Shown: positions 1 through 64,000 of the stretch, piece by piece
Layout: the number at the start of each line of letters is the position of its first letter
Numbering within the stretch: the first letter of the stretch is position 1
NCBI GenBank assembly: GCA_041674925.1
Contig: JBAYUW010000004.1
Span: 482-64,481, forward strand
Source: Minisyncoccota bacterium
GTDB taxonomy: Bacteria > Patescibacteriota > Minisyncoccia > Phycocordibacterales > GWA1-40-21
Direction: 5' to 3'
DNA: 64,000 nt
Program-made: the position numbers and the translations under genes
Notes under the pieces: generated by a model
Told to the model about the DNA's origin: nothing
Seen by the model: the letters and a program-made list of their open reading frames with translations, nothing else
The model's database searches: none

Positions 1-377
1 ATTCGAGCATAATGTCCAGTGGCGACATAATCAGCGCCTTTTTTCATGGCCCAATCAAAAAATCCACCGAATTTAATATATTTATTACACATCACATCTG
101 GGTTCGGTGTACGACCGTTTTTATATTCCGAGATCATATAATCAACTACTTCTTTTTTGTATTCTTTTTCTAGATCGAGAGTATAAAAAGGAATTTTTAG
201 TTTGGCACACACCCGCATGGCATCCAGACGGTCTTCTTTCCAAGTACAGGCGTAAAAATCCGGCTGCCAGACTTTAATAAAGACACCAGTGACATCATAA
301 CCCTGGGACAACAAAAGAGCCGCCGAGACCGACGAATCGACTCCACCTGATAAACCGACAAATACTTTCTGACGCAT
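1..377 (-). CDS. mnmA: tRNA 2-thiouridine synthase MnmA, N-terminal part (gene runs off left edge)
   Basis: Own translation from ATG at 377: [22 protein letters not shown] (PP-loop SGGxDS) ... CNKYIKFG ... ATGHYAR. Absent from ORF track because it is truncated by the window edge. Confidence 0.85.
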
Positions 378-381
378 ATTG

Positions 382-1338
382 TTATCTTAAGTATAATTCT
401 TTATTTTGCAAATGTTGCTGGTAGGTTTTAGCATAATGCATTTTGCCTTTATTGTCGGATAAGAAGTATAAATAATCAGTTTTAGTTGGAGTGACGGTCG
501 CTTTGATGGCGCCTAAACCTGGATTGGCAATCGGTGTTGGTGGCAAACCCTTGTATAAATAACTATTATAAGGCGAATCAATTTTCAAATCGTCCAAAGT
601 CAGACCGCTTGTAGTCTTTCCATTAATATATTTGAATGAAACATCAACTTGGAGTGGCATGCCTATCTCCAACCTTTTCCATAAAATCCCGGCAACAGTT
701 TGTCGGCTTTCCATGGTTCTAGCTTCACGTTCGACAATCGAGGCCATCTTTATAATATCTGATAACGGTTTATCAAAAGCGGTAATTTCTGCATTTAAAG
801 TTGTAATTTTCTTTTCAAAATTACTTTTCAACGCTTTGATGATATCACTCGATTCTACATTCGGTAAGAATAAATAGGTATCGGGAAATAAATAACCTTC
901 ATCTGATTTTGCGAGATCGATAAATGATTTTTGATCGACTTTACTAAATTTCGATGATAGCAGCTCGGCCAGATCCATCACATTCAGTCCTTCTTGAATC
1001 GTAACTTTAACTGCCTCCAAATTATAATCCCCTCGCGCCAAACGATATGCGAGCGTGATAGTATTTTCTCGGTGAGACAAAGCATAATCACCCGCCATAA
1101 TACCTTTTGTTCCACCAACTAAAACTGAGAAAGTTTTAAACCAAAATGGTGATCGAATAATTTTCTTGGTATTTAAGTCTTCAGACACTAAGTTTAAACC
1201 ACTACCAGTTGGTACAATATAAAGTGAACCGACCGGAAATTCTTTCGGCGAATCTAGAAATATGAAAAAGGTCGAGGCAGACAAGATTAAAATTACAATG
1301 ATAATGATCAGGATAATTGCTAATCTGGTCAGTCTCAT
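382..1338 (-). CDS. mltG: endolytic murein transglycosylase MltG (YceG-like)
   Basis: 318 aa with N-terminal TM helix. YceG-type motifs [10 protein letters not shown] and [20 protein letters not shown]. Confidence 0.85.
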
Positions 1339-1340
1339 AG

Positions 1341-2621
1341 CTATTTCTTAATTGGCAGATTGGCTGGTGGCTCGCTTTTCTTGGAAGCAATTTTAGCCAA
1401 AGTTGGAGTGGCCGAGACATTGCCTGGGAAGTGGAAAATTGTAGCTAACTCTTCAGTATTTAATATGAAAGGATTTTGTTTATAATGTTTGTATGGTGGA
1501 AAAAAGAAAGAACGCAGACGATAAGCATTGAACATCTCCTTTCGGTATTTTTCCTGCTGACGATCACGAGCCGGCAATAGAAATGGAAATATGGTACACC
1601 AATCTTTAAAGGCGTCCGAAGTATCAGTATAAAATTTCATTTTAAAACCATTTAAGGTTTGTGAATTGTATTGCCTCATCGAGCCAATCAGACCAGAGAT
1701 ATACGAAGGATTAAAACTTTCTTTTTCTGCTAAATAGAAACCACGAAGCATAGTATCGAAAGACATCTTACCGAGACTTCTTTCGATCGCATTAATTGTC
1801 TCAATCTGACCTTTGGTTGGATTTGGGAAACCAGGAAAATCACCAGTTGTCTTGGGAGTGGCTTCCTCTCTAATTTTATCGATTTCAGCTTTAGCCTCAC
1901 CGGTCCAATCAACTTTCTCTACCAAACGATGATTCTTCAAATCTTCTTTACTATGCATCTTGATTAAAATTTGCATCCAGATTTGATTTCCTTTAGTAGC
2001 TGAACCCAAAAATTCCAAAACTGCCGTCATCGGATCAATTTGGTATCCTTCTTTTTGATCTTTTTCCATACCATAATCAACATAAGTCTTGATGGGATAA
2101 ATATCTTTTTTTAAGAGTTTGAATTGATTACCCCAGATAATGTGTTTGGCTGGATCATAAACAAACTTTTTCACATAATCCTTCTCCGGTGGTACTTCAT
2201 AGATTTCCACGGTCGGATATTGAGCGTAAATTTGGGCCTCAAGAATTTTTTTAAATTTCGGCTCTGATGACCAAATATAAAAATGAACTTGGCCCTCAAT
2301 AGAGACAAGCTCTAATGAAAACCAGCCTTTCACCTTTCCCTGCAAATATGCTTCGGTATAAGTGGCCGCCCCAGTTGCCTGCATGGCACCAAAAATAATC
2401 TCCATCGCCAAAGGAGATTTCAAAATATCTTTAGGAATTCTGATTTCAAATAAAAAAGATTTCAGATTAGAAATATATTTCATCTGAACGTGTCTCACCC
2501 ACAACAAGACAGAAATATAGATTAAAATAAACGGCACAACGACCGGTGAAATCAAAAAAAGCATTCGATAAATCAAGGGCAGGATCTCGGTATTGAATTT
2601 AATTAAAAGATCCAAGAACAT
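1341..2621 (-). CDS. hypothetical membrane-anchored protein
   Basis: 426-aa ORF with N-terminal hydrophobic helices and no motif I recognise. A 2-nt gap to mltG suggests an operon. Confidence 0.5.
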   Translation of the reverse strand: MFLDLLIKFNTEILPLIYRMLFLISPVVVPFILIYISVLLWVRHVQMKYISNLKSFLFEIRIPKDILKSPLAMEIIFGAMQATGAATYTEAYLQGKVKGWFSLELVSIEGQVHFYIWSSEPKFKKILEAQIYAQYPTVEIYEVPPEKDYVKKFVYDPAKHIIWGNQFKLLKKDIYPIKTYVDYGMEKDQKEGYQIDPMTAVLEFLGSATKGNQIWMQILIKMHSKEDLKNHRLVEKVDWTGEAKAEIDKIREEATPKTTGDFPGFPNPTKGQIETINAIERSLGKMSFDTMLRGFYLAEKESFNPSYISGLIGSMRQYNSQTLNGFKMKFYTDTSDAFKDWCTIFPFLLPARDRQQEKYRKEMFNAYRLRSFFFPPYKHYKQNPFILNTEELATIFHFPGNVSATPTLAKIASKKSEPPANLPIKK

Positions 2622-2642
2622 GCATCTATTGTAGCACAGGAG

Positions 2643-3680
2643 CTATTTGCTGACAATTTCGTACTTGCCTTCTTTGTTCTTTTTGAAATATTTAGGATTC
2701 TGAAGATTGATGATAATGGTGTTTTCTTTGACGTATCTTTCCTTCAAAACTTTTTCTACCACTTCGGCTTTAGATAAAGGACCATTTTTGTCGATGATTT
2801 TTTTAATCACATCTTTGACCACTCCACTCATATAACCCCATTCAGCCAAAGCATATAAACCACGACCCACTAGGACAAAGCGTGGATCTTTGATTAATTC
2901 ATTGTGGCAAGTTGCGACATGAGCTTTAATTTTGAAAACTTCGGTGATAACCTTGGCCACCTCTCGAAAGTGAATTGGAGAACCGTGTTTACGAATAATT
3001 AAATATGCGTAATCACGCATACCCTTGGTACTAATACTGGAAGACTCACTCTTTCCCCATTCGCCGAGAGGATTTCTGCCGATTTTTTTAGACAAAGACA
3101 ACCAGCGTTTAGCTATTTCTTCATTTTTAAATTTCTCGGAAACATCTTCAATTTGCTCCAAAAAGGCTTTGATGATATCAGGTTCAGAAAGTAAATCGTC
3201 GTCTTTTAGAGTACTGTAAAGTTTGCGTAGAGCATTATGTACTTTCTCTGACAGAGAACTGTCAATAAACCAACGGTGTTTAAAATCATCATCTTCTTTG
3301 ATTTTAGTAAAAGGATGTCCAACGACTAAAATAAAGTTCATATGACTTTGAATCGAAGCGTCATGAGAGACGTGATCTAATAGATCTTGTTCAACGACAA
3401 TTCCACCGAGTGAATGAATCACCTCTTCCACTTCATCAAAAGCAGATTTCTCTTCAGTATATTGTTTAGACTTTCGAATGATGGCCAAAGCATGATTTTC
3501 AATCTGTCGAACTCTTTCTCGGGTGATTCCATAAGTCTGTCCGATGGCATCGAGAGTCATTGGTTCAGGATCTTTACCGAGACCATAGCGCTTGATCATG
3601 ACATCTTTAGAGCGAGTTGAAAGAGCGTCGATCAATCTCTTGGTGACTTGCTTAGGCTTGAAATTTATTGTCGTTGACAT
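2643..3680 (-). CDS. sigma-70 region 4 (HTH) domain protein with unknown C-terminal domain
   Basis: N-terminus MTLDAIGQTYGITRERVRQIENHAL matches the sigma region 4.2 HTH. Regions 2 and 3 are absent. Confidence 0.6.
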   Translation of the reverse strand: MSTTINFKPKQVTKRLIDALSTRSKDVMIKRYGLGKDPEPMTLDAIGQTYGITRERVRQIENHALAIIRKSKQYTEEKSAFDEVEEVIHSLGGIVVEQDLLDHVSHDASIQSHMNFILVVGHPFTKIKEDDDFKHRWFIDSSLSEKVHNALRKLYSTLKDDDLLSEPDIIKAFLEQIEDVSEKFKNEEIAKRWLSLSKKIGRNPLGEWGKSESSSISTKGMRDYAYLIIRKHGSPIHFREVAKVITEVFKIKAHVATCHNELIKDPRFVLVGRGLYALAEWGYMSGVVKDVIKKIIDKNGPLSKAEVVEKVLKERYVKENTIIINLQNPKYFKKNKEGKYEIVSK

Positions 3681-3726
3681 AAAATAATAAAATTACTGTT
3701 TTGACTAATAATAATGTCTTAAGTCT

Positions 3727-3755
3727 AGTATAGCACCGTTCTAATTTTAAGTCAA
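3727..3755 (-). promoter_or_regulatory. sigma70-type promoter TTGACT-N17-TATACT
   Basis: Minus strand reads TTGACTtaaaattagaacggtgcTATACT, about 40 nt upstream of the ATG at 3680. Confidence 0.6.
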
Positions 3756-3758
3756 ACC

Positions 3759-6602
3759 CTAATCGGTGATAATTGCCAAAATACGTCCTTTGATGAATAG
3801 TTTCTTTTTTATCTGCTTATCTGTTAGCCATTTAGTGACATCAGTAATTTTTAATGCTTCAGTTTCCACATCATTTTGATTGGATCCCGTTGGCATTTCA
3901 AAATTTGCTCGAGCTTTACCATTTATTTGCACCACGATTGTCATCATGTCGGACACAATCTTTTTTGGATCAAAGGTCGGCCATTTCTCTAAATGAATCG
4001 ATTTTTTGTGTCCCAAATTCGCCCAAATCTCTTCGGTCATATGGGGAGCAAAAGGAGACAACAATTTTAGAATTGCCTCATAATTTTTCTTACTAGTTCC
4101 TTCTTTTTCTGCCAAATTAACCAAGATCATAAAGGCAGAAATGGCTGTGTTGAAATTAAAACCAAGAATATCTTCGGTAACTTTTTTGATTGTCTTATGC
4201 AACAAAGTTTCGAAATCAGATGAGTTTTTTTCTGTAATTTTTTCTTGTAATTTCCAGACTTTTTCCAAAAATCTTCTTGAGCCCACCATATTATTAGTAC
4301 TCCAAGCAATTTCCTGATCAAATGGACCCATAAAACTTTCATATACGCGTAAGGTATCGGCGCCCACATCACGGACGACATCATCTGGGTTAACCACATT
4401 CCCCCAACGCTTGCTCATTTTACGGCCATCAGCTCCAAGAATCATTCCCAAATTTCTTAATTTGATAAACGGTTCTTTATAGTTCACGACGCCAACATCA
4501 TACAGAAACTTATGCCAGAATCGTGCGTAGATAAGATGACGAGTATTGTGTTCACCACCACCAACATAGAGATCGATCGGTGACCAATATTTTTCCTTTT
4601 TCTTATCAACTAAAACTTTTTTATTTTTTGGATCAATGTATCTCAAATAATACCAAGAAGAACCGGCCCATTGGGGCATGGTATTAGTCTCTCTTTTAGC
4701 TTTACCCTTACATTTAGGACATTTAACATTGACCCATTTATCAATTTTTGCCAGTGGCGACTCCCCGGTTCCGGTCGGTTCGTAAAATTTAACTTTTGGT
4801 AATTTTAAAGGTAATTCTTTCTCTGGTACCGGTACAACTCCACATTTTTCACAATGGATAAGTGGAATCGGCTCACCCCAATAACGCTGTCTTGAAAACA
4901 CCCAGTCTTTTAATTTGTAAGTCACTTTTTCCTGTCCATCGGCTGATTCGGTAATTTTTTTCTTAGCTTCTTCACTGTCTAGACCGTCAAATTGGCCGGA
5001 ATTAATAATCTTTCCTTGACCAGTAAAACAATCTTGACCAGTCTTATAAACTTGCCACATATATTTAAAAGCTTCGAGGTTCAGCCAGCCTTCCATTTTA
5101 TCAGCATCAATCCAAACTGTATTATGATTTTTTGTCTCTTCCTCTTTAATTTCTTCTTTATGTTCATCTATTAATTCAAACAAAAAGCCCTGTCCAATAC
5201 CATAACGATTAATATCCTTATGTGCGGCAAAAAAATGATTATGCTGTTCTCCACCCAGTTCTTTAATAAGTTTAATATTTACATACCCAGTTTCTTCTTT
5301 AACTTCACGGATTGCTGCATCCCTAAAACTTTCACCTTCTTCAAGCCCTCCAATAATACCAGAACGCCAACCAAATTTACCCCAGTCTAAACACAAAAAC
5401 TTGTTAGTTTTTTTGTTAAAAACTAGAGCATAGGCTGTTTTTCTTGCGACGGTTTCTTTATCTGCACGAACTTGATCTTGGTCGTTCTCAGATTTTATGA
5501 AAAAGGGAGCAATCACCTGTTTGACTGGCAAGTTATATTTTTTGGCAAAAGCAAAATCACGTTCGTCGTGGGCAGGGACAGCCATAACCGCGCCGGTGCC
5601 ATAATTTGCCAAAACATAATCGGCAATCCAGACCGGTAGAATTTCTTTAGTTAATGGATGTTTCGCCTCGACACCAAGCAATTGAATACCATTTTTAGGT
5701 TTATCAACTGCCGTTCTCTCAATTTCTGTTTTATTTTTTAGATCAACAATATATTTTTCGACTTCTTTCCAGTTTTTGATTAAAGGTTTTAATTTTTGGA
5801 CTAAATTACTTTCAGGAGACAAAACCAGATAAGTTACTCCAAACAAAGTATCTGGTCTGGTTGTGAAAACTCGAATTTTTTCTTCAGAATTTTTTACATT
5901 AAACCAAAGCTCTGACCCTTCACTTCGTCCAATCCAGTGCCTCTGGGCTTCTTTGACATTCTCCGGCCAGTCTTTTAACAAGTTTAAATCATTAAGAAGG
6001 CGATCAGCGTAATTGGTAATTTTAATTACCCACTGACGCAATGGCTTCTTTTCAATTTCTGTTCCACATCGTTCACATTTAGTACCATCCAAATCTTCGT
6101 TTGCCAAACCAGTTTTACATGATGGGCACCAATTGATTGGTTCATTACTTTCATAGACCAAACCCTTTTTATACATTTGTAAAAAGGCCCATTGTGTCCA
6201 TTTATAGTAATTTGGATCAGTCGTATTAATTTCTCGATCCCAATCATAATTCAAGCCGAGTATCTCAATCTGTTCTTTGTAGCGGGCCACATTTTTTTTA
6301 TCCATCACCATCGGATTAACTTTCATTTTGATGGCATAATTTTCTGCTGGCAAACCAAAAGCATCCCAACCCATTGGGTGTAAAACATTAAAGCCTTGCA
6401 TTCTTTTATAGCGCGAATAGATATCAGTGGCGACAAAACCGCGAGGATGACCGACGTGCAAACCCTGTCCAGACGGATAAGGAAACATATCCAAAATATA
6501 AAATTTTGGTTTATTATTTTTATTTTGTGTTTTATTTACGCCTTTCTTCTCCCAAACTTTTCGCCACTTCGGCTCTATCTTTTTATGATCGTAATTTTTC
6601 AT
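3759..6602 (-). CDS. leuS: leucyl-tRNA synthetase with an inserted NUDIX domain
   Basis: 947 aa with HVGH, CP1 editing motifs TTRPDT and GTGAVMAVPAHDERD, and KMSKR. An extra ~160 aa (aa ~365-528) contains a perfect NUDIX box. Confidence 0.9.
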   Translation of the reverse strand: MKNYDHKKIEPKWRKVWEKKGVNKTQNKNNKPKFYILDMFPYPSGQGLHVGHPRGFVATDIYSRYKRMQGFNVLHPMGWDAFGLPAENYAIKMKVNPMVMDKKNVARYKEQIEILGLNYDWDREINTTDPNYYKWTQWAFLQMYKKGLVYESNEPINWCPSCKTGLANEDLDGTKCERCGTEIEKKPLRQWVIKITNYADRLLNDLNLLKDWPENVKEAQRHWIGRSEGSELWFNVKNSEEKIRVFTTRPDTLFGVTYLVLSPESNLVQKLKPLIKNWKEVEKYIVDLKNKTEIERTAVDKPKNGIQLLGVEAKHPLTKEILPVWIADYVLANYGTGAVMAVPAHDERDFAFAKKYNLPVKQVIAPFFIKSENDQDQVRADKETVARKTAYALVFNKKTNKFLCLDWGKFGWRSGIIGGLEEGESFRDAAIREVKEETGYVNIKLIKELGGEQHNHFFAAHKDINRYGIGQGFLFELIDEHKEEIKEEETKNHNTVWIDADKMEGWLNLEAFKYMWQVYKTGQDCFTGQGKIINSGQFDGLDSEEAKKKITESADGQEKVTYKLKDWVFSRQRYWGEPIPLIHCEKCGVVPVPEKELPLKLPKVKFYEPTGTGESPLAKIDKWVNVKCPKCKGKAKRETNTMPQWAGSSWYYLRYIDPKNKKVLVDKKKEKYWSPIDLYVGGGEHNTRHLIYARFWHKFLYDVGVVNYKEPFIKLRNLGMILGADGRKMSKRWGNVVNPDDVVRDVGADTLRVYESFMGPFDQEIAWSTNNMVGSRRFLEKVWKLQEKITEKNSSDFETLLHKTIKKVTEDILGFNFNTAISAFMILVNLAEKEGTSKKNYEAILKLLSPFAPHMTEEIWANLGHKKSIHLEKWPTFDPKKIVSDMMTIVVQINGKARANFEMPTGSNQNDVETEALKITDVTKWLTDKQIKKKLFIKGRILAIITD

Positions 6603-6617
6603 AAGAAATAAATAATA

Positions 6618-7529
6618 TTAGATCTTGGTTGGTAGTTCTCCAGCGATGCGATCAAAACAGGTTCGTCCGACACCATGTTTCCATAAATCAGAATTTGGAT
6701 AAGTCTTAATTTTATCAGAACTATCGGCTGAAAAAGTCGCGCAGAGCTCGTATTTATTAGCAGAAATTAGACGGTACTCATAATCAGTGGCAGTTTTTGG
6801 ATCTTTTAGACTAGAAAGATAATAAGTGGAGCCTTGTGACAAAATATTCAAGTCTTTTGGCAGAGTATTATCATTGTTTCGATAATAATCTAAAACAGCA
6901 TTTTGAATATTTGATAAATCATTTGTTCGCTGCTCATCAAGACGAATATTTCTTTGGGTGGTAGGTGAACCGATGGCTAAAATTCCAACCACGATTACAA
7001 TCAGGACAATGACACTGGTAAAATATGATAGATATTTTCTCTTAGGAGTTGCGATTGTCACATCACGACGAAGTTCGTAAAGATAAAAACGAAAGACTGC
7101 AAAAGTAATAACAAACACAACTAGAACTTTTAGCAAGAAACGCAGAGTCAAATCTTCGCCACCAATAAAACGATAGACTAAAGTAACGAGGTCAACAGCC
7201 ATCGCTAGACCAGTCAGAAATAGTGTCAAAAAGAAAAACCAACGTCGCACCCAGAGGTCTTTTTTTTCTGGTGTAATTATGACTGCTTTAGTGCTTAGTT
7301 TAGATAGATAAATAAAGACTGGGAAGAAAATGATCAGAGCGGCCAGTGACATTCTTAGACTTTCAGCTGAATAATCATAACTATAAAGAGCTGTAGGATC
7401 TGGCAACCATTTATTTATCAAACTCATCAAGGTGCTGATTAGACTAAAGGTGCTGACATATAAACCAATAATGATGCCGAGATAGATAAAGAAATCCCCC
7501 GCTGTTGTCTTAACTTTAGTTTGATCCAT
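6618..7529 (-). CDS. multi-pass membrane protein (DUF5671-like) with pilin-like C-terminal domain
   Basis: 303 aa. The N-terminal half has 5-6 hydrophobic helices. The C-terminal part LSNIQNAVLDYYRNN..YELCATF resembles pseudopilin-type folds. Confidence 0.5.
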   Translation of the reverse strand: MDQTKVKTTAGDFFIYLGIIIGLYVSTFSLISTLMSLINKWLPDPTALYSYDYSAESLRMSLAALIIFFPVFIYLSKLSTKAVIITPEKKDLWVRRWFFFLTLFLTGLAMAVDLVTLVYRFIGGEDLTLRFLLKVLVVFVITFAVFRFYLYELRRDVTIATPKRKYLSYFTSVIVLIVIVVGILAIGSPTTQRNIRLDEQRTNDLSNIQNAVLDYYRNNDNTLPKDLNILSQGSTYYLSSLKDPKTATDYEYRLISANKYELCATFSADSSDKIKTYPNSDLWKHGVGRTCFDRIAGELPTKI

Positions 7530-7558
7530 AAAATTTATAATTAGTTGATAATGTTTAA

Positions 7559-8656
7559 TTATATCTTAAACTCTATAACATCGCCATCTTTAACCACATA
7601 CTCCTTACCCTCAGTTTTAATAAGCCCCTTCTCACGAGCGATGCCGTATGAACCAGCGGAAAGTAACACATCCCAATGTATAACTTCAGCTTTAACAAAC
7701 TTTTCCTTAAAATCGGCGTGAATTGCCGTTCCGGCCTCTGGTGCCTTCCAACCCTTTTTAATTGTCCAAGCGCGCGTCTCGTCTTCGCCGGTAGTGAAAT
7801 AAGTAATTAAACCCAAAATATCATAACCAGTTTTTATCAATTCATTTATTCCATCATCCTTCACTCCCAATCCTTCTTTCATCTCTTTCTTCTCAATATC
7901 AGTCATCTCTTTCATATCATGCTCAATCCCCGCATCAACAATCACATACTTTGAATTACTTTCTTTAAAGAATTTTATGAGCTTTTCCCAACGCTCATCT
8001 TTTGTCTCATCTAAATTTATTCCACCGGCTTTTTTGTTTAGAACGTAAATAATTGGCTTCATCGTCAAAAGATGTAATGAACGAACAGCTAAAATTTCTT
8101 TTTCATCAAACTGAATCGTGTTCGCCAATTTTCCTTCTTCAAAAATCTTTTCTAATTTCAATAAAGCACCGTGTTCAATCACCGCTTCCTTTTTTCCACT
8201 TTTAATTTCTCGACTGATATTGCCAATTCTTTTTGACACAGTTTGCATATCAGCGAGAATAAGTTCGAGATTGATGACCTCGATATCTTTCATCGGGTCA
8301 ATTTTCCCGTCGACGTGAATGATATTCGTATCTTCAAAAATTCGCACGACTTCGGCAATCGCATCGGTTTCTCTAATATTCGTTAAAAATTGATTACCTA
8401 GGCCTTCACCGGTCGAAGCACCTTTCACTAAACCAGCAATATCAACAAATTCCACTGCTGCCGGGATTTTTTTAGCTGATTTTGAAAATTCATTAAGCTT
8501 TTCCAAACGTTCATCGGGCACGGCCACCACACCGACTGAAGGATCAATCGTCGCAAAAGGATAATTAGCCACCAAAACACTCTTGCGCGTCAGCGCATTA
8601 AATAAAGTACTTTTTCCTACATTTGGTAAACCCACGATTCCGATTTTTAGATCCAT
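7559..8656 (-). CDS. ychF: ribosome-binding ATPase YchF
   Basis: 365 aa with P-loop [15 protein letters not shown] and a TGS-type C-terminus KDGDVIEFK. Confidence 0.9.
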
Positions 8657-8701
8657 GTTTTTATACTCAAAATATAGCTTAAAATAAGGATAAAATATAG
8701 C

Positions 8702-8730
8702 TTGACTTTTAGACTAAAAGGTGCTATACT
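8702..8730 (+). promoter_or_regulatory. sigma70-type promoter TTGACT-N17-TATACT (cassette A)
   Basis: TTGACTtttagactaaaaggtgcTATACT, followed by a ~35-nt leader and SD GGGAGG. Confidence 0.6.
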
Positions 8731-8771
8731 TATATAGAAAAGTTGAACATTGTCAGTTACGGGAGGTGTAC

Positions 8772-8915
8772 ATGAACAACCTGAAGCTTTTGGTAGAGGT
8801 GTTGTTTGACAACGGTCACTGGCTGATCCCCATGGCCTTTCTGGTCTATGGGATCATGAGCTGCGACTTCAACAATCCCATGGACTGGATTCCGGGTTTC
8901 ATGGCGTATCGGTAA
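8772..8915 (+). CDS. small hydrophobic protein, 47 aa (GC-rich cassette A)
   Basis: ATG 8 nt after GGGAGG: MNNLKLLVEVLFDNGHWLIPMAFLVYGIMSC.. Own promoter and terminator. In frame with track ORF 8721-8915. Confidence 0.5.
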   Translation: MNNLKLLVEVLFDNGHWLIPMAFLVYGIMSCDFNNPMDWIPGFMAYR

Positions 8916-8920
8916 TCTCA

Positions 8921-8974
8921 GCCGCCCTCACAGGCAAGGAATTCCGCCTTGCTTGTGGGGGCGGTTTTTCTTTT
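8921..8974 (+). terminator. rho-independent terminator
   Basis: Long stem CCGCCCTCACAGGCAAGG / CCTTGCTTGTGGGGGCGG followed by TTTTTCTTTT. Confidence 0.75.
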
Positions 8975-9003
8975 GGTAATAAAATTAATTTAAAAATATC
9001 AGA

Positions 9004-9423
9004 CTAAAACCTCACAGTGATTTCCAAGGCATCATCATGCTCAGGCAGACCAGAAGGATTATCTTTTTTCAAAATTAAAGAACCGGTCGAGCCATAACCT
9101 GGTTTAGCAAAATTTAGTGTTGCTGTAAACGGAACAAATTCCGTCGTCATCCATTCGCCTTCTGCTTGTGCTATTCCTTGAGCAATTATGAGCCCATCCC
9201 AATCTGTTAAAAAGACCGGAAAGCTGGCTTCAAAAAACCAATTCCCTCGTGCCTCACCTTTAATAATTAATGGACTTGCAATGAAGGTATTTGCCGTCGG
9301 AGTAAAGAGATGAATTTTATCATTCGCAGGATTTTCGTTGGGTGGAATATTTTTACTAATTAAAGCAATTATTAAAATCAGGACCGCCAGACCAATGCAT
9401 ACATAATAAATTATTTTTTTCAT
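9004..9423 (-). CDS. secreted/anchored Ig-like (Gmad2-type) domain protein
   Basis: 139 aa with N-terminal TM. KGEARGNWFFEASFPVFLTDWDG.. resembles Gmad2 immunoglobulin-like domains. Confidence 0.5.
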   Translation of the reverse strand: MKKIIYYVCIGLAVLILIIALISKNIPPNENPANDKIHLFTPTANTFIASPLIIKGEARGNWFFEASFPVFLTDWDGLIIAQGIAQAEGEWMTTEFVPFTATLNFAKPGYGSTGSLILKKDNPSGLPEHDDALEITVRF

Positions 9424-9431
9424 ACTGTTAC

Positions 9432-9440
9432 ATTATATCA
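9432..9440 (-). promoter_or_regulatory. extended -10 box TGaTATAAT, 8 nt before ATG (leaderless-type)
   Basis: Minus strand: ctGaTATAATgtaacagtATG. No SD between box and start. Confidence 0.5.
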
Positions 9441-9477
9441 GAAAATAGAAAAACCGCCGGGTCTCAAACCGGCGGTT
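9441..9477 (-). terminator. rho-independent terminator of the ABC exporter gene
   Basis: Minus strand ACCGCCGGtttgagaCCCGGCGGT followed by TTTTTCTATTTT. Confidence 0.7.
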
Positions 9478-9487
9478 TCGTTAAAGA

Positions 9488-11335
9488 TCAGTCTTCAGAA
9501 GAACTCGAACCGAGACGTTTCTTGTCCTGCTCCCGCAGGGAAACGTAGATGCCATTGAGGGCCATCAATTCCTGATGCGTCCCTTGTTCGGCGATTTCGC
9601 CCTTACCCATGACGATCACTTGATCGCAGCGTTCAGCCCGCGAGACATGATGAGTGATGATGATCACCGTCACGCCCTTCAGATCGAACACATGGTTAAG
9701 GATTTTTTCCGCCGACTCCGGATCCAACTGCGCATCTGGTTCATCCAGAATCAGGATGGGTGTTCCGCGATAGTGAACTCTCGCCAGAGCTAAACGTTGT
9801 CGTTCACCTCCAGAAAAATCTCGTCCACCGAACTCCGTGCCAATTTGTGACTCATACCCTTTCGTGTCTGTGGCCACAACCTCATCGAAGCAGGCAAACT
9901 TGGCCGACTGCTCGACCATCGCCAGATCAATTGGATCACTCAAGCGGGAAGAAGCGATCTCCTCACCCACCCGTCGTTCCAACACGGTGTACTCCTGCGT
10001 CAACGCTGAGGTAACTCTGCTCCAAACCGACGGTTCGATGTTCCGCAGATTAATATCTCCAGCATACACCGCGCCACCAGTCGGATCATAGTGCCTCATG
10101 AGCAACGCTTGAATTGTGGACTTGCCATTACCACTCTTGCCCACAATCGCCACCTTGCTCCCCGGCTCAATCGTGAAGCTTACATCTCGCAACACCAATT
10201 TTTCGGAGTTGGGATAAGCAAAGTTCACATGATCAAACCGCAGGGTTGGCACAATATCGAAACGAGGAACTACCGGATATTCAGTCTTGATTGCCGGTTT
10301 CATGCCGAGGAAATCTTTCTCAATGAGAATTATCCCCTTAGCACAGTTCCACTGATCCGCCACCGCTTGCACAATCGACTGCAGGTTGTTGTTGAACGTC
10401 TTCGCTGCCATCATGACGACCGTCAGAGTTCCCACTTCCCAGCGATGAGTAGTGGTAAGCCAAACAGCATGAATCACAATCGCACAAAAGCCAGTCGTGG
10501 ACAGCAAACCTGCCCAGATCCCCTGCCCGACATTTACTTTCCGCAGTCGATTGTTTGCTTCCAACACGTTCCCGACATTGATATCAATTTCTTTTCTCAA
10601 GGTCGGTAGTTGGTCAAACATGCGGGCTTGGACAAAGACGTTCGTCGAACGATACGCCTTTTCCAACAAATGCCTTCTCTTGTGAGCCGGGACGAGTTCT
10701 TGCGACAAGTTCCACCACATGATCACTCGCTTGAATTGCATCACCACCATCGGTATAGCCATGACAGACAAAACAACAACGTAGATTGGCTGATACCAGA
10801 CAAGCGAAGCGGCAAAGAAGATGAAGGAAATAATATCTGTGAAAACGTTCAGAACGTCCTCAGAGAAATTAACCCTCATCGACCAGCCCGATGGCAACTC
10901 CGAGATCCTTCTTTCCAGATCATCGTATTCCTTACTCCTGAACTGAGCCACATCGAGCGTCGCCCGATGATTGTTCAACTCACGTTGATTGGCAAAGTAC
11001 AGGGTTTGGCTCCACTTACTACGATAAAACGAATGGAGTCGGCTAATGATTACCAGCGAGAGCGAGATGACCACCAAAAGTATCAGTGGCCAAAACAAAT
11101 CACTCGCCAGAAACTCCTGTGCCGAGTTTATCCCCCCATCATTCTTCGCGTGCGTCTGTTGAACAGCGTTCAAAATCCAGCCCGTGGCTTGGATGAACGA
11201 ATATCCCAACAGAGTATTGATCACCGAGACGACGATTCGAATGGCCGTCTCTTTCTTGTTGTTTCGCCAGCAAAACGCCAGCGAATATCGCCCCGCCAAG
11301 ATCATCGTAACGACGGCTTCCTTAAACTTGTTCAT
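9488..11335 (-). CDS. ABC exporter, fused permease/ATPase (MsbA/multidrug type), GC-rich
   Basis: 615 aa with six-helix TMD. Walker A GKSGNGKST, signature FSGGERQRLALAR, Walker B ILILDEPDAQLD. Several long antisense ORFs are typical of high-GC coding DNA. Confidence 0.85.
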   Translation of the reverse strand: MNKFKEAVVTMILAGRYSLAFCWRNNKKETAIRIVVSVINTLLGYSFIQATGWILNAVQQTHAKNDGGINSAQEFLASDLFWPLILLVVISLSLVIISRLHSFYRSKWSQTLYFANQRELNNHRATLDVAQFRSKEYDDLERRISELPSGWSMRVNFSEDVLNVFTDIISFIFFAASLVWYQPIYVVVLSVMAIPMVVMQFKRVIMWWNLSQELVPAHKRRHLLEKAYRSTNVFVQARMFDQLPTLRKEIDINVGNVLEANNRLRKVNVGQGIWAGLLSTTGFCAIVIHAVWLTTTHRWEVGTLTVVMMAAKTFNNNLQSIVQAVADQWNCAKGIILIEKDFLGMKPAIKTEYPVVPRFDIVPTLRFDHVNFAYPNSEKLVLRDVSFTIEPGSKVAIVGKSGNGKSTIQALLMRHYDPTGGAVYAGDINLRNIEPSVWSRVTSALTQEYTVLERRVGEEIASSRLSDPIDLAMVEQSAKFACFDEVVATDTKGYESQIGTEFGGRDFSGGERQRLALARVHYRGTPILILDEPDAQLDPESAEKILNHVFDLKGVTVIIITHHVSRAERCDQVIVMGKGEIAEQGTHQELMALNGIYVSLREQDKKRLGSSSSED

Positions 11336-11396
11336 CGAACACCCCTTCTGTTAGTTTGACAAAGGACAAAATCGATTCTCCTTCTATTCCGGGACA

Positions 11397-11425
11397 ATTA
11401 TAGCAAATAATTATTGAAAAGTCAA
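11397..11425 (-). promoter_or_regulatory. sigma70 consensus promoter TTGACT-N17-TATAAT (cassette B)
   Basis: Minus strand TTGACTtttcaataattatttgcTATAAT, ~55-nt leader, SD GAAGGGG. Confidence 0.6.
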
Positions 11426-11431
11426 GGACGG

Positions 11432-11662
11432 CTATTCCATCGCTTTCTTCAAGTCCGCCTGATATTTCATCATGACTTCCATAGTCGCCTTTTGCTGATC
11501 CATACCACCTTTTATTTTCTCTTGAACTTCTCCGGCGATGTCGGAAAAAAGCTTGGGATTTTTTTCCACCGCGGCGATTATTTTATTTTGTTGATCCTCA
11601 GGAATCCCTTGCAACTGATTCTTCAACATTTTCTTTAATAATAAATCTTTAAAAAATGACAT
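11432..11662 (-). CDS. small hypothetical protein, 76 aa
   Basis: Lys/Gln-rich helical sequence, same strand as neighbours. The antisense track ORF is judged spurious. Confidence 0.4.
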   Translation of the reverse strand: MSFFKDLLLKKMLKNQLQGIPEDQQNKIIAAVEKNPKLFSDIAGEVQEKIKGGMDQQKATMEVMMKYQADLKKAME

Positions 11663-11674
11663 TGTTTGATTATA

Positions 11675-12694
11675 TCAAATTAACTCATCAAGTGGAAAGT
11701 CTAATCTTTTCAAAATCTTTTGGGCCTCATCGGGATTAGCGATTCTCGGCTGAGCAATTTGTTCCATAAATACCGGCTGAAGATGGATCTTTTCAATTCT
11801 ATTTTTGCTAAAGTAAATTTTAATAGCCAGACTTTCTCTGGTCTCGATTGACTGAGGTTGGTCGAAAATAAAGTTGCCTAAACTGTAAAAAATATACTTT
11901 CCTTGATATTTTTCTAAAGTTTGAATGACGTGCGGATGATGACCAAGGATCAAATCAGCTCCAGCCTCAATCGCCGCGTGAGCAAAACTAATTTGAGAAT
12001 CATTTGGTCTTTCAATATATTCTGTCCCCGAATGCATAGACACAATCACAAAGTCTGCTTTTTGTTTGGCTTCACTAACCGCCGCAGTCATCTTATCAAT
12101 CCGCATAAAAGCTGTGCCGAAATTGTTTTCTAAGGCTTCATAGGAAGCCGGGACAACATCGGGATCATTGTAGGCCAAAAAGGCAAATCTTATCCCTTGT
12201 CTCTCCAGATATACCGGACGATTAGCTTCTTGTTCATTCCTGCCAGCGCCAACGTATTTGATTCCCGCTAAATCTAGATAATTAAAGGTGTCACTCAATC
12301 CTTTATCGCCGAAATTTGGCGTGTGATTATTAGCTAGAGATAAAATGGAAAACCCAGCCTTCCTTAAAGCCTGTTCGGTTCCCGGATTTGATCGAAAGAG
12401 CATAGTAAAAGCTGGAATCTCTGTTCCAGGAGTAATTGGTGTTTCTAGATTTCCAAAGACTAAATCAGCACTTTTTAAATAATCAGATATTTTTAATAAA
12501 GGATAATTGACATCTTTATTTTTAGTCACCATTCTCTCTACCCCGCGCGAATAGGAAATATCGCCAACTGCAATCAGAGAGACGAGCGAGGTGTTTTGTT
12601 TCTGTGCTGGAGCATACAGAATCAGTGTTGTTAATATAAATAATACAATAGTGAAACCAATAATCTTTCTTGTCATACCCAAATAATATATCAC
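11675..12694 (-). CDS. CapA/PGA-cap family metallophosphoesterase
   Basis: 339 aa with N-terminal TM. Motifs VGDISYSR, LANNHTPNFG, GHHPHV. Confidence 0.75.
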   Translation of the reverse strand: MIYYLGMTRKIIGFTIVLFILTTLILYAPAQKQNTSLVSLIAVGDISYSRGVERMVTKNKDVNYPLLKISDYLKSADLVFGNLETPITPGTEIPAFTMLFRSNPGTEQALRKAGFSILSLANNHTPNFGDKGLSDTFNYLDLAGIKYVGAGRNEQEANRPVYLERQGIRFAFLAYNDPDVVPASYEALENNFGTAFMRIDKMTAAVSEAKQKADFVIVSMHSGTEYIERPNDSQISFAHAAIEAGADLILGHHPHVIQTLEKYQGKYIFYSLGNFIFDQPQSIETRESLAIKIYFSKNRIEKIHLQPVFMEQIAQPRIANPDEAQKILKRLDFPLDELI

Positions 12695-13215
12695 AAAATA
12701 CCACCCTCATATATCACCTTGAGTTTTTTCAAGCCACGGTGTAATTGCACAGTAATCGCGTTTTTACTTTGACCAGTCACTAATGAAATTTCATGCAAAG
12801 ACAAATCCTGCACGTAGCGCAAACGCATCACTTGTCTATATATTTCTGGTAGACGCTGAATTAAGATAATCGCTGTTTTACCGTCGAGAAAATTGATTAG
12901 CGGATCAGAATTACCCGTGCTTGGTTCAAAGCCTTTTTCCAATAGTGTATCAAGTGAACTGGTTTTACGTTTTCGATATTCATCTATAATTAAATTATTA
13001 AGGACATGATAAAGAAAAGCTTTCATCAGATCAATTTTTCCACCCTTGACCAAATATAGCCAAGTCTTCATGAAAGTTTCTTGAACCATACTTTCACTCA
13101 AAGCATGATCACTGAGCTTGAAAAAGGCTCGGGCATTCAGGCCTTTTTGAAAATCACGATGAGCGATCGTCAAGATTTCTTGTTGATCGATTGTTTGTTT
13201 TGGTGTCATCATCAT
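12691..13215 (-). CDS. ECF-type RNA polymerase sigma factor
   Basis: 174 aa. Region 2 ESMVQETFMKTWLYL and region 4 LSLHEISLVTGQSKNAITVQLHRGLKKLK. A 4-nt overlap with the capA-like gene. Confidence 0.8.
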   Translation of the reverse strand: MMMTPKQTIDQQEILTIAHRDFQKGLNARAFFKLSDHALSESMVQETFMKTWLYLVKGGKIDLMKAFLYHVLNNLIIDEYRKRKTSSLDTLLEKGFEPSTGNSDPLINFLDGKTAIILIQRLPEIYRQVMRLRYVQDLSLHEISLVTGQSKNAITVQLHRGLKKLKVIYEGGIL

Positions 13216-13384
13216 AAATTAAGCCGAATTAGGCTAGTTTATATTACCTAGATATTACAAAGTAAGAAAAATACAAGCCAAACAGCTCGAGGAGCTATTA
13301 CTTGAACATTACAAATAAGTGTATCATAGTTTGTTATTTATTACTAACTTGTAATAATTAAATAGTTTATACGACATTAAGGGT

Positions 13385-13942
13385 ATGAAAACATTTAATA
13401 AAGAAATCGAGCCGGAATTGATCGAGCATATTTGGGAAAAGAGTTGGACCTATGTTAAAACCGTGGTCGATATTGTCAGAGAGCCAGTCTTAATTTTAGA
13501 CAAAGACCTGCGGGTAATGGCCGCTAATGAATCGTTTTATAGGACCTTCCAGGTCGAACATATTGATACGGAAAAAAAGATTGTCTATGAACTGGGTAAC
13601 GGACAATGGAATATCCCCGCCTTAAAAAAGCTTCTTGAAGATATTTTACCAAAAAACACTTTTTTTAAGGGTTTTGAAGTAACTCATAATTTCCCGGTCA
13701 TCGGCCGAAAAATTATTATTCTCAATGCCAGACAAATTCACTTTAAAGAAGACGCTACCTCAGAAAAATTTCCACCGATTATCCTCCTCGCTATGGAAGA
13801 TGTGACTGACATGATGGTCGTAGCCGAAACTCTAGCTGATCACGCTAACCACTTGGAGATTAAAGTTTTAGCCAAGACGAAAAAACTTGAATCATATATC
13901 AAAAGACTAGAAACGGAGGTTAAAAATCTGAAGAAAAAATAA
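13385..13942 (+). CDS. stand-alone PAS (PAS_10-like) domain protein with C-terminal coiled coil
   Basis: ILDKDLRVMAANESFYRTFQV..YELGNGQWNIPALKKLLEDILP resembles the PAS fold found in CheB/CheR fusion sensors. Confidence 0.6.
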   Translation: MKTFNKEIEPELIEHIWEKSWTYVKTVVDIVREPVLILDKDLRVMAANESFYRTFQVEHIDTEKKIVYELGNGQWNIPALKKLLEDILPKNTFFKGFEVTHNFPVIGRKIIILNARQIHFKEDATSEKFPPIILLAMEDVTDMMVVAETLADHANHLEIKVLAKTKKLESYIKRLETEVKNLKKK

Positions 13943-14034
13943 AACTTGTAATATGCCCAATCGCTTCACGGCATCATTAGTGGTCGAAAGTTATACCAGA
14001 CATTCCTAAATTTAATATCTTAATAAAAAAACAC

Positions 14035-14400
14035 ATGACAAAAAAAATTAATCTAATAATCGGAACCAGCCTATCATTAGCTGTTGTGATGGCTATGTTG
14101 GTCTCTGTTCCTCAAGCTAGTGCCTATACAACAAATATCACAGTCGGTACTGACATGACAATCGGCAGCACCGGTGCCAATGTCGTCGCTCTTCAGGGTC
14201 TATTATCAGAGCTAGGACATCTAGATATCCCAATTAATGTTCCTCATGGTTATTTCGGTGCCATGACCCAAGATGCTGTCGCTCGATATCAAATGTCACA
14301 ATCAGTAACCCCAACCGCTGGTTATTTCGGACCAGTTTCCAAAGTGGCAATGCATAATCATTTCGCAGCTCACAATTGGTTGACCTTACTTGGTTGGTAA
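14035..14400 (+). CDS. secreted peptidoglycan-binding domain protein
   Basis: Signal peptide plus PG_binding_1-like GSTGANVVALQGLLSELG..GYFGAMTQDAVARYQ. Confidence 0.65.
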   Translation: MTKKINLIIGTSLSLAVVMAMLVSVPQASAYTTNITVGTDMTIGSTGANVVALQGLLSELGHLDIPINVPHGYFGAMTQDAVARYQMSQSVTPTAGYFGPVSKVAMHNHFAAHNWLTLLGW

Positions 14401-14435
14401 TATATTTCGGATTCTAGCTTATCTTGTATCAAATG

Positions 14436-14473
14436 AAACAGACATAACATAATAGTTGTGTCTGTTTCGTTTG
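14436..14473 (+). terminator. rho-independent terminator
   Basis: AAACAGACA..TGTGTCTGTTT stem followed by CGTTT. Confidence 0.6.
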
Positions 14474-14475
14474 AT

Positions 14476-14510
14476 AGAAAAAATCGCCCCAGCACAGGCC
14501 AGAGCGATTC
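14476..14510 (-). terminator. probable terminator of cassette C
   Basis: Minus strand GAATCGC...GCGATT followed by TTTTTC. Confidence 0.45.
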
Positions 14511-14526
14511 ACGTATCGGCGATGAC

Positions 14527-14754
14527 TCAAGTAGCCGTCGCCCGAATCAAAGGCTTCCCACCGATGACAACCCCATCCTTCAAATAAAGTGGTAGTCCTT
14601 GAGGATTGAAGACCCCACTTCCATCGTGGTGATGGAGACGCTTACACTCTTTTCTCCCGCATACCAGGACGTCCGTATATCCACGGCTCGTCATAGCGGA
14701 CACCTGAACGTGCATACCCACCTGAGCACCACAACCACTCTCACAGCAGTTCAT
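14527..14754 (-). CDS. small Cys/His-rich protein, 75 aa (GC-rich cassette C)
   Basis: SD AAGGAGGAG 3 nt before ATG: MNCCESGCGAQVG..CGRKECKRLHHHDG. No family recognised. Confidence 0.45.
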   Translation of the reverse strand: MNCCESGCGAQVGMHVQVSAMTSRGYTDVLVCGRKECKRLHHHDGSGVFNPQGLPLYLKDGVVIGGKPLIRATAT

Positions 14755-14839
14755 GTCTCCTCCTTCGGCGTCGAAAATATAAGTATCTTGTCTCTCTATA
14801 ATTAAATTACACCTTTTTATAAGAAATGCAATAGGTCGA

Positions 14840-15154
14840 TCATAGTGTGGTCGAAGTTAAAGGTGGTGTGTTTTTAGCGAAAATAGTTAATTCTTTTTGT
14901 TTTTTCAGCTCGTCCTCAAGTTTTAAATTAATTTTTTGTAGTTTTCTATATTGTAAATAATTTTTAAAACTTCCCGGCAGGGCCAATAGGGCAACAATTG
15001 CTAAAACAACGCTAATCGTTAGAAACATGACTAGAGATAAAGAGCCGGAAAATTGCCAGGAAAATAAACTGACCGTTACAATTTCGGTGTTTTGTAAAAT
15101 AAAAATCACCACTAAACCGCCGAGGATCAGACCACCAATGAAGAGTATTATCAT
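14840..15154 (-). CDS. LapA-domain (DUF1049-like) membrane protein
   Basis: 104 aa with two TM helices, a QNTEIVTVSLFSWQF motif and a C-terminal coiled coil. Confidence 0.55.
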   Translation of the reverse strand: MIILFIGGLILGGLVVIFILQNTEIVTVSLFSWQFSGSLSLVMFLTISVVLAIVALLALPGSFKNYLQYRKLQKINLKLEDELKKQKELTIFAKNTPPLTSTTL

Positions 15155-15228
15155 AATTTTAAATATTATCTTTTTTAAACTACACCTATATGCCGTTCGA
15201 GCTATTATTTAGTTACACTCGGAAAAAC

Positions 15229-15477
15229 TTATCTGGTCCTTATATCTCCCAGAATATTATTCAACTCTTCAGCAATATTCTGAAACCATGGCACCACCCC
15301 GATAATATTCAAAACCCAACCCAGCAAGGCAATCGCGATCAATAAACCCAGCAAATACCCCACCGCTCGCCAAATGCCTTGGGTAAACATTTTCCAGCGA
15401 GTAGGACGCAGTTCTTCTTCGATGACGGATAAATGTTTATTAATTATCCCTAATTGCTCTTTTAATTCTGGGTCCAT
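15229..15477 (-). CDS. small membrane protein (DUF5665-like)
   Basis: Start moved to MDPELKEQ because TGtTATAAT lies 6 nt upstream. The track ORF extends to 15507. Confidence 0.45.
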   Translation of the reverse strand: MDPELKEQLGIINKHLSVIEEELRPTRWKMFTQGIWRAVGYLLGLLIAIALLGWVLNIIGVVPWFQNIAEELNNILGDIRTR

Positions 15478-15483
15478 GTGGAT

Positions 15484-15492
15484 ATTATAACA
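15484..15492 (-). promoter_or_regulatory. extended -10 box TGtTATAAT, 6 nt before ATG (leaderless-type)
   Basis: Minus strand taTGtTATAATatccacATG, inside the 3' end of the upstream ORF. Confidence 0.5.
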
Positions 15493-15499
15493 TAAAATG

Positions 15500-16111
15500 C
15501 TAACCAAATCTGTTAATAAATTCTTCTCTGGACATTTTAAATACTAACGGCTCGCTATCATTACCTGGCTGAGCAATAAATCCAAATCTCTTGGCAAGGG
15601 GATGAATTAGTAAGAGAGAACTCCCACCAACCTCAGTGATATCCGGACTTCTTTCCAAAAGCTGGGCAATTAAATTTAGGGATTCTTTTATCTGACCCAG
15701 TTTCGGTGACTGATCGGTTGGGGGAATATGAATTACAATTTTATTATCTACTTTTCCATCACCAGTTAATTGATAGGCAAAAATACCAATTCTAATCCAG
15801 TCTTTCATCATTTCCGAGTCCCAATTATTATTATCTTCGTGGAAGTTGTTCTTGGTTTTAAAAATATACTCAAGATATGCCCTAGCGTTATCAAAATCAG
15901 TAAGGTCGTCTAGATTATAGTCGGGCATTTTTAAGACGAGTTCCCTAAGAGTCATTGCTTCATTATCTGTGCGACCACTCTTGTCGAATTCGGCAAGTAG
16001 TTTTTCTCTCGGCTGAATTTTATCATCCTGACAGATCCTCAGAATAAGACCAGCGTTTATTTTAACGTGTTCTTGTTCCCTTTCATTCGTGATTGATTTC
16101 GGTCCTTCCAT
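15500..16111 (-). CDS. hypothetical protein, 203 aa
   Basis: Long ORF in operon orientation with no motif recognised. Confidence 0.5.
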   Translation of the reverse strand: MEGPKSITNEREQEHVKINAGLILRICQDDKIQPREKLLAEFDKSGRTDNEAMTLRELVLKMPDYNLDDLTDFDNARAYLEYIFKTKNNFHEDNNNWDSEMMKDWIRIGIFAYQLTGDGKVDNKIVIHIPPTDQSPKLGQIKESLNLIAQLLERSPDITEVGGSSLLLIHPLAKRFGFIAQPGNDSEPLVFKMSREEFINRFG

Positions 16112-16125
16112 AATAAAATTATATC

Positions 16126-16521
16126 CTACATATGCCCTTTTTTTCTGTGTTCTTTTTTAATTTTCCAATATATATTCTCTGAACCGGCGTCAGTGTTTTT
16201 GTCTCTATTTTTAAACAAATTAGCCGGGTATTTTTTCTTAACTTTTTCTAATTTATCTAACAAGATCTTTCCGGTATCAAAACCCAACAACACACTCATA
16301 TCGAAACAATATGTCAACACATCAGCCAGTTCTTTTTTTATATGCTCAAGTTTTTCTTTGTCTTGTTTAACCTCCCCAAGGCTATTATTAGTCCATTGAA
16401 AGAGCTCCAGTAACTCTGCTGATTCAATACATATTGACTTTGCAATATCGGCTGGTCGCAGATTATCCCAACTTCTCTCCTCCAGGTATTTTTTAATTTC
16501 TCTCTCGTACTTTTTCATCAT
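16126..16521 (-). CDS. MazG-like nucleotide pyrophosphohydrolase
   Basis: IESAELLELFQW and ELADVLTYCFDM match the MazG/dCTPase-type four-helix motif pair. Start set at the first ATG; the track starts at a TTG at 16536. Confidence 0.7.
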   Translation of the reverse strand: MMKKYEREIKKYLEERSWDNLRPADIAKSICIESAELLELFQWTNNSLGEVKQDKEKLEHIKKELADVLTYCFDMSVLLGFDTGKILLDKLEKVKKKYPANLFKNRDKNTDAGSENIYWKIKKEHRKKGHM

Positions 16522-16588
16522 AGTATTATACACCAAAATCTTACTTATCGCTTTCTGAAATAAGATCCAGTATAATAGTGTTGTTTTC

Positions 16589-16662
16589 GGGCGATTAGCT
16601 CAGCTGGTTAGAGCGTACGATTCACATTCGTAAGGCCACAGGTTCGATTCCTGTATCGCCCA
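16589..16662 (+). tRNA. tRNA-Val (anticodon CAC)
   Basis: Hand-folded cloverleaf GGGCGAT/ATCGCCC, D arm GCTC..GAGC, anticodon stem TACGA/TCGTA with loop TTCACAT, T arm ACAGG TTCGATT CCTGT. A TATAAT lies 12 nt upstream. Confidence 0.85.
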
Positions 16663-16717
16663 CCGTTATCTTTTAGACAAATCGAGGAGATGTTATCCGT
16701 TGCGGTGTAAAAGTGGG

Positions 16718-16790
16718 TGGACCCTACAGGACTCGAACCTGCCACCCCCTCATTGCAAATGAGGTGCTCTACCAGATGAGCTAAGGGCCC
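16718..16790 (-). tRNA. tRNA-Cys (anticodon GCA)
   Basis: Minus strand GGGCCCT TA GCTC ATCTGGTA GAGC A CCTCA TTTGCAA TGAGG GGGTG GCAGG TTCGAGT CCTGT AGGGTCC A. Confidence 0.85.
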
Positions 16791-16799
16791 AGTGGATAT

Positions 16800-16828
16800 A
16801 GTCTAGCACAAATCAAAAAGCCGTTCAA
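16800..16828 (-). promoter_or_regulatory. promoter of tRNA-Cys, TTGAAC-N17-TAGACT
   Basis: Minus strand TTGAACggctttttgatttgtgcTAGACT, 9 nt before tRNA position 1. Confidence 0.55.
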
Positions 16829-16835
16829 CTGAAAA

Positions 16836-17129
16836 TTATTCTGGTTTTAGATCTTTGAGTTTATTTAATAAATCCTCGATCTCCTCGCGCCTTTTCTCAA
16901 CTTCTTCTGGCGGATGGTCCAACAAATCTTGTAACCCAACCAGTATTCCTGCCCGAGATTCAATTTTATGTTTTAAAAAATCCTGTCCAAGACGTATCAG
17001 GGTATCAACAATCTTAGCGTCCAGGACAAGTTTATCTTTATCTAATTTTACCAAAAGTTCACCCAGCGCCGCGTCATCTCGATGGATTTGCACTGTTTCT
17101 TCTTCAGTAATTGGTTTTTCTCTTGACAT
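16836..17129 (-). CDS. hypothetical acidic protein, 97 aa
   Basis: Starts 5 nt after the ddl stop on the same strand. The antisense track ORF 16855-17151 is judged spurious. Confidence 0.45.
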   Translation of the reverse strand: MSREKPITEEETVQIHRDDAALGELLVKLDKDKLVLDAKIVDTLIRLGQDFLKHKIESRAGILVGLQDLLDHPPEEVEKRREEIEDLLNKLKDLKPE

Positions 17130-17133
17130 AATT

Positions 17134-18105
17134 TTATTTATTAAGCGCTAAGTTAATAAGATGATCTAAAAATTGTGGCAAAGTACAACCGATCGCCATC
17201 ATCGACTGTGGCGTATGCGAATGGCTGGTCATACCTGGTAAGGTATTAGTTTCTAAGATATAAATTCCACGGCGGGGATGGATAATGAAATCTGAACGAG
17301 AATAATGTCTGAGGCCGAGAGCTTTGTGAGCGTTGACGGCCATCTCTTGAATAATTTTCTTTTCTGCTTCAGCAAAATTTCCCGGACACACAACAACTGG
17401 TTCTTCGCTGACATATTTCGCATTGTAGTCATAAAAATCACTACCAGTTGGTTTACGAATTTCATTTGGTAATAAAGCATAGACTTCTTGATTTCGAAAA
17501 TTATCAACCACGCCACAAGTTGCTTCTTTACCAACAATAAATTCCTCGATCAAAGCTGTATCGGAATAATTTAATGCGTCGGTGATGGCTGATTCTAATT
17601 CCATAATAGTTTTAGCGATATTAGTACCAACTGATGAGCCACCATCAACTGGTTTGACCACAACAGGCATGGGGAAAGTTTTAAAGAGTGTGACAGCTAT
17701 ATTTTTTAGATTATCTGTTTTTGAGACAGTAGCATGAAGCGGAGTTTTGAGTTTATTATTCTTATATACTTTTTTTGATAAGACTTTATTCATACCAACA
17801 GCAGAAGCCAAGGCGGTCGAGCCAGTGTAAGGAATATTAAAATAGTCTAAGAGTTTTTGCACAGTACCGTCTTCACCATAAGCACCGTGTAAAGCATTAA
17901 AAATCACATCCACCTTTTTAAAAAGATTTTCTGGTTTAATGGGTACACCTTGATGATGCCAGACGCCAGCTTTATCAATCAAAATATCCAGTACTTCATA
18001 TTTCTCGGGCAGTAAATTATCAATCACCGATTTACCAGTTTTTAGTGAGACTTCGTATTCGGTCGATGGACCACCCCGCAAAACTCCCACGCGTTTTTTT
18101 GACAT
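17134..18105 (-). CDS. ddl: D-alanine--D-alanine ligase
   Basis: 323 aa with VLRGGPSTEYEVSLKTG, HGAYGEDGTVQKLLDYFNIPYTGS and an ATP-grasp C-terminal LETNTLPGMT. Confidence 0.9.
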   Translation of the reverse strand: MSKKRVGVLRGGPSTEYEVSLKTGKSVIDNLLPEKYEVLDILIDKAGVWHHQGVPIKPENLFKKVDVIFNALHGAYGEDGTVQKLLDYFNIPYTGSTALASAVGMNKVLSKKVYKNNKLKTPLHATVSKTDNLKNIAVTLFKTFPMPVVVKPVDGGSSVGTNIAKTIMELESAITDALNYSDTALIEEFIVGKEATCGVVDNFRNQEVYALLPNEIRKPTGSDFYDYNAKYVSEEPVVVCPGNFAEAEKKIIQEMAVNAHKALGLRHYSRSDFIIHPRRGIYILETNTLPGMTSHSHTPQSMMAIGCTLPQFLDHLINLALNK

Positions 18106-18111
18106 AAAGAA

Positions 18112-18120
18112 ATTATACCA
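18112..18120 (-). promoter_or_regulatory. extended -10 box TGgTATAAT, 6 nt before ddl ATG (leaderless-type)
   Basis: Minus strand ttaTGgTATAATttctttATG. Confidence 0.5.
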
Positions 18121-18121
18121 T

Positions 18122-18152
18122 AAAAAAGACCGGCGAGACCATTCTCGCCGGC
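18122..18152 (-). terminator. rho-independent terminator of cassette D
   Basis: Minus strand GCCGGCGAGaatggtCTCGCCGGT followed by CTTTTTT. Confidence 0.7.
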
Positions 18153-18168
18153 ATTCGACTTCACAGTG

Positions 18169-18642
18169 TCAACAACGACGACGCCTGTGGTATCGTTCTC
18201 GTCGTAAACTCTGTATTTCCTCCCTGACCATAATGACTCCAGCAAGTGCTATAAATGCCCCCGCTAGAATGGTCATCCCCGAATTAAAGTATAACGTCCA
18301 CTGCTTGATGTGTGTGAAGTGACGATGAATTGTCAAATTCAACACATACAAACCGACTGAGACAGTCGCTATGCCAGCGATAACGACGAGCATGAACCCG
18401 ATCGGTTTCAACATCTCAACGCACCAAATTTTCCATCCTGGTTCGACCATCGAAACATATGCCCTCCGTCGCGCCTGCTGCAACAAATGCAAGAAGCAGC
18501 CAAAACAAATGATCTGACCGGCGATTATTTGCAGGCCAAGCCTGATCTCCGGAGGCAACCCTGGCGAAACCAAGGCTACGAAAAGACCGACATACATAGA
18601 CAGCCATAGCATCACCTGCGAATATTTGGACATTTCCTTCAT
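18169..18642 (-). CDS. four-TM membrane protein, 157 aa (GC-rich cassette D)
   Basis: SD AGGAG before ATG; Arg-rich C-terminus RRERYHRRRRC. Wedged between uvrC and ddl. Confidence 0.5.
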   Translation of the reverse strand: MKEMSKYSQVMLWLSMYVGLFVALVSPGLPPEIRLGLQIIAGQIICFGCFLHLLQQARRRAYVSMVEPGWKIWCVEMLKPIGFMLVVIAGIATVSVGLYVLNLTIHRHFTHIKQWTLYFNSGMTILAGAFIALAGVIMVREEIQSLRRERYHRRRRC

Positions 18643-18656
18643 TGCCCGACTCCTAC

Positions 18657-19871
18657 TTAGGGTTTTTCAACTCGATCACGATCTATAAAAAGTCTACCAC
18701 TTTTTCGGTGAAAAGCAATGGCAAAGCGATGAGCTTCACTATTGATAAGCAAAATTTCTTTTTTATATTTATTCACAATCTCTGGTGCGCCGATAATAGC
18801 TTTAGCCTTGTGCCTCTCGTCTTTTGTTACTGCGACCAAATCAATCGTCTTGCCAATCACCTGCCGAGCCGAATTTAATTGTATAAGTCCCCCATCCACC
18901 ACAATCAAATCTGCTTTCGGCCATTCTTGATGTTTCAGTCGCCTAGTCAAGATTTCTCTTAAAGCTCCAGTATCATTGGCCACGCTATCTCTAATTTTAA
19001 ATTTTCTATACTCCTCTTTTCTTAATTCTCCATCAACCATCACCACCATCACACCAACATTCGCTCGTCCTCCAAAATGCGCGACGTCGTAGGCTTCTAT
19101 TTTAAATTTATTATTATTTTTATTCTCCTCATTTATCAAAGCAATATCTTGAATATGTTCCAAAGCGAAAATTGTATCCCTCACCTGTCTCGCTAATTCG
19201 AAAAATTTATCATCCGCATAAACTTTCATTTCTTTCTTCAACTTTCTAATCAATTGCGAATTTTTTGAAGCAAAAAAGAGTTCGATATTTTTTATTGTCT
19301 TCAGATAATCTTTAGGTGAAATTAAATTAAAGCAAGTTCCAGGACAAAGACCAATTTGATAATTAAAGCACGGCTTATCCTGATTAAGTGCACACCTGTC
19401 TCTAAATGGAAAAATCTTTCTGATCAGATTCAGAGCCTGCTTGAGCTGTTTGCCGTTCGGATACGGACCAAATTGCGAACGGATTTTGTATGGCAAACCC
19501 AATTGTATTTCTTTACCGCGAACAATTAAAACCCGTGGATATTCTTCTTTCGTAATAACGACGTAATTGTAACTTTTATCATCTTTCTCTTTGGTATTAT
19601 ATCTTGGCTGATATTTTTTAATTAAATTATTTTCCAAAATTAAAGCCTCCAAAACCGAGTTAGTTTTTATAAAATCAATTTTTGTCGCTTGAAAAATTAG
19701 ATCAACAAGCAATGGCCCACGAGTCGCGATTAAATCATTAGAAAAATAGCTCTTCACTCTATCTCGTAAAGAAGTCGCTTTGCCAATATAAAGTACCGTT
19801 TTCCCTTTTTTGAAAAAATACACCCCGGGTGTATCGGGTAGCTTCACTTTTTTGATGTATTGACTGTTCAT
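18657..19871 (-). CDS. uvrC: excinuclease ABC subunit C, short form without C-terminal HhH domain
   Basis: GIY-YIG PGVYFFKKGKTVLYIGKATSLRDRV, UVR-like ELARQVRDTIFALEHI, endonuclease part IEAYDVAHFGG. Start set at MNSQYIKK (TGtTAGCAT 7 nt upstream); the track start is 19907. Confidence 0.8.
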   Translation of the reverse strand: MNSQYIKKVKLPDTPGVYFFKKGKTVLYIGKATSLRDRVKSYFSNDLIATRGPLLVDLIFQATKIDFIKTNSVLEALILENNLIKKYQPRYNTKEKDDKSYNYVVITKEEYPRVLIVRGKEIQLGLPYKIRSQFGPYPNGKQLKQALNLIRKIFPFRDRCALNQDKPCFNYQIGLCPGTCFNLISPKDYLKTIKNIELFFASKNSQLIRKLKKEMKVYADDKFFELARQVRDTIFALEHIQDIALINEENKNNNKFKIEAYDVAHFGGRANVGVMVVMVDGELRKEEYRKFKIRDSVANDTGALREILTRRLKHQEWPKADLIVVDGGLIQLNSARQVIGKTIDLVAVTKDERHKAKAIIGAPEIVNKYKKEILLINSEAHRFAIAFHRKSGRLFIDRDRVEKP

Positions 19872-19888
19872 TATTCTTATGCTAACAT
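19860..19888 (+). promoter_or_regulatory. promoter TTGACT-N17-TAACAT (cassette E)
   Basis: TTGACTgttcattattcttatgcTAACAT, then SD GGAGAT. Confidence 0.5.
19879..19887 (-). promoter_or_regulatory. extended -10 box TGtTAGCAT, 7 nt before uvrC ATG
   Basis: Minus strand aaaTGtTAGCATaagaataATG. It overlaps the divergent cassette E promoter. Confidence 0.45.
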
Positions 19889-19922
19889 TTTTATTGGACG
19901 TTCGCAAGAAATTGGAGATCAG

Positions 19923-20135
19923 ATGAACAATTATATGAAATGTACGAGATGCGACGATGTGGTTCCGTTTGTGATTATCAAGGTGTCAGTAGACGACGGT
20001 CTACCAATGGAAGCATACAAGTGTTCAAAGTGTAATGTGCTGTATCACACAGACGGAGATCCGCTGATCAACAACAAATGTATGGTGCTCTACTACATCG
20101 ACGATGTCATTGTCGAGAAACATCCTGGTGAATAA
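19923..20135 (+). CDS. small zinc-ribbon protein, 70 aa (cassette E)
   Basis: MNNYMKCTRCDD...YKCSKCNV: two CxxC pairs. Opposite strand to the flanking uvrC and uvrA. Confidence 0.5.
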   Translation: MNNYMKCTRCDDVVPFVIIKVSVDDGLPMEAYKCSKCNVLYHTDGDPLINNKCMVLYYIDDVIVEKHPGE

Positions 20136-20168
20136 ATAACAACAAGAACACTCGACCATGTCGTTTTA

Positions 20169-20198
20169 GCCCCGATGTCAGTCTCGGGGCAATTTTTT
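20169..20198 (+). terminator. rho-independent terminator
   Basis: GCCCCGAtgtcagtCTCGGGGC followed by AATTTTTT. Confidence 0.75.
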
Positions 20199-20207
20199 AC
20201 CACAAGA

Positions 20208-20334
20208 CCAACCTCACCCGGCGTCAGAACGCCACCCTCTCCTCGACTGAGGAGAGGGTTCTTGTTTCTAGAGTAATGTGATAGGAGCAGTTCCCCTCTC
20301 CTTAGCCAAGGAGAGGGGCTAGGGGTGAGGTTGG
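20208..20334. repeat. multi-hairpin palindromic element, copy 1
   Basis: 12-bp outer stem CCAACCTCACCC/GGGTGAGGTTGG encloses hairpins GGCG/CGCC, ACCCTCTCCTC/GAGGAGAGGGT and CCCCTCTCCTT/AAGGAGAGGGG. Confidence 0.6.
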
Positions 20335-20408
20335 CTTAATAAAGATTGACTATTCAGTTATTGTATAATAGTCTAATCTTGGAGTGCTCTCAAGGAAAGG
20401 AATATGAA

Positions 20409-20603
20409 ATGAACAGGATGACTGCGGTAATTCTCGTGTGTGTGGGTACAATATTTATGGGTATAGCTATTGCTATAGCTTCCATACCCACCACAACAAG
20501 TGATGTGGGAAGAAGGAAATTCCGCGTCAAAATTGTAACGATATTGTCTACCATTGGCATCGCCTGCTGGATGTCCATTGTGTTATTTCCACCGGCAGAA
20601 TGA
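20409..20603 (+). CDS. small two-TM membrane protein, 64 aa (cassette F)
   Basis: MNRMTAVILVCVGTIFMGIAIAIASIP.. after AAGGAAAGGA. In frame with track ORF 20346-20603. Confidence 0.45.
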   Translation: MNRMTAVILVCVGTIFMGIAIAIASIPTTTSDVGRRKFRVKIVTILSTIGIACWMSIVLFPPAE

Positions 20604-20621
20604 GCGGTTCAACACTACAAG

Positions 20622-20652
20622 GCCTCGGGATCACAACCGGGGCTATTTTTTT
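20622..20652 (+). terminator. rho-independent terminator
   Basis: GCCTCGGgatcacaaCCGGGGC (one G-U pair) followed by TATTTTTTT. Confidence 0.65.
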
Positions 20653-20657
20653 ACCAA

Positions 20658-23258
20658 TTACTTCTTCAAATGCTTTTTCAAATAATGCCCTGTGTGAGAT
20701 TTGACCGAGTTAGCAATATCTTCTGGCGTACCTTTAGCCACTACCTCACCACCTTTATCACCACCCTCAGGACCGATATCAATCACATAGTCAGAACATT
20801 TAATAATATCCATATTGTGTTCTATGATGATGACAGTATTTCCGTGCTCGACTAATCTTTCTAGAATTTCTATTAATTTTTTAACATCTTCGTAATGCAA
20901 ACCAATGGTTGGCTCGTCTAAGAGATAAACTGTTTTCTGTAAGTGAGGTTTGTAAAGCTCTGAAGCAATTTTCACGCGCTGAGCTTCACCACCAGAAAGT
21001 GTAGTGGCACTTTGACCAAGTTTCAAATAACCCAAGCCCACATCTTGCAAAGTTTTCAGACGATCATAAACAGCTGGTAAATCTTCGAAAAATTTCACGG
21101 CTTCCTCAACGGTCATTTCCAAAACTTCATACACATTTTTCTTTTTATATTTTACTTCTAAAGTCTCTTTCGTAAATCTTTTACCATTACAAACATCGCA
21201 AGGCACATAAACCGTCGGCAAGAAATACATCTCCACCTCGATCACACCGTTTCCTTCACACGCCTCACAGCGCCCGCCTTTCACGTTGAAAGAAAAACGA
21301 TTCGCTTTCCAACCACGCGCTTTGGCTTCGACACTGAGCGCAAACATATCGCGAATATGCGACCAAGCGCCGGTGTAAGTCGCAGGATTTGAACGCGGCG
21401 TCCTACCGATTGGTGACTGATCAATCAAGATCACTCGGCTCACATATTCTGTGCCAGTAAAACTTTTGCAGTTATAAATTTCATTAGTACGATGACGTTT
21501 GGTAAAACGAGCATTTAGATTCTTATCAATAATTTCATAAACAAAAGAACTTTTACCTGAACCAGAAACTCCCGTCACGCAAACCAATTTGCCAAGAGGC
21601 ACATCGACATTTAAATTTTTAATATTAAAGACATTACCACCACGGATTTTCAAAGTTCCTTTATCCGAATCACGGCGTTTTTTCGGCACTGGAATCACTT
21701 TATCACCACGTAAATAATCCAAAGTGACCGACCCTGAATCATTATTCTTATCAGTCAAAAGTTTATCCAAATAACCCGAGACCACAATCTCTCCCCCATG
21801 CACCCCCGCGCCCGGACCAATATCCACGAGATAATCCGAAGAATATATTGTATCTTCATCGTGCTCCACGACGATAATTGTATTGCCCAAGTCGCGTAAA
21901 TCAGTCAGAGTTTTAATCAAGCGATCATTATCACGCGAATGCAGACCAATAGTCGGCTCATCCAAAACGTAAAGCGCACCAACTAGACCCGAACCAAGTT
22001 GCGAAGCTAGACGAATTCTTTGAGCTTCACCACCAGACAAAGTGTGCGCCCGGCGATTGAGAGACAAATATTCAATACCGACATCCTTCATAAATTGCAG
22101 ACGGTCGTTTATTTCTTTGATAACCACAGTAGAAATTTCTTGTTCAACTTCATTTAATTTTAAATTATCAAAGAAGTTTTTTGCGTCAGTAATTGATAAA
22201 GCAGTAAGATCAACAATATTTTTACCGTTCAGTAAAACATGTAGGGCTTCTTCTCGCAATCGCGCGCCATTACAAATATCACAAATTTCTTCACCAAAAA
22301 ATTGTTTGGTACCGAGACCATTACATTGAGGGCAAGCGCCATAAGGCGAGTTAAAAGAAAATAAACGTGGTTCGATTTCGGGATAAGAATAGCCATCATA
22401 AGGGCACATAAATTTCACCGACATCATCTTATCTTCACCGTTTGTCTCAATCTTTAAGAGACCCTTACTTTCATCAATCGCTTTTTCAATCGCCTCGCTC
22501 AAACGCTCGCGGGTCGCCAGTTTCTTATCTTTGTCTTTGAACTCACTAATGTAAAATTCATCAACCAGAACATCAATATCGTGTTTCTTGGTTTTGGAAA
22601 GAATGATCTGCTCGCGGAGTTTTTTCATCACGCCATCAATTTTGACCCATTCATAACCTTTGTTTAATAGATCATAAAGTAATTGATAATATTCTCCCTT
22701 GCGACCAACGACGACGGGAGAAAATATTTTCACTTTCGCATCAGTATAAGGCACACCCAAGACTACTTTCTGATTTTTTTCCAGATTAGTGTTGGTAACG
22801 GTCTTAATAATAGTTTCTAAAATTTCTTCATTGGAGAGTTTTTTAATTTCGCGATTACAAGTCAGACAGTGCGGTCGGCCGATGCGGGCATATAAAATTC
22901 TTAAGTAGTCATAAATTTCAGTGATCGTAGCCACGGTTGAACGAGGATTATTGGAGCGTGATTTTTGATCAATGGAAATGGCTGGTGATAAGCCGAGAAT
23001 TTCATCCACATCTGGTTTTTGCATTTGGCGTAAAAATTGGCGAGCATAAGAAGACAGCGATTCGATATAGCGTCGTTGGCCTTCGGCAAAAATTGTATCA
23101 AAGGCTAAAGACGATTTGCCGGAGCCAGATAGACCGGTAAAAGCAATCATTTTATTGCGCGGTAATTCCACACTCACGTTTTTCAAATTGTGAGTTCTAG
23201 CGCCACGGATGATGATTTTCTCGTCACCATTATCGAATTTTATTTTAGTTTTTTTCAT
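20658..23258 (-). CDS. uvrA: excinuclease ABC subunit A
   Basis: 866 aa. Two ABC modules (GLSGSGKSSLAF, GVSGSGKSSF, two LSGGEAQR signatures) and zinc-finger Cys clusters. Confidence 0.9.
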   Translation of the reverse strand: MKKTKIKFDNGDEKIIIRGARTHNLKNVSVELPRNKMIAFTGLSGSGKSSLAFDTIFAEGQRRYIESLSSYARQFLRQMQKPDVDEILGLSPAISIDQKSRSNNPRSTVATITEIYDYLRILYARIGRPHCLTCNREIKKLSNEEILETIIKTVTNTNLEKNQKVVLGVPYTDAKVKIFSPVVVGRKGEYYQLLYDLLNKGYEWVKIDGVMKKLREQIILSKTKKHDIDVLVDEFYISEFKDKDKKLATRERLSEAIEKAIDESKGLLKIETNGEDKMMSVKFMCPYDGYSYPEIEPRLFSFNSPYGACPQCNGLGTKQFFGEEICDICNGARLREEALHVLLNGKNIVDLTALSITDAKNFFDNLKLNEVEQEISTVVIKEINDRLQFMKDVGIEYLSLNRRAHTLSGGEAQRIRLASQLGSGLVGALYVLDEPTIGLHSRDNDRLIKTLTDLRDLGNTIIVVEHDEDTIYSSDYLVDIGPGAGVHGGEIVVSGYLDKLLTDKNNDSGSVTLDYLRGDKVIPVPKKRRDSDKGTLKIRGGNVFNIKNLNVDVPLGKLVCVTGVSGSGKSSFVYEIIDKNLNARFTKRHRTNEIYNCKSFTGTEYVSRVILIDQSPIGRTPRSNPATYTGAWSHIRDMFALSVEAKARGWKANRFSFNVKGGRCEACEGNGVIEVEMYFLPTVYVPCDVCNGKRFTKETLEVKYKKKNVYEVLEMTVEEAVKFFEDLPAVYDRLKTLQDVGLGYLKLGQSATTLSGGEAQRVKIASELYKPHLQKTVYLLDEPTIGLHYEDVKKLIEILERLVEHGNTVIIIEHNMDIIKCSDYVIDIGPEGGDKGGEVVAKGTPEDIANSVKSHTGHYLKKHLKK

Positions 23259-23344
23259 AACTATAAATGTCCCCGGGCTTTACGCCTAGGGCTTACTATC
23301 GATTTATCTTACACCCTTTCAAGCTTTTAGCAAATATTAAATAA

Positions 23345-23421
23345 GTAAAACCGCCCACCTTCTGAGGGGTGGGCGGGGTGGGACCTACGTCGAAACTCGT
23401 GGAGTCGACATCCCCTATCCA
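23345..23421 (-). ncRNA. candidate ~75-nt small RNA or terminator-containing leader upstream of uvrA
   Basis: Bounded by a consensus promoter (23428-23455) and the terminator CCGCCCACCcctcagaaGGTGGGCGG+TTTTAC. Internal GUCGA/UCGAC hairpin. Confidence 0.3.
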
Positions 23422-23427
23422 TATACA

Positions 23428-23455
23428 AGTATAGCACAACCATATTAAAAGTCAA
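23428..23455 (-). promoter_or_regulatory. promoter TTGACT-N16-TATACT
   Basis: Minus strand TTGACTtttaatatggttgtgcTATACT. Confidence 0.55.
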
Positions 23456-23514
23456 GCAAAATATCATTTTCTTTTTTAAGTAGGGAAAATATGGCTAAAA
23501 ATAAGGAAAAATTA

Positions 23515-23757
23515 CTATCGGGCGTAAAACTTTAATCTTTTTTTGATGAAGAAAGAAGATAAAAGCAAGATTAGGGCAATGAGGGTGAAATAGTATGTAC
23601 TTTGAGCATAATAGATGTCCATTATCAGGCCGAAAATGATAATTTCATTAAAATGTTTTAAATAGTATAAAAGGAAGATGGCAAAAAGAGCACTCACCCA
23701 CCACGGGAGAATGATGATACTTAATAATAAAATTATACCGAAAATTAAATTCTTCAT
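23515..23757 (-). CDS. small three-TM membrane protein (positionally MreD-like)
   Basis: 80 aa, directly downstream of mreC. Too short and divergent for a confident MreD call. Confidence 0.35.
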   Translation of the reverse strand: MKNLIFGIILLLSIIILPWWVSALFAIFLLYYLKHFNEIIIFGLIMDIYYAQSTYYFTLIALILLLSSFFIKKRLKFYAR

Positions 23758-23760
23758 CGA

Positions 23761-24564
23761 TTATAAAATCACTTCTACCCAAGTCAGTTCAGAAATATTG
23801 ACTGGGCTTTTAAATAAGACGGTTTGGAAAGAATCTTTATCTTTAAAATTTACTTTTTCCACGATACCAAAAATGTTTGGGGTGATGGATGGAATAATGA
23901 TCACATCCCCTTCTTTTACTTCGATCTCTCGAGGTAAGAAAATATTAAAATTACCGCCACCAATACCAACCGCTTCAACACTAACGGAACTTGAGCCTAA
24001 AACCACTGGTAATTTATAACCTGGACTGGAATACAAAGTCACCTTGGCGGTTGTCGGATAAATTTCACTGACTTCACCAAGATAAATATTGGCATCGGCA
24101 ATCACCTTTGCGCCGACTTTCAGTGCTTGATTTTCACCAATATCAATAATAAGTGAGTCGTAGGGCGTCCGTGGCGGTTTCGCGAGCACGGTGGCCAAAA
24201 CCGTTTTAGCTTTTATTTCTTTTCGACCTAATAAATCTTTAAGGGTTTCGTTTTCAGTTCGTAAAATTTCGTTCTCTGCTAAAAGATGTCCAGCCAGGAA
24301 AAGTTTTTCTTCAACTTTTCTTTGATTATTTATTAAGACTTGTTTAGATTTAAAATATTCTCCCAGATTAGAATTGGCAATTGAGCTTTCTATTTGCCAA
24401 ATTGGCTTGGCAATATAGAAGAGCGTATTTCGTAAAGGAGTGGTGAGTAAAAGTAAAATTACTAATACTAAAATAACAACGATAATCAAGGCTCGTCGTT
24501 TGACATTCTTTTGTCGCTCGCGAGAATTACTGCTTTTTAGGGGGTAATTCATCTTCGTTTTCAA
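23761..24564 (-). CDS. mreC: rod shape-determining protein MreC
   Basis: 267 aa with N-terminal TM, coiled coil ENEILRTENETLKDLL, then beta-barrel repeats. Follows mreB. Confidence 0.8.
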   Translation of the reverse strand: MKTKMNYPLKSSNSRERQKNVKRRALIIVVILVLVILLLLTTPLRNTLFYIAKPIWQIESSIANSNLGEYFKSKQVLINNQRKVEEKLFLAGHLLAENEILRTENETLKDLLGRKEIKAKTVLATVLAKPPRTPYDSLIIDIGENQALKVGAKVIADANIYLGEVSEIYPTTAKVTLYSSPGYKLPVVLGSSSVSVEAVGIGGGNFNIFLPREIEVKEGDVIIIPSITPNIFGIVEKVNFKDKDSFQTVLFKSPVNISELTWVEVIL

Positions 24565-25597
24565 TTAAGACCTCGCGGAAATCTTCGAGATTCTCTAGAA
24601 TGATTCCCGTTCCCCGAGCAATCGCCGTCAAAGGATCGCTGGCAATATAGATTGGGATTTTTAGTTCTTCATGGAGTAAGACATCCAGACCACGAATCAA
24701 AGCTCCCCCACCCACCAAATAAATACCGCGTTGCATAATATCTGAGACAATTTCGGGCGGTGTCGTTTCCAAAACTTCCTTAACTGTTTCAACTAAGGTG
24801 GCAATTGATTGAGCCATGGCTTCGCGAATATCACCGTCAGTAATAATCACTTCGCGTGGCAAACCAGTGACCAAATCTCGGCCTTTGACTGGCAATTCCA
24901 TACTTTGCTCGGGTGTAACCGAACCAATATTGACTTTAATTTCTTCAGCGGTTTTTTCACCAATGAGAATTTTAAACTCACCGCGAATATAAGAAATAAT
25001 ATCATTGTTCAAACGATCACCAGCAATTTTTAAATTTTTAGATTTCACAATACCACCCAGCGAAATGACGGCGATATCCGATGTTCCGCCACCAATATCA
25101 ATCACCATGTTTCCAATCGGGCTTTTGATGGGAAGACGAATACCAATCGCTCCAGCCATCGGTTCTTCGACAATATAAACTTCGCGCGCACCAGCGTTTC
25201 TAGTCGCATCACGGACAGCGCGAATTTCCACATTTGTCACGCCAGACGGTACACCAACGACGACTCGTGGACCTAAAGGTTTTGGGGAGAGTTCTTCGGC
25301 TTTTTTCACGAGATAAGCAATCATTTCTTCGGTCACTTCGAAATCGGAAATCACACCATCAACCAAAGGTCTCACAGCAACAATGTGCGGTGGTGTTCGT
25401 CCGAGCATAGCTTTGGCTTGCGCACCAACAGCAACCACTTGTCCGGTCTTTTGATTCAAAGCCACAACCGATGGTTCGTTCATCACAATTCCTTTGCCGG
25501 CTAAATAGACCAAGGTATTAGCGGTACCCAAATCAATTCCAATGTCATTGGAAAATTTTCGATCAATTTTTTCTTTTATTTCGCCAAAAAATCCCAT
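24527..25597 (-). CDS. mreB: rod shape-determining protein MreB (copy 1)
   Basis: DIGIDLGTANTLVY, DIGGGTSDIAV, GIYLVGGGALIRGLD: actin-fold phosphate and adenosine motifs. Confidence 0.9.
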   Translation of the reverse strand: MGFFGEIKEKIDRKFSNDIGIDLGTANTLVYLAGKGIVMNEPSVVALNQKTGQVVAVGAQAKAMLGRTPPHIVAVRPLVDGVISDFEVTEEMIAYLVKKAEELSPKPLGPRVVVGVPSGVTNVEIRAVRDATRNAGAREVYIVEEPMAGAIGIRLPIKSPIGNMVIDIGGGTSDIAVISLGGIVKSKNLKIAGDRLNNDIISYIRGEFKILIGEKTAEEIKVNIGSVTPEQSMELPVKGRDLVTGLPREVIITDGDIREAMAQSIATLVETVKEVLETTPPEIVSDIMQRGIYLVGGGALIRGLDVLLHEELKIPIYIASDPLTAIARGTGIILENLEDFREVLIENEDELPPKKQ

Positions 25598-26826
25598 AAA
25601 TCTTTTTCTTTAATTAAACTGACGGTGCCACTGGCTCGATCTTTCACCTCAATTTCACCTTTGTCTAAATTTTTATCGCTGATAATCAAACGAGTTGGAA
25701 TACCTAATAAATCCGAGTCGGCAAATTTTTCCCCCGCTCTTGCTTCTCGATCATCAAACAATACTTCGATTCCTCTTTTTTGCAACTCTTGATAGATTTC
25801 CTTCGCTTTTTTCTTGGTTTTATCTTCATTGCTAATATTCAAGAGATGCACCGTAAACGGCGCCACTGACTTGGGCCACACAATACCTTTTTCATCAGAA
25901 AACTTTTCGACTATCACCCCCATTAGTCTAGTGATACCAATCCCATATGAGCCAAGAATAACCGGAACGACTTCACCTTTTTCATTTTTAAAATTTAAAC
26001 CAAGTTGTTCGCTTTTCATTCCACCGAAACTGAAGATATTACCAACCTCAGCGGTTTTGACTTCCTCCAAATCTGCCTGAGTGACACCGAGTTGTCTCAT
26101 TACTTGGTCATTGAATACTTCTTTATTAATAGCGACATTCTTTTTTCGATTGATATAAATAAGGTCTTCGCCGGCATCGGTGATGGTTTGAAATTCATGA
26201 CTGAACTGAGTAAAGGCGCCACCTGAGGCAAAAGTGACAAAAGTATCATTACCCAAGCCAACACGTTCAAAAATTTTTAAATAAGACTTTGTCACTCGAT
26301 CATAAAATTCTTGATGGGTTTTTTCATCAAGACAATATGAATACATATCTTTCATCAAAAATTCGCGACCCCGCATAATACCACTTTTTGCTCGAAGTTC
26401 ATTTCGAAGTTTAGTTTGAAATTGATAGACGTAAATTGGTAGATCACGATAGCTGGTAATAAAATTTCGCATCATGTCGGTAATCGGCTCTTCATGTGAC
26501 CAGCCTAAACCGATTTGTGCTCCGCTTTTTAATTCCGATTTAAACCAGATATCAACTTTTTTATCATCCCATCGATCAGTTTTTTCCCAAAGTTCTTTAC
26601 GTTGAAGTGCGGTCATACTCATTTCTTGGCCGCCAATTTCATTCATTTCTTCACGGACGATCTGTTTAATTTTTTCTACCACTTTTAAACCTAGAGGTAA
26701 GAAATCATACACCCCCGCCATTTCTTTATTGATAAAACCACCCTTAATTAGCAGTTGAGCGTTCTTGGCCACCTCGTCCTTTGGGGCCTCTTTTCGAGTC
26801 TTCGTAAAAAGCTGTGATTGCAACAT
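25576..26826 (-). CDS. proS: prolyl-tRNA synthetase, bacterial type without the INS editing domain
   Basis: 416 aa with class II motifs (FRNELRAKSGIMRGREFLMKD; GSYGIGITRL) and an anticodon-binding C-terminus. About 35 aa stand where E. coli has the ~180-aa INS. Confidence 0.85.
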   Translation of the reverse strand: MLQSQLFTKTRKEAPKDEVAKNAQLLIKGGFINKEMAGVYDFLPLGLKVVEKIKQIVREEMNEIGGQEMSMTALQRKELWEKTDRWDDKKVDIWFKSELKSGAQIGLGWSHEEPITDMMRNFITSYRDLPIYVYQFQTKLRNELRAKSGIMRGREFLMKDMYSYCLDEKTHQEFYDRVTKSYLKIFERVGLGNDTFVTFASGGAFTQFSHEFQTITDAGEDLIYINRKKNVAINKEVFNDQVMRQLGVTQADLEEVKTAEVGNIFSFGGMKSEQLGLNFKNEKGEVVPVILGSYGIGITRLMGVIVEKFSDEKGIVWPKSVAPFTVHLLNISNEDKTKKKAKEIYQELQKRGIEVLFDDREARAGEKFADSDLLGIPTRLIISDKNLDKGEIEVKDRASGTVSLIKEKDLWDFLAK

Positions 26827-26832
26827 CTAGCA

Positions 26833-26838
26833 ATCATA
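26833..26838 (-). promoter_or_regulatory. -10 box TATGAT, 6 nt before proS ATG (leaderless-type)
   Basis: Minus strand acgcTATGATtgctagATG. Confidence 0.4.
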
Positions 26839-26875
26839 GCGTATTTTGGGGGAAAATGAAAGAGTCACCTATACA

Positions 26876-26920
26876 ACAAAACCCGACCTCCAAGAACGGA
26901 TCTTGTTGGAACGGGTTTTT
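26876..26920 (-). terminator. terminator of cassette G
   Basis: Minus strand ACCCG-UUCCAA...UUGGA-GGU-CGGGU followed by UUUGUUG. Confidence 0.55.
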
Positions 26921-26924
26921 CATT

Positions 26925-27095
26925 TCACGGAAGAATTCCGGGTCGCTTGCCACGAAGCGCTTGTATGACAACCTTCACCGAGCGACACAGCTCCGGATCA
27001 TGACCATAGGCCGACTTGTAGTCAATGATCTTAAGCCACCTCAGGATTACCGCCTCCTCCCTTTGTGAGGGAAACTGAATCTTGTTTTCTGCCAT
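26925..27095 (-). CDS. small protein, 56 aa (GC-rich cassette G; below the ORF-track cutoff)
   Basis: Own translation: MAENKIQFPSQREEAVILRWLKIIDYKSAYGHDPELCRSVKVVIQALRGKRPGILP. SD AAGGAGGTGA 5 nt upstream. Hand count 88/171 G+C. Confidence 0.45.
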   Translation of the reverse strand: MAENKIQFPSQREEAVILRWLKIIDYKSAYGHDPELCRSVKVVIQALRGKRPGILP

Positions 27096-27122
27096 GACTT
27101 ATCACCTCCTTTTCTAAAAAAA

Positions 27123-27151
27123 ATATTAGCAATAAGTCTGTTAAAAGTCAA
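27123..27151 (-). promoter_or_regulatory. promoter TTGACT-N17-TAATAT (cassette G)
   Basis: Minus strand TTGACTtttaacagacttattgcTAATAT. Confidence 0.55.
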
Positions 27152-27153
27152 AT

Positions 27154-28251
27154 CTAGAAAAATTTCAAGACATCACGATAGGTGATGATGAGCATTAAGG
27201 AAATGAGGATAAAGAAACCGACGGTGTTTAGGGTATTGGCGATTTGGGGTTTGATGGGACGACGGATAATGATTTCGATGATCGCAAAAAGCACTCGCCC
27301 ACCATCGAGCGCGGGAAATGGAATGAGATTTATGACGGCCAAGTTGAGCGAAATGAAGGCCACGAAGCCGAGGAAATAGGCCAGACCAAATGTCGCTGCA
27401 TCACCAACTAGACCGACGATGCCGACTGGGCCGGAAACTTGCGTGAAATCACCTTGTCCGCGGACGGCTTGAGCAATGAAGACGGCTAGGCCGACAGCGA
27501 CTTCTTTGGTCGTGGTGATTGTTAATTTTCCTCCTTCGTACAAAGCCAAAAAAGGATTCAGTTTCACCACGCCGACATTCTCCATATAAATACCAATGAC
27601 TTTTTTATTTTCCGCTGAGTTCATTTCAGCCTCAACAATAATATTTCTTATTTCACCAGACCTTTCATAACTTACGTCAATTTGATTATCAGCACTTTTT
27701 TCAATCAACTCCCGGATTTTAGTCGTATTCAAATCTTGATTGGTGACATTCTCCACGGTAATCAAGCGATCACCTTGCACCAGTCCCGCTTTTTCGGCCG
27801 GTGAATCTTTTAGAACGCCAGTTAAAACTACTTGGCTATCTTTAATATATTTAGAATATTGTCCGTCAGTCCCCTCGCCAACAGGCACTAAAGAACCAAA
27901 CATAAAAGAAATCGAGATGAGTAGCCAAGCGAAAATAATATTGAAAGCAATACCCGCGAGCAAAACCGAAATCTGTTTCCATTTTTTTGCTTTGACAAAA
28001 CTTCGAGCGCTGTCTGGGCCAGAAATAGATTCATCGTCAGGATTTTCACCAAAGATTTTGACATAGCCACCAAATGGAATTAGGTTTAAAACATATTTTG
28101 TTTCACCTCGAGTCCAACCAAAAATTTTAGGCGGAAAGCCGATCGCGAATTCATCGACACGAATACCAGATTTCTTGGCTACCAAAAAATGCCCCAGTTC
28201 ATGGACGAAAATCAAGACCGCTAGGACAACAAGAAATAAAATTATAGTCAT
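27154..28251 (-). CDS. rseP: RIP metalloprotease RseP (site-2 protease, M50)
   Basis: HELGHFLVAKKSG zinc motif, central PDZ-like segment, C-terminal NLIPFPALDGG. Confidence 0.85.
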   Translation of the reverse strand: MTIILFLVVLAVLIFVHELGHFLVAKKSGIRVDEFAIGFPPKIFGWTRGETKYVLNLIPFGGYVKIFGENPDDESISGPDSARSFVKAKKWKQISVLLAGIAFNIIFAWLLISISFMFGSLVPVGEGTDGQYSKYIKDSQVVLTGVLKDSPAEKAGLVQGDRLITVENVTNQDLNTTKIRELIEKSADNQIDVSYERSGEIRNIIVEAEMNSAENKKVIGIYMENVGVVKLNPFLALYEGGKLTITTTKEVAVGLAVFIAQAVRGQGDFTQVSGPVGIVGLVGDAATFGLAYFLGFVAFISLNLAVINLIPFPALDGGRVLFAIIEIIIRRPIKPQIANTLNTVGFFILISLMLIITYRDVLKFF

Positions 28252-28802
28252 TAGCTGGTAATTTCTTTTTCTTTCTTAGTAAAGATTTCTTCTAAGGATT
28301 TATTGCCCGCATCCACTAATTTCTGCATGTCATTTTTAAAGCGAAATCTTTCATCTTCGCTCATACCACCTTCTTTTTCTTTATTTTGAATATCCGCCCA
28401 AACTTCTTCGCGAATAGTGCGTAAAGTGATTTTACCTTGCTCTAATTTTTCTTTAGCCAGCTTCATCAGCATTTCTCGCCGTTCGCTGGTTAAATCTGGA
28501 AAGAAAACTCGAACACTTTTCTCATCAGTCTTTAATGAAACACCGAGATTCGCTACGGTAATCGCCTTTTCTACCGCTTTCACCTGTGATGCATCCCAAG
28601 GTGTGACAATCAATGATTTCGCATCGGCAATCGAAACTGAACCAATTTGGTTAATCGGCATTCTTTGACCATAGCTTTCCACCTGAATCGCATCCAAAAG
28701 CTGTGGCGAGGCCATCCCGGTCCTAATTCCCTGATACTCTTTTTTCATCCAATCCTCGGTCTCCTTAATTTTGCTCTTTAATTTTGTGAAGTCGTATTGC
28801 AT
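28251..28802 (-). CDS. frr: ribosome recycling factor
   Basis: 183 aa with typical Frr sequence GIRTGMASPQLLD..VESYG...LTSERREMLMKLAK. Confidence 0.9.
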   Translation of the reverse strand: MQYDFTKLKSKIKETEDWMKKEYQGIRTGMASPQLLDAIQVESYGQRMPINQIGSVSIADAKSLIVTPWDASQVKAVEKAITVANLGVSLKTDEKSVRVFFPDLTSERREMLMKLAKEKLEQGKITLRTIREEVWADIQNKEKEGGMSEDERFRFKNDMQKLVDAGNKSLEEIFTKKEKEITS

Positions 28803-28946
28803 ATGTTTTTAGTTATCCTGTTTATTAGCTTATTATATCAGTCATTACTCTAAAAAACAATTTGACTGAAATCATCTTTTATACTACCTTTATTTTGGAG
28901 TAGATGGAACATAACGTGTTAGAAAACAAAGACAAGGACAAAATCC

Positions 28947-29273
28947 ATGAATAAACTGTTGGATGCCCTCAGAGATCTCGTCATTCTGACTTGCCTCGTA
29001 GTTTTGGCCGTCAATGTGACAATAAGCAATATGACGGAGCGCAGGCAGACAAGCCAGGAAGTCATTGAGGTCATGAGCTGTATACATGACCAGACGATGT
29101 TCGAAAACGACGTCGTACAATTTCTGGTCCGACGTGAAAAAGGACTGGGAATTGTCTCTTTTGATCAAACAAATCCAGCGAATCAGGAATTCAACGCGAC
29201 CAATCCACCAGATTACTTGATTGAGACGATACTCGGTGACGGAACCAAATACTACAACGCACTCAATCTTTGA
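28947..29273 (+). CDS. hypothetical protein, 108 aa (cassette H; strand uncertain)
   Basis: MNKLLDALRDL.. preceded by AAGGA. A TTGACT lies at 28862 and a plus-strand terminator at 29375-29415. An antisense ORF 28890-29168 overlaps. Confidence 0.35.
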   Translation: MNKLLDALRDLVILTCLVVLAVNVTISNMTERRQTSQEVIEVMSCIHDQTMFENDVVQFLVRREKGLGIVSFDQTNPANQEFNATNPPDYLIETILGDGTKYYNALNL

Positions 29274-29290
29274 CTCAATCTGTCGACCGC

Positions 29291-29319
29291 TTGACTTTTT
29301 GTTTCAAAGATGATAAGCT
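29291..29319 (+). promoter_or_regulatory. promoter TTGACT-N17-TAAGCT
   Basis: TTGACTttttgtttcaaagatgaTAAGCT. Confidence 0.45.
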
Positions 29320-29325
29320 AGTTGT

Positions 29326-29415
29326 AGGTCAAGACACACTGTTCCCTGTTGCTGTTTCTGACTTCTGTCCCCTTGGAGCCATGATCTCACCTGAGATTCT
29401 CTGGCTCCTTTTTTT
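29326..29415 (+). ncRNA. candidate ~90-nt small RNA, convergent with holB
   Basis: Promoter at 29291-29319 and terminator GGAGCCA-tg-ATCTCA-cc-TGAGAT..TGGCTCC+TTTTTTT. Only a 13-codon ORF inside. Confidence 0.3.
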
Positions 29416-29416
29416 A

Positions 29417-30115
29417 TTATAAAGTCACCGCCAGATGATCCAAAATAACTTTGATCGAAGGTGATTCATCATTGGCATAGCTGATGGCTTTTTCAATATC
29501 CTCAATCGCCAAGAGACTGCCGCTGCGACTATTGTGTGCGTTTTTAGCTTTTAGACTTTCCTTGATCGTCTTTTCAATATCTTTCATAAAAGTAATCGCA
29601 TCATTTTTCGTCAATTTTTCATCTTTAATGTCCTTGACCATTTTTGCGACGGCTTCTAATCTTTTAGTTATTCCTAAAGATAAAAAATTCGACGCATTGT
29701 TTTTTAATTCAGCAGTTTCGTGACGGACAATAATCAAACGCGATTTCAATGTTGCAATAAGTCCAGTGACAGCAGGTAAAACCAAGAAAAAAGTTGTCTC
29801 GGCTTTTGGTTCTTCGAAGATTTTTAATAAAGAATTTTGCGCGTCTTTGGTAATAGAATTAGCAAATACAATAAAAACTTTTCGATTATATTTTATCGGT
29901 TGATTAATGTGAGCTTCTTGCAAGGCGCGACTATCGTCAATTTTAAAAACGTTAAATTCCTCGTGCCAAAAATCTGGATTGCCTTTGGTCTGAAACGCTA
30001 AATCTTTTTCCAAAAATTCAAAAATCGCCTCTTTGACCTTGGCGCGTTCCCCCAATACCCCATAGGCATGGTGCAAACGCCCAGTCCTTTTAAAGCTGTT
30101 TCGTATTTGTTGCAT
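29417..30115 (-). CDS. holB: DNA polymerase III delta-prime-like clamp-loader subunit
   Basis: 232 aa with HAYGVLG, VFIVFANSITKDAQNSLLKIFEEPKAETTFFLV (the LLK.LEEP motif). Confidence 0.7.
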   Translation of the reverse strand: MQQIRNSFKRTGRLHHAYGVLGERAKVKEAIFEFLEKDLAFQTKGNPDFWHEEFNVFKIDDSRALQEAHINQPIKYNRKVFIVFANSITKDAQNSLLKIFEEPKAETTFFLVLPAVTGLIATLKSRLIIVRHETAELKNNASNFLSLGITKRLEAVAKMVKDIKDEKLTKNDAITFMKDIEKTIKESLKAKNAHNSRSGSLLAIEDIEKAISYANDESPSIKVILDHLAVTL

Positions 30116-30123
30116 GACTACTT

Positions 30124-30132
30124 AGTATAGCA
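30124..30132 (-). promoter_or_regulatory. extended -10 box TGcTATACT, 8 nt before holB ATG
   Basis: Minus strand gtgTGcTATACTaagtagtcATG. Confidence 0.5.
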
Positions 30133-30138
30133 CACTTT

Positions 30139-30280
30139 CCACCACCTCCCCCTCGCGGACTCGGGTACTCCTCCTTAAACAAGGAGGAGATCCGGAGTGA
30201 CGTAACAGAGTGAAGTAAAGGATTATCTGGAATCCCCTCCTTGTTCAAGGAGGGGTGTCATTCTGATGACGGGGTGGTGG
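30139..30280. repeat. multi-hairpin palindromic element, copy 2
   Basis: Outer stem CCACCACC/GGTGGTGG encloses hairpins CTCCTCCTT/AAGGAGGAG, CCCCTCCTT/AAGGAGGGG and GTCAT/ATGAC. Confidence 0.6.
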
Positions 30281-30293
30281 AAGAATTAATTAA

Positions 30294-30338
30294 CAAAAGA
30301 GCCCGACCAGAAAGCATCAAGGCTCAATTGTCGGACTC
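30294..30338 (-). terminator. terminator of cassette I
   Basis: Minus strand GAGTCCGAC...GTCGGGCTC (9 bp, one G-U) followed by TTTTG. Confidence 0.55.
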
Positions 30339-30354
30339 GCGCTCACTACACGAC

Positions 30355-30576
30355 TCACTCGTGGCAGGTGTTGATATACGTCGCAATAGACAATAGATCA
30401 AAGTTGTCCTCGATCACGTCTTGCTTTACTGCCTCAAGTTGCACATGATTGATCGTCGCAGTGGGATTCACATACTCTGAAAGCCAACGAAAAAAATTGC
30501 AGAGACGAACTTCATCGCCCTCTTCAAACCCTTCGTACTGCCGAGAAAGTTCCAGCATGGCCTTTTGTGCATTCAC
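30355..30576 (-). CDS. small acidic protein, 73 aa (GC-rich cassette I)
   Basis: GTG start 4 nt after AGGAGGTGA. (M)NAQKAMLELSRQYEGFEEGDE.. No family recognised. Confidence 0.45.
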   Translation of the reverse strand: MNAQKAMLELSRQYEGFEEGDEVRLCNFFRWLSEYVNPTATINHVQLEAVKQDVIEDNFDLLSIATYINTCHE

Positions 30577-30616
30577 GGCTCACCTCCTATAAATTTAAAA
30601 CTCAACCTCAGATTAT

Positions 30617-30646
30617 ATTATATACATAAAATAGAGTGCATGTCAA
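30617..30646 (-). promoter_or_regulatory. promoter TTGACA-N18-TATAAT (cassette I)
   Basis: Minus strand TTGACAtgcactctattttatgtaTATAAT. It abuts the stop of mreB copy 2. Confidence 0.55.
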
Positions 30647-31660
30647 CTATCTCTTTGCAATAATAGATTTTTTGTAAACATCCAAATGCTCGAGCGCGAT
30701 ACCGGTGCCCTTGGCGACGCAATACATAGGATCTTTGGCCACACTGGCCTTGACGCCGGTACGGCGGAAAACGAGTTCAGCCAAATTTCGAAGTTGAGAT
30801 GAGCCACCGGTCATAATAATTCCTTGATCGATAATATCAGCGGCGAGCTCGGGTGGAGTTTCTTGCAAGACATCTTTGATTGCCTTGATCATGTCGCGTA
30901 ATTCTTTACTGATCGCTTTCACGATTTCATTGGTTTTGATTTCCGCGGTTCGAGGTAAACCAGACAAGAAATCTCGGCCTTTAATAGTCATGGTCAATTC
31001 TTCTTCCATCGGCACAGCTGAGCCGACATTGATTTTAATATCTTCGGCTGTCTTGTCACCGATCGCCAGGTTGAAAGTTTTTTTAATATAATCGGCAATG
31101 GCATAATCAATTTTATTTCCCGCGCATTTCACCGAGGTCGAGGAAACAATTCCACCCAAAGAAATCACCGCCACATCGGTCGTACCACCACCGATATCCA
31201 CCACCATATGCCCCATCGGTTCTTGAATCGGAATGCCGGCACCAATCGCGGCTAAAATCGGTTCCTTCACCACATAAGCATTTTTAGCTCCCGCTTTCAT
31301 GGCCGCTTCGATCACCGCACGTCTTTCAGTGGAAGTCACACCGGCTGGAACAGAGACCATTACTTCAGGTTTAAAAAGATTCCATTTACCGAGAGCTTTA
31401 TCAATAAAATATCGAAGCATGGCTTCGGTCACGCGATAATCAGCAATCACACCGTCCTTCATTGGACGATATGCAATAATACTGTCAGGAGTTTTTCCAA
31501 GCATTTTTTTGGCTTCCACTCCAACGGCCAAGATTTTATTATCTTGTTCAGAAACCGCAACGACAGAAGGTTCAAATAACACCACACCTTTACCTGGCAA
31601 AAAGACTAGCGTATTCGCTGTTCCCAAGTCGATTCCTAGTTTTTTCGCGAAGAATGCCAT
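30647..31660 (-). CDS. mreB: MreB/Mbl actin-like protein (copy 2)
   Basis: Start set at MAFFAKKLGIDLGTANTLVF; the track ORF extends 38 codons further upstream. VDIGGGTTDVAV, IIMTGGSSQLRNL. Confidence 0.85.
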   Translation of the reverse strand: MAFFAKKLGIDLGTANTLVFLPGKGVVLFEPSVVAVSEQDNKILAVGVEAKKMLGKTPDSIIAYRPMKDGVIADYRVTEAMLRYFIDKALGKWNLFKPEVMVSVPAGVTSTERRAVIEAAMKAGAKNAYVVKEPILAAIGAGIPIQEPMGHMVVDIGGGTTDVAVISLGGIVSSTSVKCAGNKIDYAIADYIKKTFNLAIGDKTAEDIKINVGSAVPMEEELTMTIKGRDFLSGLPRTAEIKTNEIVKAISKELRDMIKAIKDVLQETPPELAADIIDQGIIMTGGSSQLRNLAELVFRRTGVKASVAKDPMYCVAKGTGIALEHLDVYKKSIIAKR

Positions 31661-31764
31661 AGATATATTCAATATAGCACTTCTGGAGAGTTTTACAATC
31701 CTTGCTTTTAAACACCAAAAGGTGTTAAATAATCTAGGGTTTGGTCTTAATAAAGGAGGATACC

Positions 31765-32025
31765 GTGAACACAAAGAAGGCTAACATCACTTGTTCGAGG
31801 ATTGCTCACACCCTTTGTGATTTATCACCGAACACCACGGCGATAATGGATGCCGTAAGGATTGCGGAAAATGGAAAGGACGGTCGCTACTGCATACCCG
31901 AACCTTACGTCAAGCGAATCACAATTACAGTGGAGGTGGAGATTTATGACCCTCTCAATTCTGCAAATTTTCGAGGTCATCCGAATCGGATCACTCGACG
32001 GGCCAGCAAGACCCGAACGATCTGA
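31765..32025 (+). CDS. small protein, 86 aa (cassette J)
   Basis: GTG 4 nt after AAAGGAGGA. (M)NTKKANITCSRIAHTLCDL.. with a basic C-terminus. Confidence 0.45.
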   Translation: MNTKKANITCSRIAHTLCDLSPNTTAIMDAVRIAENGKDGRYCIPEPYVKRITITVEVEIYDPLNSANFRGHPNRITRRASKTRTI

Positions 32026-32048
32026 CTCACTCGAATGAAAGTACTTTG

Positions 32049-32084
32049 TCCGGGGTTGCGCAACGCGCGACCTCGGCTTTTTTT
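32049..32084 (+). terminator. rho-independent terminator
   Basis: CCGGGGTTGCGCaacGCGCGACCTCGG stem followed by CTTTTTTT. Confidence 0.7.
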
Positions 32085-32155
32085 GACACATAAATATATT
32101 TATAGTAGATTTATGCACAGAATTGGTCTTGAACGATAAACGCAAGGGGTTAGAA

Positions 32156-32503
32156 ATGAACACATCGTATGACTTGTTTCATTTTGTTCTGAAACACTGG
32201 GTGTTTTTCTTGGGAGTAAGTTGCTATGCGGCCGTTTGGATAATCGAATATTTCAATAAGAACACCTACGTTCGACACGGGTTCGATATGCCACGACACA
32301 CTTACCAATTAGATACGGTCTGTATCGTTGTGCTCGCTAGCCTGTTTCTGGCTATCCTGACCAAACTGGTCAGCACAGGAACTCCTTTCGGGAGTAGCCT
32401 GATTGTGGAAATGATCACTATCTGGATTAAGTTCTGGGTCAGTATCATGATTTCAATGATCGTGGTCAGCATCATTTACGATCAGCTTATTAGTCCGACG
32501 TAG
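32156..32503 (+). CDS. four-TM membrane protein, 115 aa (cassette K)
   Basis: MNTSYDLFHFVLKHWVFFLGV.. after AAGGGG. TTGACA at 32083. Confidence 0.5.
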   Translation: MNTSYDLFHFVLKHWVFFLGVSCYAAVWIIEYFNKNTYVRHGFDMPRHTYQLDTVCIVVLASLFLAILTKLVSTGTPFGSSLIVEMITIWIKFWVSIMISMIVVSIIYDQLISPT

Positions 32504-32522
32504 CTGACCAAGGGATCAGCAA

Positions 32523-32553
32523 GTCGCCTCGATATCGGGGCGGCTTTTCTTTT
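32523..32553 (+). terminator. rho-independent terminator
   Basis: GTCGCCTCGatatCGGGGCGGC (two G-U pairs) followed by TTTTCTTTT. Confidence 0.65.
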
Positions 32554-32651
32554 ATCGCACTATAGATATTTTTTACAATATATTTGACAATCGAATAAAT
32601 TTACGTTAGTTTATTCATTGAATTGCTCGTTAACAATGAAAGGACTCAATC

Positions 32652-32933
32652 ATGAACACCCTATCTGAAATCTTTCAGCTCGCTATGACCCACCCGGCGA
32701 TATCTTTAGGTGTGGCGTTTACTGTGGTAACTTACGTTATTATGACCATCGAGAATTGGAGCAACAGAAAACAAACTGAGGCGTACTCGATTGTTTTGTG
32801 TTTGTTTTGTCTGGTTATAGTTGGTATTCTGTGTCATGGATCCTTAAGTCAACTCATTAACTTCTTGGCTGGATTACTTACATCCTTCGCTATTATAGGC
32901 ATAGTATTGGGTATTTTCGGTTGGACTAGATAA
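32652..32933 (+). CDS. three-TM membrane protein, 93 aa (cassette L)
   Basis: MNTLSEIFQLAMTHPAISLGVAF.. TTGACA at ~32585. Confidence 0.5.
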   Translation: MNTLSEIFQLAMTHPAISLGVAFTVVTYVIMTIENWSNRKQTEAYSIVLCLFCLVIVGILCHGSLSQLINFLAGLLTSFAIIGIVLGIFGWTR

Positions 32934-32948
32934 ACCAGTCTTCGGTGG

Positions 32949-32976
32949 CCGCCCTCACATAGGGCGACTTTTCTTT
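32949..32976 (+). terminator. rho-independent terminator
   Basis: CGCCCTcacatAGGGCG followed by ACTTTTCTTTT. The flank is identical to that at 32544-32560. Confidence 0.6.
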
Positions 32977-33025
32977 TATCGCACATATGCTATACTGATA
33001 CTTATATTAATTTAATCAATTATTT

Positions 33026-34531
33026 ATGTCACACACCCTATCAAACATCGGTCACTTAGTAAAAGAATTGCGCGAACGAAGAGGTATTACACAAAGTGAA
33101 TTTGCGGAAAAATTAAAGACGACACAGAGTGCGGTGGCACGAATTGAGAGTGGTGAACAGAATTTAACCACAGAAATGATTTCTAAAATTAGTGAAGCGT
33201 TGGGACGAAGCTTGGTGACAGTTGGAGCTGGAGCGATGAATTTTGAGGTCGAGGGAGGTCATAGATTGTCAGGAAAAGTTACAACTAAAACCTCAAAAAA
33301 TGGTGCCATGGGTGTAATTTGTGCTTCCCTACTTAATCAAGCAAAAACTACGATCAAAAATGTTCCGAAAATTGAGGAGGTTTATCGCATGATTGAAGTT
33401 CTACAGAGCATTAACGTCTCCGTAAAATGGAGTGGTAATGATTTAGAAATTGATCCAGGTAAAGTGAATCTTAAAAATTTGAATAAAGAAAGTGCCGAGA
33501 AAACTCGCAGTGTGATTATGCTGATTGGTCCGCTGATCCACTTTTTAAAAAAATTTTCTCTACCCCAAAGTGGCGGTTGTAAACTTGGGGCCAGAACAGT
33601 CACACCACATTTCTATGCTTTAGAAAATTTCGGCGTCAATATCAAAACGACTTCTAAGACCTATGATATTACAGCTGAGAATTTAAAACCGGCCGAATTT
33701 GCCTTATATGAAAGTGGTGACACTGTGACTGAAAATACGATTATGGCCGCCGCTTTAATTCCTAGAAAAACAGTCATCAAGTTTGCTTCAGCAAATTACA
33801 TGGTACAAGATGTCTGCTTCTTTTTGGAAAAATGTGGCGTCAAGATTGAAGGTGTTGGTACAACCACCCTCACGGTTCATGGAGTAGAAAAAATCAATAC
33901 CCCAATCACCTATTTTCTTGCCGAAGACCCGATCGATGCCATGTTTTTTATTGCCAGCGCTGTCGTTACAAATTCCTCAATGACAATTGACAGATGTCCG
34001 ATGGATTTTCTAGAAATTGAAATGTTGAAATTGGAGAAAATGGGCTTGAAGTTTAAAAAATCAAAAGCATATAAATCTCTTAATGGTCAGACAAATCTAG
34101 TTGATATAAAAATATTTCCTTCAAAGTTAACAGCCTTGGAAGAAAAAATCGAATGTCGTCCATATCCTGGTTTAAACATGGACAATCTCCCCTTCTTTGC
34201 GATTATTGCAACCCAAGCTGAAGGCACAACTTTGATTCACGATTGGCCTTATGAAAAAAGAGCAATTCATATTAAGGATATAGATAAATTAGGTGCCGAG
34301 ACCAATCTCGCTGACCCACATCGACTATTTGTTATTGGTAAAACTCAACTAAGACCAGCTGAAGTGATTTGCCCTCCCGCCTTGCGACCAGCGGCGATAC
34401 TTCTAATTGGTATGCTCTCAGCTAAAGGCAAGTCAATTTTAAGAAATGTGTATAGCATCAATCGCGGTTATGAAGAAATCGCCGAGCGATTAAACAGCTT
34501 GGGAGCGAAGATAAAAATCTTGCGAGATTAG
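33026..34531 (+). CDS. murA: UDP-N-acetylglucosamine 1-carboxyvinyltransferase fused to an N-terminal XRE-type HTH domain
   Basis: aa 1-66 LRERRGITQSEFAEKLKTTQSAVARIESGEQN is an XRE-type HTH. The rest is MurA/EPSP fold with GGCKLGARTV (active-site Cys loop). Confidence 0.8.
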   Translation: MSHTLSNIGHLVKELRERRGITQSEFAEKLKTTQSAVARIESGEQNLTTEMISKISEALGRSLVTVGAGAMNFEVEGGHRLSGKVTTKTSKNGAMGVICASLLNQAKTTIKNVPKIEEVYRMIEVLQSINVSVKWSGNDLEIDPGKVNLKNLNKESAEKTRSVIMLIGPLIHFLKKFSLPQSGGCKLGARTVTPHFYALENFGVNIKTTSKTYDITAENLKPAEFALYESGDTVTENTIMAAALIPRKTVIKFASANYMVQDVCFFLEKCGVKIEGVGTTTLTVHGVEKINTPITYFLAEDPIDAMFFIASAVVTNSSMTIDRCPMDFLEIEMLKLEKMGLKFKKSKAYKSLNGQTNLVDIKIFPSKLTALEEKIECRPYPGLNMDNLPFFAIIATQAEGTTLIHDWPYEKRAIHIKDIDKLGAETNLADPHRLFVIGKTQLRPAEVICPPALRPAAILLIGMLSAKGKSILRNVYSINRGYEEIAERLNSLGAKIKILRD

Positions 34532-34538
34532 GATTTTT

Positions 34539-36467
34539 GTGCCACTATATAGAGAAATGAAATTACTGGCTGTTATTCCTATATCCAAAGGCATAAACAA
34601 GGAAACCTTGTCCTATTTTACCAATGCTGAAGTAGAGATCGGCTCTGTCGTCAAAGTGCCACTCCGAAAAAAAGTAATTCCTGGGATTGTTGTCGGCATG
34701 AATGATGTTTCGGAGGTAAAAGCAGATATCAAGAATGCCGATTTTGCGACGCGTAAAATAAAAAAAATAAAATCATCGACACTCTTGTCACCAGCTTTTA
34801 TGCAGACTGTTGATACGGCGGCGCAGTATTTCGCTTCAACAGCAGGTGCAATTTTAAATTCTTTGATTCCAAAAAGTATTTTAGAGAATACTGATAAGAT
34901 TAAAATAAATATAAAAAATAATAGCGATTCCCGGGCGCACGAAAAACTTGTGATTCAAAGCGATGACGAGGAACGCTATGCTAATTATAAAAGTATCATC
35001 CGAGAAGAATTTGCTAAGGGTTACTCGGTCTTCTTTTGCCTACCGACGATTCAAGATATTAAAAAGGCATATGAAAAATTAGCCAAAGGTATCGAGCAGT
35101 ACACCTTTGTCTTGCATGGAAATTTAAGTAAAGCTGAGCAGATAGAAGCCTGGAATCAGGCCTCGAATGAGGAACATCCGATTTTAATTGTCGGCACTGG
35201 ACCATTCTTGTCTTTAGCCAGACACGACCTTGGTACGATCATAATTGATAAGGAAAATTCTCGTAGTTATAAAAACCAAACAAGACCTTTCGTCGATATA
35301 CGCACTTTTGCTGAAAAATTAGCGGAAAAATTAAAGGCTCGAATCATTTTTGGTGATTTATTATTACGAACAGAGACGCTTTATCGTCAAAATAATGCAG
35401 AACTATTTGAAATTGGTTCTCTAAAATTCCGCTCCCTCACCACCTCAGCCCAAGAACTTGTAAACATGAAAGAGCCCTTACCAGATAATACTTCCAGTGA
35501 CAAAGAGGGACGTGAACCAAAATTTAAACTCTTCAGTGATTCATTTTTAAATTTGATCAATACAACTTCTGAAAATGATGAAAATATGTTTATCTTTGTC
35601 GCTAGGCGCGGGCTTTTTCCAAGCACGGTTTGCGGTGATTGTGGCACTATCGTAATATGTCACAGTTGTGGCGCCCCGACCGTCTTGCATAAATCCACCA
35701 AGGAAAATTTCTTTCTTTGCCATCGTTGTGGCGAACGTCGCAGTGCCTTGGAAAAGTGTCGCGATTGTCAGAGTTGGCGTCTTGTGACGCTCGGTATTGG
35801 CATTGAAAAAGTCGAGGAAGAACTCAAAGAAAAATTCCCTAATTTAAAAATCTTTAAAATTGATTCAGATAGCGCCACGACTCACAAAAAAGCCTTGGAT
35901 ATTGCATCCAAATTTTATTCTTCGCCTGGTAGTATTTTGCTTGGAACGGAGATGGCCCTGCTTTATTTGACGGAAAAGATCGCCAATACCGCCGTCGTTT
36001 CTATTGATTCTTTCTTCTCTATTCCTGACTTTCGTATTAATGAAAAAGTTTTGAATATCTTACTTAAAATTCGCTCTTTGACTTCGAAAAAATTACTAGT
36101 GCAGACTCGCGATATTAATCAGAAAATCTTCAAAAACGCACTTCAGGGAAATCTAGCTGATTTTTACAAAGAAGAAATTGTCGAGAGAAAGACATTAGAT
36201 TATCCGCCTTTTTCAACCCTCATCAAAATTACTCTATCGGGCGAAAAAAGATCAGTTTTGGCAGGGATGGAGAAATTACAAAAAGATATGTCGCCTTTTG
36301 ACATGGACGTCTTTCCCGCCTTTATTCCTTTGACAAAAGGAAAATTCAGTATGCATGCCTTGATAAAGATTAAGAGAGAAGAGTGGGTTAGTTTGGAGTT
36401 GTTGAGTAAACTAAAGGAATTATCGCCAGCCTATACCGTCAATATAGACCCCGAGAGTCTTTTGTAA
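34539..36467 (+). CDS. priA: primosomal protein N' (PriA)-like, ATPase motifs degenerate
   Basis: PriA zinc cluster CGDCG..CHSCG..CHRCG..CRDC and C-terminal domain. No GxGKT, and DKEN stands in place of DEEH. GTG start; an alternative ATG is at 34557. Confidence 0.7.
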   Translation: MPLYREMKLLAVIPISKGINKETLSYFTNAEVEIGSVVKVPLRKKVIPGIVVGMNDVSEVKADIKNADFATRKIKKIKSSTLLSPAFMQTVDTAAQYFASTAGAILNSLIPKSILENTDKIKINIKNNSDSRAHEKLVIQSDDEERYANYKSIIREEFAKGYSVFFCLPTIQDIKKAYEKLAKGIEQYTFVLHGNLSKAEQIEAWNQASNEEHPILIVGTGPFLSLARHDLGTIIIDKENSRSYKNQTRPFVDIRTFAEKLAEKLKARIIFGDLLLRTETLYRQNNAELFEIGSLKFRSLTTSAQELVNMKEPLPDNTSSDKEGREPKFKLFSDSFLNLINTTSENDENMFIFVARRGLFPSTVCGDCGTIVICHSCGAPTVLHKSTKENFFLCHRCGERRSALEKCRDCQSWRLVTLGIGIEKVEEELKEKFPNLKIFKIDSDSATTHKKALDIASKFYSSPGSILLGTEMALLYLTEKIANTAVVSIDSFFSIPDFRINEKVLNILLKIRSLTSKKLLVQTRDINQKIFKNALQGNLADFYKEEIVERKTLDYPPFSTLIKITLSGEKRSVLAGMEKLQKDMSPFDMDVFPAFIPLTKGKFSMHALIKIKREEWVSLELLSKLKELSPAYTVNIDPESLL

Positions 36468-36474
36468 TAAGATA

Positions 36475-37038
36475 ATGGTAATGAAAAGGAAAAATATTGA
36501 AATAGTGCAACGCGAGGCAAAAATCCTGAGAAATCTGGCCCAGACTGTGCCAGTGGCCGAAATCAAGACAGCAAAAATTCAAAAAATTATTGCTGATATG
36601 AAATTAGCTCTGGATGCCCAAGATGATGGCGTAGCGATTGCTGCTCCTCAAATTGATATCCCCTTGAGGATTTTCGTCGTTTCCAAGAAAGCCGAGATGA
36701 TTATGAAGGGAATTGAAAAAATTGATGACGAGACTAAGAAAGACTTCCAGGACGTCGTTTATATTAATCCAGAAATTAAAAAAATATCCAAGACCAAAAC
36801 TCTGGTCGATGAGGGTTGTCTGTCAGTCCGTTATGCTTATGGTAAAGTCGAGCGTGCAAATAAGGCCACCGTCACCGCTTATGACGAGAATGGGAAAAAA
36901 TTTACCAGGGGCGGCAGTGGACTTTTGGCTCAAATCTTTCAGCATGAGACTGATCATTTGAATGGAGTCCTTTTTACTGATAAAGCTGTTGACTTAAAAG
37001 AACAACCACCGCTTGAACCAGAAAATTATGACAAATAA
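36475..37038 (+). CDS. def: peptide deformylase
   Basis: GVAIAAPQI, EGCLS and HETDHLNG motifs. Confidence 0.9.
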   Translation: MVMKRKNIEIVQREAKILRNLAQTVPVAEIKTAKIQKIIADMKLALDAQDDGVAIAAPQIDIPLRIFVVSKKAEMIMKGIEKIDDETKKDFQDVVYINPEIKKISKTKTLVDEGCLSVRYAYGKVERANKATVTAYDENGKKFTRGGSGLLAQIFQHETDHLNGVLFTDKAVDLKEQPPLEPENYDK

Positions 37039-37852
37039 GATCAAATTTGCTTTTTTTGGTAGTTCTAAATTTTCGGTTTTTTGTCTTGAAGAGTTAAAGA
37101 AACTCGACCATCTGCCGACCGTGATCGTGACAACAGCAGATAAACCCCAGGGACGAAAAATGGAGATTATAAAAAGTGAAGTAAAAATTTGGGCGGAAAA
37201 TAATCAGATTGAATATTTAACCACAGATCAGATTGAGAATTTTGATTGTGAATTATACCTCGTCGCTTCTTATGGAAAGATTATCTCTAAAAAAGTTTTA
37301 GATACTCCGAAATTTGGCGTTTTGAACATTCACCCTTCCCTACTACCAAAATATCGCGGTTCGTCTCCGCTCCAGACCCAAATTTTAAATGATGAGAAAA
37401 AAGTCGGTGTGACCATTATGCAAATTGATGAGCAAATAGATCACGGTCCAATCGTCGCACAAAAAGAATTAGAGATTAAAGATTGGCCAGTGAAGTTTGA
37501 GGCTTTAGAGAAAATTACCGCCGAAGAAGGTGTCAAATTATTTGCACAAGTTCTGCCAGATTGGATAGATGGAAAAATTGAACCGACTACCCAGAATCAT
37601 TCAGCAGCAACTTTTACTAAGAAAATAGAAAAAAGTGATGGTTTGATTGATATTGTGAATGGCAACCCTTACCAAAACTTTTTAAAAATTCAAGCTTATA
37701 GTCTTTGGCCTCAAGCTTATTTCTTTATTGGTGAAACACGAGTGATTATCAAGGACGCCGAGTTCAAAGACGGTGTTCTAAATATCAAAAGAGTTCTACC
37801 GGCTGGTAAAAAAGAGATGACTTATGAAGACTTCCAGCGTGGTCTGAAATAA
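37028..37852 (+). CDS. fmt: methionyl-tRNA formyltransferase (short)
   Basis: FFGSSKFS, NIHPSLLPKYRGSSPLQ, DHGPI. Start set at ATG 37028 (MTNKIKFAFFG); it overlaps def by 11 nt. Confidence 0.85.
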   Translation: MTNKIKFAFFGSSKFSVFCLEELKKLDHLPTVIVTTADKPQGRKMEIIKSEVKIWAENNQIEYLTTDQIENFDCELYLVASYGKIISKKVLDTPKFGVLNIHPSLLPKYRGSSPLQTQILNDEKKVGVTIMQIDEQIDHGPIVAQKELEIKDWPVKFEALEKITAEEGVKLFAQVLPDWIDGKIEPTTQNHSAATFTKKIEKSDGLIDIVNGNPYQNFLKIQAYSLWPQAYFFIGETRVIIKDAEFKDGVLNIKRVLPAGKKEMTYEDFQRGLK

Positions 37853-37854
37853 TA

Positions 37855-38457
37855 CTATTGAATAGTTATTTTTTGAATAATAGCTGAAGATAAAGGTAAA
37901 TCATTGGCATCCACTTTCAAATTTTCGATCTTATCCACTATTTCCATTCCCGAAACCACTTGTCCAAAAACAGTATGCTTACCGACTAACCAGGGTGTCG
38001 CATTGGCTGTAATAATAAAAAACTGACTACCATTAGTATTTGGACCAGAATTAGCCATCGCCAGCATTCCGCGTACCATTGGTAAATCATTTTGTTCATC
38101 GGCAAATTTATAACCTGGGCCACCGGTACCATAGACGCTGGTATCCTCGCCTTTGGTATAAGGGTCTCCACCTTGAATCATAAAGCCTTTAATCACGCGA
38201 TGAAATTTAGTGTTCTCATAGAAACCATCTTTCGCTAATTTGATAAAATTAGCTACGGTTTTTGGCGCCTGTGATGAGAGCAAACTAATCTCGATGTTTC
38301 CAAGATTTGTTTCAAGAATAATATTTTGTTTTGTTTCAGTCATAATATTTATTTTTTTATTATCATCAGATGAAGATAAATAGCCGATCAAAATTGTCAC
38401 TGCAATAATCAGAATAATATACAAGACAGCTTGAGGGTTAATAATTTTTTTCCACAT
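37855..38457 (-). CDS. cyclophilin-type peptidyl-prolyl isomerase with N-terminal membrane anchor
   Basis: FHRVIKGFMIQGGDP, MANSGPNTNGSQFFI. Start set at MWKKIINPQ; the track starts 27 codons upstream. Confidence 0.85.
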   Translation of the reverse strand: MWKKIINPQAVLYIILIIAVTILIGYLSSSDDNKKINIMTETKQNIILETNLGNIEISLLSSQAPKTVANFIKLAKDGFYENTKFHRVIKGFMIQGGDPYTKGEDTSVYGTGGPGYKFADEQNDLPMVRGMLAMANSGPNTNGSQFFIITANATPWLVGKHTVFGQVVSGMEIVDKIENLKVDANDLPLSSAIIQKITIQ

Positions 38458-38800
38458 TTGATTTAGCTTTAGCTCCACCGCGACGAACCGCGCTGACTTT
38501 CTTGTCCTTACTTTTTTGTAATTCGCGAACCATTTCATCTTTAGCTACATCAATCGAAGCAAACAAATCATTCATCTCGGAAACAGCCCGAAAATTCTTG
38601 CCAGCGATAGCTAGATTTATTTCTGTTCGAAAGATCTCACCATTTTTGTGATGTTTGTTTATCTTCCCTAATTCGACTTCACATAAAACGCTGTCGGCCG
38701 GTACGGTGATAAATTTATCTAGATGCGCTAGTTTCTTGTAGAGATAGTCTTTTATCCCTACCGTGATCTTCATATTAGTTGCTTTTTCGTTGATTCGCAT
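38438..38800 (-). CDS. hpf: ribosome hibernation factor (HPF/RaiA, S30AE family)
   Basis: MKITVGIKDYLYKKL..EVELGK..FRTEINLAIAGKNFRAVSEMNDLFASIDVAKDEMVRELQK. Confidence 0.75.
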   Translation of the reverse strand: MRINEKATNMKITVGIKDYLYKKLAHLDKFITVPADSVLCEVELGKINKHHKNGEIFRTEINLAIAGKNFRAVSEMNDLFASIDVAKDEMVRELQKSKDKKVSAVRRGGAKAKSNVEKNY

Positions 38801-38801
38801 A

Positions 38802-39602
38802 TTATTTCAAGATATCAATAATTTTTTGAAACATGACCAAAGGCAAAGCCCCGCTAATTGAGACCTTGGCCTTGTCTCCAGAAATAGACATATTTTCCTG
38901 CAAGCCATTTTGCTTAATATAATCAGTCAAACTCTTTTCTTGACTACTAGACATTTTTTCTTTCAGAACCACAATATTCCAAGGGGTACCATTACCGCCT
39001 GTATCCTGAGCATTTTGCACGTCTTGTTGAACTTTTGCACTATATTTACCGCTGTTTAAACAGGAATTAAATTTAACGACATCTAAACCAACATGCTCAG
39101 CAATTTTAGGTAATTCAGCGACATCCAAACCGTTGTTAGCGGGAGTAATTTCATAAATCCGATCGGTGTAGGCCCAAAATTTATCATTACCACCCAGTTC
39201 GCCAGCACACTCAAGTGCCGCCGCCTCATTTCTGGCTTTTGGATGTAATTGATCTAAAGGAAAATGACGATAAACCCAAGCTACTTCGCCAGTCTTGCCA
39301 TATTGATCCATCACCTGCTTCATTGTTTGGTGCAATCTGACACAAAATGGACATTCGGTATCAGAATACTCAACAATAACAATTTTAGCATTTGGATTAC
39401 CACGAATATGATCCTCGGCTGAAATCTCTCGAACTTTTTCTAGACTAGAAGCTTGCACTAATGGTTTTGTATCAACCGGATTATTTGTTTTTGAACCATC
39501 ACTAAAATACATGGCCCCAGCAATTATGATTCCGGCGATTACAATCGCAATCGGTGTTCCTAGATTTGATTTAACTCCACCAACATTATTTTCTGTTTCC
39601 AT
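38802..39602 (-). CDS. DsbA-family thiol:disulfide oxidoreductase
   Basis: N-terminal TM and thioredoxin-fold active site CPFC in VEYSDTECPFCVRLH. Confidence 0.75.
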   Translation of the reverse strand: METENNVGGVKSNLGTPIAIVIAGIIIAGAMYFSDGSKTNNPVDTKPLVQASSLEKVREISAEDHIRGNPNAKIVIVEYSDTECPFCVRLHQTMKQVMDQYGKTGEVAWVYRHFPLDQLHPKARNEAAALECAGELGGNDKFWAYTDRIYEITPANNGLDVAELPKIAEHVGLDVVKFNSCLNSGKYSAKVQQDVQNAQDTGGNGTPWNIVVLKEKMSSSQEKSLTDYIKQNGLQENMSISGDKAKVSISGALPLVMFQKIIDILK

Positions 39603-39674
39603 TGATAATTATATTTATTAACTTATTACTAATAATTTCATTATAACAAACCGAAAGAGAGATGCAATCAAACT

Positions 39675-40592
39675 TTAGTCAAAAATATTGACTAAATATT
39701 TATCAATATCGCGTTGATCCATGTCGGAGAAATTTAAACCATCGCGATGAAGTCTCGTGGCTAATTTAATACCGACAAAGCGCCAATGCCAAGGCTCATA
39801 TTGATAATAAGCGTTGCCCTTGGGATAGGATAAGACAAAACCATATTTATAAGCATTGCTCTCCAACCACTTAAAAGCTGGAGTATTTTCGAAAGTCGTG
39901 GCTAATACCGGCAGTTGATTAGCTGTGGTAATGTCGAGTGCGGTGCCCAATTGATGCTCAGAATATCCCTGATCAGCGGAAAATTGATTGGCTCCAGAAC
40001 CGTAAGTCACTAGATAGTTAGTTTTCAAAGCCGATTGTGTTCCAAACGAACGATAAGCAGATACAATTTGTAAGGACATACCATCATCTTCAGCATCGTC
40101 AAACATGTCTTCCAAATACTTAAGAGCTGAAGCATGGAACTGTAAATTTTTATAATTAATTGCCAGATAATTTTGATCTATATCCTTTAAACGTAGAGGG
40201 ATATAATTATCACTCAAAAAATATACTTTAGAATATTTTTGTAATAATTCCTGATCCGTCTTGGATAATTTTTCCAAAGTATTGACGGTGCCAGCAATAT
40301 CATCGATCGTGTCAGCAAACTCTTCGGTTTGATTCTGTTGATCTTTCAATCTCTGGGCTAGTTCCTGACTAGTTAAAGTCGTTGTCGCCAAAGCCGCCTC
40401 TAAATTATTTAACTTCTGATTTAAAGTATTTGTCGATAAAACCATTTCTTTTTTAAAAGAAAGTAAATCAATCAGAAAAAAACCTCCGCCAATCAAGACA
40501 CCTAATAAAATTAAAACGATAATAAAAATAATTACCTCTAAAACAACTGGCATTTTCTCCGTAGTCAAATGCTTGCGAATATAATTTCTCAT
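39675..40592 (-). CDS. D-alanyl-D-alanine carboxypeptidase (VanY / peptidase M15B)
   Basis: SAYRSFGTQ, SEHQLGTALD, EPWHWRFVG zinc-ligand motifs. N-terminal TM and coiled coil. Confidence 0.75.
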   Translation of the reverse strand: MRNYIRKHLTTEKMPVVLEVIIFIIVLILLGVLIGGGFFLIDLLSFKKEMVLSTNTLNQKLNNLEAALATTTLTSQELAQRLKDQQNQTEEFADTIDDIAGTVNTLEKLSKTDQELLQKYSKVYFLSDNYIPLRLKDIDQNYLAINYKNLQFHASALKYLEDMFDDAEDDGMSLQIVSAYRSFGTQSALKTNYLVTYGSGANQFSADQGYSEHQLGTALDITTANQLPVLATTFENTPAFKWLESNAYKYGFVLSYPKGNAYYQYEPWHWRFVGIKLATRLHRDGLNFSDMDQRDIDKYLVNIFD

Positions 40593-40627
40593 TCCCCTAT
40601 TTTAGCCTATTTTGGGCCAAATTACCA

Positions 40628-41752
40628 TCAACGGAAGTCGATTTCAAACGGGTACATACCCATTCCACAAGAGCCTTTAAATAGTCCAATTTCTGGAACT
40701 CCGATATTAATATCAGTCGTGCCAGTTTGAGGTAAAAATTTATTTATATTTAGACTTGGAATTTTAACTGAGGATGAACAATCAAAAGTCCCGCTCGTCT
40801 CAAATCTAATGATGGTGGGCAAGCCAGCCTGAGCAACACTTTTACGCGGCTGATAACCACCCTTAGCCTTTAATTCAACAATTTGTTCATTATTTATAAA
40901 TGAAACATTGTTTGATTCAGCCTTCGATTGAACATTAAAATAACTTGCTCCACCGAGAGCATAATATAAATTAAATAAAGCAAAAAAGATGATGACTAGT
41001 CCGGCGGTTTTTAAAAAGATAACTGAATTAACTTTACTATTTATTGTCGAGGAACCAAAACTGATCAAAGCCAAGGTGGGTAAAGTTCCTAACGCAAAAG
41101 CGAGCATGGTCAATCCACCAGAAATAAAACTGCCCGTTGATAAAGTATAAATCTGCATTGATTGAGTGAAGCCACAGGGTAAAAAGAAAGTCGCTACTCC
41201 AATCAAAAATGGGGTGTATTTGTGACTAAAACTGGAAACTAAGGTAACAAATTTTGAAAAAGTCCGCGGAAAAGTAATCTGACAGGTTTTTAGACGTTGA
41301 AAAACATTTAATAAATTTAAACCCAAAAGCAACATTATTACAGCAATGATTATTTTTAGTATCGAGTCTGCAGTTGGTGATAAAGTAAAAATTGAACCGA
41401 GAGAACCAATCACACCTCCCAAAATAAAAAAGGAAACTAAACGACCGAGATGAAACAAAACTTGTGGTTTAATCTTATCATCGCCTTTTGAATAAGTAGC
41501 TGAGATTGATAAGACCAGACCGCCAATCACCGCCATACACGTCGAAACTGACGCCACTAAGCCAATTACCAAAGCTGTGCCGTAGGTCATGCTGGTGGGG
41601 TCAATAAAATCTACCAGGCCTAATCTCTGTAAAGCAAAGAATAAAACAATAATCAAAAAAGTGACAGAAAAAGCCCAAATAAATTCTAATTGATTTTTAT
41701 TTTTGTTTTCATTCATTTGACTATAATCATAGCACATCTCTCGACTTGACAA
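40628..41752 (-). CDS. DsbD_2/TauE-like membrane protein with C-terminal cupredoxin-like domain
   Basis: Membrane Cys motifs VSTCMAVIGG and FFLPCGFTQ. The soluble C-terminus ..FDCSSS..GSCGMGMYPF resembles a small copper/cupredoxin-type domain. Confidence 0.5.
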   Translation of the reverse strand: MSSREMCYDYSQMNENKNKNQLEFIWAFSVTFLIIVLFFALQRLGLVDFIDPTSMTYGTALVIGLVASVSTCMAVIGGLVLSISATYSKGDDKIKPQVLFHLGRLVSFFILGGVIGSLGSIFTLSPTADSILKIIIAVIMLLLGLNLLNVFQRLKTCQITFPRTFSKFVTLVSSFSHKYTPFLIGVATFFLPCGFTQSMQIYTLSTGSFISGGLTMLAFALGTLPTLALISFGSSTINSKVNSVIFLKTAGLVIIFFALFNLYYALGGASYFNVQSKAESNNVSFINNEQIVELKAKGGYQPRKSVAQAGLPTIIRFETSGTFDCSSSVKIPSLNINKFLPQTGTTDINIGVPEIGLFKGSCGMGMYPFEIDFR

Positions 41753-41825
41753 AAACTTGTTCTAATATAATCTAAAATTAGATGCACACTGACAGTTAAT
41801 GATAGTGAGAAGAGGAGAAATAGCC

Positions 41826-42725
41826 ATGAGTAATACCTGGCCAATAACATCGGTTCGACACATTTGTGCAACGATCACTCCGTTCAATCGGAAGGGTGGT
41901 ATCGATTACCCGAGACACGAGAGACACCTGCATTGGTTGGCAAATCAAGGGGTTGAAGCGACCGTAGAAGTGGGAACGACGGGCGAATCCACAACCATTC
42001 CACCCGACGAACACATCGAGATGGTTCGATGGGCGGTGAAGTTTTCGCCAATACCAGTGATTGCCGGAGCGGGAGCAAACAGCACCGAAGAGGCTGTCCA
42101 TCTGACGCGGGAGTCGGAACAAGCCGGTGCCAGAGCAATTCTGTCAGTGGTTCCCTACTACAACAAACCGAATCAGGAGGGATTGTACCGACACTTCGTC
42201 AAGATTTGTCAGTCCACTGGCCTGCCGGTCTTGGTGTACAACGTGCCAGGCCGAACAGTTCGGGAAATCCCTCCCAAGGTAACCCTGCGGATTCGAGACA
42301 AGTGTCCGAACATGGTCGGTATCAAGGAAGCCACGAGCAATACGACCAACGTCCATCGGTATGTCCGCGAGGGTTTGCCGGTGTTCTGCGGCGAAGACGC
42401 GATGAACTTCCCAATGCTCTGTCTGGGGGCACAAGGGGTCATCAGTGTGGTCTCGAATTTCGCTCCGCATGTGGTCAGTGATTTGATCCAGCGGGTGCGC
42501 GAAGAGAGATTGTCGGATGCACGTTCGATCAATAAAGCGATGGTCGATTTGAGTGAGGCGGCCTTCGTGGATAGCAATCCGATTCCGGTCAAGTACATTT
42601 GTTCGTTACTGGGCTTCTGCGAAGATCGGTTTCGCCTGCCGATGACACCACTCTCTCAGGCCCTGCGAAAGAAGGTCCGAGCGGCGGTTAGCAAGTATGT
42701 TCCTCTCACTCGTATTCTGAAGTAA
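41826..42725 (+). CDS. dapA: 4-hydroxy-tetrahydrodipicolinate synthase / DapA-family aldolase, GC-rich
   Basis: VGTTGEST, VYNVPGRT, Schiff-base lysine in GIKEAT. SD AGGAG; TTGACA at 41741. Multiple antisense ORFs are typical of high GC. Confidence 0.8.
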   Translation: MSNTWPITSVRHICATITPFNRKGGIDYPRHERHLHWLANQGVEATVEVGTTGESTTIPPDEHIEMVRWAVKFSPIPVIAGAGANSTEEAVHLTRESEQAGARAILSVVPYYNKPNQEGLYRHFVKICQSTGLPVLVYNVPGRTVREIPPKVTLRIRDKCPNMVGIKEATSNTTNVHRYVREGLPVFCGEDAMNFPMLCLGAQGVISVVSNFAPHVVSDLIQRVREERLSDARSINKAMVDLSEAAFVDSNPIPVKYICSLLGFCEDRFRLPMTPLSQALRKKVRAAVSKYVPLTRILK

Positions 42726-42748
42726 GCCACGGCCGTGGCCTGACTTCC

Positions 42749-42780
42749 CCCCGCTCTTTTCGAGAGCGGGGTCTTTTTTT
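42749..42780 (+). terminator. rho-independent terminator of dapA
   Basis: CCCCGCTCttttcgaGAGCGGGG followed by TCTTTTTTT. The palindrome GCCACGGCCGTGGC lies just upstream. Confidence 0.75.
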
Positions 42781-45424
42781 AAGTTAACTTAAGACGATAG
42801 AAAAATTTTCGGATTTCCTCCACCCATAAAATGGATGAGGCGATTAGGATAATCATCAACCATTCTGATAAAGTCAGAGCCGTGGTCTTAAACAGATTTT
42901 GCATGATTGGATTATAAACCAGACAAAGCTGTAGGATAATAACTATTACCATCGCTCCTAATAAATACTTATTAGAAAATGGATTCATTTGAAAAACTGA
43001 TTTTGATTCGTGCCGACAATTCCAGGCATTGAACCATTGAAAGACGGCTAAAGTTGTCACCGAAATCGTCCAGGCTTTGGTCAAATCATCAACAATATAA
43101 AAACTGAATAAAATTAATGTTCCGACGACCATCGGAATCGCCATCGAAAACATTCTTTGAACCATCAATTTATCGAGAATATATTTTCTCGGCTTATCAA
43201 ATTTAGCCTGAAGTAAACCGCTTTCTTTTGGATCCATCGCCAGAGAAACATCGAGAAAGCCATCAGTCACAAAGTTTAGCCAGATGATTTGAGCTGGCAA
43301 TAAGGGTAGAGGAAAACCAAGTATCATTGCGCCCATGATCGTCAAAGCTTCTCCCCAACTGGTCGAGAAAAGATAGAGAATAACTTTTTTAATAGTTTTA
43401 TAAATATTTCTCCCCTCTTCAACGGCGCCAATTATACTACCAAAGTTATCGTCGAGCAGGACGATATCAGAAGCTTCTTTAGCGACTTCCGTTCCAATTT
43501 TTCCCATCGCCACACCTAAATCCGCCGCGACCAAGGATGGAGCGTCATTCACACCATCACCAGTCATGGCTACAATTTCCCCTCGAGTCTTATAACAATT
43601 AATAATTCGTAGCTTATGTTCAGGTGTAACTCTTGCGAATACTGTAACCTTGGCTAATTTTAAAGACAATTCTTTGTCTGATAAATTATCAACATCGGTT
43701 CCCGATAAAACTTCATCACCTTTTTTATAAATCCCCGCTTCAGTTGCTATCGCTTGAGCGGTAATTTTATGATCCCCAGTAATCATCACCACTCGCATAC
43801 CAGCATTGTGTGCATCAGCCATGGCCAAAGCCACCTCTGAACGCAGTGGGTCTTTCATTCCCAAGAAACCAACGAAAGATAATTTATCAATAAATTTATC
43901 GGTCAAAATATCAGTAAAATTATTTTTAACCGCCAAGGCGATGATTCTCAAACCCTCTTTCGACATTTCCTGAAAGACTAATTCTAATTTATTCTTTATT
44001 TCATCAGAGAGATGCTGACAGCGATTTAGAATTTCTTCTGGTGCACCGACAACAGCTAGGACTTCATCTTTATCAACCTGATGAACAGTAGCATGATACT
44101 TTAATTTATAATCAAAAGGTAATTCCGCCAAAACAGGATTTTCTTTTTCCAAACTATCTTTATGGAAACCGAGTTTCTGGCTAAAGACCAGCATCGCGGC
44201 CTCGGTCGGGTCGCCAGCCACCCGCCAAACTTTTTCTGCTTCGGAAAATAAAACTCTGGCATTAGAACAGAAGGCACTCAACCTACCCATCAAGGCTAAC
44301 TCGGGATGATTTATCGGATCAATTAAGTTACCCAATAAATGGATTCCACCTTTTGGTTCATAGCCATTACCTTCAATTTCAAACAGTTGACCGGAGGCCA
44401 AATACACTTTCTGAACCGTCATTTCATTCTTAGTAATCGTTCCGGTTTTGTCCACGGCAATCACCCGCGCTTGCCCCAGAGCTTCCACCGCCTGGAGTTT
44501 TTTCACCAAGGCATTACGTTTAGACATTCGCCAAACACCTGTAGCCAAAACAAGTGTGATGACGATCGGTAAACCTTCGGGAATAATAGACACCGCCAAA
44601 GAAATCACTGTTCCAAACATTTCTCGATAAGATTTTCCAGAAAAAACTCCGATTAAAAACAAGATCACGCTCATGAGAGACACCACTAAAATAATCAAGC
44701 GGGAGAGATTGCGAATATTTGTCTTTAAAGGCATTTCAGCATCAATCGCCGACAATTCTTTTGAGATTTTCCCAATCACCGTATCTACCCCGGTCATCAC
44801 CACCACAGCTCGCCCGCTGCCAGCCAGAATATTTGTTCCCTTAAAAAGCATGTTGTTCTGATCGGCGATCGTCAGTCCACTTTGATTTAATGGGTCAATT
44901 ATTTTTTGTACTGGTTCGGATTCTCCTGTCATGGTTGACTCATCCACCTTTAAGTTTGTGACGGCAATAAGCCTGGCATCGGCCGAGACCTTTTCTCCTT
45001 CTTGCAAGATTAAAATATCCCCGGGGACAATTTCTTCATCAGAGACAATCAACTCTCGACCATCACGTAGAACGGTCGCCTTAGTCTCGGTAATTTTTTT
45101 CAAAGCCAGTAAAGTATTTTGGGCCTTACCTTCCTGGATTGTACCAACTAAAGCATTAAAAATCAGAACGATTAAAATAATTATACTATCGACAACCTCG
45201 CCCATCAAAAAAATAATCAAACAGGCTAATAATAAAATATAAATAAGTGAACTTTGAAATTGCCTGAGAAAAATTATAAAATAATTATCCACCTTACCGA
45301 CTGGTAATTTATTCGGGCCATAATCGGTAAGTCTTTTCTGAGCTTCATTTTCGGTCAAACCTTGTTCATTTGACTGGACTCGCTCCAAGACGTCTTTGCT
45401 GCTCTGCTGATAAAAATCTTTCAT
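42779..45424 (-). CDS. cation-transporting P-type ATPase (Ca2+ type, P2)
   Basis: 881 aa with TGES, DKTGTIT, MITGDH, TGDGVNDAPSL and about 10 TM helices. Confidence 0.85.
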   Translation of the reverse strand: MKDFYQQSSKDVLERVQSNEQGLTENEAQKRLTDYGPNKLPVGKVDNYFIIFLRQFQSSLIYILLLACLIIFLMGEVVDSIIILIVLIFNALVGTIQEGKAQNTLLALKKITETKATVLRDGRELIVSDEEIVPGDILILQEGEKVSADARLIAVTNLKVDESTMTGESEPVQKIIDPLNQSGLTIADQNNMLFKGTNILAGSGRAVVVMTGVDTVIGKISKELSAIDAEMPLKTNIRNLSRLIILVVSLMSVILFLIGVFSGKSYREMFGTVISLAVSIIPEGLPIVITLVLATGVWRMSKRNALVKKLQAVEALGQARVIAVDKTGTITKNEMTVQKVYLASGQLFEIEGNGYEPKGGIHLLGNLIDPINHPELALMGRLSAFCSNARVLFSEAEKVWRVAGDPTEAAMLVFSQKLGFHKDSLEKENPVLAELPFDYKLKYHATVHQVDKDEVLAVVGAPEEILNRCQHLSDEIKNKLELVFQEMSKEGLRIIALAVKNNFTDILTDKFIDKLSFVGFLGMKDPLRSEVALAMADAHNAGMRVVMITGDHKITAQAIATEAGIYKKGDEVLSGTDVDNLSDKELSLKLAKVTVFARVTPEHKLRIINCYKTRGEIVAMTGDGVNDAPSLVAADLGVAMGKIGTEVAKEASDIVLLDDNFGSIIGAVEEGRNIYKTIKKVILYLFSTSWGEALTIMGAMILGFPLPLLPAQIIWLNFVTDGFLDVSLAMDPKESGLLQAKFDKPRKYILDKLMVQRMFSMAIPMVVGTLILFSFYIVDDLTKAWTISVTTLAVFQWFNAWNCRHESKSVFQMNPFSNKYLLGAMVIVIILQLCLVYNPIMQNLFKTTALTLSEWLMIILIASSILWVEEIRKFFYRLKLT

Positions 45425-45433
45425 GATAAATAT

Positions 45434-46399
45434 TTATTTAATAAAAATTTCTAGGCTAATAAATAGTAAATAAATCAAAAGCAGAATCCAACTTTCTTTG
45501 GTTGAAACTTTTCGTCCGGTCAACATAAAATAGATAAAAAATATAACTGAAACAAACAGAGCTAGACGACTCCAAAAATAAGAAAAAAAATCTATATTAC
45601 TGATTGGCGAAATGAGTGAGACTAGACCCAGGACCAAACAAGTTGATACCACGGTCGAACCAAAAAGATTCCCCGCCATGAGTTCACCTTCTTTTTTGTT
45701 GGCCGAGAAGGCTGAAAAATAAACTTCTGGCAAAGCCGTACCCAAACCAACAATCAGGACACCAATCATCACGAGCGGCATATTTAATTTCTCAGCAAAA
45801 AATATGGACGATTTGACAATACCCTGTGACGCGGTCATGAGCAATACGGCCCCAAAAATAAAGCCACCAAAGTCTCTAAAAAATAAAATAATTTTTTTAA
45901 GAATTGAAAGATTATTTTTTGTCCTCAAATCGTCAAAAGGGATGTCATGTCTCTTGCCATTTTTCAGCATTCTTAAGACATAGACCACAAATAGACCTAT
46001 TAATATCAGACCGTCGATTCTGGATAAATCACCATCTAAGATTAACAGTAATGGAAAGAGAGCGATGAAAGCAGAGAACAGAGCAGTCGTTTTAACTGTC
46101 TTAGATCGAACCCAAAAACCACCGCTAACCAAAACGCAAATAAAAATCGCCGCCGTAAAATGAACGATGTTTTGTCCAATAATATTACCGAGAGATAATT
46201 CGGGTATACCCCTTAAGGCCGAACTGATACCGATAAAAAGTTCTGGCGCGGCAGTCGCCAAAGACATCAACAAGAAAGCCACTGTAAACCGTTTCAAGCC
46301 TAAAAACTCGGAAATTCTGGAGAGGGACTTTACGAGCCAGCTACCTGAGTAGATTAAAAGTAAGCAAGAAAACAAAAACAATAAAATATAAAAAGTCAT
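45434..46399 (-). CDS. Ca2+/Na+ antiporter (CaCA / YrbG-like)
   Basis: 321 aa with two alpha-repeat motifs (ATAAPELF and GTALPEV). Confidence 0.75.
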   Translation of the reverse strand: MTFYILLFLFSCLLLIYSGSWLVKSLSRISEFLGLKRFTVAFLLMSLATAAPELFIGISSALRGIPELSLGNIIGQNIVHFTAAIFICVLVSGGFWVRSKTVKTTALFSAFIALFPLLLILDGDLSRIDGLILIGLFVVYVLRMLKNGKRHDIPFDDLRTKNNLSILKKIILFFRDFGGFIFGAVLLMTASQGIVKSSIFFAEKLNMPLVMIGVLIVGLGTALPEVYFSAFSANKKEGELMAGNLFGSTVVSTCLVLGLVSLISPISNIDFFSYFWSRLALFVSVIFFIYFMLTGRKVSTKESWILLLIYLLFISLEIFIK

Positions 46400-46440
46400 G
46401 ACTAACTTATTTTAGCAGATTTTATGATATAATTAAAGGA

Positions 46441-46686
46441 ATGGACCAAGTGATAATAACTCTTGAAAATAAGATTGCTTTAATTTCTCCTATTATTTTA
46501 TGGCTGATCTTTATCGTGATTTTTCTCTTTGCTCTAGTTTTTACTCTCATCCTAAATCATCATTGGCGTCTGTATGAAAGCACTAATCCTAAAATGCATC
46601 GTGGGCGATTGCTTTATTTTTGGGTCTTAGGTTTGCTTCTTTTATCCGCCTTGATTTCTTTAATCATTTTTCAAAACCTTAATTAA
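46441..46686 (+). CDS. small two-TM membrane protein
   Basis: 81 aa, immediately upstream of the PH-domain protein (ydbS/ydbT-like pairing). Confidence 0.4.
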   Translation: MDQVIITLENKIALISPIILWLIFIVIFLFALVFTLILNHHWRLYESTNPKMHRGRLLYFWVLGLLLLSALISLIIFQNLN

Positions 46687-46690
46687 AATT

Positions 46691-47209
46691 ATGACCGTCT
46701 TATTAGAAAATGAAAAAAGTATAGCTGAAGTCCGAAAACATCCTTTTTATTTTTATACCCAATCGCTGGGTTTAATGATTCTCATGATAGCACCTTTTTT
46801 TATTTTTAGGATTTTTTCCTTGATAATCAACTGGACCTATTTAACCGCCGAAGTTGTATCTTTTTTAATCTTTGCCTATACAATGTTTTTATCAGTAATT
46901 TGGATACTTTTGTTTATTTCCTGGACCGACTATTTTGTCGATGTTTGGATTATTACCGATACTCGAATCATCGATTTTGAACTTAAGGGCCTATACCATA
47001 AAGATGTGGCCAGTGTCAGACTTGAAGATATTGAAGATGTGAAAGTCGTGGTCACCGGTATCATTGAGTCTTGGCTAAAGATTGGTAATTTATATATTCA
47101 AACCGCCGGCATGGAAAGAGAGTTTGTGATAAAAGGCGTTTGCGAACCAGATAAAATGAAACTAGCAATCATGAAGGCGGTTGAGGCTCATCATCAAAGT
47201 AAAAACTAA
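46691..47209 (+). CDS. membrane protein with bacterial PH (bPH_2/YdbT-like) domain
   Basis: EVRKHPFYF, two TM helices, then a beta-rich C-terminal domain. Confidence 0.55.
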   Translation: MTVLLENEKSIAEVRKHPFYFYTQSLGLMILMIAPFFIFRIFSLIINWTYLTAEVVSFLIFAYTMFLSVIWILLFISWTDYFVDVWIITDTRIIDFELKGLYHKDVASVRLEDIEDVKVVVTGIIESWLKIGNLYIQTAGMEREFVIKGVCEPDKMKLAIMKAVEAHHQSKN

Positions 47210-47457
47210 GCTCGTCTTAGTACTTTGACGATAAAAAGAAGAATGATCGCGCCAATAATAGCGACAATAAAGCTATAGAGATTAAAACCATTCACTCCAC
47301 CTTGGCCTAAGATACTCATTAGCCAGCCACCAACGACCGCACCAACGACACCCACAACAATATTCAATACGACCCCCTGCTCAGCATTTGTGCCCATAAT
47401 CATCGACGCAATCCAACCCGCTAAAGCCCCAAAGATAATCCAAATTATTATTCCCAT
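47206..47457 (-). CDS. GlsB/YeaQ/YmgE family stress membrane protein
   Basis: 83 aa, MGIIIWIIFGALAGWIA..GVVGAVVGGWL: typical transglycosylase-associated family sequence. Confidence 0.8.
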   Translation of the reverse strand: MGIIIWIIFGALAGWIASMIMGTNAEQGVVLNIVVGVVGAVVGGWLMSILGQGGVNGFNLYSFIVAIIGAIILLFIVKVLRRA

Positions 47458-47500
47458 ATATTTATAATTTATTACTAATTAATAAAATGACCTGATACTA

Positions 47501-48268
47501 TCAATGCCGTCTGAAGTAGTTAAAAATTACAAAATAGATAAACGCTATCAAACAAATAATTGTTGTAATAGTAATACTTGCGTATTTCCCATCAAAACCA
47601 GATACTGAGACATGCTTGAGTAAGATTCCAAGATACGCCCAAATCAAGACTAGACCGTAAGCTATATCTTTGTCTTTATTCATTCTCAAAATACCAATAA
47701 GCGCTCCAACTAATAAAATAATACTTGTCCAGACAAAGTCAGCGAGACCAAATCCTTGCCAACCAAGACTGACTAAATAGACAGAAATATTGGCAATGGC
47801 TGCGACCGTAATCCAACCAAAATACACACTAAATGGCAGTCGAATAAAAACTTTTTGCGATGGTGTGAAATTTTCTACTCGTAAAATATCAGCAATTTTT
47901 ATGAGTGAGACAAGCAGAACAATCATAATCAAAACCGATAGACCGATATAATCATAATGCCAAGCAAAAATCCAACACACGTTAGCTAAAGACGTGAGAA
48001 TAAAAAACGGGTTAATTTTTTTAATAAGATCAGCTATTTTTTGTTCTTTATTTACAAATTGATATAGAACGTAACCAGCGAGTAAAAGATAAATCAAACC
48101 CCAAATCGAAAAAGTAATCCCGGCTGGGGCAAAAAGATTTGGATAGGCGTCAGATATTTCACCCGTCGAACGATTATTGATTGGTAAAGCGTTGGCCAAG
48201 AAATTTACCACGATCATCGCAATATAAGCACCCCCAGCAATTATTTTTATTAGTATATTTTTTTGCAT
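47501..48268 (-). CDS. multi-pass membrane protein, TspO/MBR-related (tentative)
   Basis: 255 aa. NFLANALPINNRSTGEISDAYPNLFAPAGITFSIWGLIY resembles long TspO-like proteins of Firmicutes (from memory). Confidence 0.4.
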   Translation of the reverse strand: MQKNILIKIIAGGAYIAMIVVNFLANALPINNRSTGEISDAYPNLFAPAGITFSIWGLIYLLLAGYVLYQFVNKEQKIADLIKKINPFFILTSLANVCWIFAWHYDYIGLSVLIMIVLLVSLIKIADILRVENFTPSQKVFIRLPFSVYFGWITVAAIANISVYLVSLGWQGFGLADFVWTSIILLVGALIGILRMNKDKDIAYGLVLIWAYLGILLKHVSVSGFDGKYASITITTIICLIAFIYFVIFNYFRRH

Positions 48269-48269
48269 G

Positions 48270-48791
48270 TTATTTTGACTCCAAATAAAATCTCCAGAGT
48301 TTTTTCATGTCTCTTCTGGTCAAGGTATCTTCAATATCACTTTTCTTCATCCAGACAAATTTGGCGATGGCCAGTTCCTCCTCTGAAACTTCTTGTTTTT
48401 CTAAGTTTGCTAATTTGGCAAAAACTAAATGATAGTGAGCAAATCTATTGACCTGTTTAACCGTATGATAAAAAAGTCCATGTGAGACACAATTCATCGG
48501 CAGTATTTCAGCAACATTTTTATAACCGGTTTCTTCCAAAATCTCTTTACGCACAGTGTCTTGTAGAGTGTCTCCTGGTTCGATTCCACCCGTTAAAAAT
48601 CCGCACCAACCATTGCTCCATTTTGCAATCAGATACAAGTTTTCCGTCGGATGTTGAATGATTACAGCTATAGGATCACGCTCGACTATACGCACATCTG
48701 GTCGAAAATTATCCAATCCCCCACTTTCGTTTATATCAGCGTCTGGATAAAGCTCCAATATTTTCTCTTTTGTTAAATTTGGTTCCATCAT
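48270..48791 (-). CDS. NUDIX hydrolase
   Basis: NUDIX box GGIEPGDTLQDTVRKEILEETGY. Confidence 0.8.
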   Translation of the reverse strand: MMEPNLTKEKILELYPDADINESGGLDNFRPDVRIVERDPIAVIIQHPTENLYLIAKWSNGWCGFLTGGIEPGDTLQDTVRKEILEETGYKNVAEILPMNCVSHGLFYHTVKQVNRFAHYHLVFAKLANLEKQEVSEEELAIAKFVWMKKSDIEDTLTRRDMKKLWRFYLESK

Positions 48792-48826
48792 CTAACAAAT
48801 ATATCAGAAATGTGCCCAAAGTTCTA

Positions 48827-49459
48827 TTAGTCTAATTTGACTTCTATACCATCTCCGACAAAAGTGTATTTTCCGTCCTGGACAACAATACCCTGTCCGT
48901 CTCTTAATATTCTTAATGGATATTTTAAATTTTTCATTTTAGTTCTAACCTCTAGTTCTTTTTCGTCTGCATAATGAGCCCTTAAGCAAAACGGAATATA
49001 GTTGAGCGCTGTAAAATCAGAAACCCCAAACCTGTCTATTGTCTCATCGCTCCAATCTGAGACTTCAATAGTCGGACACATAATATATGACCCGGCGCTG
49101 GTGCCAATGTAAACCCTATTCTCACTAAGTAATTCTTTCAAAATATCAGCAAAACCTGTTTCCCTTATAATTTTTAGAAGATAAAAAGTATTACCGCCTT
49201 CAATATGAATAACATTTTTGTCTTTGAAAAAAGTCAGTAGTTCTTCTTTACTTTTATCTTTAATATCTATCTCTTCAAGGTTATAACCATTTTCTCTTAT
49301 AGTTGGTATTATGATTTCTTGCACTCGTTGACCAAAGGTTCTAGCACCTTTTGAGGCCGTGGTAACATAACCAATTTTCATCTTGTCTTTTGAAATACCA
49401 GTTAGGTTGTAGCCATATTTCAAGAGAAAACTTAAATCTGAAGCGAGAATGAGTTTCAT
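48827..49459 (-). CDS. peptidase E (S51 family dipeptidase)
   Basis: IHIEGGNTFYLL and the GTSAGS nucleophile motif. Confidence 0.75.
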   Translation of the reverse strand: MKLILASDLSFLLKYGYNLTGISKDKMKIGYVTTASKGARTFGQRVQEIIIPTIRENGYNLEEIDIKDKSKEELLTFFKDKNVIHIEGGNTFYLLKIIRETGFADILKELLSENRVYIGTSAGSYIMCPTIEVSDWSDETIDRFGVSDFTALNYIPFCLRAHYADEKELEVRTKMKNLKYPLRILRDGQGIVVQDGKYTFVGDGIEVKLD

Positions 49460-49776
49460 AAAGTATTACTATCCTTTATTTTCCAATTAATCTCAAACGA
49501 AATAGAATATTTACCAGGAATTTTCCACTTAGAAAATCTTAAGCATAAAAACTGAAACTTATTTTCAGCAATTTTACCCAGCCCCCACCGATTCAGGGTC
49601 AATTCAATATCGATGACGCCACCCGAACTTCTGTCCCTCACGATGTTAAAGGCACCTACGATAACTACTAACAGCCCGAGTCCCTGAGCGCCAGGGCTGT
49701 CGTCGTATCCACCATATATAAATAAAAATATACCGAGCAGTATTGCCAGTATTGAAAATATTATTTTACTATTCAT
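49456..49776 (-). CDS. small membrane protein, 106 aa
   Basis: Two TM helices. A 4-nt overlap with the peptidase E gene. Confidence 0.35.
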   Translation of the reverse strand: MNSKIIFSILAILLGIFLFIYGGYDDSPGAQGLGLLVVIVGAFNIVRDRSSGGVIDIELTLNRWGLGKIAENKFQFLCLRFSKWKIPGKYSISFEINWKIKDSNTL

Positions 49777-49808
49777 CTTATAAATATAACAGAAATATTA
49801 CAAAAGTT

Positions 49809-50294
49809 CTATAAATAACTATCAAACCAAATAGCATGACAAGTATATCCCCCCGGATTCTTTTGCAGATAATCTTGATGATAATCCTCGGCTGGATAAA
49901 ACTTAATAAGTGGCTCTAAAGTGGTAACCACGGGATTAGGCCAGCGTTTTGATTTGTTTACAATTTCAATAAAGTTTTGAACCTCTTCTCGCTCCCCTTC
50001 ATTGCTGTAGAAAACAGCAGAGCGATACGAAGTGCCCATGTCATTACCTTGTTGATTTAAAGTGGTGGGATTATGGATCTGAAAGAAAAAATCCAGCATC
50101 TTTTTGTATGAAGTTTTTTCTGTATCATATTCAATTTCTACCGCTTCAGCGTGACCAGGATGATTTTCGTATGTTGGATTATCATTCTGACCGCCAGTAT
50201 ATCCAACCCGAGTATTTACGACACCAGGCTGTTCTCGAATCAAATCCTGTAACCCCCAAAAACATCCGCCGGCCAAGATTATTTTTTTAATCAT
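49809..50294 (-). CDS. msrA: peptide methionine (S)-sulfoxide reductase MsrA
   Basis: The GGCFWG active site near the N-terminus; 161 aa. Confidence 0.9.
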
Positions 50295-50307
50295 GATTCT
50301 TATTTTG

Positions 50308-50676
50308 TTATTTATCCTGCCCAGGAATAAATTTCATTGAGACAGAATTCACACAGTGTCGGATATTCTTTTTCGTTAAATTTTCGCCTTTAAATATATG
50401 ACCGAGATGTCCGCCACATTGGGCACAGGTTATTTCAGTTCTGACCCCGTCTTTATCCAAATTTTTCTTCACCGCATTTAAAATCTAATCATCAAAACTT
50501 GGCCAACCACAATCTGATTCGAATTTATCTTTCGAGTCATAAAGTGGGGCGCCACACTGGCGACAAACATAAATTCCGGTCGCTTTATTATTTACATATT
50601 CACCAATAAAAGGTGCTTCTGTTCCCTTATCGATAATAATTCTTTTTTCCTCTGGGGTTAATTCTTTCATTTTCAT
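50308..50676 (-). pseudogene. msrB: methionine (R)-sulfoxide reductase MsrB interrupted by one in-frame TAG
   Basis: Track ORF ends ..CGWPSFDD at TAG 50485-50487. The same frame continues [40 protein letters not shown] to TAA at 50308. Confidence 0.7.
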
Positions 50677-50709
50677 TTTTCTAATTCGAACGGGTAGTGA
50701 TTAATATTA

Positions 50710-50973
50710 TCATTTGTGGCGATGGGGGCAACCACCCCAACAACATGGTCGACGTACTCCTTCCTTGAGTTCGACGCGCACTCTTTCTACGTGTTGTTTT
50801 CTTGTCTTTGTCTTTTTAACCGATGTGACCCAACAAATCCATTCGTTACGAGCAAGTGGAGTTATATCCTCCCACATTTTTAATGCTTTTTTATCTGAAG
50901 TCAAGACATTAAGTAAATCGCTTGGTACTTCATGTATCACACCCTTAGAAATTTCTTTTTTAATCATTGTCAA
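50710..50973 (-). CDS. YdeI/OmpD-associated family protein
   Basis: 87 aa; LARNEWICWVTSVKK.TRKQHVERV is typical of the family. Confidence 0.6.
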   Translation of the reverse strand: MTMIKKEISKGVIHEVPSDLLNVLTSDKKALKMWEDITPLARNEWICWVTSVKKTKTRKQHVERVRVELKEGVRRPCCWGGCPHRHK

Positions 50974-51361
50974 TATCTACTATCACCTTAAACCCACCAT
51001 AAGCAAAGCGTTTTATATCAAAGGGAATGGGTGTATCTTTGTATTTTTCAGCTTTCTTATTCATCTCGGTCATAACTTTTTTATTTACCTGATCACGGTG
51101 CGCCTTGGACTTATAGACAATAAAAGAAAACCACACTGATTCGTTTTTCTTTGCCTTTATCATTTTTGGAAAAGTAAGCGCTGGAGTCATTCCACCCATG
51201 TTCGGGTTCATGTCCTCACCCACACATTCTTTATAATCAAGCGCACCGTATTTAAGCCACATTTTGGCTCCTTCCTGGGCCATTTTGTGATAATCGGCAA
51301 AATTTCTTTTTGGCACCACAAGCACAAAGCCATCAATATATTTTTTGCTATTTATTTTCAT
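50960..51361 (-). CDS. DUF1428 family protein
   Basis: YIDGFVLVVPKRNFADY..MWLKYGALDYKECVGEDM matches DUF1428 (YbaA-like) as I recall it. Confidence 0.65.
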   Translation of the reverse strand: MKINSKKYIDGFVLVVPKRNFADYHKMAQEGAKMWLKYGALDYKECVGEDMNPNMGGMTPALTFPKMIKAKKNESVWFSFIVYKSKAHRDQVNKKVMTEMNKKAEKYKDTPIPFDIKRFAYGGFKVIVDIDND

Positions 51362-51460
51362 AGTATTATTTAAATTAATATAAAATGTCTTTTAATAATT
51401 AATTATAACAAAATGAGATGAATTTTACATTAATAAGAGGAAGTCAAAAATTGTTTTGTA

Positions 51461-51492
51461 TAAAAAGAACCCGCCAGCAAGCCAGCGGGTTC
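51461..51492 (-). terminator. rho-independent terminator of cassette N
   Basis: Minus strand GAACCCGCtggcttgctgGCGGGTTC followed by TTTTT. Confidence 0.75.
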
Positions 51493-51513
51493 TCCGTTCT
51501 GCTTGTTAGCGGG

Positions 51514-51927
51514 TTATTGAGGAAGGAGCTTGATGTTCATATTCTGGAGATCTGCTCCACCGGCCTCGATCTGGATCTTACGGCTGGTCGTCTTGGACCA
51601 AGGCACTCGAATGACGATGCATCCGACTTTGACTTCACGTAGTGCCGCCTGAACTCCTTTGATGAAATTCGCCTGGAGATTATCACCAAAAGAACAAAAA
51701 CGGCAGAGAAACTCACGACTGCTTATCTGGAGTCGCACCGTGTGGTCGCCACGCTGATCGCGCACTTCCACGGCCAGATAATACCTGGCGGGCGACTCGC
51801 AGTCTCCCTGGAACCGATGGACAACAAAGTCGTTGTCCGCCACCGGTGGCGGTTCCTGTGTCTCCCAGTATTGAGCCAGAAATTCCTTCAGCTCACACTC
51901 CAGACTCTGGATAGTTACCAGTTGCAT
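51514..51927 (-). CDS. hypothetical protein, 137 aa (GC-rich cassette N)
   Basis: MQLVTIQSLECELKEF.. No motif recognised. Own promoter, an 80-nt structured leader and a terminator. Confidence 0.5.
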   Translation of the reverse strand: MQLVTIQSLECELKEFLAQYWETQEPPPVADNDFVVHRFQGDCESPARYYLAVEVRDQRGDHTVRLQISSREFLCRFCSFGDNLQANFIKGVQAALREVKVGCIVIRVPWSKTTSRKIQIEAGGADLQNMNIKLLPQ

Positions 51928-52013
51928 ACTGGACCTTCTTTCTTCCTATATGCCGAATCACCGCGCAAAGATGCGATATTGCGCACATTCGGCATTGTTT
52001 GCATCCATACAGT

Positions 52014-52041
52014 ATTATACAAACGAGAAAGCTTTTGTCAA
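52014..52041 (-). promoter_or_regulatory. promoter TTGACA-N16-TATAAT (cassette N)
   Basis: Minus strand TTGACAaaagctttctcgtttgTATAAT. Confidence 0.55.
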
Positions 52042-52214
52042 TTTAAACTCCCTATGGCGAACAAGCTCAGAACTGCAATCAGGTTGTATTGAACGAGAAC
52101 TGTAAATGAGTAAAATTTTACAAACTTTCGACTACGTTCAATTCCTTAGTGATTATCCTTGCAGAATGTTCAGCATCAGACGGTCGATCAAAAAGAAACG
52201 AACCTTTGAAGGAT

Positions 52215-52601
52215 TTATTTTCTAAAAAATAATGGGAACCAATATTCATCGTCAGACCACATTTGAGAAAATGGAATAGAATCGAGAGAAAACCATTCCG
52301 GTCGCATTTCTTCAGTCTCTATTGGTTCCCCGATAAAATGAGTTAGCTTAAAAATGTGAACTTCCAAAACTTTTTCGTCGTTTTGAAAAGAAAAATCAAG
52401 TACTCCTCTTTTTTCTAAGACACCATCCGTTATTCCAGTCTCCTCACCAATCTCTCGAAGCGCACCTTGTTCGATTGTCTCACCCGACTCAACCTTTCCG
52501 CCAAAGCCGTTCCACCTTCCAACACCAAATCCCCTCTTCTTCATACCGAGAAGAATTTTACCATCTTTGACGGGAACACATAATGTTAGTACTTTCTTCA
52601 T
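52215..52601 (-). CDS. NUDIX hydrolase, MutT/NUDT1-like
   Basis: NUDIX box GGKVESGETIEQGALREIGEETG; 128 aa. Confidence 0.8.
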   Translation of the reverse strand: MKKVLTLCVPVKDGKILLGMKKRGFGVGRWNGFGGKVESGETIEQGALREIGEETGITDGVLEKRGVLDFSFQNDEKVLEVHIFKLTHFIGEPIETEEMRPEWFSLDSIPFSQMWSDDEYWFPLFFRK

Positions 52602-52629
52602 AAATTTTTATCCTTATCTATGACTATAT

Positions 52630-53013
52630 TTATAACTTATACTCCCACCCTGGTTGCCATTTAAAAGTCGAGGATATTAATTTTTCTATTGGAAAAGGTA
52701 CGTTAATCCTCTTTGGTTTTTCCGCTTCCACTTCAGCACTAGGATACTGAGTATAATCTCCATAATTACACTCCCTTAATCTAGCATCTTTTATAATTGG
52801 CCATTTATTACCAAAACCAATCTCGGCACTTTTAACTGCTCGTTGTAAATCAGACACAAAAATTACATCAAAATGATCATTCATATATCTTTCGCCCATT
52901 TCTTTTGATTGTTTTTCTCCTAAAGGTGATAAAGCCACATCATTCCAGCCAGATGATAAATGTGCCTCATTATCAAAAGTTGTCCCGTGAGCTTCAAAAA
53001 TTATCGTCATCAT
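52630..53013 (-). CDS. histidine phosphatase (PGM-like) family protein, short
   Basis: IIFEAHGTTFDN (AHG in place of the canonical RHG), FVSDLQRAVKSAEI, RLRECNYGDY. Only 127 aa. Confidence 0.55.
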   Translation of the reverse strand: MMTIIFEAHGTTFDNEAHLSSGWNDVALSPLGEKQSKEMGERYMNDHFDVIFVSDLQRAVKSAEIGFGNKWPIIKDARLRECNYGDYTQYPSAEVEAEKPKRINVPFPIEKLISSTFKWQPGWEYKL

Positions 53014-53063
53014 CTAGAAAGTATAGCAAAGATTAAAAGTTTTTAACACTTATTAAATTTTAT

Positions 53064-53102
53064 ATAAAAAAAGAGCCCCAACGGTATCGTACCGTGAGAC
53101 TC
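53064..53102 (-). terminator. rho-independent terminator of cassette O
   Basis: Minus strand GAGUCUCACGGUAcgaUACCGUUGGGGCUC (13 bp, 1 bulge) followed by UUUUUUU. Confidence 0.7.
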
Positions 53103-53122
53103 ATTTGCAAGCATTTGTAGCC

Positions 53123-53386
53123 TTAGGACCGTGAAAGAAACAGAAGGAGTGCAGCGAAAATCGCGCCCACAATCCACAGTATGTGTTGAATTGTTCTTCT
53201 CCTCCTGACTATCGCCGAGCGTCCAGGCAGCCCCAGCTTCTGGCAGGAATGACATACGCCGTCCTTGTGGTGAATAGCGTACCATATTTCACCGCAATGT
53301 ATGCAAGGCTCTTTCCTTTCATTCTCCACCTGAGCGAGACTGTGGGCCAAATCAATAGCTGCATCATCCACACCAGGCTTATGCAT
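53123..53386 (-). CDS. zinc-ribbon protein with C-terminal TM anchor, 87 aa (GC-rich cassette O)
   Basis: CIHCG...CHSC, a basic stretch RRRR, then ILWIVGAIFAALLLFL. Confidence 0.5.
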   Translation of the reverse strand: MHKPGVDDAAIDLAHSLAQVENERKEPCIHCGEIWYAIHHKDGVCHSCQKLGLPGRSAIVRRRRTIQHILWIVGAIFAALLLFLSRS

Positions 53387-53420
53387 GATATTTCCTTTCG
53401 ATTGCGTTGAATCTATTTCG

Positions 53421-53448
53421 ATATTACATCATTCCACACAAAAGTCAA
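53421..53448 (-). promoter_or_regulatory. promoter TTGACT-N16-TAATAT (cassette O)
   Basis: Minus strand TTGACTtttgtgtggaatgatgTAATAT. Confidence 0.5.
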
Positions 53449-53464
53449 ATCACTAAAGAGCAAC

Positions 53465-53734
53465 TCATTTTCTCTTAACTATAAAAAATATCAGACGACC
53501 CATGAGTGAAAAAAGTAGAATGAAAACTATTGCTGCAGTAATATTAGATAGTGCTGTGGCGACAACGCTGCAATCACTGCTACCACTCATAATGTCAAAA
53601 TTTATCTGACATTTAAATAAAGTTTCAGCGAATGCGGCAGAAAGAAACAAAAAGATGATAGCAACAACAAATAAGAAACTGTTTCCGCCAAGACCAATAT
53701 CAGATATATTTAAAATGATATAAAAGATAGCCAA
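53465..53734 (-). CDS. small membrane protein, 89 aa
   Basis: Three hydrophobic helices, low GC, no motif. Confidence 0.35.
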   Translation of the reverse strand: MAIFYIILNISDIGLGGNSFLFVVAIIFLFLSAAFAETLFKCQINFDIMSGSSDCSVVATALSNITAAIVFILLFSLMGRLIFFIVKRK

Positions 53735-53817
53735 TATGACTATTCCAAAGATTGCCCCCTGAAGCCAGCCTCTTCGTAGATTTTCATATTACAAGAATTA
53801 TATCACAATTAATAATT

Positions 53818-54426
53818 TTATCTAAATGAATCGATAAGCTTATTAAACTCATCTAAATATATATTTTTTTTTGAATTACCACTATAATTATTAACATACT
53901 GATTATATTCCAACCCAATAAAAATATAACAATTATCACTTACAATCCCCCTCCCTTCATGAGCATATATACCTTCGAAAGTCCCCCACGGCTGATTATA
54001 TAGTACAAAATCTTTTTCAGCAGAAATTATTGTCCTTGGAAAGTCATCTTTTTTATTTTCTTCTTCAACCAACTTCAAATATTCTTCCTTAGTAGTTCCT
54101 AGTTCTTGTACACTAACAAAAAGCCTGGCCCCATCTATTAATGCGCCTTTAATTAGATTCTGTGTTCTATTACCATTCTGATCATAGGAAAAAGCGTATG
54201 GTCCATCTGGGATCATATAGTCACCATATGTTGTATCACTTGTTTGATACAAATATTCAATTTTTGTTGGTGTCTCAGCAGACCTTGTTGAACTGGAAAG
54301 TCTGAACGAGTCTGGGATCGGGTAGGTAATACCACAATCGAGCTTGTCGTGATTGTATCCACCGAAGAAGATAATTAGGAAAATAAGAATTACTCCTGGT
54401 ATTATAAGCTTGATCCATGTGGCCAT
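53818..54426 (-). CDS. membrane-anchored hypothetical protein, 202 aa
   Basis: N-terminal TM followed by a soluble domain. No motif recognised. Confidence 0.45.
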   Translation of the reverse strand: MATWIKLIIPGVILIFLIIFFGGYNHDKLDCGITYPIPDSFRLSSSTRSAETPTKIEYLYQTSDTTYGDYMIPDGPYAFSYDQNGNRTQNLIKGALIDGARLFVSVQELGTTKEEYLKLVEEENKKDDFPRTIISAEKDFVLYNQPWGTFEGIYAHEGRGIVSDNCYIFIGLEYNQYVNNYSGNSKKNIYLDEFNKLIDSFR

Positions 54427-54442
54427 AATTAATAAATTTTAA

Positions 54443-54652
54443 TTAAGATTTGTCGGTCAAATATTTCCCGGTAATACTCAGTGCGAATGAGGGAAGAATA
54501 ATAAATACTGTGGTAAACAATAATCTGATCAACATTTCACTTAAAGGAGAGTCTGGGGTGTCTGGTCCAGAGGCGGTAAGGATAATCAAAATACCAATGA
54601 TTCCAAAAAGGATGGATGAATAAATAAAAATTTTTGTAGCAATCTTTTGCAT
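54443..54652 (-). CDS. small two-TM membrane protein, 69 aa
   Basis: TGaTATACT lies 6 nt upstream of the ATG. Confidence 0.4.
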   Translation of the reverse strand: MQKIATKIFIYSSILFGIIGILIILTASGPDTPDSPLSEMLIRLLFTTVFIILPSFALSITGKYLTDKS

Positions 54653-54658
54653 GAATTA

Positions 54659-54667
54659 AGTATATCA
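54659..54667 (-). promoter_or_regulatory. extended -10 box TGaTATACT, 6 nt before ATG
   Basis: Minus strand tttTGaTATACTtaattcATG. Confidence 0.5.
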
Positions 54668-54912
54668 AAATTACAAAATAAATAACACTTTACTTTGGTT
54701 TGCAAATGCTCCACTGGTTAGAAAACGTTAGAACCTGTTTTGAGTATAAATAAGGGTTAATTGACGGGGGTGGTCATAAAGAATCATTTTTTACTCACAA
54801 CTCAAGACTGCCTATCTCTTGGACAATGTTGGAACCTCCGTTTTGGCAAAACAATAACAGCCCGTTCATACTTACTACTAAATTAGCAGGTGTGAACAAG
54901 CGTCGGAATAAA

Positions 54913-56844
54913 CTAAATCCCAGGTTGCGGAATCACTACGCGCTCACGACGCGAAGCGAGACGGGTAAGCTTATCTGAGAGCCGATAAATATAGATCTCG
55001 GGTCCGCCATTATATCGATCCACGCCTGCAACAAAAAACTCGTCACCCACCTTAAACAGAAAGTAGGTCATCCACTTGTAGGGGTGTAGGTGCTCTGTTT
55101 TCTTTTCGCAGAATTCAATAATCTGATCCTGTGTAAAACACAAACGATCAAGATCTACACCAAATCCACTGAAGATCTGCTGGAAAAGGCCATCATTGAT
55201 CATTTCCAGAACATGAACAGGAGTTGCAGGCCTTTCTTCACTCTCAATATCTGTTCCGTAATTGATGAAATCTTCATCAATATATCTAGGAAAAAGGTCT
55301 TTTGCTTTCGCAATCGTCTTTTTTCCGCTAGTAGGTCCAATTGTGATTATCTTACCCTCGGAGACCGAATGAAGATACGGATTTTCCTCTAATGTGTTAT
55401 TGTTTTCCAATCTATTCCTTTCGTCCTCCATTTCTTTTTTCGAGCTAATCATCTTGAGAACACTAATACCATTTTTTGTTGGAATGTACGCATGAGAAGA
55501 ATTACACCACCTCAGATCTGGGATATTAGGATGAGAAATTACTATTGGAATTAGTGGGTGTGGTGGATTAGTTTTGAAATAAAAAGGATTATCTGGAGAT
55601 GCCACTACAGCTTTTTTAAGCACTCCATCCTGCTGATCAAATAGTTTTTTAACTGACTCAATATATCTATTGTAAGTGGCGTTTCCTTCGCTAAAGCCAA
55701 ACATCGGTCTATTAAAATTATCAAAGACAGATAAGGGACTACTCTTATCTCTATCTAAATTCCAAATTCCTCCTTTCTGAACACTTAGACCGAAGCCGTG
55801 TATTAAAAAATTACCATCCTCAATATATGTTTGAAGTTTTTTGTAATCTCCCGGGTCATCAGATACTATTCTATCAATTTCACTTATTTCACCGTTAGGA
55901 CCAATAGAAGAAAATACAGTGTAGCCATAATCTTTTGTGCCATCGGATCTCACGGCCTCTCCAACCTCAGGGTCAAATATCTTCTGCATTAAGATTTTGT
56001 CAGAAAAACTCTCAAAACCTGGACCGTGGTATAGACTCATAACATGAATATTTTCTTTTTTAAAAAAAGAATTTCCTAATATATCGATAATATTTTTCAG
56101 CGTAGAGATTATTTTCCATATATTCTCTTCTAGTTCGTCGAGGCTTTTATTTTTATAACGAACGTAATGATCCGCTTTCAAAATATTGTTTCTAATAAAA
56201 TAGATCATTGTGTGATAATTATCAAAAGACTCAAGAGAATCTATAGAATTTAACTTTCTAAAATTAACAATATCTTCGTCAAGAGAAAAATTTTTATCTA
56301 AATTTTCAATATAAAGTTCTATTATCTCTTTAATTTCATTTATGGATAAAATCTGCGAAAAAATATCATTTATCTCTTTCCATGTCAATTCTTTTCTCAA
56401 ATACCCCTCAACTCCACCGGTCTCCTTAATTAAACGTTCTGGAAATTTAACTAATTTTTCCTTTGGAGTAACCTCTATACCATTTATAATGACTTTATGA
56501 AAAATAGATTCTATCTCATTCGCGCGTATATTAAAAGATTTTCTAATAATATCGGGCATTTCATTACCCATGATGAAGTCTCTATAATAATTACTTAGTG
56601 TATTACTAAAGAATCCGGGGTGCGTTTCACAATATTTATATATATCAAAATGCCTGAAACTATTTCTCTGTAAAAATTCTCTTATAAATTCTGCTTTTAC
56701 CTCATCTGGAGGAACATATTCATCAAATATTTTGGAATACTCCCATTTGGTTTTATCTTGCTGATTAATGAAATCGTCATACATTTGATTTGGATCCAGA
56801 ATATCACACTCCTCTTGTTTATTTTCTATTTTGAATGATTCCAT
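54913..56844 (-). CDS. large orphan cytoplasmic protein, 643 aa
   Basis: Uninterrupted 1.9-kb ORF with no signal peptide and no motif I recognise. Leaderless-type TGcTATATT box. Confidence 0.6.
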   Translation of the reverse strand: MESFKIENKQEECDILDPNQMYDDFINQQDKTKWEYSKIFDEYVPPDEVKAEFIREFLQRNSFRHFDIYKYCETHPGFFSNTLSNYYRDFIMGNEMPDIIRKSFNIRANEIESIFHKVIINGIEVTPKEKLVKFPERLIKETGGVEGYLRKELTWKEINDIFSQILSINEIKEIIELYIENLDKNFSLDEDIVNFRKLNSIDSLESFDNYHTMIYFIRNNILKADHYVRYKNKSLDELEENIWKIISTLKNIIDILGNSFFKKENIHVMSLYHGPGFESFSDKILMQKIFDPEVGEAVRSDGTKDYGYTVFSSIGPNGEISEIDRIVSDDPGDYKKLQTYIEDGNFLIHGFGLSVQKGGIWNLDRDKSSPLSVFDNFNRPMFGFSEGNATYNRYIESVKKLFDQQDGVLKKAVVASPDNPFYFKTNPPHPLIPIVISHPNIPDLRWCNSSHAYIPTKNGISVLKMISSKKEMEDERNRLENNNTLEENPYLHSVSEGKIITIGPTSGKKTIAKAKDLFPRYIDEDFINYGTDIESEERPATPVHVLEMINDGLFQQIFSGFGVDLDRLCFTQDQIIEFCEKKTEHLHPYKWMTYFLFKVGDEFFVAGVDRYNGGPEIYIYRLSDKLTRLASRRERVVIPQPGI

Positions 56845-56850
56845 ATTAAA

Positions 56851-56859
56851 AATATAGCA
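56851..56859 (-). promoter_or_regulatory. extended -10 box TGcTATATT, 6 nt before ATG
   Basis: Minus strand tttGcTATATTtttaatATG. Confidence 0.5.
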
Positions 56860-57072
56860 AATTATTGTACTCGAGACAAATTATTGAGAATATGTTGAAA
56901 AGTAAATGTGTATGATTTGGCTAACAAGATTGGTGTGACATAAATAGGATTCCGCCTTTTACCAAAGATAAAAAGTTCGAACCATCAGAATGGGTACCTC
57001 AAAACACCTTTGATTTATAGGGCTGAAACTTTTGCTCCGTGGGTAGGGATCGAACCTACGACCAATCGCTTA

Positions 57073-57653
57073 CATTTTGTCCAAAATTTCTTTTGGTATG
57101 GACTATATCATCATCCTTCATTTTATTGAGTGGGATGTGGGGCGCTTCGCTAGTCATCCTAAAATGACAGCTACTCTCTTGCGAGATAGTCTCTGAACCT
57201 TTACGTCAATCGACGCACTTGGCTGCTGATTGCCCACGACTTTCTTTAAAAAAGATACGTTTGGGTTTCCAGCAATTCACCTCATTTTTCATCCTAAATT
57301 ACTTTAGGAAGCTGCGTAATACCGTCATGTACTTCCATATGACAATTAGAACAGACCAGGACACATTTCTTAATTTCTCTCTCAATTTTTTCCCAAGAAC
57401 GAGTCAAACCCCTCGACGAGAGATCGAAATTTTTCTTCTTTGGATCAATATGATGGAAACTAAGTGCTCTCTGACATTTACTATAGCCACACAAAATACA
57501 CTTATTGCCTTTAGATGTTCTGGCCATCTCACGAAGTTTTCTTCTTCTTCGTTTAACAGCCTCTCGCATATAAACAGCACGGTCGGCATAAGTCCTTGTT
57601 TCTTTTTTGGTATACATATATGAAGTATACCAAGAAAATTAGAACTTCTCAAC
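57073..57653 (-). mobile_element. group I-like intron (~581 nt) with homing-endonuclease ORF
   Basis: 5' exon ends in U and the intron ends in G. AAGGUUCAGAGACUAUC (57185-57201) matches the conserved core of bacterial tRNA group I introns. The HNH ORF occupies the 5' part. Confidence 0.7.
57294..57617 (-). CDS. HNH homing endonuclease, 107 aa (intron-encoded)
   Basis: CILCGY..ALSFHHIDP..(N)..LVCSNCHMEVH: HNH motif with flanking Cys pairs. Basic N-terminus. Confidence 0.8.
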   Translation of the reverse strand: MYTKKETRTYADRAVYMREAVKRRRRKLREMARTSKGNKCILCGYSKCQRALSFHHIDPKKKNFDLSSRGLTRSWEKIEREIKKCVLVCSNCHMEVHDGITQLPKVI

Positions 57654-57773
57654 ACAGGCGATCGCTCTACCGCTGAGCTACCACGGAATATCTATTCAAT
57701 TGTAATGAACAGTGTTCTTGTCAGAACTCTCATATACTAACAGAAAGTCAGAGAAAAATAAAGAGGACAGCGA

Positions 57774-58637
57774 CTAGCGCTTGATTGGCAATTGCAAACA
57801 GAACGTCGAGCCCTTGTTCGGTCCGGGTGATTCGGCCCAGAGTTTACCGCCATGATGCTTGGTGATATTACGAGCGGTGTAGAGACCGAGACCCAAACCT
57901 TCAGTGTCGGCCAAACGTGCACTTTTGGAACGATAAAAATGTTTGAAAATTTTTCGACCATCAAAGAAGCCGAAACCGATGCCGTTATCTTTTATCTTTA
58001 GGGTGATGTATTTTTCTGAAACACCAAACAGAGCGTTGATTTGACCTTCACGTGGAGTGTATTTGAGAGCATTATCGATCAACATATCAACGACAAATTG
58101 TATTTTCGCTTTATCAATTATCACTAACGGTAATTCCCTATCGGAATCAACTGAGAATTTAATATTTTTATCGCGAATCATCGCTGAGTATTTATTCATC
58201 GACGTTGTGACAATTTCTCTCAAAGAGACAGCCTCAAAAGCATACTCCAACCGTCGATCAAACTTGGCGAAACCAACCAAGAGATCCACAATTTCCATCA
58301 GTCTCTCGTTAGCTTTTTCCATCTCCATTAAAAGATCTTTTTTCTCCAATAGAGTTATGTCTTTTTGCAGCATGTTTATCGTCCAGCGAATACCAGTCAG
58401 CGGGGTTCGAAATTTATGAGTAATGATGGTGATAAATTGATCCCGAGCTTTCGTATTTTCAATTTCACGATAAATAAATAACAAAATAATAACGATAATT
58501 AGAATAAGGGATAAAAATAGAATAACTGACTCATCAAGTAGGGCGAGACGAGTATCTTTAAAGAAGTTGATTCCCGTTAAAAAGACTAGGGATAGAGCCA
58601 AGAAAATGACGAACAAAAAACTATAGCTTCTTTTCAT
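57774..58637 (-). CDS. sensor histidine kinase
   Basis: Two TM helices, H-box ITHKFRTPLTGI, N box DNALKYT, G boxes DNGIGF and GLGLGLY. Start set at ATG 58637; the track starts at a TTG at 58658. Confidence 0.8.
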   Translation of the reverse strand: MKRSYSFLFVIFLALSLVFLTGINFFKDTRLALLDESVILFLSLILIIVIILLFIYREIENTKARDQFITIITHKFRTPLTGIRWTINMLQKDITLLEKKDLLMEMEKANERLMEIVDLLVGFAKFDRRLEYAFEAVSLREIVTTSMNKYSAMIRDKNIKFSVDSDRELPLVIIDKAKIQFVVDMLIDNALKYTPREGQINALFGVSEKYITLKIKDNGIGFGFFDGRKIFKHFYRSKSARLADTEGLGLGLYTARNITKHHGGKLWAESPGPNKGSTFCLQLPIKR

Positions 58638-58646
58638 AACTAGTTT

Positions 58647-58652
58647 ATTATA
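58647..58652 (-). promoter_or_regulatory. -10 box TATAAT, 9 nt before the kinase ATG
   Basis: Minus strand tgtatTATAATaaactagttATG. Confidence 0.4.
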
Positions 58653-58670
58653 ATACAAAAGACAGATTTG

Positions 58671-58679
58671 TGCTATAAT
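58671..58679 (+). promoter_or_regulatory. extended -10 box TGcTATAAT, 6 nt before ATG
   Basis: tgTGcTATAATaaacccATG. Confidence 0.5.
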
Positions 58680-58685
58680 AAACCC

Positions 58686-58982
58686 ATGGGATTATACAAT
58701 ATACTTTTCGGTGGTTCATCGAAACCCCGAGTGACAGAAAAAGAATTTAAAAGAACTAAATCAGAATTATACGCTGAGGGTTTTAGTAAAAGAGAACGAT
58801 CAAAAATTGACGAAATCTTTGGAGCTGATTTTAATATGCTCGGAACCGACAATCATCCTCGAGGCTTGGAAAGAGATGAAATAGACGCCCGAATAAAATG
58901 GATGAGGGCAAACAAAAGCAAACACGGCTTTAGTGATAGTGAGATTAGTGAAGTCGAGGCGGCTTTAAAGAAGAGACTCTAA
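58686..58982 (+). CDS. hypothetical protein, 98 aa
   Basis: MGLYNILFGGSSKPR.. Start moved to the ATG behind the extended -10 box. No motif recognised. Confidence 0.45.
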   Translation: MGLYNILFGGSSKPRVTEKEFKRTKSELYAEGFSKRERSKIDEIFGADFNMLGTDNHPRGLERDEIDARIKWMRANKSKHGFSDSEISEVEAALKKRL

Positions 58983-60152
58983 AACCTGCATTGTATCTTT
59001 CGCAATCTGACCCATCTCGTCAGTCTTTCGGACCAGGATTTTTACTTTTGAATCAACTGCTGAAATATCAACATCGATTGATTCACTGTTATCATTTTTT
59101 ATCTTATCTAATTTTACACCCAGACTTTCCAAACCGGAACAAATCTTTTCTCGCATCACAAACGATCGCTCGCCCACAGTGGCGGTGAAAATTAAAGTAT
59201 CTAAACCACCGAGCACAACAAAGTAAGAGCCAATATATTTTTGAAGATGGTAGGCATACATATCGAGAGCTAATTTGGCTTGACTGTTCCCTTCTTTTTC
59301 TAGTTTGATTAAATCGCGAACGTCCGAGCTTTTTCCACTAACGCCAAGTAGGCCACATCTTTTATTCAAATATTCTTTCAATTTTTTGCCTTTTAAGCCG
59401 AGATTATCGGTCAAGAAAGCCAAGACTCCGGGGTCGATATCGCCCGCCCGGGTCGCCATCATCACGCCTTCAAGGGGTGTAAAGCCCATAGAATTTTCCA
59501 CACATTTGCCATCTTTAATTGCCGTCACGCTCACACCGCTACCAATATGGCAGATAATCAAACGACTTGGTAAAACACCGCTTTCTTTTTGTAATTTATT
59601 TAAGACAGACTCGACTGAAATTCCATGATAACCGTATTTTTGAATATTAAATTTTTGTGAATCTTCAAAAGGTAGTCCATAATATTTAGCTTTATCAGGA
59701 ATCGTGTCGTGAAAATCGCTGTCAGATACTCCAACAATCGGAATATTTTTGAAAGTCTTTTTCAGGGTCTTAATCATTTCATAAGTTGGCAGAAGATGTA
59801 GCGGCGCATCGTGCACCATCTTTTTTATTTCTTTTTCATAAGCTTTATCGATAATTTTATCATCTTGGAAATGCTTACCGGGAGCCACGATTCTAATGCC
59901 AACACCGGCAATCTCCTTTTGGTTTATGATAATACCCTTCATGACAAAACCAGACAGAGCGTATTGTAAAGAATGCTCGAATTCTTTTTTGGTTAAAGTC
60001 TTAACCTCTTTCTGATTGTCAAAATAAAGTGTTCCGACATATTCAGCTCTTTCCAAATGCCAAAAACCCAAACACTTTTCTTTGGTATAGATAGCGTATT
60101 TTTCTGATGCACTTCCCCTATTTACAATTAAATATTTTTTTTCCATTGCCAT
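58965..60152 (-). CDS. ackA: acetate kinase
   Basis: 395 aa with VNRGSASEKY, GYHGIS, CHIGSGVS, TATVGE: acetate/propionate kinase motifs. Confidence 0.85.
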   Translation of the reverse strand: MAMEKKYLIVNRGSASEKYAIYTKEKCLGFWHLERAEYVGTLYFDNQKEVKTLTKKEFEHSLQYALSGFVMKGIIINQKEIAGVGIRIVAPGKHFQDDKIIDKAYEKEIKKMVHDAPLHLLPTYEMIKTLKKTFKNIPIVGVSDSDFHDTIPDKAKYYGLPFEDSQKFNIQKYGYHGISVESVLNKLQKESGVLPSRLIICHIGSGVSVTAIKDGKCVENSMGFTPLEGVMMATRAGDIDPGVLAFLTDNLGLKGKKLKEYLNKRCGLLGVSGKSSDVRDLIKLEKEGNSQAKLALDMYAYHLQKYIGSYFVVLGGLDTLIFTATVGERSFVMREKICSGLESLGVKLDKIKNDNSESIDVDISAVDSKVKILVRKTDEMGQIAKDTMQVLESLL

Positions 60153-62515
60153 TTCAAGATCTCTTCTGGATCATCACCAACGCGCATAATATAATCCTTA
60201 TGATCTTTGATTTTATTCTGATAAATTAAGACAAGTCCATTAGCTTTTTCTTGATCGATTACTCCATTTTTGGCCACCTTTTCGATCGCCTCGATGAACA
60301 AGTTGTAACGATCAGTTTTGTTGCGAATATGAAGATCGAGGGGGGTGGTAGTGGAACCACTTTCCATATAACCATGAATCGAGATGCGTCCTAGTTCATT
60401 TACGAATCTGAATAGGGTTTGCTCCAAAGTATCGGGATAGCCGTGGAAATTGAAAATTACTGGTTTATCTTTGGTAAAATATTTTTCGAAATCTGTTTCT
60501 GAAATCTCATTATCATTACCGACTGTGTTTGGTGACAATTCCAAAATATTCACAAAACGAGTTTTGACCATCGGTGCTTCTTTTTTAATCAGATCAATCG
60601 CCGCCAATACTTCATTGACCAGATATTGTCCACAAGCGGCAAAAACCACATCGGGATTTTCATCACTAGCAAATTTCCAAATCGACAAACCATCTTCTAC
60701 TTCTCGTTTTGCTTCTGCAAGATTCAACCACACTGGCTCGATTGTCTTTTCGGCCACTATCACATTTATCTCGTTTTTGGACGCTAGACATTTTTCCATA
60801 ATCAAGACTGATTCTTGAGCATCGGCGGGAAAATACACATTGATAAAATTATGTCCTTTTTGTAATAAACTATCAATAAAACCCGGGTTCTGATGAGAAA
60901 AGCCATTGTGCTCCTGGCGCCAACCGGTGGAAGTCAGAATATAATTGAAGGAAGGAACATCACCACGCCAATCGGTCTTGCGGGCAATCTTTAAAAATTT
61001 AGTGTACTGATCCGCCATACTAGTCACAATCGGTATGAAAGCTTCATAGGAAGTAAAGATCGCAAAACGGCCAGTTAAAATATAACCTTGTGCCAAACCT
61101 TGCAATGATTGCTCGGAAAGCATTTCAATAATTCGGCCATCGCGAGACATGTCTTTGTCCCAATCTTCAATTTTGCCGGCAAAGGAGCGCGTCGTGTTTT
61201 TAAACATATCCTGCAAACGGTTTGAGTAAGTTTCATCAGGAGAAAATAATCTAAAGTTTCTTTTTGATTGATTTAGTTTCACTACTTCAGATAGATACTC
61301 GCCGATTCGTTTCATAGCGCCAATTTTTTCTACACCCGGTTCAGAAATTTTAATTTCAAAATTATCAACCGCGGGCAAAATCAAATCGCGGGCATGATCT
61401 CCTTTTTTAATACCAAAAGTAGTTTGATTATCCCCCATTCTTAGTCCATCTTTTGGCACATTAGCTAGCACATCTGAAGAAAAACCACTCTGTGAATCAA
61501 ATAGTTCTTCAAACTTATAAGACTTGAGCCATTTTTCCACCATTTTCATTTGGCTTTTATCAGTCTTGCTTTCTTTACCGACGACTTGATGCGACAAGGC
61601 ATTACCCTCAATCTTATCGCCACTACCCTCGATTTTTGGTCCAGCTAAATATTTTGGTCCAGTCCAACCCTTTGGAGTTTTCAGAATAATCATCGGGAAA
61701 CGGAAATAGTCATCCAGTTTTCGATTGGGATTCTCTCTGGCTTCTTTTTGAATCTTTCTTATTGAAGCGTAGGCATCGTCCAAAGCCTGGATCATTTTTT
61801 GATAAACTTTATCACCTTTTCCTTCAACGATGATTGGCTCATAACCGTAGCCTTTGAACAAAGATTTCAAATCAGCATTTTTCATGCGACCAAAAATTGT
61901 TGGTCCGGAAATTTTGTAACCATTTAAATGCAAGATTGGAAGCACAGCGCCGTTGACAGCGGGATCAATAAACTTATTTAAATGCCAAGCAGTCGCCGAG
62001 GCGCCAGTTTCATTTTCACCATCACCAACTAAGCAGGTAGCGATTAAATTTGGATTGTCTAAAACAGCACCGTAAGAGGTAGATAAAGAATAGCCAAGCT
62101 CACCTCCCTCTAAAATTACACCGGGGGTCATAGGTGAAGAGTGGCTGGGAAAACCATACGGCCAACTGAAATTTTTGGTAATATAGGCAATACCATTTTC
62201 GGTTAATTTGGCTTCGGGATAATATTTACCAAGCGTGCTTTCCAAAAAAACATTTGATTGGATCGCTGGAAAACCGTGACCAGGACCAAGGACAAACATC
62301 ATCTCGGCGTTGGTCTTAATTATAAGATTATTTAGACAAGCATAGACAAAGTTGATACCCGGACAGGTTCCCCAGTGACCAAGTAAACGCGACTTGATAT
62401 GATCGAAAGTCAGTTTCTCTTTTAATAAAAAATTATCTTGTAAATAGATTTGACCGACCGACAAATAATTTGTGGCACGGACATATTTCTTGATTCGCTC
62501 GACTTGTTCATTCAT
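60128..62515 (-). CDS. xfp: xylulose-5-phosphate/fructose-6-phosphate phosphoketolase
   Basis: ~795 aa. YLQDNFLLKE, GHWGTCPG, EGGELGY, GDGE: XFP signature motifs. Start set at MNEQVERIKKY (62515). Confidence 0.9.
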   Translation of the reverse strand: MNEQVERIKKYVRATNYLSVGQIYLQDNFLLKEKLTFDHIKSRLLGHWGTCPGINFVYACLNNLIIKTNAEMMFVLGPGHGFPAIQSNVFLESTLGKYYPEAKLTENGIAYITKNFSWPYGFPSHSSPMTPGVILEGGELGYSLSTSYGAVLDNPNLIATCLVGDGENETGASATAWHLNKFIDPAVNGAVLPILHLNGYKISGPTIFGRMKNADLKSLFKGYGYEPIIVEGKGDKVYQKMIQALDDAYASIRKIQKEARENPNRKLDDYFRFPMIILKTPKGWTGPKYLAGPKIEGSGDKIEGNALSHQVVGKESKTDKSQMKMVEKWLKSYKFEELFDSQSGFSSDVLANVPKDGLRMGDNQTTFGIKKGDHARDLILPAVDNFEIKISEPGVEKIGAMKRIGEYLSEVVKLNQSKRNFRLFSPDETYSNRLQDMFKNTTRSFAGKIEDWDKDMSRDGRIIEMLSEQSLQGLAQGYILTGRFAIFTSYEAFIPIVTSMADQYTKFLKIARKTDWRGDVPSFNYILTSTGWRQEHNGFSHQNPGFIDSLLQKGHNFINVYFPADAQESVLIMEKCLASKNEINVIVAEKTIEPVWLNLAEAKREVEDGLSIWKFASDENPDVVFAACGQYLVNEVLAAIDLIKKEAPMVKTRFVNILELSPNTVGNDNEISETDFEKYFTKDKPVIFNFHGYPDTLEQTLFRFVNELGRISIHGYMESGSTTTPLDLHIRNKTDRYNLFIEAIEKVAKNGVIDQEKANGLVLIYQNKIKDHKDYIMRVGDDPEEILKWQWKKNI

Positions 62516-62534
62516 GGCGATAATTATATCATAG

Positions 62535-62543
62535 TGATATAAT
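62535..62543 (+). promoter_or_regulatory. extended -10 box TGaTATAAT, 6 nt before ATG
   Basis: agTGaTATAATatatccATG. Confidence 0.5.
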
Positions 62544-62549
62544 ATATCC

Positions 62550-63122
62550 ATGCTTAAAGAAACTACACCAACCAAGCAAATTAATACTCAAAACGTGACG
62601 GGTTTACATCTAGAAATCTTTGGTGATTTTTCTTTGATTCGTGGAGATGTTAAAAATATTAAAGGAAATTTGAGTTTACATAAAATCACTGGTGACGTTT
62701 CAAATATCAGTGGAGATATTCAAGGTGTGTCTGGTGATGTTACAAAATCCCGAGGCGATGTGACGGATATTATTGGTGATGTTTCAAACATCCGCGGACT
62801 TATTTCTCCCATTGCCGGCGATATTAGTGGAATTATTGGCGATGTATCTAATATTTCTGGCGATGTTAGCAATATCCGCGGTAATGTTAGTAAAATTTCT
62901 GGCGACACTTCCAATATTATCGGCAGTGTCAGTGATTTATCTGGCGACGTCAGTCGGTTGAAAGGTAATGTTACCGGACTCAAAGGTTTTGTCAGTAATC
63001 TTTCTGGCCTAGCTACAAATATTAAAGGCGATGTCACAAATGTGTACGGCGATGTCACCGGTCTCGAAGGCGACGCGACGGGGCTGTCTGGGGATGTGAG
63101 GGAGTTGTTGGGCAAGAAATAG
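62550..63122 (+). CDS. heptad-repeat (GDVSNIx)n protein, 190 aa
   Basis: After a 24-aa head, 23 consecutive 7-residue units G-[DNS]-[VI]-[ST]-x-[IL]-x. No signal peptide. Confidence 0.6.
   Translation: MLKETTPTKQINTQNVTGLHLEIFGDFSLIRGDVKNIKGNLSLHKITGDVSNISGDIQGVSGDVTKSRGDVTDIIGDVSNIRGLISPIAGDISGIIGDVSNISGDVSNIRGNVSKISGDTSNIIGSVSDLSGDVSRLKGNVTGLKGFVSNLSGLATNIKGDVTNVYGDVTGLEGDATGLSGDVRELLGKK
62622..63110 (+). repeat. imperfect 21-nt tandem repeat array (coding, in frame)
   Basis: Units such as GGTGATGTTTCAAATATCAGT / GGCGATGTTAGCAATATCCGC. Codons vary while the peptide pattern is kept. Confidence 0.8.
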
Positions 63123-63182
63123 TTGGGCTTCTCTGGGCTAAGCCTTGCTTTTGGCCTTATTTTACTGTATATTTATGGACTA

Positions 63183-64000
63183 ATGGAAATTCGAAACATT
63201 GCAATTATCGCCCATGTGGACCATGGGAAAACCACCCTGACCGACGCTATTATGAAGCAAACGGGTGCGGGAGAAGAAGGGGTCTCGATGGACTCAAACA
63301 AACTCGAACAAGAGCGTGGTATTACTATTTATGCCAAAAATACTTCGATCTATTATAAAGGCACAAAGATAAACATCGTGGACACCCCGGGTCACGCCGA
63401 TTTTGGTTCAGAAGTTGAACGAGTATTAAGATCTATTGATACGGTTTTATTAGTTGTGGATGCTCAAGAAGGTCCTATGCCTCAGACTCGTTTTGTTTTG
63501 AAAAAATCTTTGGAGCTTGGTTTAAAACCAATTGTTGTAATTAATAAAATTGATAAAAGTGCCGCGCGTCCAGCTGAAGCACATGAAGAAGTTTTGGAAT
63601 TATTCATGGAATTAGGTGCAAACAATGAACAACTCGACTTCCCTACTATTTATGCTATTGGCCGAAAGGGTGTAGCAATGAAAAATCTATCCGACGAACA
63701 AAAAGATTTAACGCCATTGTTAGATTTAATTCTAGAAAAAGTTCCCGCCGCCGCCACAGTCGAACAAACCAGCTCGCCTTTAACCGCCCAAATTTTCAAT
63801 CTTGGTTATGACAATTTCATGGGCCGCCTAGCGATTGCCAGAATTTATAATGGAAAAATAAAAAGTGGTCAAAGAATTTTTGCTAAAACTCCAACGGGTG
63901 AGTCTCGAGCTTTTAAGATCACTAAACTTTTCACTTTTGAAGGAGTAGCTAAAAAAGAAATCACCGAAGCGGAAGCTGGCGATATTGTTATGTTTGCTGG
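63183..64000 (+). CDS. typA: translational GTPase TypA/BipA, N-terminal part (runs off right edge)
   Basis: Own translation: MEIRNIAIIAHVDHGKTTLTDAIMKQTG.., DTPGHADFG, NKID. Confidence 0.9.
   Translation, partial: MEIRNIAIIAHVDHGKTTLTDAIMKQTGAGEEGVSMDSNKLEQERGITIYAKNTSIYYKGTKINIVDTPGHADFGSEVERVLRSIDTVLLVVDAQEGPMPQTRFVLKKSLELGLKPIVVINKIDKSAARPAEAHEEVLELFMELGANNEQLDFPTIYAIGRKGVAMKNLSDEQKDLTPLLDLILEKVPAAATVEQTSSPLTAQIFNLGYDNFMGRLAIARIYNGKIKSGQRIFAKTPTGESRAFKITKLFTFEGVAKKEITEAEAGDIVMFA

What the first reader, a model, noticed from the sequence alone, without database searches (positions are those of the whole stretch)
20208..20334. Multi-hairpin palindromic element, copy 1 (SD-like AAGGAGAGG paired with CCTCTCCTT)
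A 127-nt segment lies between the terminator of cassette E (ends 20198) and the TTGACT of cassette F (20345).

- A perfect 12-bp outer stem: CCAACCTCACCC (20208-20219) pairs with GGGTGAGGTTGG (20323-20334).
- A small hairpin GGCG/CGCC at 20220-20233.
- An 11-bp hairpin ACCCTCTCCTC-gact-GAGGAGAGGGT at 20234-20259.
- An 11-bp hairpin CCCCTCTCCTT-agcc-AAGGAGAGGGG at 20293-20318.
- A central linker containing AGAGTAATGTGATAGGA (20270-20286).

This is much more structure than a terminator needs. The element sits in an apparently untranscribed gap. That is compatible with a MITE/REP-like DNA element having terminal inverted repeats, a recombination site, or an independently transcribed structured RNA. 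A second copy with compensatory stem changes exists at 30139-30280.
Basis: seen in the sequence. Interest (0 to 1): 0.65.

Follow-up and report, generated by a model that had tools for sequence, protein, structure and literature searches.

The report
BoxC-like triplex-motif palindromic DNA repeat
The multi-hairpin element is real, and it is a back-to-back pair of a known kind of bacterial DNA repeat, in which one strand can fold into a hairpin plus a third strand (a triple helix); its main interest is that related copies in other bacteria flank a small nuclease gene, which suggests how these repeats might spread.

Summary
They are the only such elements in the 64 kb.

In each half, the G/T-rich "outer stem" arm is the mirror image of the purine arm of the adjacent hairpin (G opposite G, A opposite T or A). 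That is the signature of a class II purine-motif intrastrand DNA triplex. This is the kind known as E. coli BoxC, PIT elements or TMECO (Holder 2015, PMC4666352).

The element is therefore an inverted pair of such units in a Paceibacterota (CPR) genome. It is a new member, with variant features: a long second loop holding a mini-hairpin, and tails that point outward.

The mirror rule covaries across many sequence variants in many phyla. A close relative lacks the 515-bp segment that carries copy 2. I found no support for an RNA, a classical MITE or an attC-like site.

One new lead came from related loci, not from the window. DUF559 nuclease genes are flanked by these units in many phyla, including E. 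coli ycjD. The window copies may therefore be gene-less derivatives of a nuclease-carrying element.

The parts
20208..20259 (-). Copy 1, left half-unit. Read on the - strand it runs: Y arm ACCCTCTCCTC, loop AGTC, R arm GAGGAGAGGGT, loop 2 holding the mini-hairpin GGCG-TTCTGA-CGCC, then the reverse-Hoogsteen (RH) tail GGGTGAGGTTGG.
   Evidence: Sequence read. The class II scan gives 9 canonical triads of 10, with a loop 2 of 15 nt.
20260..20292 (.). Copy 1 linker between the two hairpins. It contains AGAGTAATGTGATAGGA at 20270-20286.
   Evidence: It is only weakly similar to the copy 2 linker. It holds a weak alternative tail, GATAGGAG.
20293..20334 (+). Copy 1, right half-unit: CCCCTCTCCTT-AGCC-AAGGAGAGGGG-CTA-GGGGTGAGGTT(GG). 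The tail also pairs with 20208-20219 to form the 12-bp 'outer stem'.
   Evidence: 11 canonical triads with 0 mismatches, and loops of 4 and 3 nt. This half meets the published ITxF criteria. Its R and RH cores (GGAGAGGG, GGGTGAGG) are the same 8-mers as in E. coli TMECO.
30137..30189 (-). Copy 2, left half-unit. Read on the - strand it runs: CTCCTCCTT-GTTT-AAGGAGGAG, a long loop 2 with a decayed mini-hairpin, then the tail GAGGTGGTGGAA.
   Evidence: 9 triads with 0 mismatches and a loop 2 of 19-22 nt, depending on register.
30190..30233 (.). Copy 2 linker.
   Evidence: It is homologous to the linker of L027: the whole element is 84% identical over 142 nt.
30234..30282 (+). Copy 2, right half-unit: CCCCTCCTT-GTTC-AAGGAGGGG-T-[GTCA-TTCTGA-TGAC]-GGGGTGGTGGAA.
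   Evidence: 8-9 triads with at most 1 mismatch and a loop 2 of 15-18 nt. The mini-hairpin has the same TTCTGA loop as the left half of copy 1.
30133..30647 (.). A 515-bp window-specific segment. It holds copy 2 (4 nt from one boundary) plus a cassette made of a promoter, a 73-aa orphan ORF and a terminator. A close relative has 14 bp here instead.
   Evidence: blastn of L124 against the window, junction sequences and the gene map of L124.
19908..20657 (.). The uvrC-uvrA spacer. It holds two small orphan ORFs on the opposite strand, with copy 1 between them. This spacer varies among relatives.
   Evidence: The same spacer is 3 bp in L120, 443 bp in L119 and 774 bp in L121, with unrelated content. 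Those loci contain no class II motifs.
20169..20198 (+). Intrinsic-terminator-like hairpin plus T-run belonging to the upstream small ORF. It ends 9 nt before copy 1.

Best explanation
Each element is an inverted, tails-outward pair of class II purine-motif intrastrand-triplex units. Each unit is a pyrimidine arm, a loop and a purine arm (a Watson-Crick hairpin), then a second loop, then a G/T-rich tail that mirrors the purine arm. This is the kind of non-coding DNA repeat described in E. coli as BoxC, PIT elements or TMECO.

Shown here:
- the anatomy of the four half-units;
- the mirror rule and its covariation across the family;
- the multi-copy, multi-phylum spread of the family;
- the location of both window copies in lineage-specific DNA;
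- the absence of the copy 2 segment from a close relative.

Inferred from published work on TMECO/PIT:
- When the DNA is single-stranded (replication, repair, transcription bubbles), the 3' half of either strand can fold into a hairpin with the tail laid antiparallel in the major groove, forming G.G-C and T/A.A-T triads. A stable mini-hairpin in loop 2 would act as the turn.
- In duplex or cruciform form, the two tails instead pair with each other.
- Such folds stall polymerases in vitro, and loci that carry them are unusually variable.

The element has no coding or RNA role that I can detect.

Also inferred, at moderate confidence: the window copies are gene-less members of a family whose longer members carry a DUF559 nuclease gene between the same arms.
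For: A generic class II scan of the window finds only the four half-units (9-11 triads, at most 1 mismatch) plus one AT-rich low-complexity site. Twenty shuffles gave 0 hits. The same scan recovers the two E. coli TMECO units in the hrpB-mrcB spacer, which serves as a positive control.

These come from Terriglobia, Bacteroidia, Clostridia, Gammaproteobacteria, cyanobacteria and several CPR lineages.

The tails were not part of that search pattern, yet they follow the mirror rule:
- AAGGAGGGG goes with GGGGTGGTT.
- GAGGAGGAG goes with GAGGTGGTG.
- AAGGAGAGGG goes with GGGTGAGGTT.
- AAGGAGAAGGG goes with GGGATGAGGT.
- AAGGAGGAA goes with AAGGCGGTT, and so on.

The statistics agree:
- The mean triad score is 7.72, against 7.21 (sd 0.04) when flanks are permuted.
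- At variable position 7, A pairs with T or A in 26 of 30 cases, G with G in 124 of 141, and C with T in 13 of 13.
- 253 of 554 hairpin sides carry a mirror tail, against about 74 with shuffled flanks.

Half-units occur tails-out (61), tails-in (24), in tandem (12) and solo. That range resembles REP/BIME organisation.

The mini-hairpin loops are strand-asymmetric. In G-strand orientation, 19 of 80 distinct loops are GNA triloops closed by C-G, and none is the complement.

The literature describes the kind. TMECO forms a triplex in vitro by CD and NMR, is intergenic, occurs partly as inverted pairs, and marks variable loci.

Local context fits. A relative with 97% identical HolB has 14 bp where the window has the 515-bp segment that includes copy 2. 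A 97%-identical left half occurs in an unrelated context in L126.
Against: - Triplex formation was not detected in vivo for TMECO by DMS footprinting, and PIT elements showed no promoter or terminator activity (PMC4666352). A physiological role for the fold is therefore unproven.
- Three of the four window half-units have a loop 2 of 15-22 nt. That lies outside the published search definitions (0-10 nt or 1-6 nt), and nobody has measured whether such units fold.
- The strict TMECO pattern is not met in the window.
- G-rich flanks give a false-positive rate of about 13% under my lenient scoring.
- Tail-to-tail Watson-Crick pairing competes with the triplex.
- The window holds only two divergent copies, and the rest of the genome was not available.
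- The polymorphism I saw is for cassette plus element together, not for the element alone.
Confidence: 0.78

Rival explanations
1. It is a classical MITE: a cut-and-paste, non-autonomous transposon whose 10-12 bp terminal inverted repeats are recognised by a DDE transposase encoded elsewhere.
For: Both copies have perfect terminal inverted repeats and measure 127-146 bp. Nearly identical copies sit in unrelated contexts in L027 and L126. The family is multi-copy, and copies lie at contig ends in several MAGs.
Against: Neither window copy has a target-site duplication. The window has no transposase, and none recurs in the 118 family loci; the only recurrent neighbour is DUF559. The half-unit, not the pair, is the module: it occurs solo, in tandem and in both inverted arrangements. 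A terminal-repeat model does not predict this, and it does not predict the mirror covariation either.
Confidence: 0.07
2. It acts at the RNA level as a REP-like 3'-end element: a bidirectional terminator, an insulator or an mRNA stabiliser between cassettes.
For: It lies 9 nt after an intrinsic terminator. The hairpin at 20234-20259 followed by TCTTGTTTCT scores as terminator-like. The hairpins are very stable as RNA. Many REPs lie downstream of genes and are thought to act in RNA (PMC3733652).
Against: A canonical terminator already precedes it. PIT elements showed no terminator or promoter activity in E. coli (reported in PMC4666352). The mirror tail has no role in an RNA hairpin model, and the purine motif is reported not to form in RNA. 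The GNA mini-hairpin bias points to DNA (combined with my own knowledge of d(GCGAAGC)-type hairpins).
Confidence: 0.08
3. It is an independently transcribed structured non-coding RNA or riboregulator, for example one that sequesters an SD sequence.
For: The fold z-scores are strong, and stem changes between copies are compensatory. The motif pairs AAGGAGG with CCTCCTT.
Against: Rfam gives no match at gathering thresholds or at permissive E-values; only chance microRNA-like hits appear. Both strands fold equally well. I found no adjacent promoter. Family members occur in either orientation and in many arrangements. The covariation extends to a third strand, following DNA-triplex rules.
Confidence: 0.03
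4. It is a folded single-strand recombination site, attC-like, through which the small promoter-ORF-terminator cassettes are captured.
For: Both copies abut such cassettes. Copy 2 lies 4 nt from the boundary of a 515-bp insertion that a close relative lacks. attC sites are imperfect palindromes of similar size (my own knowledge).
Against: The window has no integrase and no cassette array. The other window-specific cassettes (28841-29416, 31710-32964) have no such element. I saw no R/L-box or GTTRRRY core. The family occurs in genomes and contexts without cassettes.
Confidence: 0.04

Closest known systems
E. coli BoxC = PIT (potential intrastrand triplex) elements = TMECO (Hoyne/Maher 2000, 2002 as cited in, and Holder et al. 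2015, PMC4666352)
   Same: The unit has the same order: pyrimidine arm, loop, purine arm, loop, mirror G/T tail (class II purine motif). The core 8-mers GGAGAGGG and GGGTGAGG are identical in copy 1. Both are intergenic, multi-copy, found partly as inverted pairs, and located at loci that vary between strains.
   Different: The strict TMECO pattern is not met. The purine tract begins with AAGGAG. In three of the four half-units, loop 2 is 15-22 nt and holds a mini-hairpin, against 3 nt in TMECO. The pair is tails-outward with a 33-44 nt linker, whereas the E. coli pair I examined is tails-inward. The host is a CPR bacterium.
REP / BIME / REPIN elements (RAYT-associated; GTAG- or CGTC-tagged palindromes, PMC3733652)
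   Same: Both are short palindromic modules dispersed in intergenic DNA. Both combine as head-to-head, tail-to-tail and tandem sets that fold into larger structures. Single-strand DNA processing is suspected for both.
   Different: There is no unpaired GTAG or CGTC tag with an 8-9 bp stem. No RAYT/Y1 transposase was seen in the window or near family members. REPs have no mirror third strand.
MITEs
   Same: Similar size, terminal inverted repeats, a strong fold, and nearly identical copies in unrelated loci. L053 holds a gene-bearing and a gene-less version with the same ends.
   Different: No target-site duplication was seen. The gene found in the long versions is a DUF559 PD-(D/E)xK nuclease, not a known transposase. 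The half-unit behaves as an independent module.
H-DNA (mirror-repeat intramolecular triplex in duplex DNA)
   Same: Both have mirror symmetry between a purine tract and a nearby tract, and both use purine-motif triads.
   Different: Here the purine tract is also half of a palindrome on the same strand, and the tail is G/T rather than homopurine. The design therefore suits a fold of one single strand rather than classical H-DNA.
Integron attC sites
   Same: Both are imperfect palindromes of roughly 60-140 nt that act as folded single strands next to small gene cassettes.
   Different: There is no integrase, no array, no attC core motifs and no extrahelical-base architecture. The family is not tied to cassettes elsewhere.

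Membership tests
Class II purine-motif intrastrand triplex motif (PIT / ITxF definition) | A pyrimidine tract, a short loop and a complementary homopurine tract of at least 8 nt form a Watson-Crick hairpin. | tested here: met
   All four half-units have perfect 9-11 bp purine/pyrimidine stems with 4-nt loops.
Class II purine-motif intrastrand triplex motif (PIT / ITxF definition) | A third tract lies 3' of the purine tract and is antiparallel (mirror) to it, giving G.G-C and A/T.A-T triads with at most one mismatch. | tested here: met
   The four half-units give 11/11, 9/10, 9/9 and 8-9/9 triads. Twenty shuffles of the window gave 0 hits. The positive control on E. coli TMECO worked.
Class II purine-motif intrastrand triplex motif (PIT / ITxF definition) | The second loop is short: 1-6 nt in ITxF, 0-10 nt in Hoyne et al. 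(as reported in PMC4666352). | tested here: not met
   Only the right half of copy 1 qualifies, with a 3-4 nt loop. The other three have 15-22 nt loops holding a mini-hairpin. Across the family, 157 of 253 units have a loop 2 longer than 10 nt.
Class II purine-motif intrastrand triplex motif (PIT / ITxF definition) | The isolated strand actually folds into a triplex (CD, NMR or melting). | not testable with these tools
   This is shown only for E. coli TMECO oligonucleotides (PMC4666352).
TMECO / BoxC in the strict sense | The sequence pattern CCCTCNCCC-N3-6-GGGNGAGGG-N3-GGGNGAGGG. | tested here: not met
   0 matches in the window and 2 matches in the E. coli control locus.
MITE | Terminal inverted repeats and a size under about 300 bp. 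| tested here: met
   Terminal repeats of 12 bp and 10 bp; element lengths of 127 and 146 bp.
MITE | A target-site duplication flanks the element. | tested here: not met
   The flanks are ...CACAAGA | CTTAATA... for copy 1 and ...CACACT | GAATTAA... for copy 2. Neither shows a direct repeat.
MITE | An autonomous partner encodes a transposase and has the same ends. | tested here: inconclusive
   No transposase was found. However, in L053 a 448-bp element carrying a DUF559 gene shares the termini AATTACCACCCC/GGGGTGGTAATT with a 133-bp gene-less element. DUF559 is not a known transposase.
REP / REPIN (RAYT-mobilised) | An unpaired GTAG or CGTC tag lies next to an 8-9 bp palindrome, and a RAYT gene is present in the genome. 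| tested here: not met
   There is no GTAG. The CGTC in copy 2 is inside a 4-5 bp stem. The window has no Y1 transposase. The rest of the genome was not available.
Integron attC | An adjacent integron integrase, an array of cassettes, and R/L core sites. | tested here: not met
   The neighbours are uvrC, uvrA, holB and mreB plus orphan ORFs. No array or core sites were seen.
Rfam RNA families | A covariance-model score at or above the gathering threshold. | tested here: not met

The most novel reading that the evidence does not exclude
BoxC/PIT/TMECO-type triplex units are the structured ends of a widespread small selfish element whose cargo is a DUF559 (Vsr-like PD-(D/E)xK) nuclease gene. Under this reading, the gene-less pairs, including the two in this window and most E. 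coli BoxC copies, are its non-autonomous derivatives. The nuclease would recognise or cut the hairpin/triplex fold, which would explain both the cross-phylum covariation that preserves triplex potential and the instability of loci that carry these units.

Observed:
- DUF559 genes lie within about 200 nt of a unit in 14 of 117 family loci chosen by DNA pattern alone. They are usually bracketed by inverted units.
- In the reverse test, 12 DUF559 loci were chosen by protein similarity. A strict scan found units beside the gene in 8 of them. By eye, degenerate or G-only units flank the other 4.
- TMECO no. 9 in E. coli lies 168 nt downstream of ycjD, the DUF559 gene examined in K-12, after a duplicated fragment of the gene's 3' end.
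- The queried 196-nt part of ycjD is found in 3378 of 5426 E. coli genomes. It replaces the eef operon in the sapF-fabI spacer.

None of the 25 papers mentioning DUF559, nor the 21 mentioning ycjD, appeared from title or abstract to link the gene to these repeats; I read only a few of them.

Not shown: any activity of the nuclease on these structures, or any mobility. The window itself holds no DUF559 gene.
Probability: 0.35. Interest if true: 0.8.

Novelty: new member of a known kind. Interest (0 to 1): 0.45.

Why it matters
Taken alone, the element is an ordinary if elegant example of a repeat class known since the 1990s. It extends that class to CPR bacteria.

Two results carry more weight:
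- **Covariation.** The third-strand tail covaries with the hairpin's purine arm across more than ten sequence variants and many phyla. The mini-hairpins in the second loop show a strand-specific bias toward DNA-stable loops. Together these suggest that the single-strand triplex fold itself is under selection. That point was left open after in vivo footprinting on TMECO failed.
- **DUF559 association.** The consistent flanking of DUF559 nuclease genes by these units gives a concrete, testable candidate for the origin and spread of BoxC/PIT elements. It also suggests a function for a large domain-of-unknown-function family.

Tried and rejected
**RNA family searches.** Rfam at gathering thresholds on the whole window gave only two tRNAs and a group I intron. 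At E up to 10 on 20150-20400 it gave only chance microRNA-like hits.

**Further copies in the window.** None turned up with a hairpin pattern, a linker pattern, a purine/pyrimidine hairpin scan plus tail words, or blastn-short with each half-unit.

**Exact-protein look-ups.** UvrA, P0001 and P0236 were not on record. I could therefore not retrieve the source contig or the near-identical contig that carries the 73-aa ORF.

**The 73-aa ORF beside copy 2.** It has a single 99% identical homologue and no family. I could not test whether cassette plus element travels as a unit.

**Metagenome scan.** An exact 31-mer from copy 2 gave one locus, L126, cut at the match, so only the left half is visible.

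**Viral scan.** The architecture pattern gave 2 loci among 2.9 million contigs. Phages are therefore not the main carriers.

**Sequence-string literature search.** It gave nothing useful.

**Ideas considered and dropped:**
- G-quadruplex: the A/T positions follow triplex rules, and published NMR on TMECO shows a triplex.
- CGTC-tagged REP: the tag is paired and the stems are too short.
- Tn3-type GGGG ends: the G-run is internal, not terminal.
- The purine arm serving as the SD of the DUF559 ORF: the spacing fits in L064 but not in L053.

I did not build a covariance model, because the variable loop 2 and the multiple arrangements make a single model unsuitable.

Full report
**1. Observation.**
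Copy 1 has a 12-bp outer stem (20208-20219 with 20323-20334), a small GGCG/CGCC hairpin (20220-20233), two 11-bp hairpins (20234-20259 and 20293-20318), and a linker carrying AGAGTAATGTGATAGGA (20270-20286). The 143-nt stretch folds at -83.2 kcal/mol as RNA, with z = -8.75 on the + strand and -7.3 on the - strand. As DNA it folds at -43.4 kcal/mol, z = -8.6. No shuffle does as well. The second copy is real; I place it at 30137-30282, with z from -4.8 to -5.7. The hairpin pattern CTCCT-N4-8-AGGAG occurs only in these two elements, 4 times against 0.06 expected. No other copies or fragments are in the window.

**2. Host and setting.**
The window comes from a Candidatus Paceibacterota (CPR) MAG. 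Its UvrC is 100% identical to an NCBI protein with locus tag WC027_01550. Copy 1 sits in the uvrC-uvrA spacer, between two small orphan ORFs on the opposite strand and 9 nt after an intrinsic terminator. Copy 2 sits between holB and a second mreB.

**3.
In each half, the G/T-rich arm of the 'outer stem' is the mirror image of the purine arm of the adjacent hairpin, with G opposite G and A opposite T or A. The right half of copy 1 shows it: purine arm 5'-AAGGAGAGGGG, tail 5'-GGGGTGAGGTT. The order is pyrimidine arm, loop, purine arm, loop, mirror tail. That is the design of a class II purine-motif intrastrand triplex. A generic scan for that design finds exactly the four half-units in the window (11/11, 9/10, 9/9 and 8-9/9 canonical triads) plus one AT-rich low-complexity site. 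Twenty shuffles gave no hits.

**4. The family.**
I scanned one genome per species with a pattern that specified only the two hairpins. These come from Terriglobia, Bacteroidia, Clostridia, Gammaproteobacteria, cyanobacteria, Saccharibacteria, Nomurabacteria, Peregrinibacteria and Moraniibacteriota. Several MAGs hold many copies, often at contig ends.

- The tails were not in the pattern, yet they follow the mirror rule through many variants (table).
- Own-tail scores exceed permuted ones: 7.72 against 7.21, sd 0.04.
- At the most variable position, A pairs with T or A in 26 of 30 cases, G with G in 124 of 141, and C with T in 13 of 13.
- 253 of 554 hairpin sides carry a mirror tail, against about 74 with shuffled flanks.
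- The module is the half-unit. It occurs tails-outward as in the window (61 pairs), tails-inward (24), in tandem (12) and solo.
- Loop 2 is bimodal: 2-5 nt in 90 units and more than 10 nt in 157 units.
- The long loops usually hold a mini-hairpin. Read on the G-rich strand, 19 of 80 distinct loops are GNA triloops closed by C-G, and none is the complementary TNC.

To my knowledge, d(C-GNA-G) loops are exceptionally stable DNA mini-hairpins. This asymmetry therefore points to folding of the G-rich DNA strand.

**5. Known kind.**
A literature search led to Holder et al. 2015 (PMC4666352). The motif was first called BoxC in E. coli. Hoyne and Maher rediscovered it as potential intrastrand triplex (PIT) elements, and Holder et al. 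renamed it TMECO: 5'-CCCTCNCCC-N3-6-GGGNGAGGG-N3-GGGNGAGGG.

That paper reports the following:
- No triplex was detected in vivo by DMS footprinting.
- The elements show no promoter or terminator activity.
- They stall polymerase in vitro.
- They are intergenic, and 5 of the 18 TMECO sites in MG1655 hold an inverted pair (10 of the 23 units).
- TMECO loci vary more between strains than control loci do.
- The purine motif does not form in RNA.

I fetched the hrpB-mrcB spacer of MG1655 and confirmed a tails-inward pair there. My scanner finds it, and so does the strict pattern. The strict pattern is absent from the window. Even so, the right half of copy 1 shares the core 8-mers GGAGAGGG and GGGTGAGG with TMECO and meets the published loop limits. 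The other three half-units exceed those limits because of their long loop 2.

**6. Polymorphism.**
One relative is close: its HolB is 97% identical and its core genes are 85-91% identical at the DNA level (locus L124). It is collinear with the window but has 14 bp where the window has 30133-30647. That 515-bp segment holds a promoter, a 73-aa orphan ORF, a terminator and copy 2. Copy 2 ends 4 nt from the boundary. The uvrA-uvrC spacer is 3, 443 and 774 bp in three more distant relatives, with unrelated content. None of about 69 kb of syntenic DNA from relatives holds a class II motif. The left half of copy 2 recurs at 97% identity in an unrelated context in L126. The whole element recurs at 84% identity in L027. 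These facts fit the published link between such motifs and variable loci. They do not show that the element moves on its own.

**7. Rival readings.**
- **RNA.** Rfam gives nothing. Both strands fold alike. The third-strand covariation has no place in an RNA model.
- **Classical MITE.** There is no target-site duplication, no transposase, and the half-units behave as independent modules.
- **REP/RAYT.** There is no GTAG or CGTC tag of the described form.
- **attC-like site.** There is no integrase, array or core site, and the other window-specific cassettes lack the element.
- **Terminator or insulator.** This cannot be excluded from sequence. It is made less likely by the canonical terminator just upstream and by the negative PIT assays.

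**8. A lead beyond the window.**
I clustered ORFs from the 118 family loci. The only protein that recurs across phyla is a DUF559 domain protein of about 110-120 aa (Pfam E-values 1e-30 to 1e-35).

- It occurs in 14 loci, with its start 40-180 nt from a half-unit in 12 of them; in L004 the units lie downstream of the gene and in L030 the nearest unit is about 1.3 kb away. It is usually bracketed as hairpin-tail, gene, tail-hairpin.
- For scale, the same query finds 37 places in 7.3 Gb of plasmid records.
- In L053 (Nomurabacteria, a CPR lineage), a 448-bp gene-bearing element and a 133-bp gene-less one share the termini AATTACCACCCC/GGGGTGGTAATT.
- I ran a reverse test on twelve DUF559 loci taken from plasmid and chromid records by protein similarity alone. 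They span Photobacterium, Synechocystis, Sphingomonas, Deinococcus, Neisseria, Sinorhizobium and others.
- A strict scan found GC-rich class II motifs beside the gene in 8 of those 12 loci. Nearly all motifs in these 10-kb loci cluster at the gene.
- The other 4 loci show degenerate or G-only units by eye.
- Their purine tracts differ (AAGGGGAGGG, GGGAGGGGA, GGGGGAGG, GGGAGAGAG) and the tails covary with them. This is independent support for the mirror rule.
- In E. coli K-12, the DUF559 gene ycjD has a degenerate unit over its 3' end, then a duplicated fragment of that end, then TMECO no. 9 of Holder's Table 1, 168 nt downstream.
- The queried 196-nt part of ycjD is found in 3378 of 5426 complete E. 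coli genomes. It occupies the sapF-fabI spacer in place of the eefRABCD operon, and that operon appears to have been lost at least twice (PMC12817139).
- PD-(D/E)xK surveys group DUF559 with Vsr and with a group I intron homing endonuclease (PMC3424549).
- From their titles and abstracts, none of the papers I found that mention DUF559 or ycjD appears to link the gene to these repeats; I opened only three of them.

The window has no DUF559 gene. If the link is causal, its two elements are gene-less copies.

**9. Verdict.**
The finding is real and well above chance, and a known kind of DNA repeat explains it: a new member in a CPR genome with variant features. The mechanism I commit to is folding at the DNA level, with hairpins plus a purine-motif third strand on whichever strand is exposed. 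The expected consequence is polymerase stalling and local instability or recombination. Only the sequence logic and the covariation are shown here; the fold and its effects are inferred from work on TMECO. The most novel reading my evidence leaves open is that these units are the ends of a DUF559-nuclease selfish element. I rate it about one in three as a causal account, though the physical association itself is solid.

**10. Limits.**
- Only 64 kb of the host genome was available.
- Family counts include related copies, so the statistics overstate independence.
- My triad scoring is lenient, with about 13% background.
- The by-eye calls are not a formal test.
- No experiment could be run.

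Noticed in passing
window 28841-29416, 30133-30647, 31710-32964, 19908-20657: Small 'moron-like' cassettes sit between core genes. Each is a promoter, an orphan ORF of 64-126 aa and an intrinsic terminator, at GC 44-48% against about 38% for the host. They are absent or different in a close relative (L124) and in more distant ones. None has a significant Pfam hit.
   Followed up: partly
window 25618-26816: proS lies between mreB and rseP here. It is absent at that position in the relatives L124 and L119, where rseP is followed directly by mreB. L120 and L121 do have proS next to mreB.
   Followed up: no
window 57080-57340 (-): A group I catalytic intron (Rfam RF00028, 79 bits). ARAGORN found no tRNA there, and I did not identify the host gene.
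   Followed up: no
window 23351-23380: A terminator-like hairpin, CCGCCCACC-TTCTGAGG-GGTGGGCGG, lies downstream of the mreC/80-aa ORF operon. Its loop shares TTCTGA with the mini-hairpins inside both elements. This may be coincidence.
   Followed up: no
The promoter call for 'cassette F' is therefore weak.
   Followed up: yes
L013, L026, L032, L048, L086, L118 and others (Bacteroidia MAGs): Copies of the Bacteroidia subfamily lie inside copy-specific flanking inverted repeats, for example GGGGGTGTAGAAAAAGT...ACTTTTTCTACAGCCCC. They look as if they were inserted into pre-existing palindromes. Some REP dimers have been described in the same way (PMC3733652).
   Followed up: partly
L053 3363-3810 and 4351-4483; L064; L036; L025; L072; L130-L141; L129 (E. 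coli ycjD): DUF559 nuclease genes are flanked by triplex-motif units in many phyla. In L064 and in E. coli the ORF's 3' end reads into the downstream unit.
   Followed up: partly
L130 5397-6981 (Photobacterium sp. GJ3 replicon pGJ3-1): An array of 14 alternating class II triplex motifs starts about 60 nt after a DUF559 gene. Their purine arms are AAGGGGAGGG and AAGGGGGAGG.
   Followed up: no
L101 5594-5900: One hit of the genome scan is a CRISPR array whose repeat, GTTTCAATTCAGTCTCCTTGGAGAAGGAGATTTCGAC, happens to contain the hairpin. It is a false positive and was excluded from the statistics.
   Followed up: yes
L121 5232-5265 and 5629-5662: In a relative, the uvrA-uvrC spacer holds a small ORF bracketed by two direct copies of the same terminator-like hairpin, GAAGAAACCCGAAGGGCTTCTTCGGGTTGGGGTT.
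   Followed up: no

Follow-up and report, generated by a model that had tools for sequence, protein, structure and literature searches.

Repeats called BoxC, PIT elements or TMECO were reportedly described in Escherichia coli and other Proteobacteria by Bachellier in the 1990s and by Hoyne and Maher in 2000 and 2002. The BoxC/PIT/TM repeats use a purine-motif DNA triplex code (Hoyne & Maher 2000; Holder 2015, PMC4666352), and oligonucleotides carrying the E. coli TMECO sequence form triplexes that are stable by circular dichroism (CD) and NMR (PMC4666352). The TMECO copies lie between genes without strand bias and show neither promoter nor terminator activity; they are arranged in inverted pairs built from two types and are markers of variable loci, which are hypervariable in E. 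coli (PMC4666352). In vivo, DMS footprinting detected no triplex for E. coli TMECO (PMC4666352). Published searches for such motifs limit the second loop to 0 to 10 nt (Hoyne) or 1 to 6 nt (ITxF). Most work on intrastrand triplex repeats concerns E. coli, and the triplex may or may not matter in vivo.

The element described here (copy 2) lies between mreB and holB in what we call the window, that is, the whole 64-kb stretch of DNA from a Patescibacteria (CPR) bacterium that was analyzed. The initial annotation had drawn copy 2 as a multi-hairpin palindromic element between the terminator of a small-ORF cassette and the holB -10 box. Direct inspection of the sequence found every stem that it drew, and the coordinates of the terminator of the 73-aa ORF and of the -10 box bear out that position (Table 1). 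A second copy (copy 1), which the same annotation had recognized, spans positions 20208 to 20334 and has its parts in the order of those of copy 2; both copies are intergenic. We find that each half of a copy, read 5' to 3', begins with a pyrimidine arm and a 4-nt loop, continues with a purine arm and then a connector, and ends in a tail of G, T and A. The tail mirrors the purine arm: a G of the arm faces G, and an A of the arm faces T or A. Based on this code, we consider it probable that the element is a DNA repeat composed of two inverted, head-to-head class II purine-motif intrastrand-triplex units of the BoxC/PIT/TM kind.

Table 1. Positions of the parts of copy 2, of its surroundings, and of the parts of copy 1, in window coordinates
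Feature	Position	Strand	Sequence or remark
Copy 2, outer stem	30139-30146 with 30273-30280		CCACCACC pairs with GGTGGTGG
Copy 2, putative reverse-Hoogsteen tail of left half	30137-30152	-	minus-strand reading GGGGGAGGTGGTGGAA; plus-strand reading TTCCACCACCTCCCCC, the C-rich outer arm
Copy 2, mini-hairpin A (left-half connector)	30150-30165		CCC-TCGCGGACTC-GGG
Copy 2, hairpin 1	30168-30189		pyrimidine arm CTCCTCCTT, loop aaac, purine arm AAGGAGGAG; 9-bp perfect stem
Copy 2, central spacer between half-units	30190-30233		44 nt; unconserved
Copy 2, hairpin 2	30234-30255		CCCCTCCTT, loop gttc, AAGGAGGGG; 9-bp perfect stem
Copy 2, mini-hairpin B (right-half connector)	30257-30270		GTCAT-tctg-ATGAC
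Copy 2, putative reverse-Hoogsteen tail of right half	30271-30280	+	GGGGTGGTGG; doubles as 3' arm of outer stem
holB extended -10	30124-30132		TGcTATACT
Terminator of 73-aa ORF	about 30292-30325	-	hairpin plus T-run
Lineage-specific insertion between mreB and holB	30133-30647	-	515 nt
Insertion, consensus promoter	30646-30617		matches 12/12
Insertion, 73-aa orphan ORF	30576-30355
Insertion, candidate triplex-repeat pair (copy 2)	30282-30137
Copy 1, C-arm	20208-20219
Copy 1, mini-hairpin	20220-20233		GGCGT-caga-ACGCC
Copy 1, left hairpin	20234-20259
Copy 1, spacer	20260-20292
Copy 1, right hairpin	20293-20318
Copy 1, loop	20319-20321		CTA
Copy 1, tail	20322-20332		GGGGTGAGGTT

The 64-kb window contains only four G-rich pyrimidine/purine hairpins, and each of them has a perfect mirror tail of 8 to 11 triplets, on its outward side only. 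In copy 2, the tail of the left half matches the purine arm AAGGAGGAG in 9 perfect triplets (GTGGTGGAA), or in 8 when an alternative register, GAGGTGGT, is read directly from the sequence, and the right half has 8 perfect triplets with AAGGAGGGG. The inward (spacer) side of copy 2 has no mirror tail, the best match there being at most 5 triplets with a mismatch. Copy 1 is likewise a head-to-head pair with its tails outward; its right half has 11 triplets and the canonical 3-nt connector, and its left half has 9 triplets and a 15-nt hairpin connector. The connectors of copy 2 are 15 nt on the right and 14 to 22 nt, varying with the register, on the left. When compared with shuffles of the downstream 45 nt, each of the four units has a p value between 0.0005 and 0.016 (0.011 for the left tail of copy 2). 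In the strictest test, in which the tail bases were permuted in place, the mirror code of copy 2 alone is weak (p = 0.18 and 0.05); the case rests on the family. Hairpin 1 of copy 2 is self-complementary, so that it gives a pyrimidine/purine hairpin on either strand. The arms of copy 2 resemble Shine-Dalgarno sequences (CCTCCTT/AAGGAGG), and the window has 3 occurrences of CTCCTTNNNNAAGGAG with one mismatch or none, compared with an expectation of 0.11, all 3 being within the two elements.

Loci of the family were collected with a scan whose pattern defined the hairpins only and left the tails free. False positives of the genome scan (CRISPR arrays in L046, L092, and L118, and matches in coding sequence) and the many matches in high-GC coding sequence of the metagenome scan were ignored. 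As a control, the scanner found 9-triplet units in both type A and type B of E. coli TMECO and rejected the published non-triplex mutant. At least 8 perfect contiguous triplets are present in 218 of 569 distinct hairpins from many phyla, compared with 6 after shuffling and 57 in a non-mirror control, these being counts of units that are related to one another and not independent events. When G.G alone set the register, the tail had T opposite a purine-arm A in 454 cases, A in 144, G in 50, and C in 30. A or T thus makes up 88% of the bases opposite A, compared with a background of 42%, over 87 distinct arm/tail combinations. To judge from these tail counts, the 3:1 excess of T over A would fit a purine motif on the G strand and not a pyrimidine motif on the C strand, which needs A in the tail. 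Insertions covary as well (AAGGAGAGGGG with GGGGTGAGGTT), and in L137 a change of C-G to T-A in the hairpin stands alongside a change of G to A at the matching position of the tail. This three-way covariation spans Patescibacteria, Bacteroidota, Acidobacteriota, Proteobacteria, Clostridia, and Cyanobacteria. There are also non-canonical members: Saccharibacteria-type tails have C opposite A (GGGGCGGTTGT), and L142 additionally has a C inside its "purine" arm. The units lie mostly outside long open frames, and the frames that do run over units are short compared with those at random positions. In about 110 of the 243 collected units the second loop is 12 to 26 nt long, and across the family long connectors self-fold, with a mean of -5.2 kcal/mol versus -1.4 kcal/mol when shuffled.

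Nine homologues support the proposal that copies 1 and 2 belong to one family and that the differences between their stems preserve pairing. In these homologues the pairing of hairpin 1 is 100% and that of hairpin 2 is 92.6%, both members having changed in 2 and 4 pairs, respectively; 12 pairs show such two-sided changes, a result that none of 500 shuffles reached. Mini-hairpin A keeps its 10-nt loop, TCGCGGACTC, across Patescibacteria-type copies, while its 3- to 4-bp stem covaries (CCC/GGG, GGC/GCC, TGCT/AGCA, TGTC/GACA, GCC/GGC, and TGC/GCA). These stems were re-read directly from the sequences, as mini-hairpin A is misaligned in the MAFFT alignment and only 50% paired there. Mini-hairpin B of Patescibacteria-type copies keeps a ATTCTGAT core, and its stems differ (GTCA/TGAC, GTCTA/TAGAC, and GCCA/TGGC). 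The resemblance noted between the linkers of the two copies (AGAGTGAAGTAAAGGA and AGAGTAATGTGATAGGA) does not amount to a conserved linker: there are essentially no conserved spacer columns in 9 related elements, and the spacer is different in L042, the closest relative.

Copy 2 is located at one edge of an insertion. In the relative L119, in which HolB is 97% identical, mreB and holB are only 30 nt apart, with 13 nt in place of the 515 nt of the window, which identifies positions 30133 to 30647, with both the small ORF and the element, as inserted DNA. We found no unit in 12.9 to 20.7 kb of syntenic DNA of four relatives, and copy 1 is missing from the uvrA-uvrC spacer of two relatives (L153 and L154). 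The 73-aa ORF (ORF73) has a single homologue, which is 99% identical, and belongs to no Pfam family; an exact protein look-up returned no record for either HolB or the ORF73 homologue P0243. Small GC-rich ORF cassettes adjoin both window copies and the L064 element, and in 3 of the 4 Patescibacteria-type loci examined no more than about 15 nt separate the element from the terminator of a cassette with a small orphan ORF. The suggestion that the element is part of such a cassette is not supported. At the same mreB/holB site, L121 has a cassette whose 3' end is related but no element, and L042 has a near-identical element and no cassette. No enrichment of particular neighbor genes was found; 101 neighboring ORFs fall into 165 Pfam families with at most 3 per family. 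Among 2.9 million viral contigs there are about two genuine elements, which gives no link to phages. No parent insertion sequence was identified; inverted arms are present. The element is not a gene and is not tied to any gene, and it arrived by insertion, with or beside a small orphan-ORF cassette, at a hypervariable intergenic site of a Patescibacteria genome.

A purely Watson-Crick palindromic mobile repeat (REP/BIME/REPIN or MITE), in which a transposase reads the hairpins or terminal arms and the mirror in the tail is incidental, would share much with what we observe, and we nonetheless regard this explanation as unlikely. The element is multicopy, with many matches at contig ends and recurrence within one genome; its units, like REPs, may stand alone, follow one another in tandem, or form inverted pairs, in both orientations; its presence varies between close relatives; its cruciform fold is predicted to be stable; and its conserved connector loops could be protein sites. 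However, the mirror code holds over 87 arm/tail combinations with A or T specifically opposite A, and the tails match their own hairpin and not the arm with which they would pair. In 31 head-to-head pairs with unlike arms, the tail fits its own hairpin better in 53 units, equally well in 6, and worse in 3, and tails are present without any partner arm in single units (L124 and L141) and in tandem units (L076, L111, and L067). Since the tails follow their own hairpin, the outer stem is largely a by-product of inverted pairing and is not supported as a designed helix. The 25 Pfam families most frequent among the 101 neighboring ORFs include no transposase, RAYT/Y1 transposase, or integrase family. 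A direct reading of the flanks gave no target-site duplication, the empty-site comparison being confounded by the co-inserted cassette. The absence of an integrase family from these 25 families also weighs against a much less probable alternative, namely, that the element is a recombination or landing site, similar to an integron attC, that captures small GC-rich ORF cassettes. The placement of the element at the edge of the 515-nt insertion and its closeness to cassette terminators are what such a site would lead one to expect, as is the hypervariability of TMECO-bearing loci in E. coli (PMC4666352). On the other hand, the related cassette of L121 at the same site and the element of L042 show that each occurs without the other, the family is widespread in genomes that have no such cassettes, and a direct reading of copy 2 finds no RYYYAAC/GTTRRRY cores, its ends being CCACCACC...GGTGGTGG with no AAC/GTT. 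In copy 1, CCAAC...GTTGG was suggestive of attC, and this candidate was dropped because copy 2 is without these cores.

The view of the initial annotation, that the helices are selected as those of a structured noncoding or cis-regulatory RNA, is in our judgment very unlikely to be right, although the predicted folds are strong and the helices do show compensatory changes. The RNA fold z scores are -4.8 and -5.7; with DNA parameters they are -5.8 for copy 2 and -8.8 for copy 1, and the minimum-energy fold obtained with DNA parameters is the architecture that had been drawn. The pair-preserving differences of the stems are supported, but a constraint on RNA structure is not; the strongest constraint is the three-strand mirror code that ties hairpin to tail, and purine-motif triplexes are reported not to form in RNA (Holder 2015, PMC4666352). 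Long-range pairing of hairpin 1 with hairpin 2, as in the RNA minimum-energy fold, also fits worse than the local hairpins: its two helices are 93.7% (with many G-U pairs) and 80.2% paired in the homologues, versus 100% and 92.6% for the local ones. A search of Rfam gave no family at the gathering score or at an E value of up to 10, the best matches being miRNA models at 14 to 26 bits compared with thresholds of 35 to 96. The element is a near-palindrome that folds equally on both strands, the window element follows a terminator and has no promoter of its own, and the element is missing from close relatives. It occurs in either orientation to its neighbors and with no consistent neighbor gene, so that assignment as an RNA gene or a cis-regulatory RNA is not supported. 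For E. coli BoxC, Kaplan et al. are said to have proposed in 2016 a switch between a G-quadruplex and a hairpin. Applied to the present element, this would mean that a quadruplex of purine arm and tail competes with the hairpin, which we consider highly improbable. The G strand of copy 2 does have runs of GG, GGGG, GGGG, GG, and GG, and for related archaeal repeats a quadruplex reading has been proposed too and interconversion between triplex and G-quadruplex reported in vitro (PMC8044849). Yet a quadruplex predicts neither a T or A opposite each A of the purine arm nor the mirror registry, the mirror code persists in Clostridia-type members (arm AAAGGAG, tail GAGGATT), which lack four G-runs, and the NMR of TMECO is that of a triplex and not of a G-quadruplex (PMC4666352).

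If the element consists of purine-motif triplex units, as we think probable, the G-rich strand, when single-stranded during replication, during transcription or under negative supercoiling, would let the arms form a Watson-Crick hairpin. The tail would then turn back into the major groove and lie antiparallel to the purine arm, giving G.G-C, A.A-T, and T.A-T triplets, steps that have been seen in vitro for TMECO only. In copy 2, the 14- to 22-nt connectors are predicted to form mini-hairpins at the turn. Because the two units are inverted, one tail is complementary to the C-rich complement of the other, and this gives rise to the apparent outer stem and to a competing cruciform or multi-hairpin fold; this Watson-Crick fold, with its outer stem, is predicted to be stable. 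By analogy with E. coli TMECO, the most likely effect would be that of a selfish or neutral structure-forming repeat that impedes polymerases and promotes local rearrangement. The conserved connector loops TCGCGGACTC and ATTCTGAT may hint at sequence-specific recognition outside the triplex model. A more far-reaching and only tentative proposal joins these points: the three-way covariation would be evolutionary evidence that purine-motif triplexes are formed and selected in cells, the long connectors that carry hairpins would be an unrecognized large subclass missed by all triplex finders, and the Patescibacteria loops TCGCGGACTC and ATTCTGAT would be sites for a protein that either mobilizes the units or makes them serve as landing pads for small-ORF cassettes.

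For annotation, these results mean that the element should be recorded as a repeat, and not as an RNA gene or a regulator, and that it flags an intergenic site of recent rearrangement. As comparative evidence, a mirror code whose changes go along with those of the hairpin in many phyla could make the in vivo question testable. In addition, about half of the collected units have connectors beyond the published limits, and current counts of triplex motifs in bacteria, small CPR genomes included, probably miss a large class.

Several families of known repeats resemble the element in part. Like the REP/BIME/REPIN sequences mobilized by RAYT, it is a short, GC-rich, extragenic palindrome that is found as singletons, inverted doublets, and tandem clusters, reaches high copy number in some genomes, and is present or absent between strains. 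It differs from them in that no GTAG-type 5' tetranucleotide was found and no RAYT is among its most frequent neighbor families, and REPs lack its mirror third arm. With MITEs (Correia/NEMIS, RUP, ERIC, and Nezha) it shares a size of about 100 to 150 bp, terminal inverted arms, a predicted long stem-loop, and insertion into intergenic DNA; however, its inverted arms obey the triplex code set by the neighboring hairpin and do not simply match each other. Integron attC sites are recognized as folded single strands. They too are imperfect palindromes, of 57 to 141 nt, beside cassettes of small, promoter-less or short ORFs, whereas the element has no R''/R' core sites and no integrase among its most frequent neighbor families, the cassettes here have their own promoter and terminator, and the element is dispensable for the cassette, as L121 shows. 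The G4/triplex repeats of Methanomicrobiaceae are similarly interspersed between genes and combine a GC hairpin with a G-rich antiparallel third strand, for which S1 probing and CD demonstrated a triplex (PMC8044849). In contrast to the element, they are archaeal and have the reversed order, in which the G-rich part comes first (5') and the C-tract last (3'; class I-like), and the sections consulted do not describe inverted pairs (PMC8044849).

The closest resemblance is to BoxC/TMECO. The order of the unit (pyrimidine arm, loop, purine arm, loop, reverse-Hoogsteen arm; class II purine motif) and the triplet code are the same, and both are intergenic, in either orientation, with no gene association, in inverted pairs of two slightly different types, and at variable loci. 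Copy 2 has the complementary arms of 6 to 15 nt with a short loop and the antiparallel third arm with at most one mismatch that define the class II triplex motif, and, as for that motif, it is intergenic, on either strand, and associated with no class of gene. The right half of copy 1 (CCCCTCTCCTT / AAGGAGAGGGG / cta / GGGGTGAGGTT) shares a common core and a 3-nt second loop with TMECO (CCCTCTCCC / GGGAGAGGG / tta or ccg / GGGTGAGGG). No sequence in the window matches the TMECO consensus CCCTCNCCC-N3-6-GGGNGAGGG-N3-GGGNGAGGG; on direct comparison, the right half of copy 1 is one position off in each of the three arms. That right half is also the only one of the window units whose second loop is within the limit of published searches, which is an operational limit and not a physical rule. 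The other 3 of the 4 window units differ from BoxC/TMECO in having a second loop of 14 to 22 nt with its own mini-hairpin. The pairs differ as well, since those of the window are head-to-head with tails outward, whereas the tails of E. coli pair 1+2 point inward, as judged from the coordinates in Table 1 of the TMECO study. What is new is thus the Patescibacteria host, the head-to-head arrangement, and the mini-hairpin connectors of 14 to 22 nt, which are longer than the loops that published triplex searches allow.

All of the features that the initial annotation listed for the segment beside holB (copy 2) are present in the sequence. On the minus strand, copy 2 is flanked by the terminator of a 73-aa ORF on one side and the extended -10 element of holB on the other; its arms are Shine-Dalgarno-like. 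The hairpin motif occurs three times in 64 kb, compared with 0.11 occurrences expected, and only within copies 1 and 2. Fold z-scores are -4.8 and -5.7 for RNA and -5.8 and -8.8 for DNA, and the minimum-energy fold with DNA parameters is the architecture that had been drawn by eye. Based on the motif count and the z-scores, we conclude that the element pattern is beyond chance.

Positions and sequences of the features discussed (window coordinates unless another locus is named)
Feature	Position	Strand	Sequence or remark
Copy 1	20208-20334		order of parts same as in copy 2
Copy 2	30139-30280		
Outer pairing of copy 2			8 bp, CCACCACC / GGTGGTGG
Hairpin 1 of copy 2	30168-30189		9 bp, 4-nt loop, CTCCTCCTT-aaac-AAGGAGGAG
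Hairpin 2 of copy 2	30234-30255		9 bp, 4-nt loop, CCCCTCCTT-gttc-AAGGAGGGG
Small hairpin of copy 2			GTCAT-tctg-ATGAC
Region with the holB extended -10	30113-30132	minus	extended -10 TGcTATACT
Inserted segment at holB	30133-30647		515 nt
Other variable intergenic segments	28841-29416, 31709-32965, 19908-20657		
Region resembling the L121 cassette terminator	30290-30345	minus	GAGTCC..GAGCC...GGTCGGGGCTCTTTTGTTA
Cassette of relative L121	4356-5000 of L121		77-aa ORF
Triplex pairs in Bacteroidia	L020 2222-2393, L107 6522-6697, L078 7475-7654		
Putative split tRNA gene	57013-57695	minus	5' part TCCGTGGTAGCTCAGCGGTAGAGCGATCGCC...; 3' part ...GGTCGTAGGTTCGATCCCTACCCACGGAGCA
Group I intron (Rfam hit)	57080-57340		79 bits
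Second copy of mini-hairpin B core	56983-56992	minus	CATTCTGATG; context GAGGTACCCATTCTGATGG

A scan of a single genome from each species for pairs of CTCCTY-N4-RAGGAG hairpins 30 to 60 nt apart yields at least 118 loci; CRISPR arrays and coding matches were removed before comparison. Three matches (L046, L092, and L118) are CRISPR arrays whose repeats contain CTCCTC-N4-GAGGAG and are unrelated false positives of the hairpin pattern. Among the matches listed, the same layout is found in Bacteroidia, Terriglobia, Competibacteraceae, Novosphingobium, one cyanobacterium, Saccharibacteria, Peregrinibacteria, and other Patescibacteria, while Clostridia keep the layout with quite different stem sequences. 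Many of the matches listed lie at contig ends and are repeated within a single genome, as expected for a multicopy repeat. The uncultured lake bacterium Loclat_bin-10598 has relatives of both window copies, one locus (L042) being 84% identical to copy 2 and another (L064) 77% identical to copy 1.

Comparison of these sequences shows that the true repeat unit is half an element, consisting of a pyrimidine arm, a loop, a purine arm, a connector, and a G/T/A-rich tail. The tail mirrors the purine arm, with G facing G and T or A facing A (purine arm and tail, respectively: AAGGAGGGG and GGGGTGGTT; AAGGAGAGGGG and GGGGTGAGGTT; AAGGAGGAG and GAGGTGGTT; AAAGGAGGG and GGGTGGATT; in Clostridia, AAAGGAG and GAGGATT). 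This rule is the code of the antiparallel reverse-Hoogsteen purine-motif DNA triplex (G.G-C, A.A-T, and T.A-T). In both window pairs the tails point outward (head-to-head), and three of the four window units have a connector of 14 to 22 nt with its own mini-hairpin.

Only four G-rich pyrimidine/purine hairpins are present in the 64-kb window, and they have perfect mirror tails of 8, 9, 9, and 11 triplets on the outward side only; on the inward sides, towards the central spacer, the maximum is 5 to 7 triplets, mismatch included. Per-unit p values are 0.0005 to 0.016 relative to shuffled versions of the 45 downstream nt. In the strictest test, in which tail bases are permuted in place, they are 0.003 to 0.18, so copy 2 by itself is not convincing. 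Among the matches listed, a contiguous run of 8 or more perfect triplets is seen at 218 of 569 distinct hairpins, compared with 6 after shuffling and 57 in the non-mirror control. With the register set from G.G positions alone, the tail base facing a purine-arm A in the matches listed is T in 454 cases, A in 144, G in 50, and C in 30; A or T thus makes up 88%, versus a background of 42%, over 87 different arm/tail combinations, in counts whose family members are not independent events. Neither search pattern included tails, and the tail counts are therefore free of ascertainment bias. With T outnumbering A 3:1, the counts agree with a purine motif on the strand rich in G; for a pyrimidine motif on the C-rich strand, A would be needed. 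The Saccharibacteria-type copies L019, L045, L048, L125, L134, and L142 have tails GGGGCGGTTGT with C facing an A of the purine arm, a triplet outside the canonical code; in L142 the C is found even in the "purine" arm (AAGGCGGGG), so that the mirror is retained and the purine rule broken.

Each tail also follows its own hairpin. In the 31 head-to-head pairs with differing hairpins among the matches listed, the tail matches its own hairpin more closely than that of its partner in 53 units, equally well in 6, and worse in 3 (e.g., triplet scores of 10 and 10 versus 4 and 3 at L006, and of 10 and 9 versus 4 and 4 at L016). Where the window and L042 have a C-G pair in hairpin 2, locus L137 has T-A, and the matching tail position is A instead of G. 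Tails are kept without any complementary arm in single units (L124 and L141) and in tandem direct arrays (L076, L111, and L067). The tracking of a unit's own hairpin and the persistence of tails in partnerless units lead to the conclusion that the outer stem is mainly a by-product of two units lying in inverted orientation.

The element is a non-coding repeat that entered the locus by insertion. In the relative L119, whose HolB is 97% identical, the mreB-holB gap is 30 nt, and the 515-nt window segment faces 13 nt in the alignment. In minus-strand order, this segment carries a promoter of perfect consensus, the 73-aa orphan ORF (one homologue, at 99%, and no Pfam family), its terminator, and the element, which adjoins the holB promoter. 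Relatives with HolB identities of 97, 72, 72, and 67% have no triplex unit in 12.9 to 20.7 kb of syntenic DNA, including the uvrA-uvrC spacer, which is the site of copy 1 in the window. The holB promoter is left intact by the insertion; its extended -10 is only 8 nt upstream of the ATG, so the transcript would be leaderless or nearly so.

The suggestion that the element is part of the small-ORF cassettes is not supported. L121, a 72% relative, has a different cassette in the same mreB/holB spacer and no element, and in L042 the element directly follows an unrelated small gene without a cassette; the element is therefore separable from cassettes. At three of the four Patescibacteria loci examined, a cassette terminator is found no more than about 15 nt away, a proximity that would fit the reported link of such repeats to variable sites. 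The resemblance between the L121 terminator region and that of the window cassette suggests a common cassette 3' end or a common insertion mechanism.

The four variable intergenic segments, including the one at holB, are absent or different in the close relatives L119, L153, and L154. They contain GC-richer small ORFs of 65 to 126 aa, several with a terminator, and one segment has a scanned consensus promoter; no convincing Pfam match was found for these ORFs. Together the segments have the look of mobile or rapidly turning-over cassettes of small genes, set in a CPR genome that is otherwise syntenic. The Bacteroidia triplex pairs in the table lie within a further locus-specific inverted repeat (e.g., GGGGCTGTCTCATAAG...CTTATGAGACAGCCCC) and look like insertions into the loop of a hairpin or terminator that was already there.

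Connector length is bimodal among the matches listed, at 2 to 5 nt in 117 and 12 to 26 nt in about 110 of 243 triplex-competent units, and the long connectors in these matches fold on themselves (mean of -5.2 kcal/mol, versus -1.4 shuffled). Published triplex searches limit the second loop to 0 to 10 nt or 1 to 6 nt, so the long-connector class, for which the triplex fold is predicted from sequence, is invisible to them. In the Patescibacteria subfamily, the mini-hairpin loops TCGCGGACTC and ATTCTGAT are conserved and the short stems covary; the conserved loops could mark protein recognition. An exact second copy of the core of mini-hairpin B (the one in the right-half connector) lies just downstream of an intron-containing tRNA gene, with no triplex unit around it, and could be coincidental or a degraded remnant. 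That tRNA gene is apparently split by a group I intron, ARAGORN makes no tRNA call there, and the intron ORF looks like a putative HNH-type homing endonuclease (...HHIDPKKKN...CSNCHMEVH...).

The hairpins are constrained by Watson-Crick pairing and the tails by the mirror triplet code. A REP- or MITE-like repeat built purely on Watson-Crick pairing explains neither the A/T-opposite-A rule nor the tracking of each tail with its own hairpin. The mirror registry is likewise not predicted by a G-quadruplex switch, which the Clostridia members moreover could not form. Against a structured RNA stand the strand symmetry of the element, its genomic context, its absence from relatives, and triplex chemistry, purine-motif triplexes being reported not to form in RNA (PMC4666352), and L121 and L042 contradict a cassette-capture site. 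The element has no Rfam identity, no associated gene family among its neighbours, and is essentially absent from viral contigs. The view of the initial annotation that selection acts on structure was right in spirit, except that it acts on DNA and that the decisive structure is three-stranded. When unpaired, the G-rich strand of such a triplex unit would fold into a hairpin plus third strand, which might stall polymerases and promote local rearrangement, effects known for TMECO in vitro only.

The unit is a class II intrastrand triplex motif, of which the best-known member is E. coli BoxC, also described as the PIT element or TMECO, with the consensus CCCTCNCCC-N3-6-GGGNGAGGG-N3-GGGNGAGGG (PMC4666352). 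The isolated TMECO strand forms a very stable triplex by CD and NMR, and DMS footprinting detects no triplex in vivo (PMC4666352). TMECO sites are strictly intergenic without strand bias, sequence variability is higher at their loci, and earlier work recounted there found no promoter or terminator activity (PMC4666352). Of the 23 sites in MG1655, 5 consist of two units in inverted orientation, and in every case these two are of different types (PMC4666352). As a control, our triplet scanner was applied to TMECO: types A and B are both recovered with 9 triplets, whereas the non-triplex control of PMC4666352 is rejected. The right half of copy 1 (CCCCTCTCCTT / AAGGAGAGGGG / cta / GGGGTGAGGTT) is like TMECO in its common core and 3-nt second loop; the exact consensus has no match in the 64-kb window. 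The window differs in its host, which belongs to the Patescibacteria (CPR); the ribosome recycling factor encoded in the window shares 64% identity with a 'Candidatus Paceibacterota' protein, and a distant homologue of its HolB is labeled 'Patescibacteria group'. It also differs in that the tails of its pairs point outward, whereas those of E. coli pair 1+2 point inward, judged from Table 1 coordinates. Further study may be merited by the triplet covariation across phyla and by the class of long connectors that earlier searches overlooked. The initial observation holds up, and the element falls into a known class of bacterial repeat, that of the intrastrand triplex (BoxC/PIT/TM) motifs; within the family the window copy is unremarkable, and what is new is a variant whose connectors carry hairpins and whose two units face head-to-head, found in a CPR genome.

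Follow-up and report, generated by a model that had tools for sequence, protein, structure and literature searches.

A minus-strand segment of the 64-kb window (the whole stretch of DNA that was analysed, 64,000 nucleotides) holds two halves of a tRNA gene with 581 nucleotides between them, and the question it raises is whether this is a working gene interrupted by a self-splicing intron or the remains of a broken one. Two proteins encoded in the flanks match exactly the Candidatus Paceibacterota MAG proteins MFA7252557.1 and MFA7252561.1. The results below support the reading that a group I intron with an HNH endonuclease gene interrupts a tRNA-Asn(GUU) gene in its anticodon, at 35/36; that support comes from the ARAGORN, Rfam and PHROG matches, from covariation among 33 relatives and from the published self-splicing of close relatives. 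The features are listed in Table 1.

Table 1. Features of the split tRNA-Asn locus, with positions counted in the window. Here and in the text a caret marks a splice site; percentages are cells paired in the family alignment.
Feature	Position	Strand	Basis or remark
tRNA-Asn 5' exon	57654..57687	minus	34 nt; ARAGORN, joined sequence and intron mode
Group I intron at 35/36 of the anticodon, 581 nt	57073..57653	minus	Rfam, ARAGORN, relatives
P1 5' strand CUGU^GU (last 4 exon and first 2 intron bases)	57652..57657	minus	sequence
Promoter-like site: TTGAGA (intron nt 2-7), 17-nt spacer, TG-n-TATACT	57624..57652	minus	motif scan
HNH endonuclease ORF, 107 aa	57294..57617	minus	phrog_2255, E 3.6e-27; in P1 loop
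P1 3' strand, internal guide sequence ACGCAG	57312..57317	minus	inside ORF, codons ACG CAG = Thr-Gln
P2 hairpin CCUAAA-GUAA-UUUAGG	57293..57308	minus	95.5%; compensatory changes in 5/6 pairs
Ribozyme core, P3 to P9	57081..57284	minus	Rfam and covariation
P3	57284-57278/57144-57138	minus	96.5%
P4	57274-57269/57229-57224	minus	98%
P5	57265-57262/57236-57233	minus	88.6%
P6 and P6a	57223-57197	minus	P6: 98%
P7, pseudoknot with P3	57191-57187/57105-57101	minus	99.4%
P7.1 and P7.2, two hairpins between P7 and P3 3' strand	57149..57186	minus	38-nt insertion
P7.1 UCUC-GCAA-GAGA	57186-57175	minus	94.6%; 2 compensatory pairs
P7.2, 8 bp	57171-57149	minus	59.6% in MAFFT alignment
P8	57137-57133/57116-57112	minus	89.6%
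P9	57096-57081	minus	77.8%
tRNA-Asn 3' exon	57035..57072	minus	38 nt; ARAGORN, joined sequence and intron mode

The 5' exon contains the acceptor strand, the D arm, the 5' strand of the anticodon stem and the loop bases C32, U33, G34 and U35, and the 3' exon supplies U36, A37 and A38, the 3' strand of the anticodon stem, the variable loop, the T arm, the acceptor strand and G73. When joined as the initial annotation had proposed, the exons form a 72-nt tRNA with the anticodon loop CUGUUAA, which ARAGORN called tRNA-Asn(gtt) with every cloverleaf pair kept in both exons. The further features that it had listed are all present in the sequence: the acceptor pair U1-A72, the G73 discriminator, a variable loop of 5 nt and the T arm GUAGG/UUCGAUC/CCUAC. 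CCA is not encoded at the 3' end. ARAGORN in its default mode found no tRNA at the split locus, and in intron mode it called tRNA-Asn(gtt) i(35,581) on the unspliced region, that is, an intron of 581 nt after position 35. The boundary rule for group I introns also holds over these 581 nt, with a U before the 5' end of the intron and a G (omega-G, 57073) at its 3' end; omega-G terminates 34/34 introns of the family.

The same letters can be read as a tRNA-Thr(UGU) gene with an intron at 33/34, the boundaries lying two bases leftward. The sequence CUGU^GU...UG^UAA permits such a slide, roughly half of the related loci received the ARAGORN call Thr(tgt) i(33), and tFind called many of them likewise. 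We rejected this reading, as the slide would leave the window's intron with a terminal A in place of G. The 5' exon would then end in GCCU, for which no complementary guide exists, whereas CUGU pairs, U-G wobble included, with an invariant GCAG. U1-A72 and G73 are features of tRNA-Asn, as in E. coli. The joined sequence shared 55 identities with an intron-less tRNA-Asn compared to 49 and 45 with tRNA-Thr, though this is a weak test, and the sequenced spliced product of a relative has the 35/36 junction (PMC13011429). We give the threonine assignment next to no weight and treat the gene as tRNA-Asn split at 35/36.

The initial annotation knew of no published group I intron at this position of tRNA-Asn, but such introns are on record. 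Nakagawa, Amikura, Omae and Suzuki (mSystems 2026, PMC13011429; preprint of 2025, 10.1101/2025.07.03.662931) described group I introns at 35/36 of tRNA-Asn(GUU) in Patescibacteria, 15 of them among 95 complete genomes. Subgroup IA accounted for 25/28 introns at 35/36 and for nearly all tRNA introns of Patescibacteria, none of which was IC, and four tRNA-Asn introns contained an HNH (PF01844) gene (PMC13011429). Two introns were assayed, one from tRNA-Asn (GCA_016700035.1) and one from tRNA-Asp. The tRNA-Asn intron self-spliced in vitro in a GTP-dependent manner and precisely at 35/36, as seen from the sequenced junction, and a mutant with omega-G changed to C stopped at exon ligation (PMC13011429). 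According to the same paper, the class was listed earlier as 'Asn.4Ug' in Williams 2020 (10.1101/2020.01.27.920355).

The intron-split tRNA-Asn of the window is a further example of this known arrangement. It shares with the published class the Patescibacteria host, tRNA-Asn(GUU), the 35/36 site, U-1, omega-G and the two-base Asn/Thr ambiguity in annotation tools, and with the four HNH-bearing introns it shares an IA-like architecture, a length above 500 nt and an HNH gene, here of putative PF01844 type. It differs in coming from a draft Paceibacterota MAG, whereas the published set consists of complete genomes only. The main text of that paper does not mention an ORF in the P1 loop, an overlap of the ORF with guide and P2, an internal promoter or free-standing endonuclease genes. 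The authors made the point that an essential tRNA of a reduced genome needs a ribozyme for its maturation; the gene is overlooked or wrongly assigned by standard tRNA finders, and estimates of genome completeness in Patescibacteria are therefore distorted (PMC13011429).

The ribozyme itself was recognised by the Rfam model Intron_gpI (RF00028), which matched the minus strand from 57340 to 57080 over model positions 1-253 of 253; the score was 79.1 bits (E = 1.9e-18) where the gathering threshold is 50, so the match is not due to chance. Among 33 ribozymes of the family, 88.7% of cells were paired compared to 34-51% for slid partners, compensatory changes were found in 41/60 pairs and 0/500 shuffles reached the covariation score. 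The P3-P7 core that the initial annotation had required is present, and its P3/P7 pseudoknot is backed by covariation. All 50 invariant positions of the family are kept in the window's ribozyme. A single A.C mismatch in P3 (57282 with 57140) is its only departure from the consensus shared by at least 90% of the family, and it is probably tolerated, because the relative L018 has the same mismatch.

That mismatch is one of the few points in favour of a tRNA-Asn gene that died when a mobile element, now unable to splice, inserted into it, in a genome that draws its tRNA-Asn from another gene. Splicing of the window's copy is deduced from sequence rather than observed, and the inspection covered 64 kb of the genome, in which the ARAGORN and Rfam scans found no further tRNA-Asn. 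A decayed gene is nevertheless difficult to reconcile with exons in which the cloverleaf pairs are complete, with a ribozyme that retains its invariant positions and breaks the consensus at one base, and with the maintenance of the split gene, compensatory changes included, in 33 other species-level genomes. We regard disruption as highly improbable, and a functional intron as the better account.

The subgroup of the intron follows from the region that separates P7 from the 3' strand of P3. Introns of the IC3 type have a compact core without a P7.1/P7.2 insertion at this place; here the insertion is 38 nt long (57186-57149). MAFFT aligns P7.2 and the outer part of P9 poorly, and P7.2 was therefore checked by folding single sequences, which gave the two-hairpin P7.1/P7.2 fold in 32/33 family members when each was folded alone. 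P7.1 and P7.2 in this position are a hallmark of subgroup IA. By these predicted hairpins the intron is subgroup-IA-like and not like the IC3 introns of Azoarcus and Anabaena. The initial annotation had likened the motif AAGGTTCAGAGACTATC, which is present at 57201-57185 on the minus strand, to the core of the Azoarcus and Anabaena introns. The sharing is real, but the shared AAGGU.CAGAGACUA is the J6/7-P7 core common to group I introns and occurs in the Rfam consensus too, and the kinship of the IC3 type was not borne out given the presence of P7.1 and P7.2.

We put the probability of the full explanation at roughly 0.88: a Paceibacterota tRNA-Asn(GUU) gene with an IA-type intron at 35/36, an HNH gene in the P1 loop, guanosine-driven splicing and homing. 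Transcription of the precursor would begin upstream of 57687. The guide ACGCAG would pair across the 5' splice site with CUGU^GU and form P1, in which U35 makes a U-G wobble at the splice site. The P3-P9 core would bind a guanosine that attacks after U35; the terminal G (57073) would then occupy the guanosine site, and ligation of the exons would yield the 72-nt tRNA. The HNH gene would be expressed from its own promoter-like site.

The P1 pairing was examined in the relatives, where the guide was located by requiring GCAGCT. The part that pairs with the exon, GCAG, is conserved in 34/34 family members, and the pairs on the intron side vary (GU/AC, AU/AU, CG/UG); because the exon side is invariant, covariation can be seen on the intron side only. 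Rfam had assigned P1 and P2 to 57340-57295. We rejected this assignment, which rests on GGAAGU/GCUUCC, a look-alike within the coding sequence, and the real P1 pairs 57657-57652 with 57317-57312. The same in-ORF hairpin could compete for one base of the guide and for the beginning of P2. It counts against the explanation that P1 has only 6 pairs and must close over a loop of 330 nt. A P10 pairing involving the 3' exon was sought by eye, and no convincing one turned up.

The claimed HNH ORF of 107 aa was also present. It matched the profile phrog_2255 (Table 1); the Pfam PF01844 profile scored 21.0 bits, slightly below the gathering cut-off of 21.4, and several close homologues carry a precomputed PF01844 match. 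The NCBIfam search returned one spurious sub-threshold match only, and an exact look-up found no identical HNH protein on record. The residues CxxC...HH...N...CxNCHxxxH are all conserved in 37/37 aligned relatives. In the window they appear as C-I-L-C, F-H-H, K-N-F and C-S-N-C-H-M-E-V-H, providing the catalytic His-His, Asn and His and two zinc-binding Cys pairs. The ORF is under purifying selection, with dN/dS between 0.05 and 0.23 and dS often saturated. Its 3' end crosses the guide sequence into P2, whose 3' strand contains the stop codon UAG (57296-57294), so that the final nine codons double as the guide and most of P2.

Judging by its location in an intron and its protein family, the enzyme most likely drives homing of the intron by cutting tRNA-Asn genes that lack it. 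It might instead, or in addition, be a splicing helper of the maturase type or a domesticated nuclease, a possibility that is compatible with the main explanation. A helper might serve an intron whose P1 must close over so long a loop. In favour of some such role, the protein family persists free-standing beside ORF-less introns, and the purifying selection over deep divergence is stronger than expected of a purely selfish endonuclease in a fixed intron. Such a role sits poorly with the conservation of all nuclease and zinc motif residues, with the existence of ORF-less relatives of the intron and the self-splicing of related introns without protein (PMC13011429), and with the Pfam, NCBIfam and PHROG searches, which detected no RNA-binding domain in the HNH protein. 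We consider such a role unlikely and retain homing as the probable function.

A promoter-like site precedes the gene within the intron, and the endonuclease ATG lies 6 nt after its extended -10 motif. A scan of 56900-57900 found 1 such site compared to 2.1 expected in shuffles; since the scan by itself is not significant, support for the site comes from conservation, as most related loci repeat the pattern of TGGTATA[AC]T, 6 nt and then a start codon. The ATG falls about where transcription would begin, which suggests a leaderless endonuclease transcript. The extended -10 motif also overlaps with an inverted repeat, GGTATAC...GTATACC, of which it forms a part, and may have another role.

Group I introns of subgroup IA with endonuclease genes are familiar from phages, including T4 td, nrdB and sunY, Twort and the SPO1-type DNA polymerase introns, and the intron ORFs of T4 have their own promoters. 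These introns and that of the window have in common an IA-type core with P7.1 and P7.2 and an endonuclease ORF that is looped out from a peripheral element. Over query positions 388-501 the window's ribozyme core was 72-73% identical to a stretch within Enterococcus phage DNA polymerase genes. The phage introns sit in protein-coding genes of phages, whereas the window's intron sits in the anticodon loop of a chromosomal tRNA gene in a reduced bacterial genome. A scan of viral contigs returned a single distant relative, so that a phage vehicle is unsupported.

The classical tRNA introns of bacteria occur in tRNA-Leu(UAA) at 34/35 and tRNA-fMet at 33/34 in cyanobacteria (Anabaena), in tRNA-Ile(CAU) of Azoarcus and in tRNA-Arg(CCU) of Agrobacterium at 36/37. 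Like the intron studied here they are group I introns that interrupt a bacterial tRNA in its anticodon loop, with splice sites flanked by the anticodon stem. They are IC3 introns of about 200-250 nt, most of them lack an ORF, and they lie at other positions, whereas the window's intron is IA-like with P7.1 and P7.2, 581 nt long, carries an HNH ORF and lies at 35/36.

The HNH family comprises 464 homologous protein clusters and 39 GTDB species representatives. A pairing-based exon search identified the split tRNA-Asn, CTGT^...G^TAA, at 33/39 loci with an HNH relative, nearly all with every stem position paired; 38/39 loci are from Patescibacteria MAGs. At six loci (L005, L008, L009, L016, L027 and L034) the HNH family member adjoins an ORF-less tRNA-Asn intron and is not inside it. 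As far as the genes tell, this resembles collaborative homing, reportedly described by Zeng, Bonocora and Shub and by Bonocora and Shub, both in 2009, for the psbA intron of cyanophage S-PM2 with F-CphI. It differs in that the genes reside on a bacterial chromosome and the putative target is a tRNA gene, and the window's own HNH gene is inside the intron.

We tentatively propose, at odds somewhat below even, that the endonuclease is a self-contained cassette that tracks the tRNA-Asn gene and not any one intron. The cassette would consist of the extended -10 promoter, a start that is probably leaderless, and the 107-aa HNH ORF. Where it sits in the P1 loop, the final codons (ACG CAG CUU CC) would have been recruited as guide and P2, and elsewhere it would stand free, upstream, downstream or divergent from a tRNA-Asn gene with an ORF-less intron, loci L008 and L009 included. 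If this is true, the loci are natural snapshots of a free-standing endonuclease invading an intron, on bacterial chromosomes and at a tRNA, and tRNA-Asn introns bearing endonuclease genes are far commoner than the 4/333 counted from complete genomes. What the locus may add to the published class is an abundant HNH family, both intron-borne and free-standing, with a conserved promoter-like motif and codons shared with the guide; a comparison within this family bears on how introns are colonised by endonuclease genes.

Three smaller observations concern these loci. The introns at L008 and L009 look non-IA. At L005 and L027, the closest relative of the HNH protein is an intron-borne copy. The residues ITQLP are kept by nearly all intron-borne ORFs and are not retained by the free-standing ones.

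The split tRNA-Asn finding is real and was interpreted correctly in the initial annotation, whose coordinates and features for the locus are all correct. Joined, the two exons give 72 nt that ARAGORN folds into a regular cloverleaf and calls tRNA-Asn(gtt), and with intron detection on the unspliced region is reported as tRNA-Asn(gtt) i(35,581), a split at 35/36. At default settings over the whole window, ARAGORN called only a tRNA-Val and a tRNA-Ala and did not call the tRNA-Asn; tRNA-Val(CAC) and tRNA-Ala(UGC) are the sole other tRNA genes of the window. A second tRNA-Asn was found by neither ARAGORN nor Rfam within the 64 kb. The intron of 581 nt obeys the group I boundary rule, as had been claimed, with U preceding it and G as its final base. 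The Rfam group I model matches 57340-57080 (minus strand) over its full length with 79.1 bits (E 1.9e-18), against a gathering score of 50. Coordinates are collected in the table.

Features of the split tRNA-Asn locus, its surroundings and related loci (L numbers, loci carrying an HNH relative)
Feature	Position	Strand	Remark
tRNA-Asn 5' exon TCCGTGGTAGCTCAGCGGTAGAGCGATCGCCTGT	57687-57654	minus	read from sequence
tRNA-Asn 3' exon TAAGCGATTGGTCGTAGGTTCGATCCCTACCCACGGAG	57072-57035	minus	read from sequence
omega-G	57073	minus	
P1 CUGU-GU / ACGCAG (hyphen at exon end)	57657-57652 / 57317-57312	minus	U35-G wobble included
P2 CCUAAA-GUAA-UUUAGG	57308-57293	minus	
Ribozyme core P3, P4, P5, P6/P6a, P7, P8, P9	57284 to 57081	minus	
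HNH ORF, 107 aa	57617-57294	minus	within P1 loop
Sigma-70-like site TTGAGA-17-TATACT, upstream TG	57652-57624	minus	promoter scan
643-aa protein adjoining tRNA-Asn gene	54913-56844	minus	
tRNA-Val(CAC), tRNA-Ala(UGC)	16589-16791	plus, minus	convergent, ~50 nt apart
Free-standing HNH gene and ORF-less tRNA-Asn intron	L005:3001-3777; L008:3001-3645; L009:332-976; L016:3001-3665; L027:574-1357; L034:1040-1741		
216-nt intron at tRNA-Asn 35/36	L008:3391-3606; L009:722-937		

Homologues of the ORF product fall into 464 clusters (the best 91% identical), and those with named organisms are mostly Patescibacteria metagenome bins. Scanning a single genome for each GTDB species gave 39 loci with an HNH relative, 38 of them in Patescibacteria MAGs. 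By a pairing-based search, 33 of the 39 contain a split tRNA-Asn with the junction CTGT, an intron ending in G, then TAA; in 32 of these 33, every position of the four stems is paired. About half of the related split loci are labelled 'Thr(tgt) i(33)' by ARAGORN, which is the two-base boundary ambiguity known from the literature. Sliding the boundaries by two bases would make the gene a tRNA-Thr(UGU) with its intron at 33/34, but this reading fails: it would leave A as the last intron base, and the guide holds no complement to the shifted exon end. Compared with tRNAs for Asn, Thr, Asp, Lys and His, the joined tRNA is also closest to an intron-less tRNA-Asn, a weak test since those references belong to a distant tRNA array.

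The intron of this tRNA-Asn gene folds into a group I core in which P7 (GACUA/UAGUC) is pseudoknotted with P3, and the guide GCAG is found in 34/34 members of the family of introns at such split loci. Applied to 33 distinct, aligned ribozymes, the structure has standard pairs in 88.7% of cells, compared with 34-51% when partners were slid by 1-3 columns, a contrast somewhat favoured because the structure was derived from the window sequence, itself one of those aligned. The structure's origin does not account for the compensatory-pair counts in P2, P3, P4, P5, P6a, P7.1, P8 and P9: 41 of the 60 pairs show compensatory changes, and the covariation score was reached by none of 500 shuffles. A dead tRNA-Asn gene disrupted by an insertion is unlikely, since both exons and the ribozyme have stayed intact and, over 33 species, are conserved with compensatory changes. 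At one base only does the window ribozyme depart from the consensus (at least 90%) of the other 32, giving P3 an A.C mismatch (57282 with 57140, minus strand) at a pair that is A-U in 30 of 33 relatives; the mismatch recurs in locus L018.

Two hairpins, P7.1 (UCUC-GCAA-GAGA) and P7.2, separate P7 from the 3' strand of P3. P7.2 is poorly aligned (59.6% paired), and the two-hairpin pattern was recovered in 32 of the 33 ribozymes when each was folded separately. The P7.1/P7.2 architecture is that of subgroup IA in Michel and Westhof's classification, which makes the window intron IA-like. The initial annotation had likened it to the Azoarcus and Anabaena tRNA introns, but those are IC3, a type ruled out here by P7.1/P7.2, and the motif it picked out belongs to the J6/7-P7 core that group I introns share in general. 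The P1/P2 labelled by Rfam (57340-57295, minus strand) was rejected as a look-alike hairpin, GGAAGU...GCUUCC, within the ORF; its GGAAGU derives from the codons of the conserved Met-Glu-Val in the HNH motif. Competition from this hairpin could draw one guide base and the beginning of P2 away from the genuine P1/P2. The ribozyme core (57187-57300, minus strand; query positions 388-501) shares 72-73% identity with a segment of the DNA polymerase genes of the Enterococcus phages Pumpjack, fHoEfa06, TV16 and PEF7b, presumably IA introns in those genes.

The initial annotation took the arrangement to be undescribed, which is outdated; the window element is an example of a class that is already in print and backed by experiment (Nakagawa et al., mSystems, 30 Jan 2026, PMC13011429; preprint 10.1101/2025.07.03.662931, 3 Jul 2025), and every defining feature of the Asn 35/36 class that is open to an in silico test is present in it. 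Among 95 complete Patescibacteria genomes, those authors found group I introns at 35/36 splitting 15 tRNA-Asn(GUU) and 3 tRNA-Asp(GUC) genes, which annotation software often overlooked or reported as Thr(UGU) split at 33/34. One tRNA-Asn and one tRNA-Asp intron self-spliced in vitro in a GTP-dependent manner, sequencing bore out the ligated junction, and an omega-G-to-C mutant was blocked. They assigned 25 of 28 introns at 35/36 to IA and no Patescibacteria tRNA intron to IC. Only 12 of 333 bacterial tRNA introns exceeded 500 bp, four of them Patescibacteria tRNA-Asn 35/36 introns encoding HNH (PF01844) endonucleases. By the paper's account, the class was first listed, as 'Asn.4Ug', in Williams 2020 (bioRxiv 10.1101/2020.01.27.920355).

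The ORF of the window intron scores just below the Pfam HNH cut-off (21.0 against 21.4 bits) and strongly matches PHROG HNH families (phrog_2255, E 3.6e-27; phrog_3106, E 3.6e-25), bearing out its earlier identification. The motif C-x2-C ... H-H ... N ... C-x-N-C-H-x3-H is kept in all 37 aligned relatives, and dN/dS against the window gene, where dS is unsaturated, is 0.05-0.23; the gene is intact and evolves under purifying selection. Its last nine codons (57294-57320, minus strand), including ACG CAG CUU CCU AAA GUA AUU UAG, double as the guide sequence, J1/2 and the greater part of P2. The Ile-Thr-Gln-Leu-Pro (ITQLP) in this region is kept by nearly all relatives borne within a tRNA-Asn intron, whereas the tails of free-standing relatives have drifted (ITKIP, ISILP or unrelated), the pattern that a double constraint would be expected to leave. 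The protein may drive homing alone or aid splicing as well.

A promoter scan of 56900-57900 gave one sigma-70-like site, a count not above shuffle expectation; its -35-like TTGAGA is intron nt 2-7. In most relatives, intron-borne and free-standing alike, an extended -10-like TGGTATA[AC]T is followed by 6 nt and the start codon. Because a transcription start ~7 nt past the -10 box would fall on the AUG, a leaderless mRNA is possible. The extended -10-like motif also forms one arm of the inverted repeat GGTATAC...GTATACC, and TGnTAnAAT-like boxes precede the tRNA genes in L010, L016, L022, L025 and L038. As a lead rather than a result, this suggests that the endonuclease might have its own promoter and a leaderless mRNA.

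Where HNH genes are free-standing, the ORF-less 35/36 introns beside them are 216-317 nt long. The HNH gene ends 10-60 nt 5' of the tRNA-Asn in L005, L008, L009 and L016, is divergent at ~126 nt in L027 and lies downstream in L034; L015 has an upstream HNH gene as well, on a contig that stops short of the tRNA. The free-standing copies in L005 and L027 each have an intron-borne gene as closest match (L010 and L018, respectively; 87% protein identity each), and the ribozymes of the pairs L005/L010 and L027/L018 are likewise mutually nearest (76% and 80%), which implies that the gene has repeatedly entered or left the intron, on three or more occasions. Neither P7.1 nor P7.2 is present in the L008/L009 intron, which is only ~57% like the other ribozymes and may be a different lineage at the same site. 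Its divergence, yet with the same HNH family upstream, suggests that the endonuclease tracks the tRNA-Asn site rather than a single intron lineage. The Patescibacteria arrangement resembles the free-standing endonuclease, or 'collaborative homing', model reportedly put forward for cyanophage psbA introns in 2009 by Zeng, Bonocora and Shub and by Bonocora and Shub. We did not find it in the main text of PMC13011429, and this comparative lead on the endonuclease cassette merits modest follow-up.

Outside Patescibacteria, distant HNH relatives (53% identity) are found in a Pyrinomonadaceae MAG (L037:3001-6249), beside an array of 21 tRNA genes including an intron-less tRNA-Asn, and on a very large viral contig (L040; 436 kb, IMG/VR). 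MAG contigs of L001, L002, L005, L012, L015, L021 and L038 end within or a few bases past the tRNA-Asn gene. Assemblies seem to break at this locus, perhaps from presence/absence polymorphism of the intron or endonuclease, or from repeated tRNA sequence. In the window (39% G+C), the flanking acetate kinase and 643-aa hypothetical protein exactly match proteins encoded on a 104-kb contig of a Candidatus Paceibacterota MAG (MFA7252561.1 and MFA7252557.1, respectively); the 643-aa protein has no Pfam domain and is the sole member of its 90% identity cluster. A 190-aa ORF (62550-63122, plus strand) consists of imperfect 7-residue repeats, e.g. GDVSNIS-GDVSNIR, to which 21-nt tandem repeats at 62837-62905 and 63015-63058 correspond.
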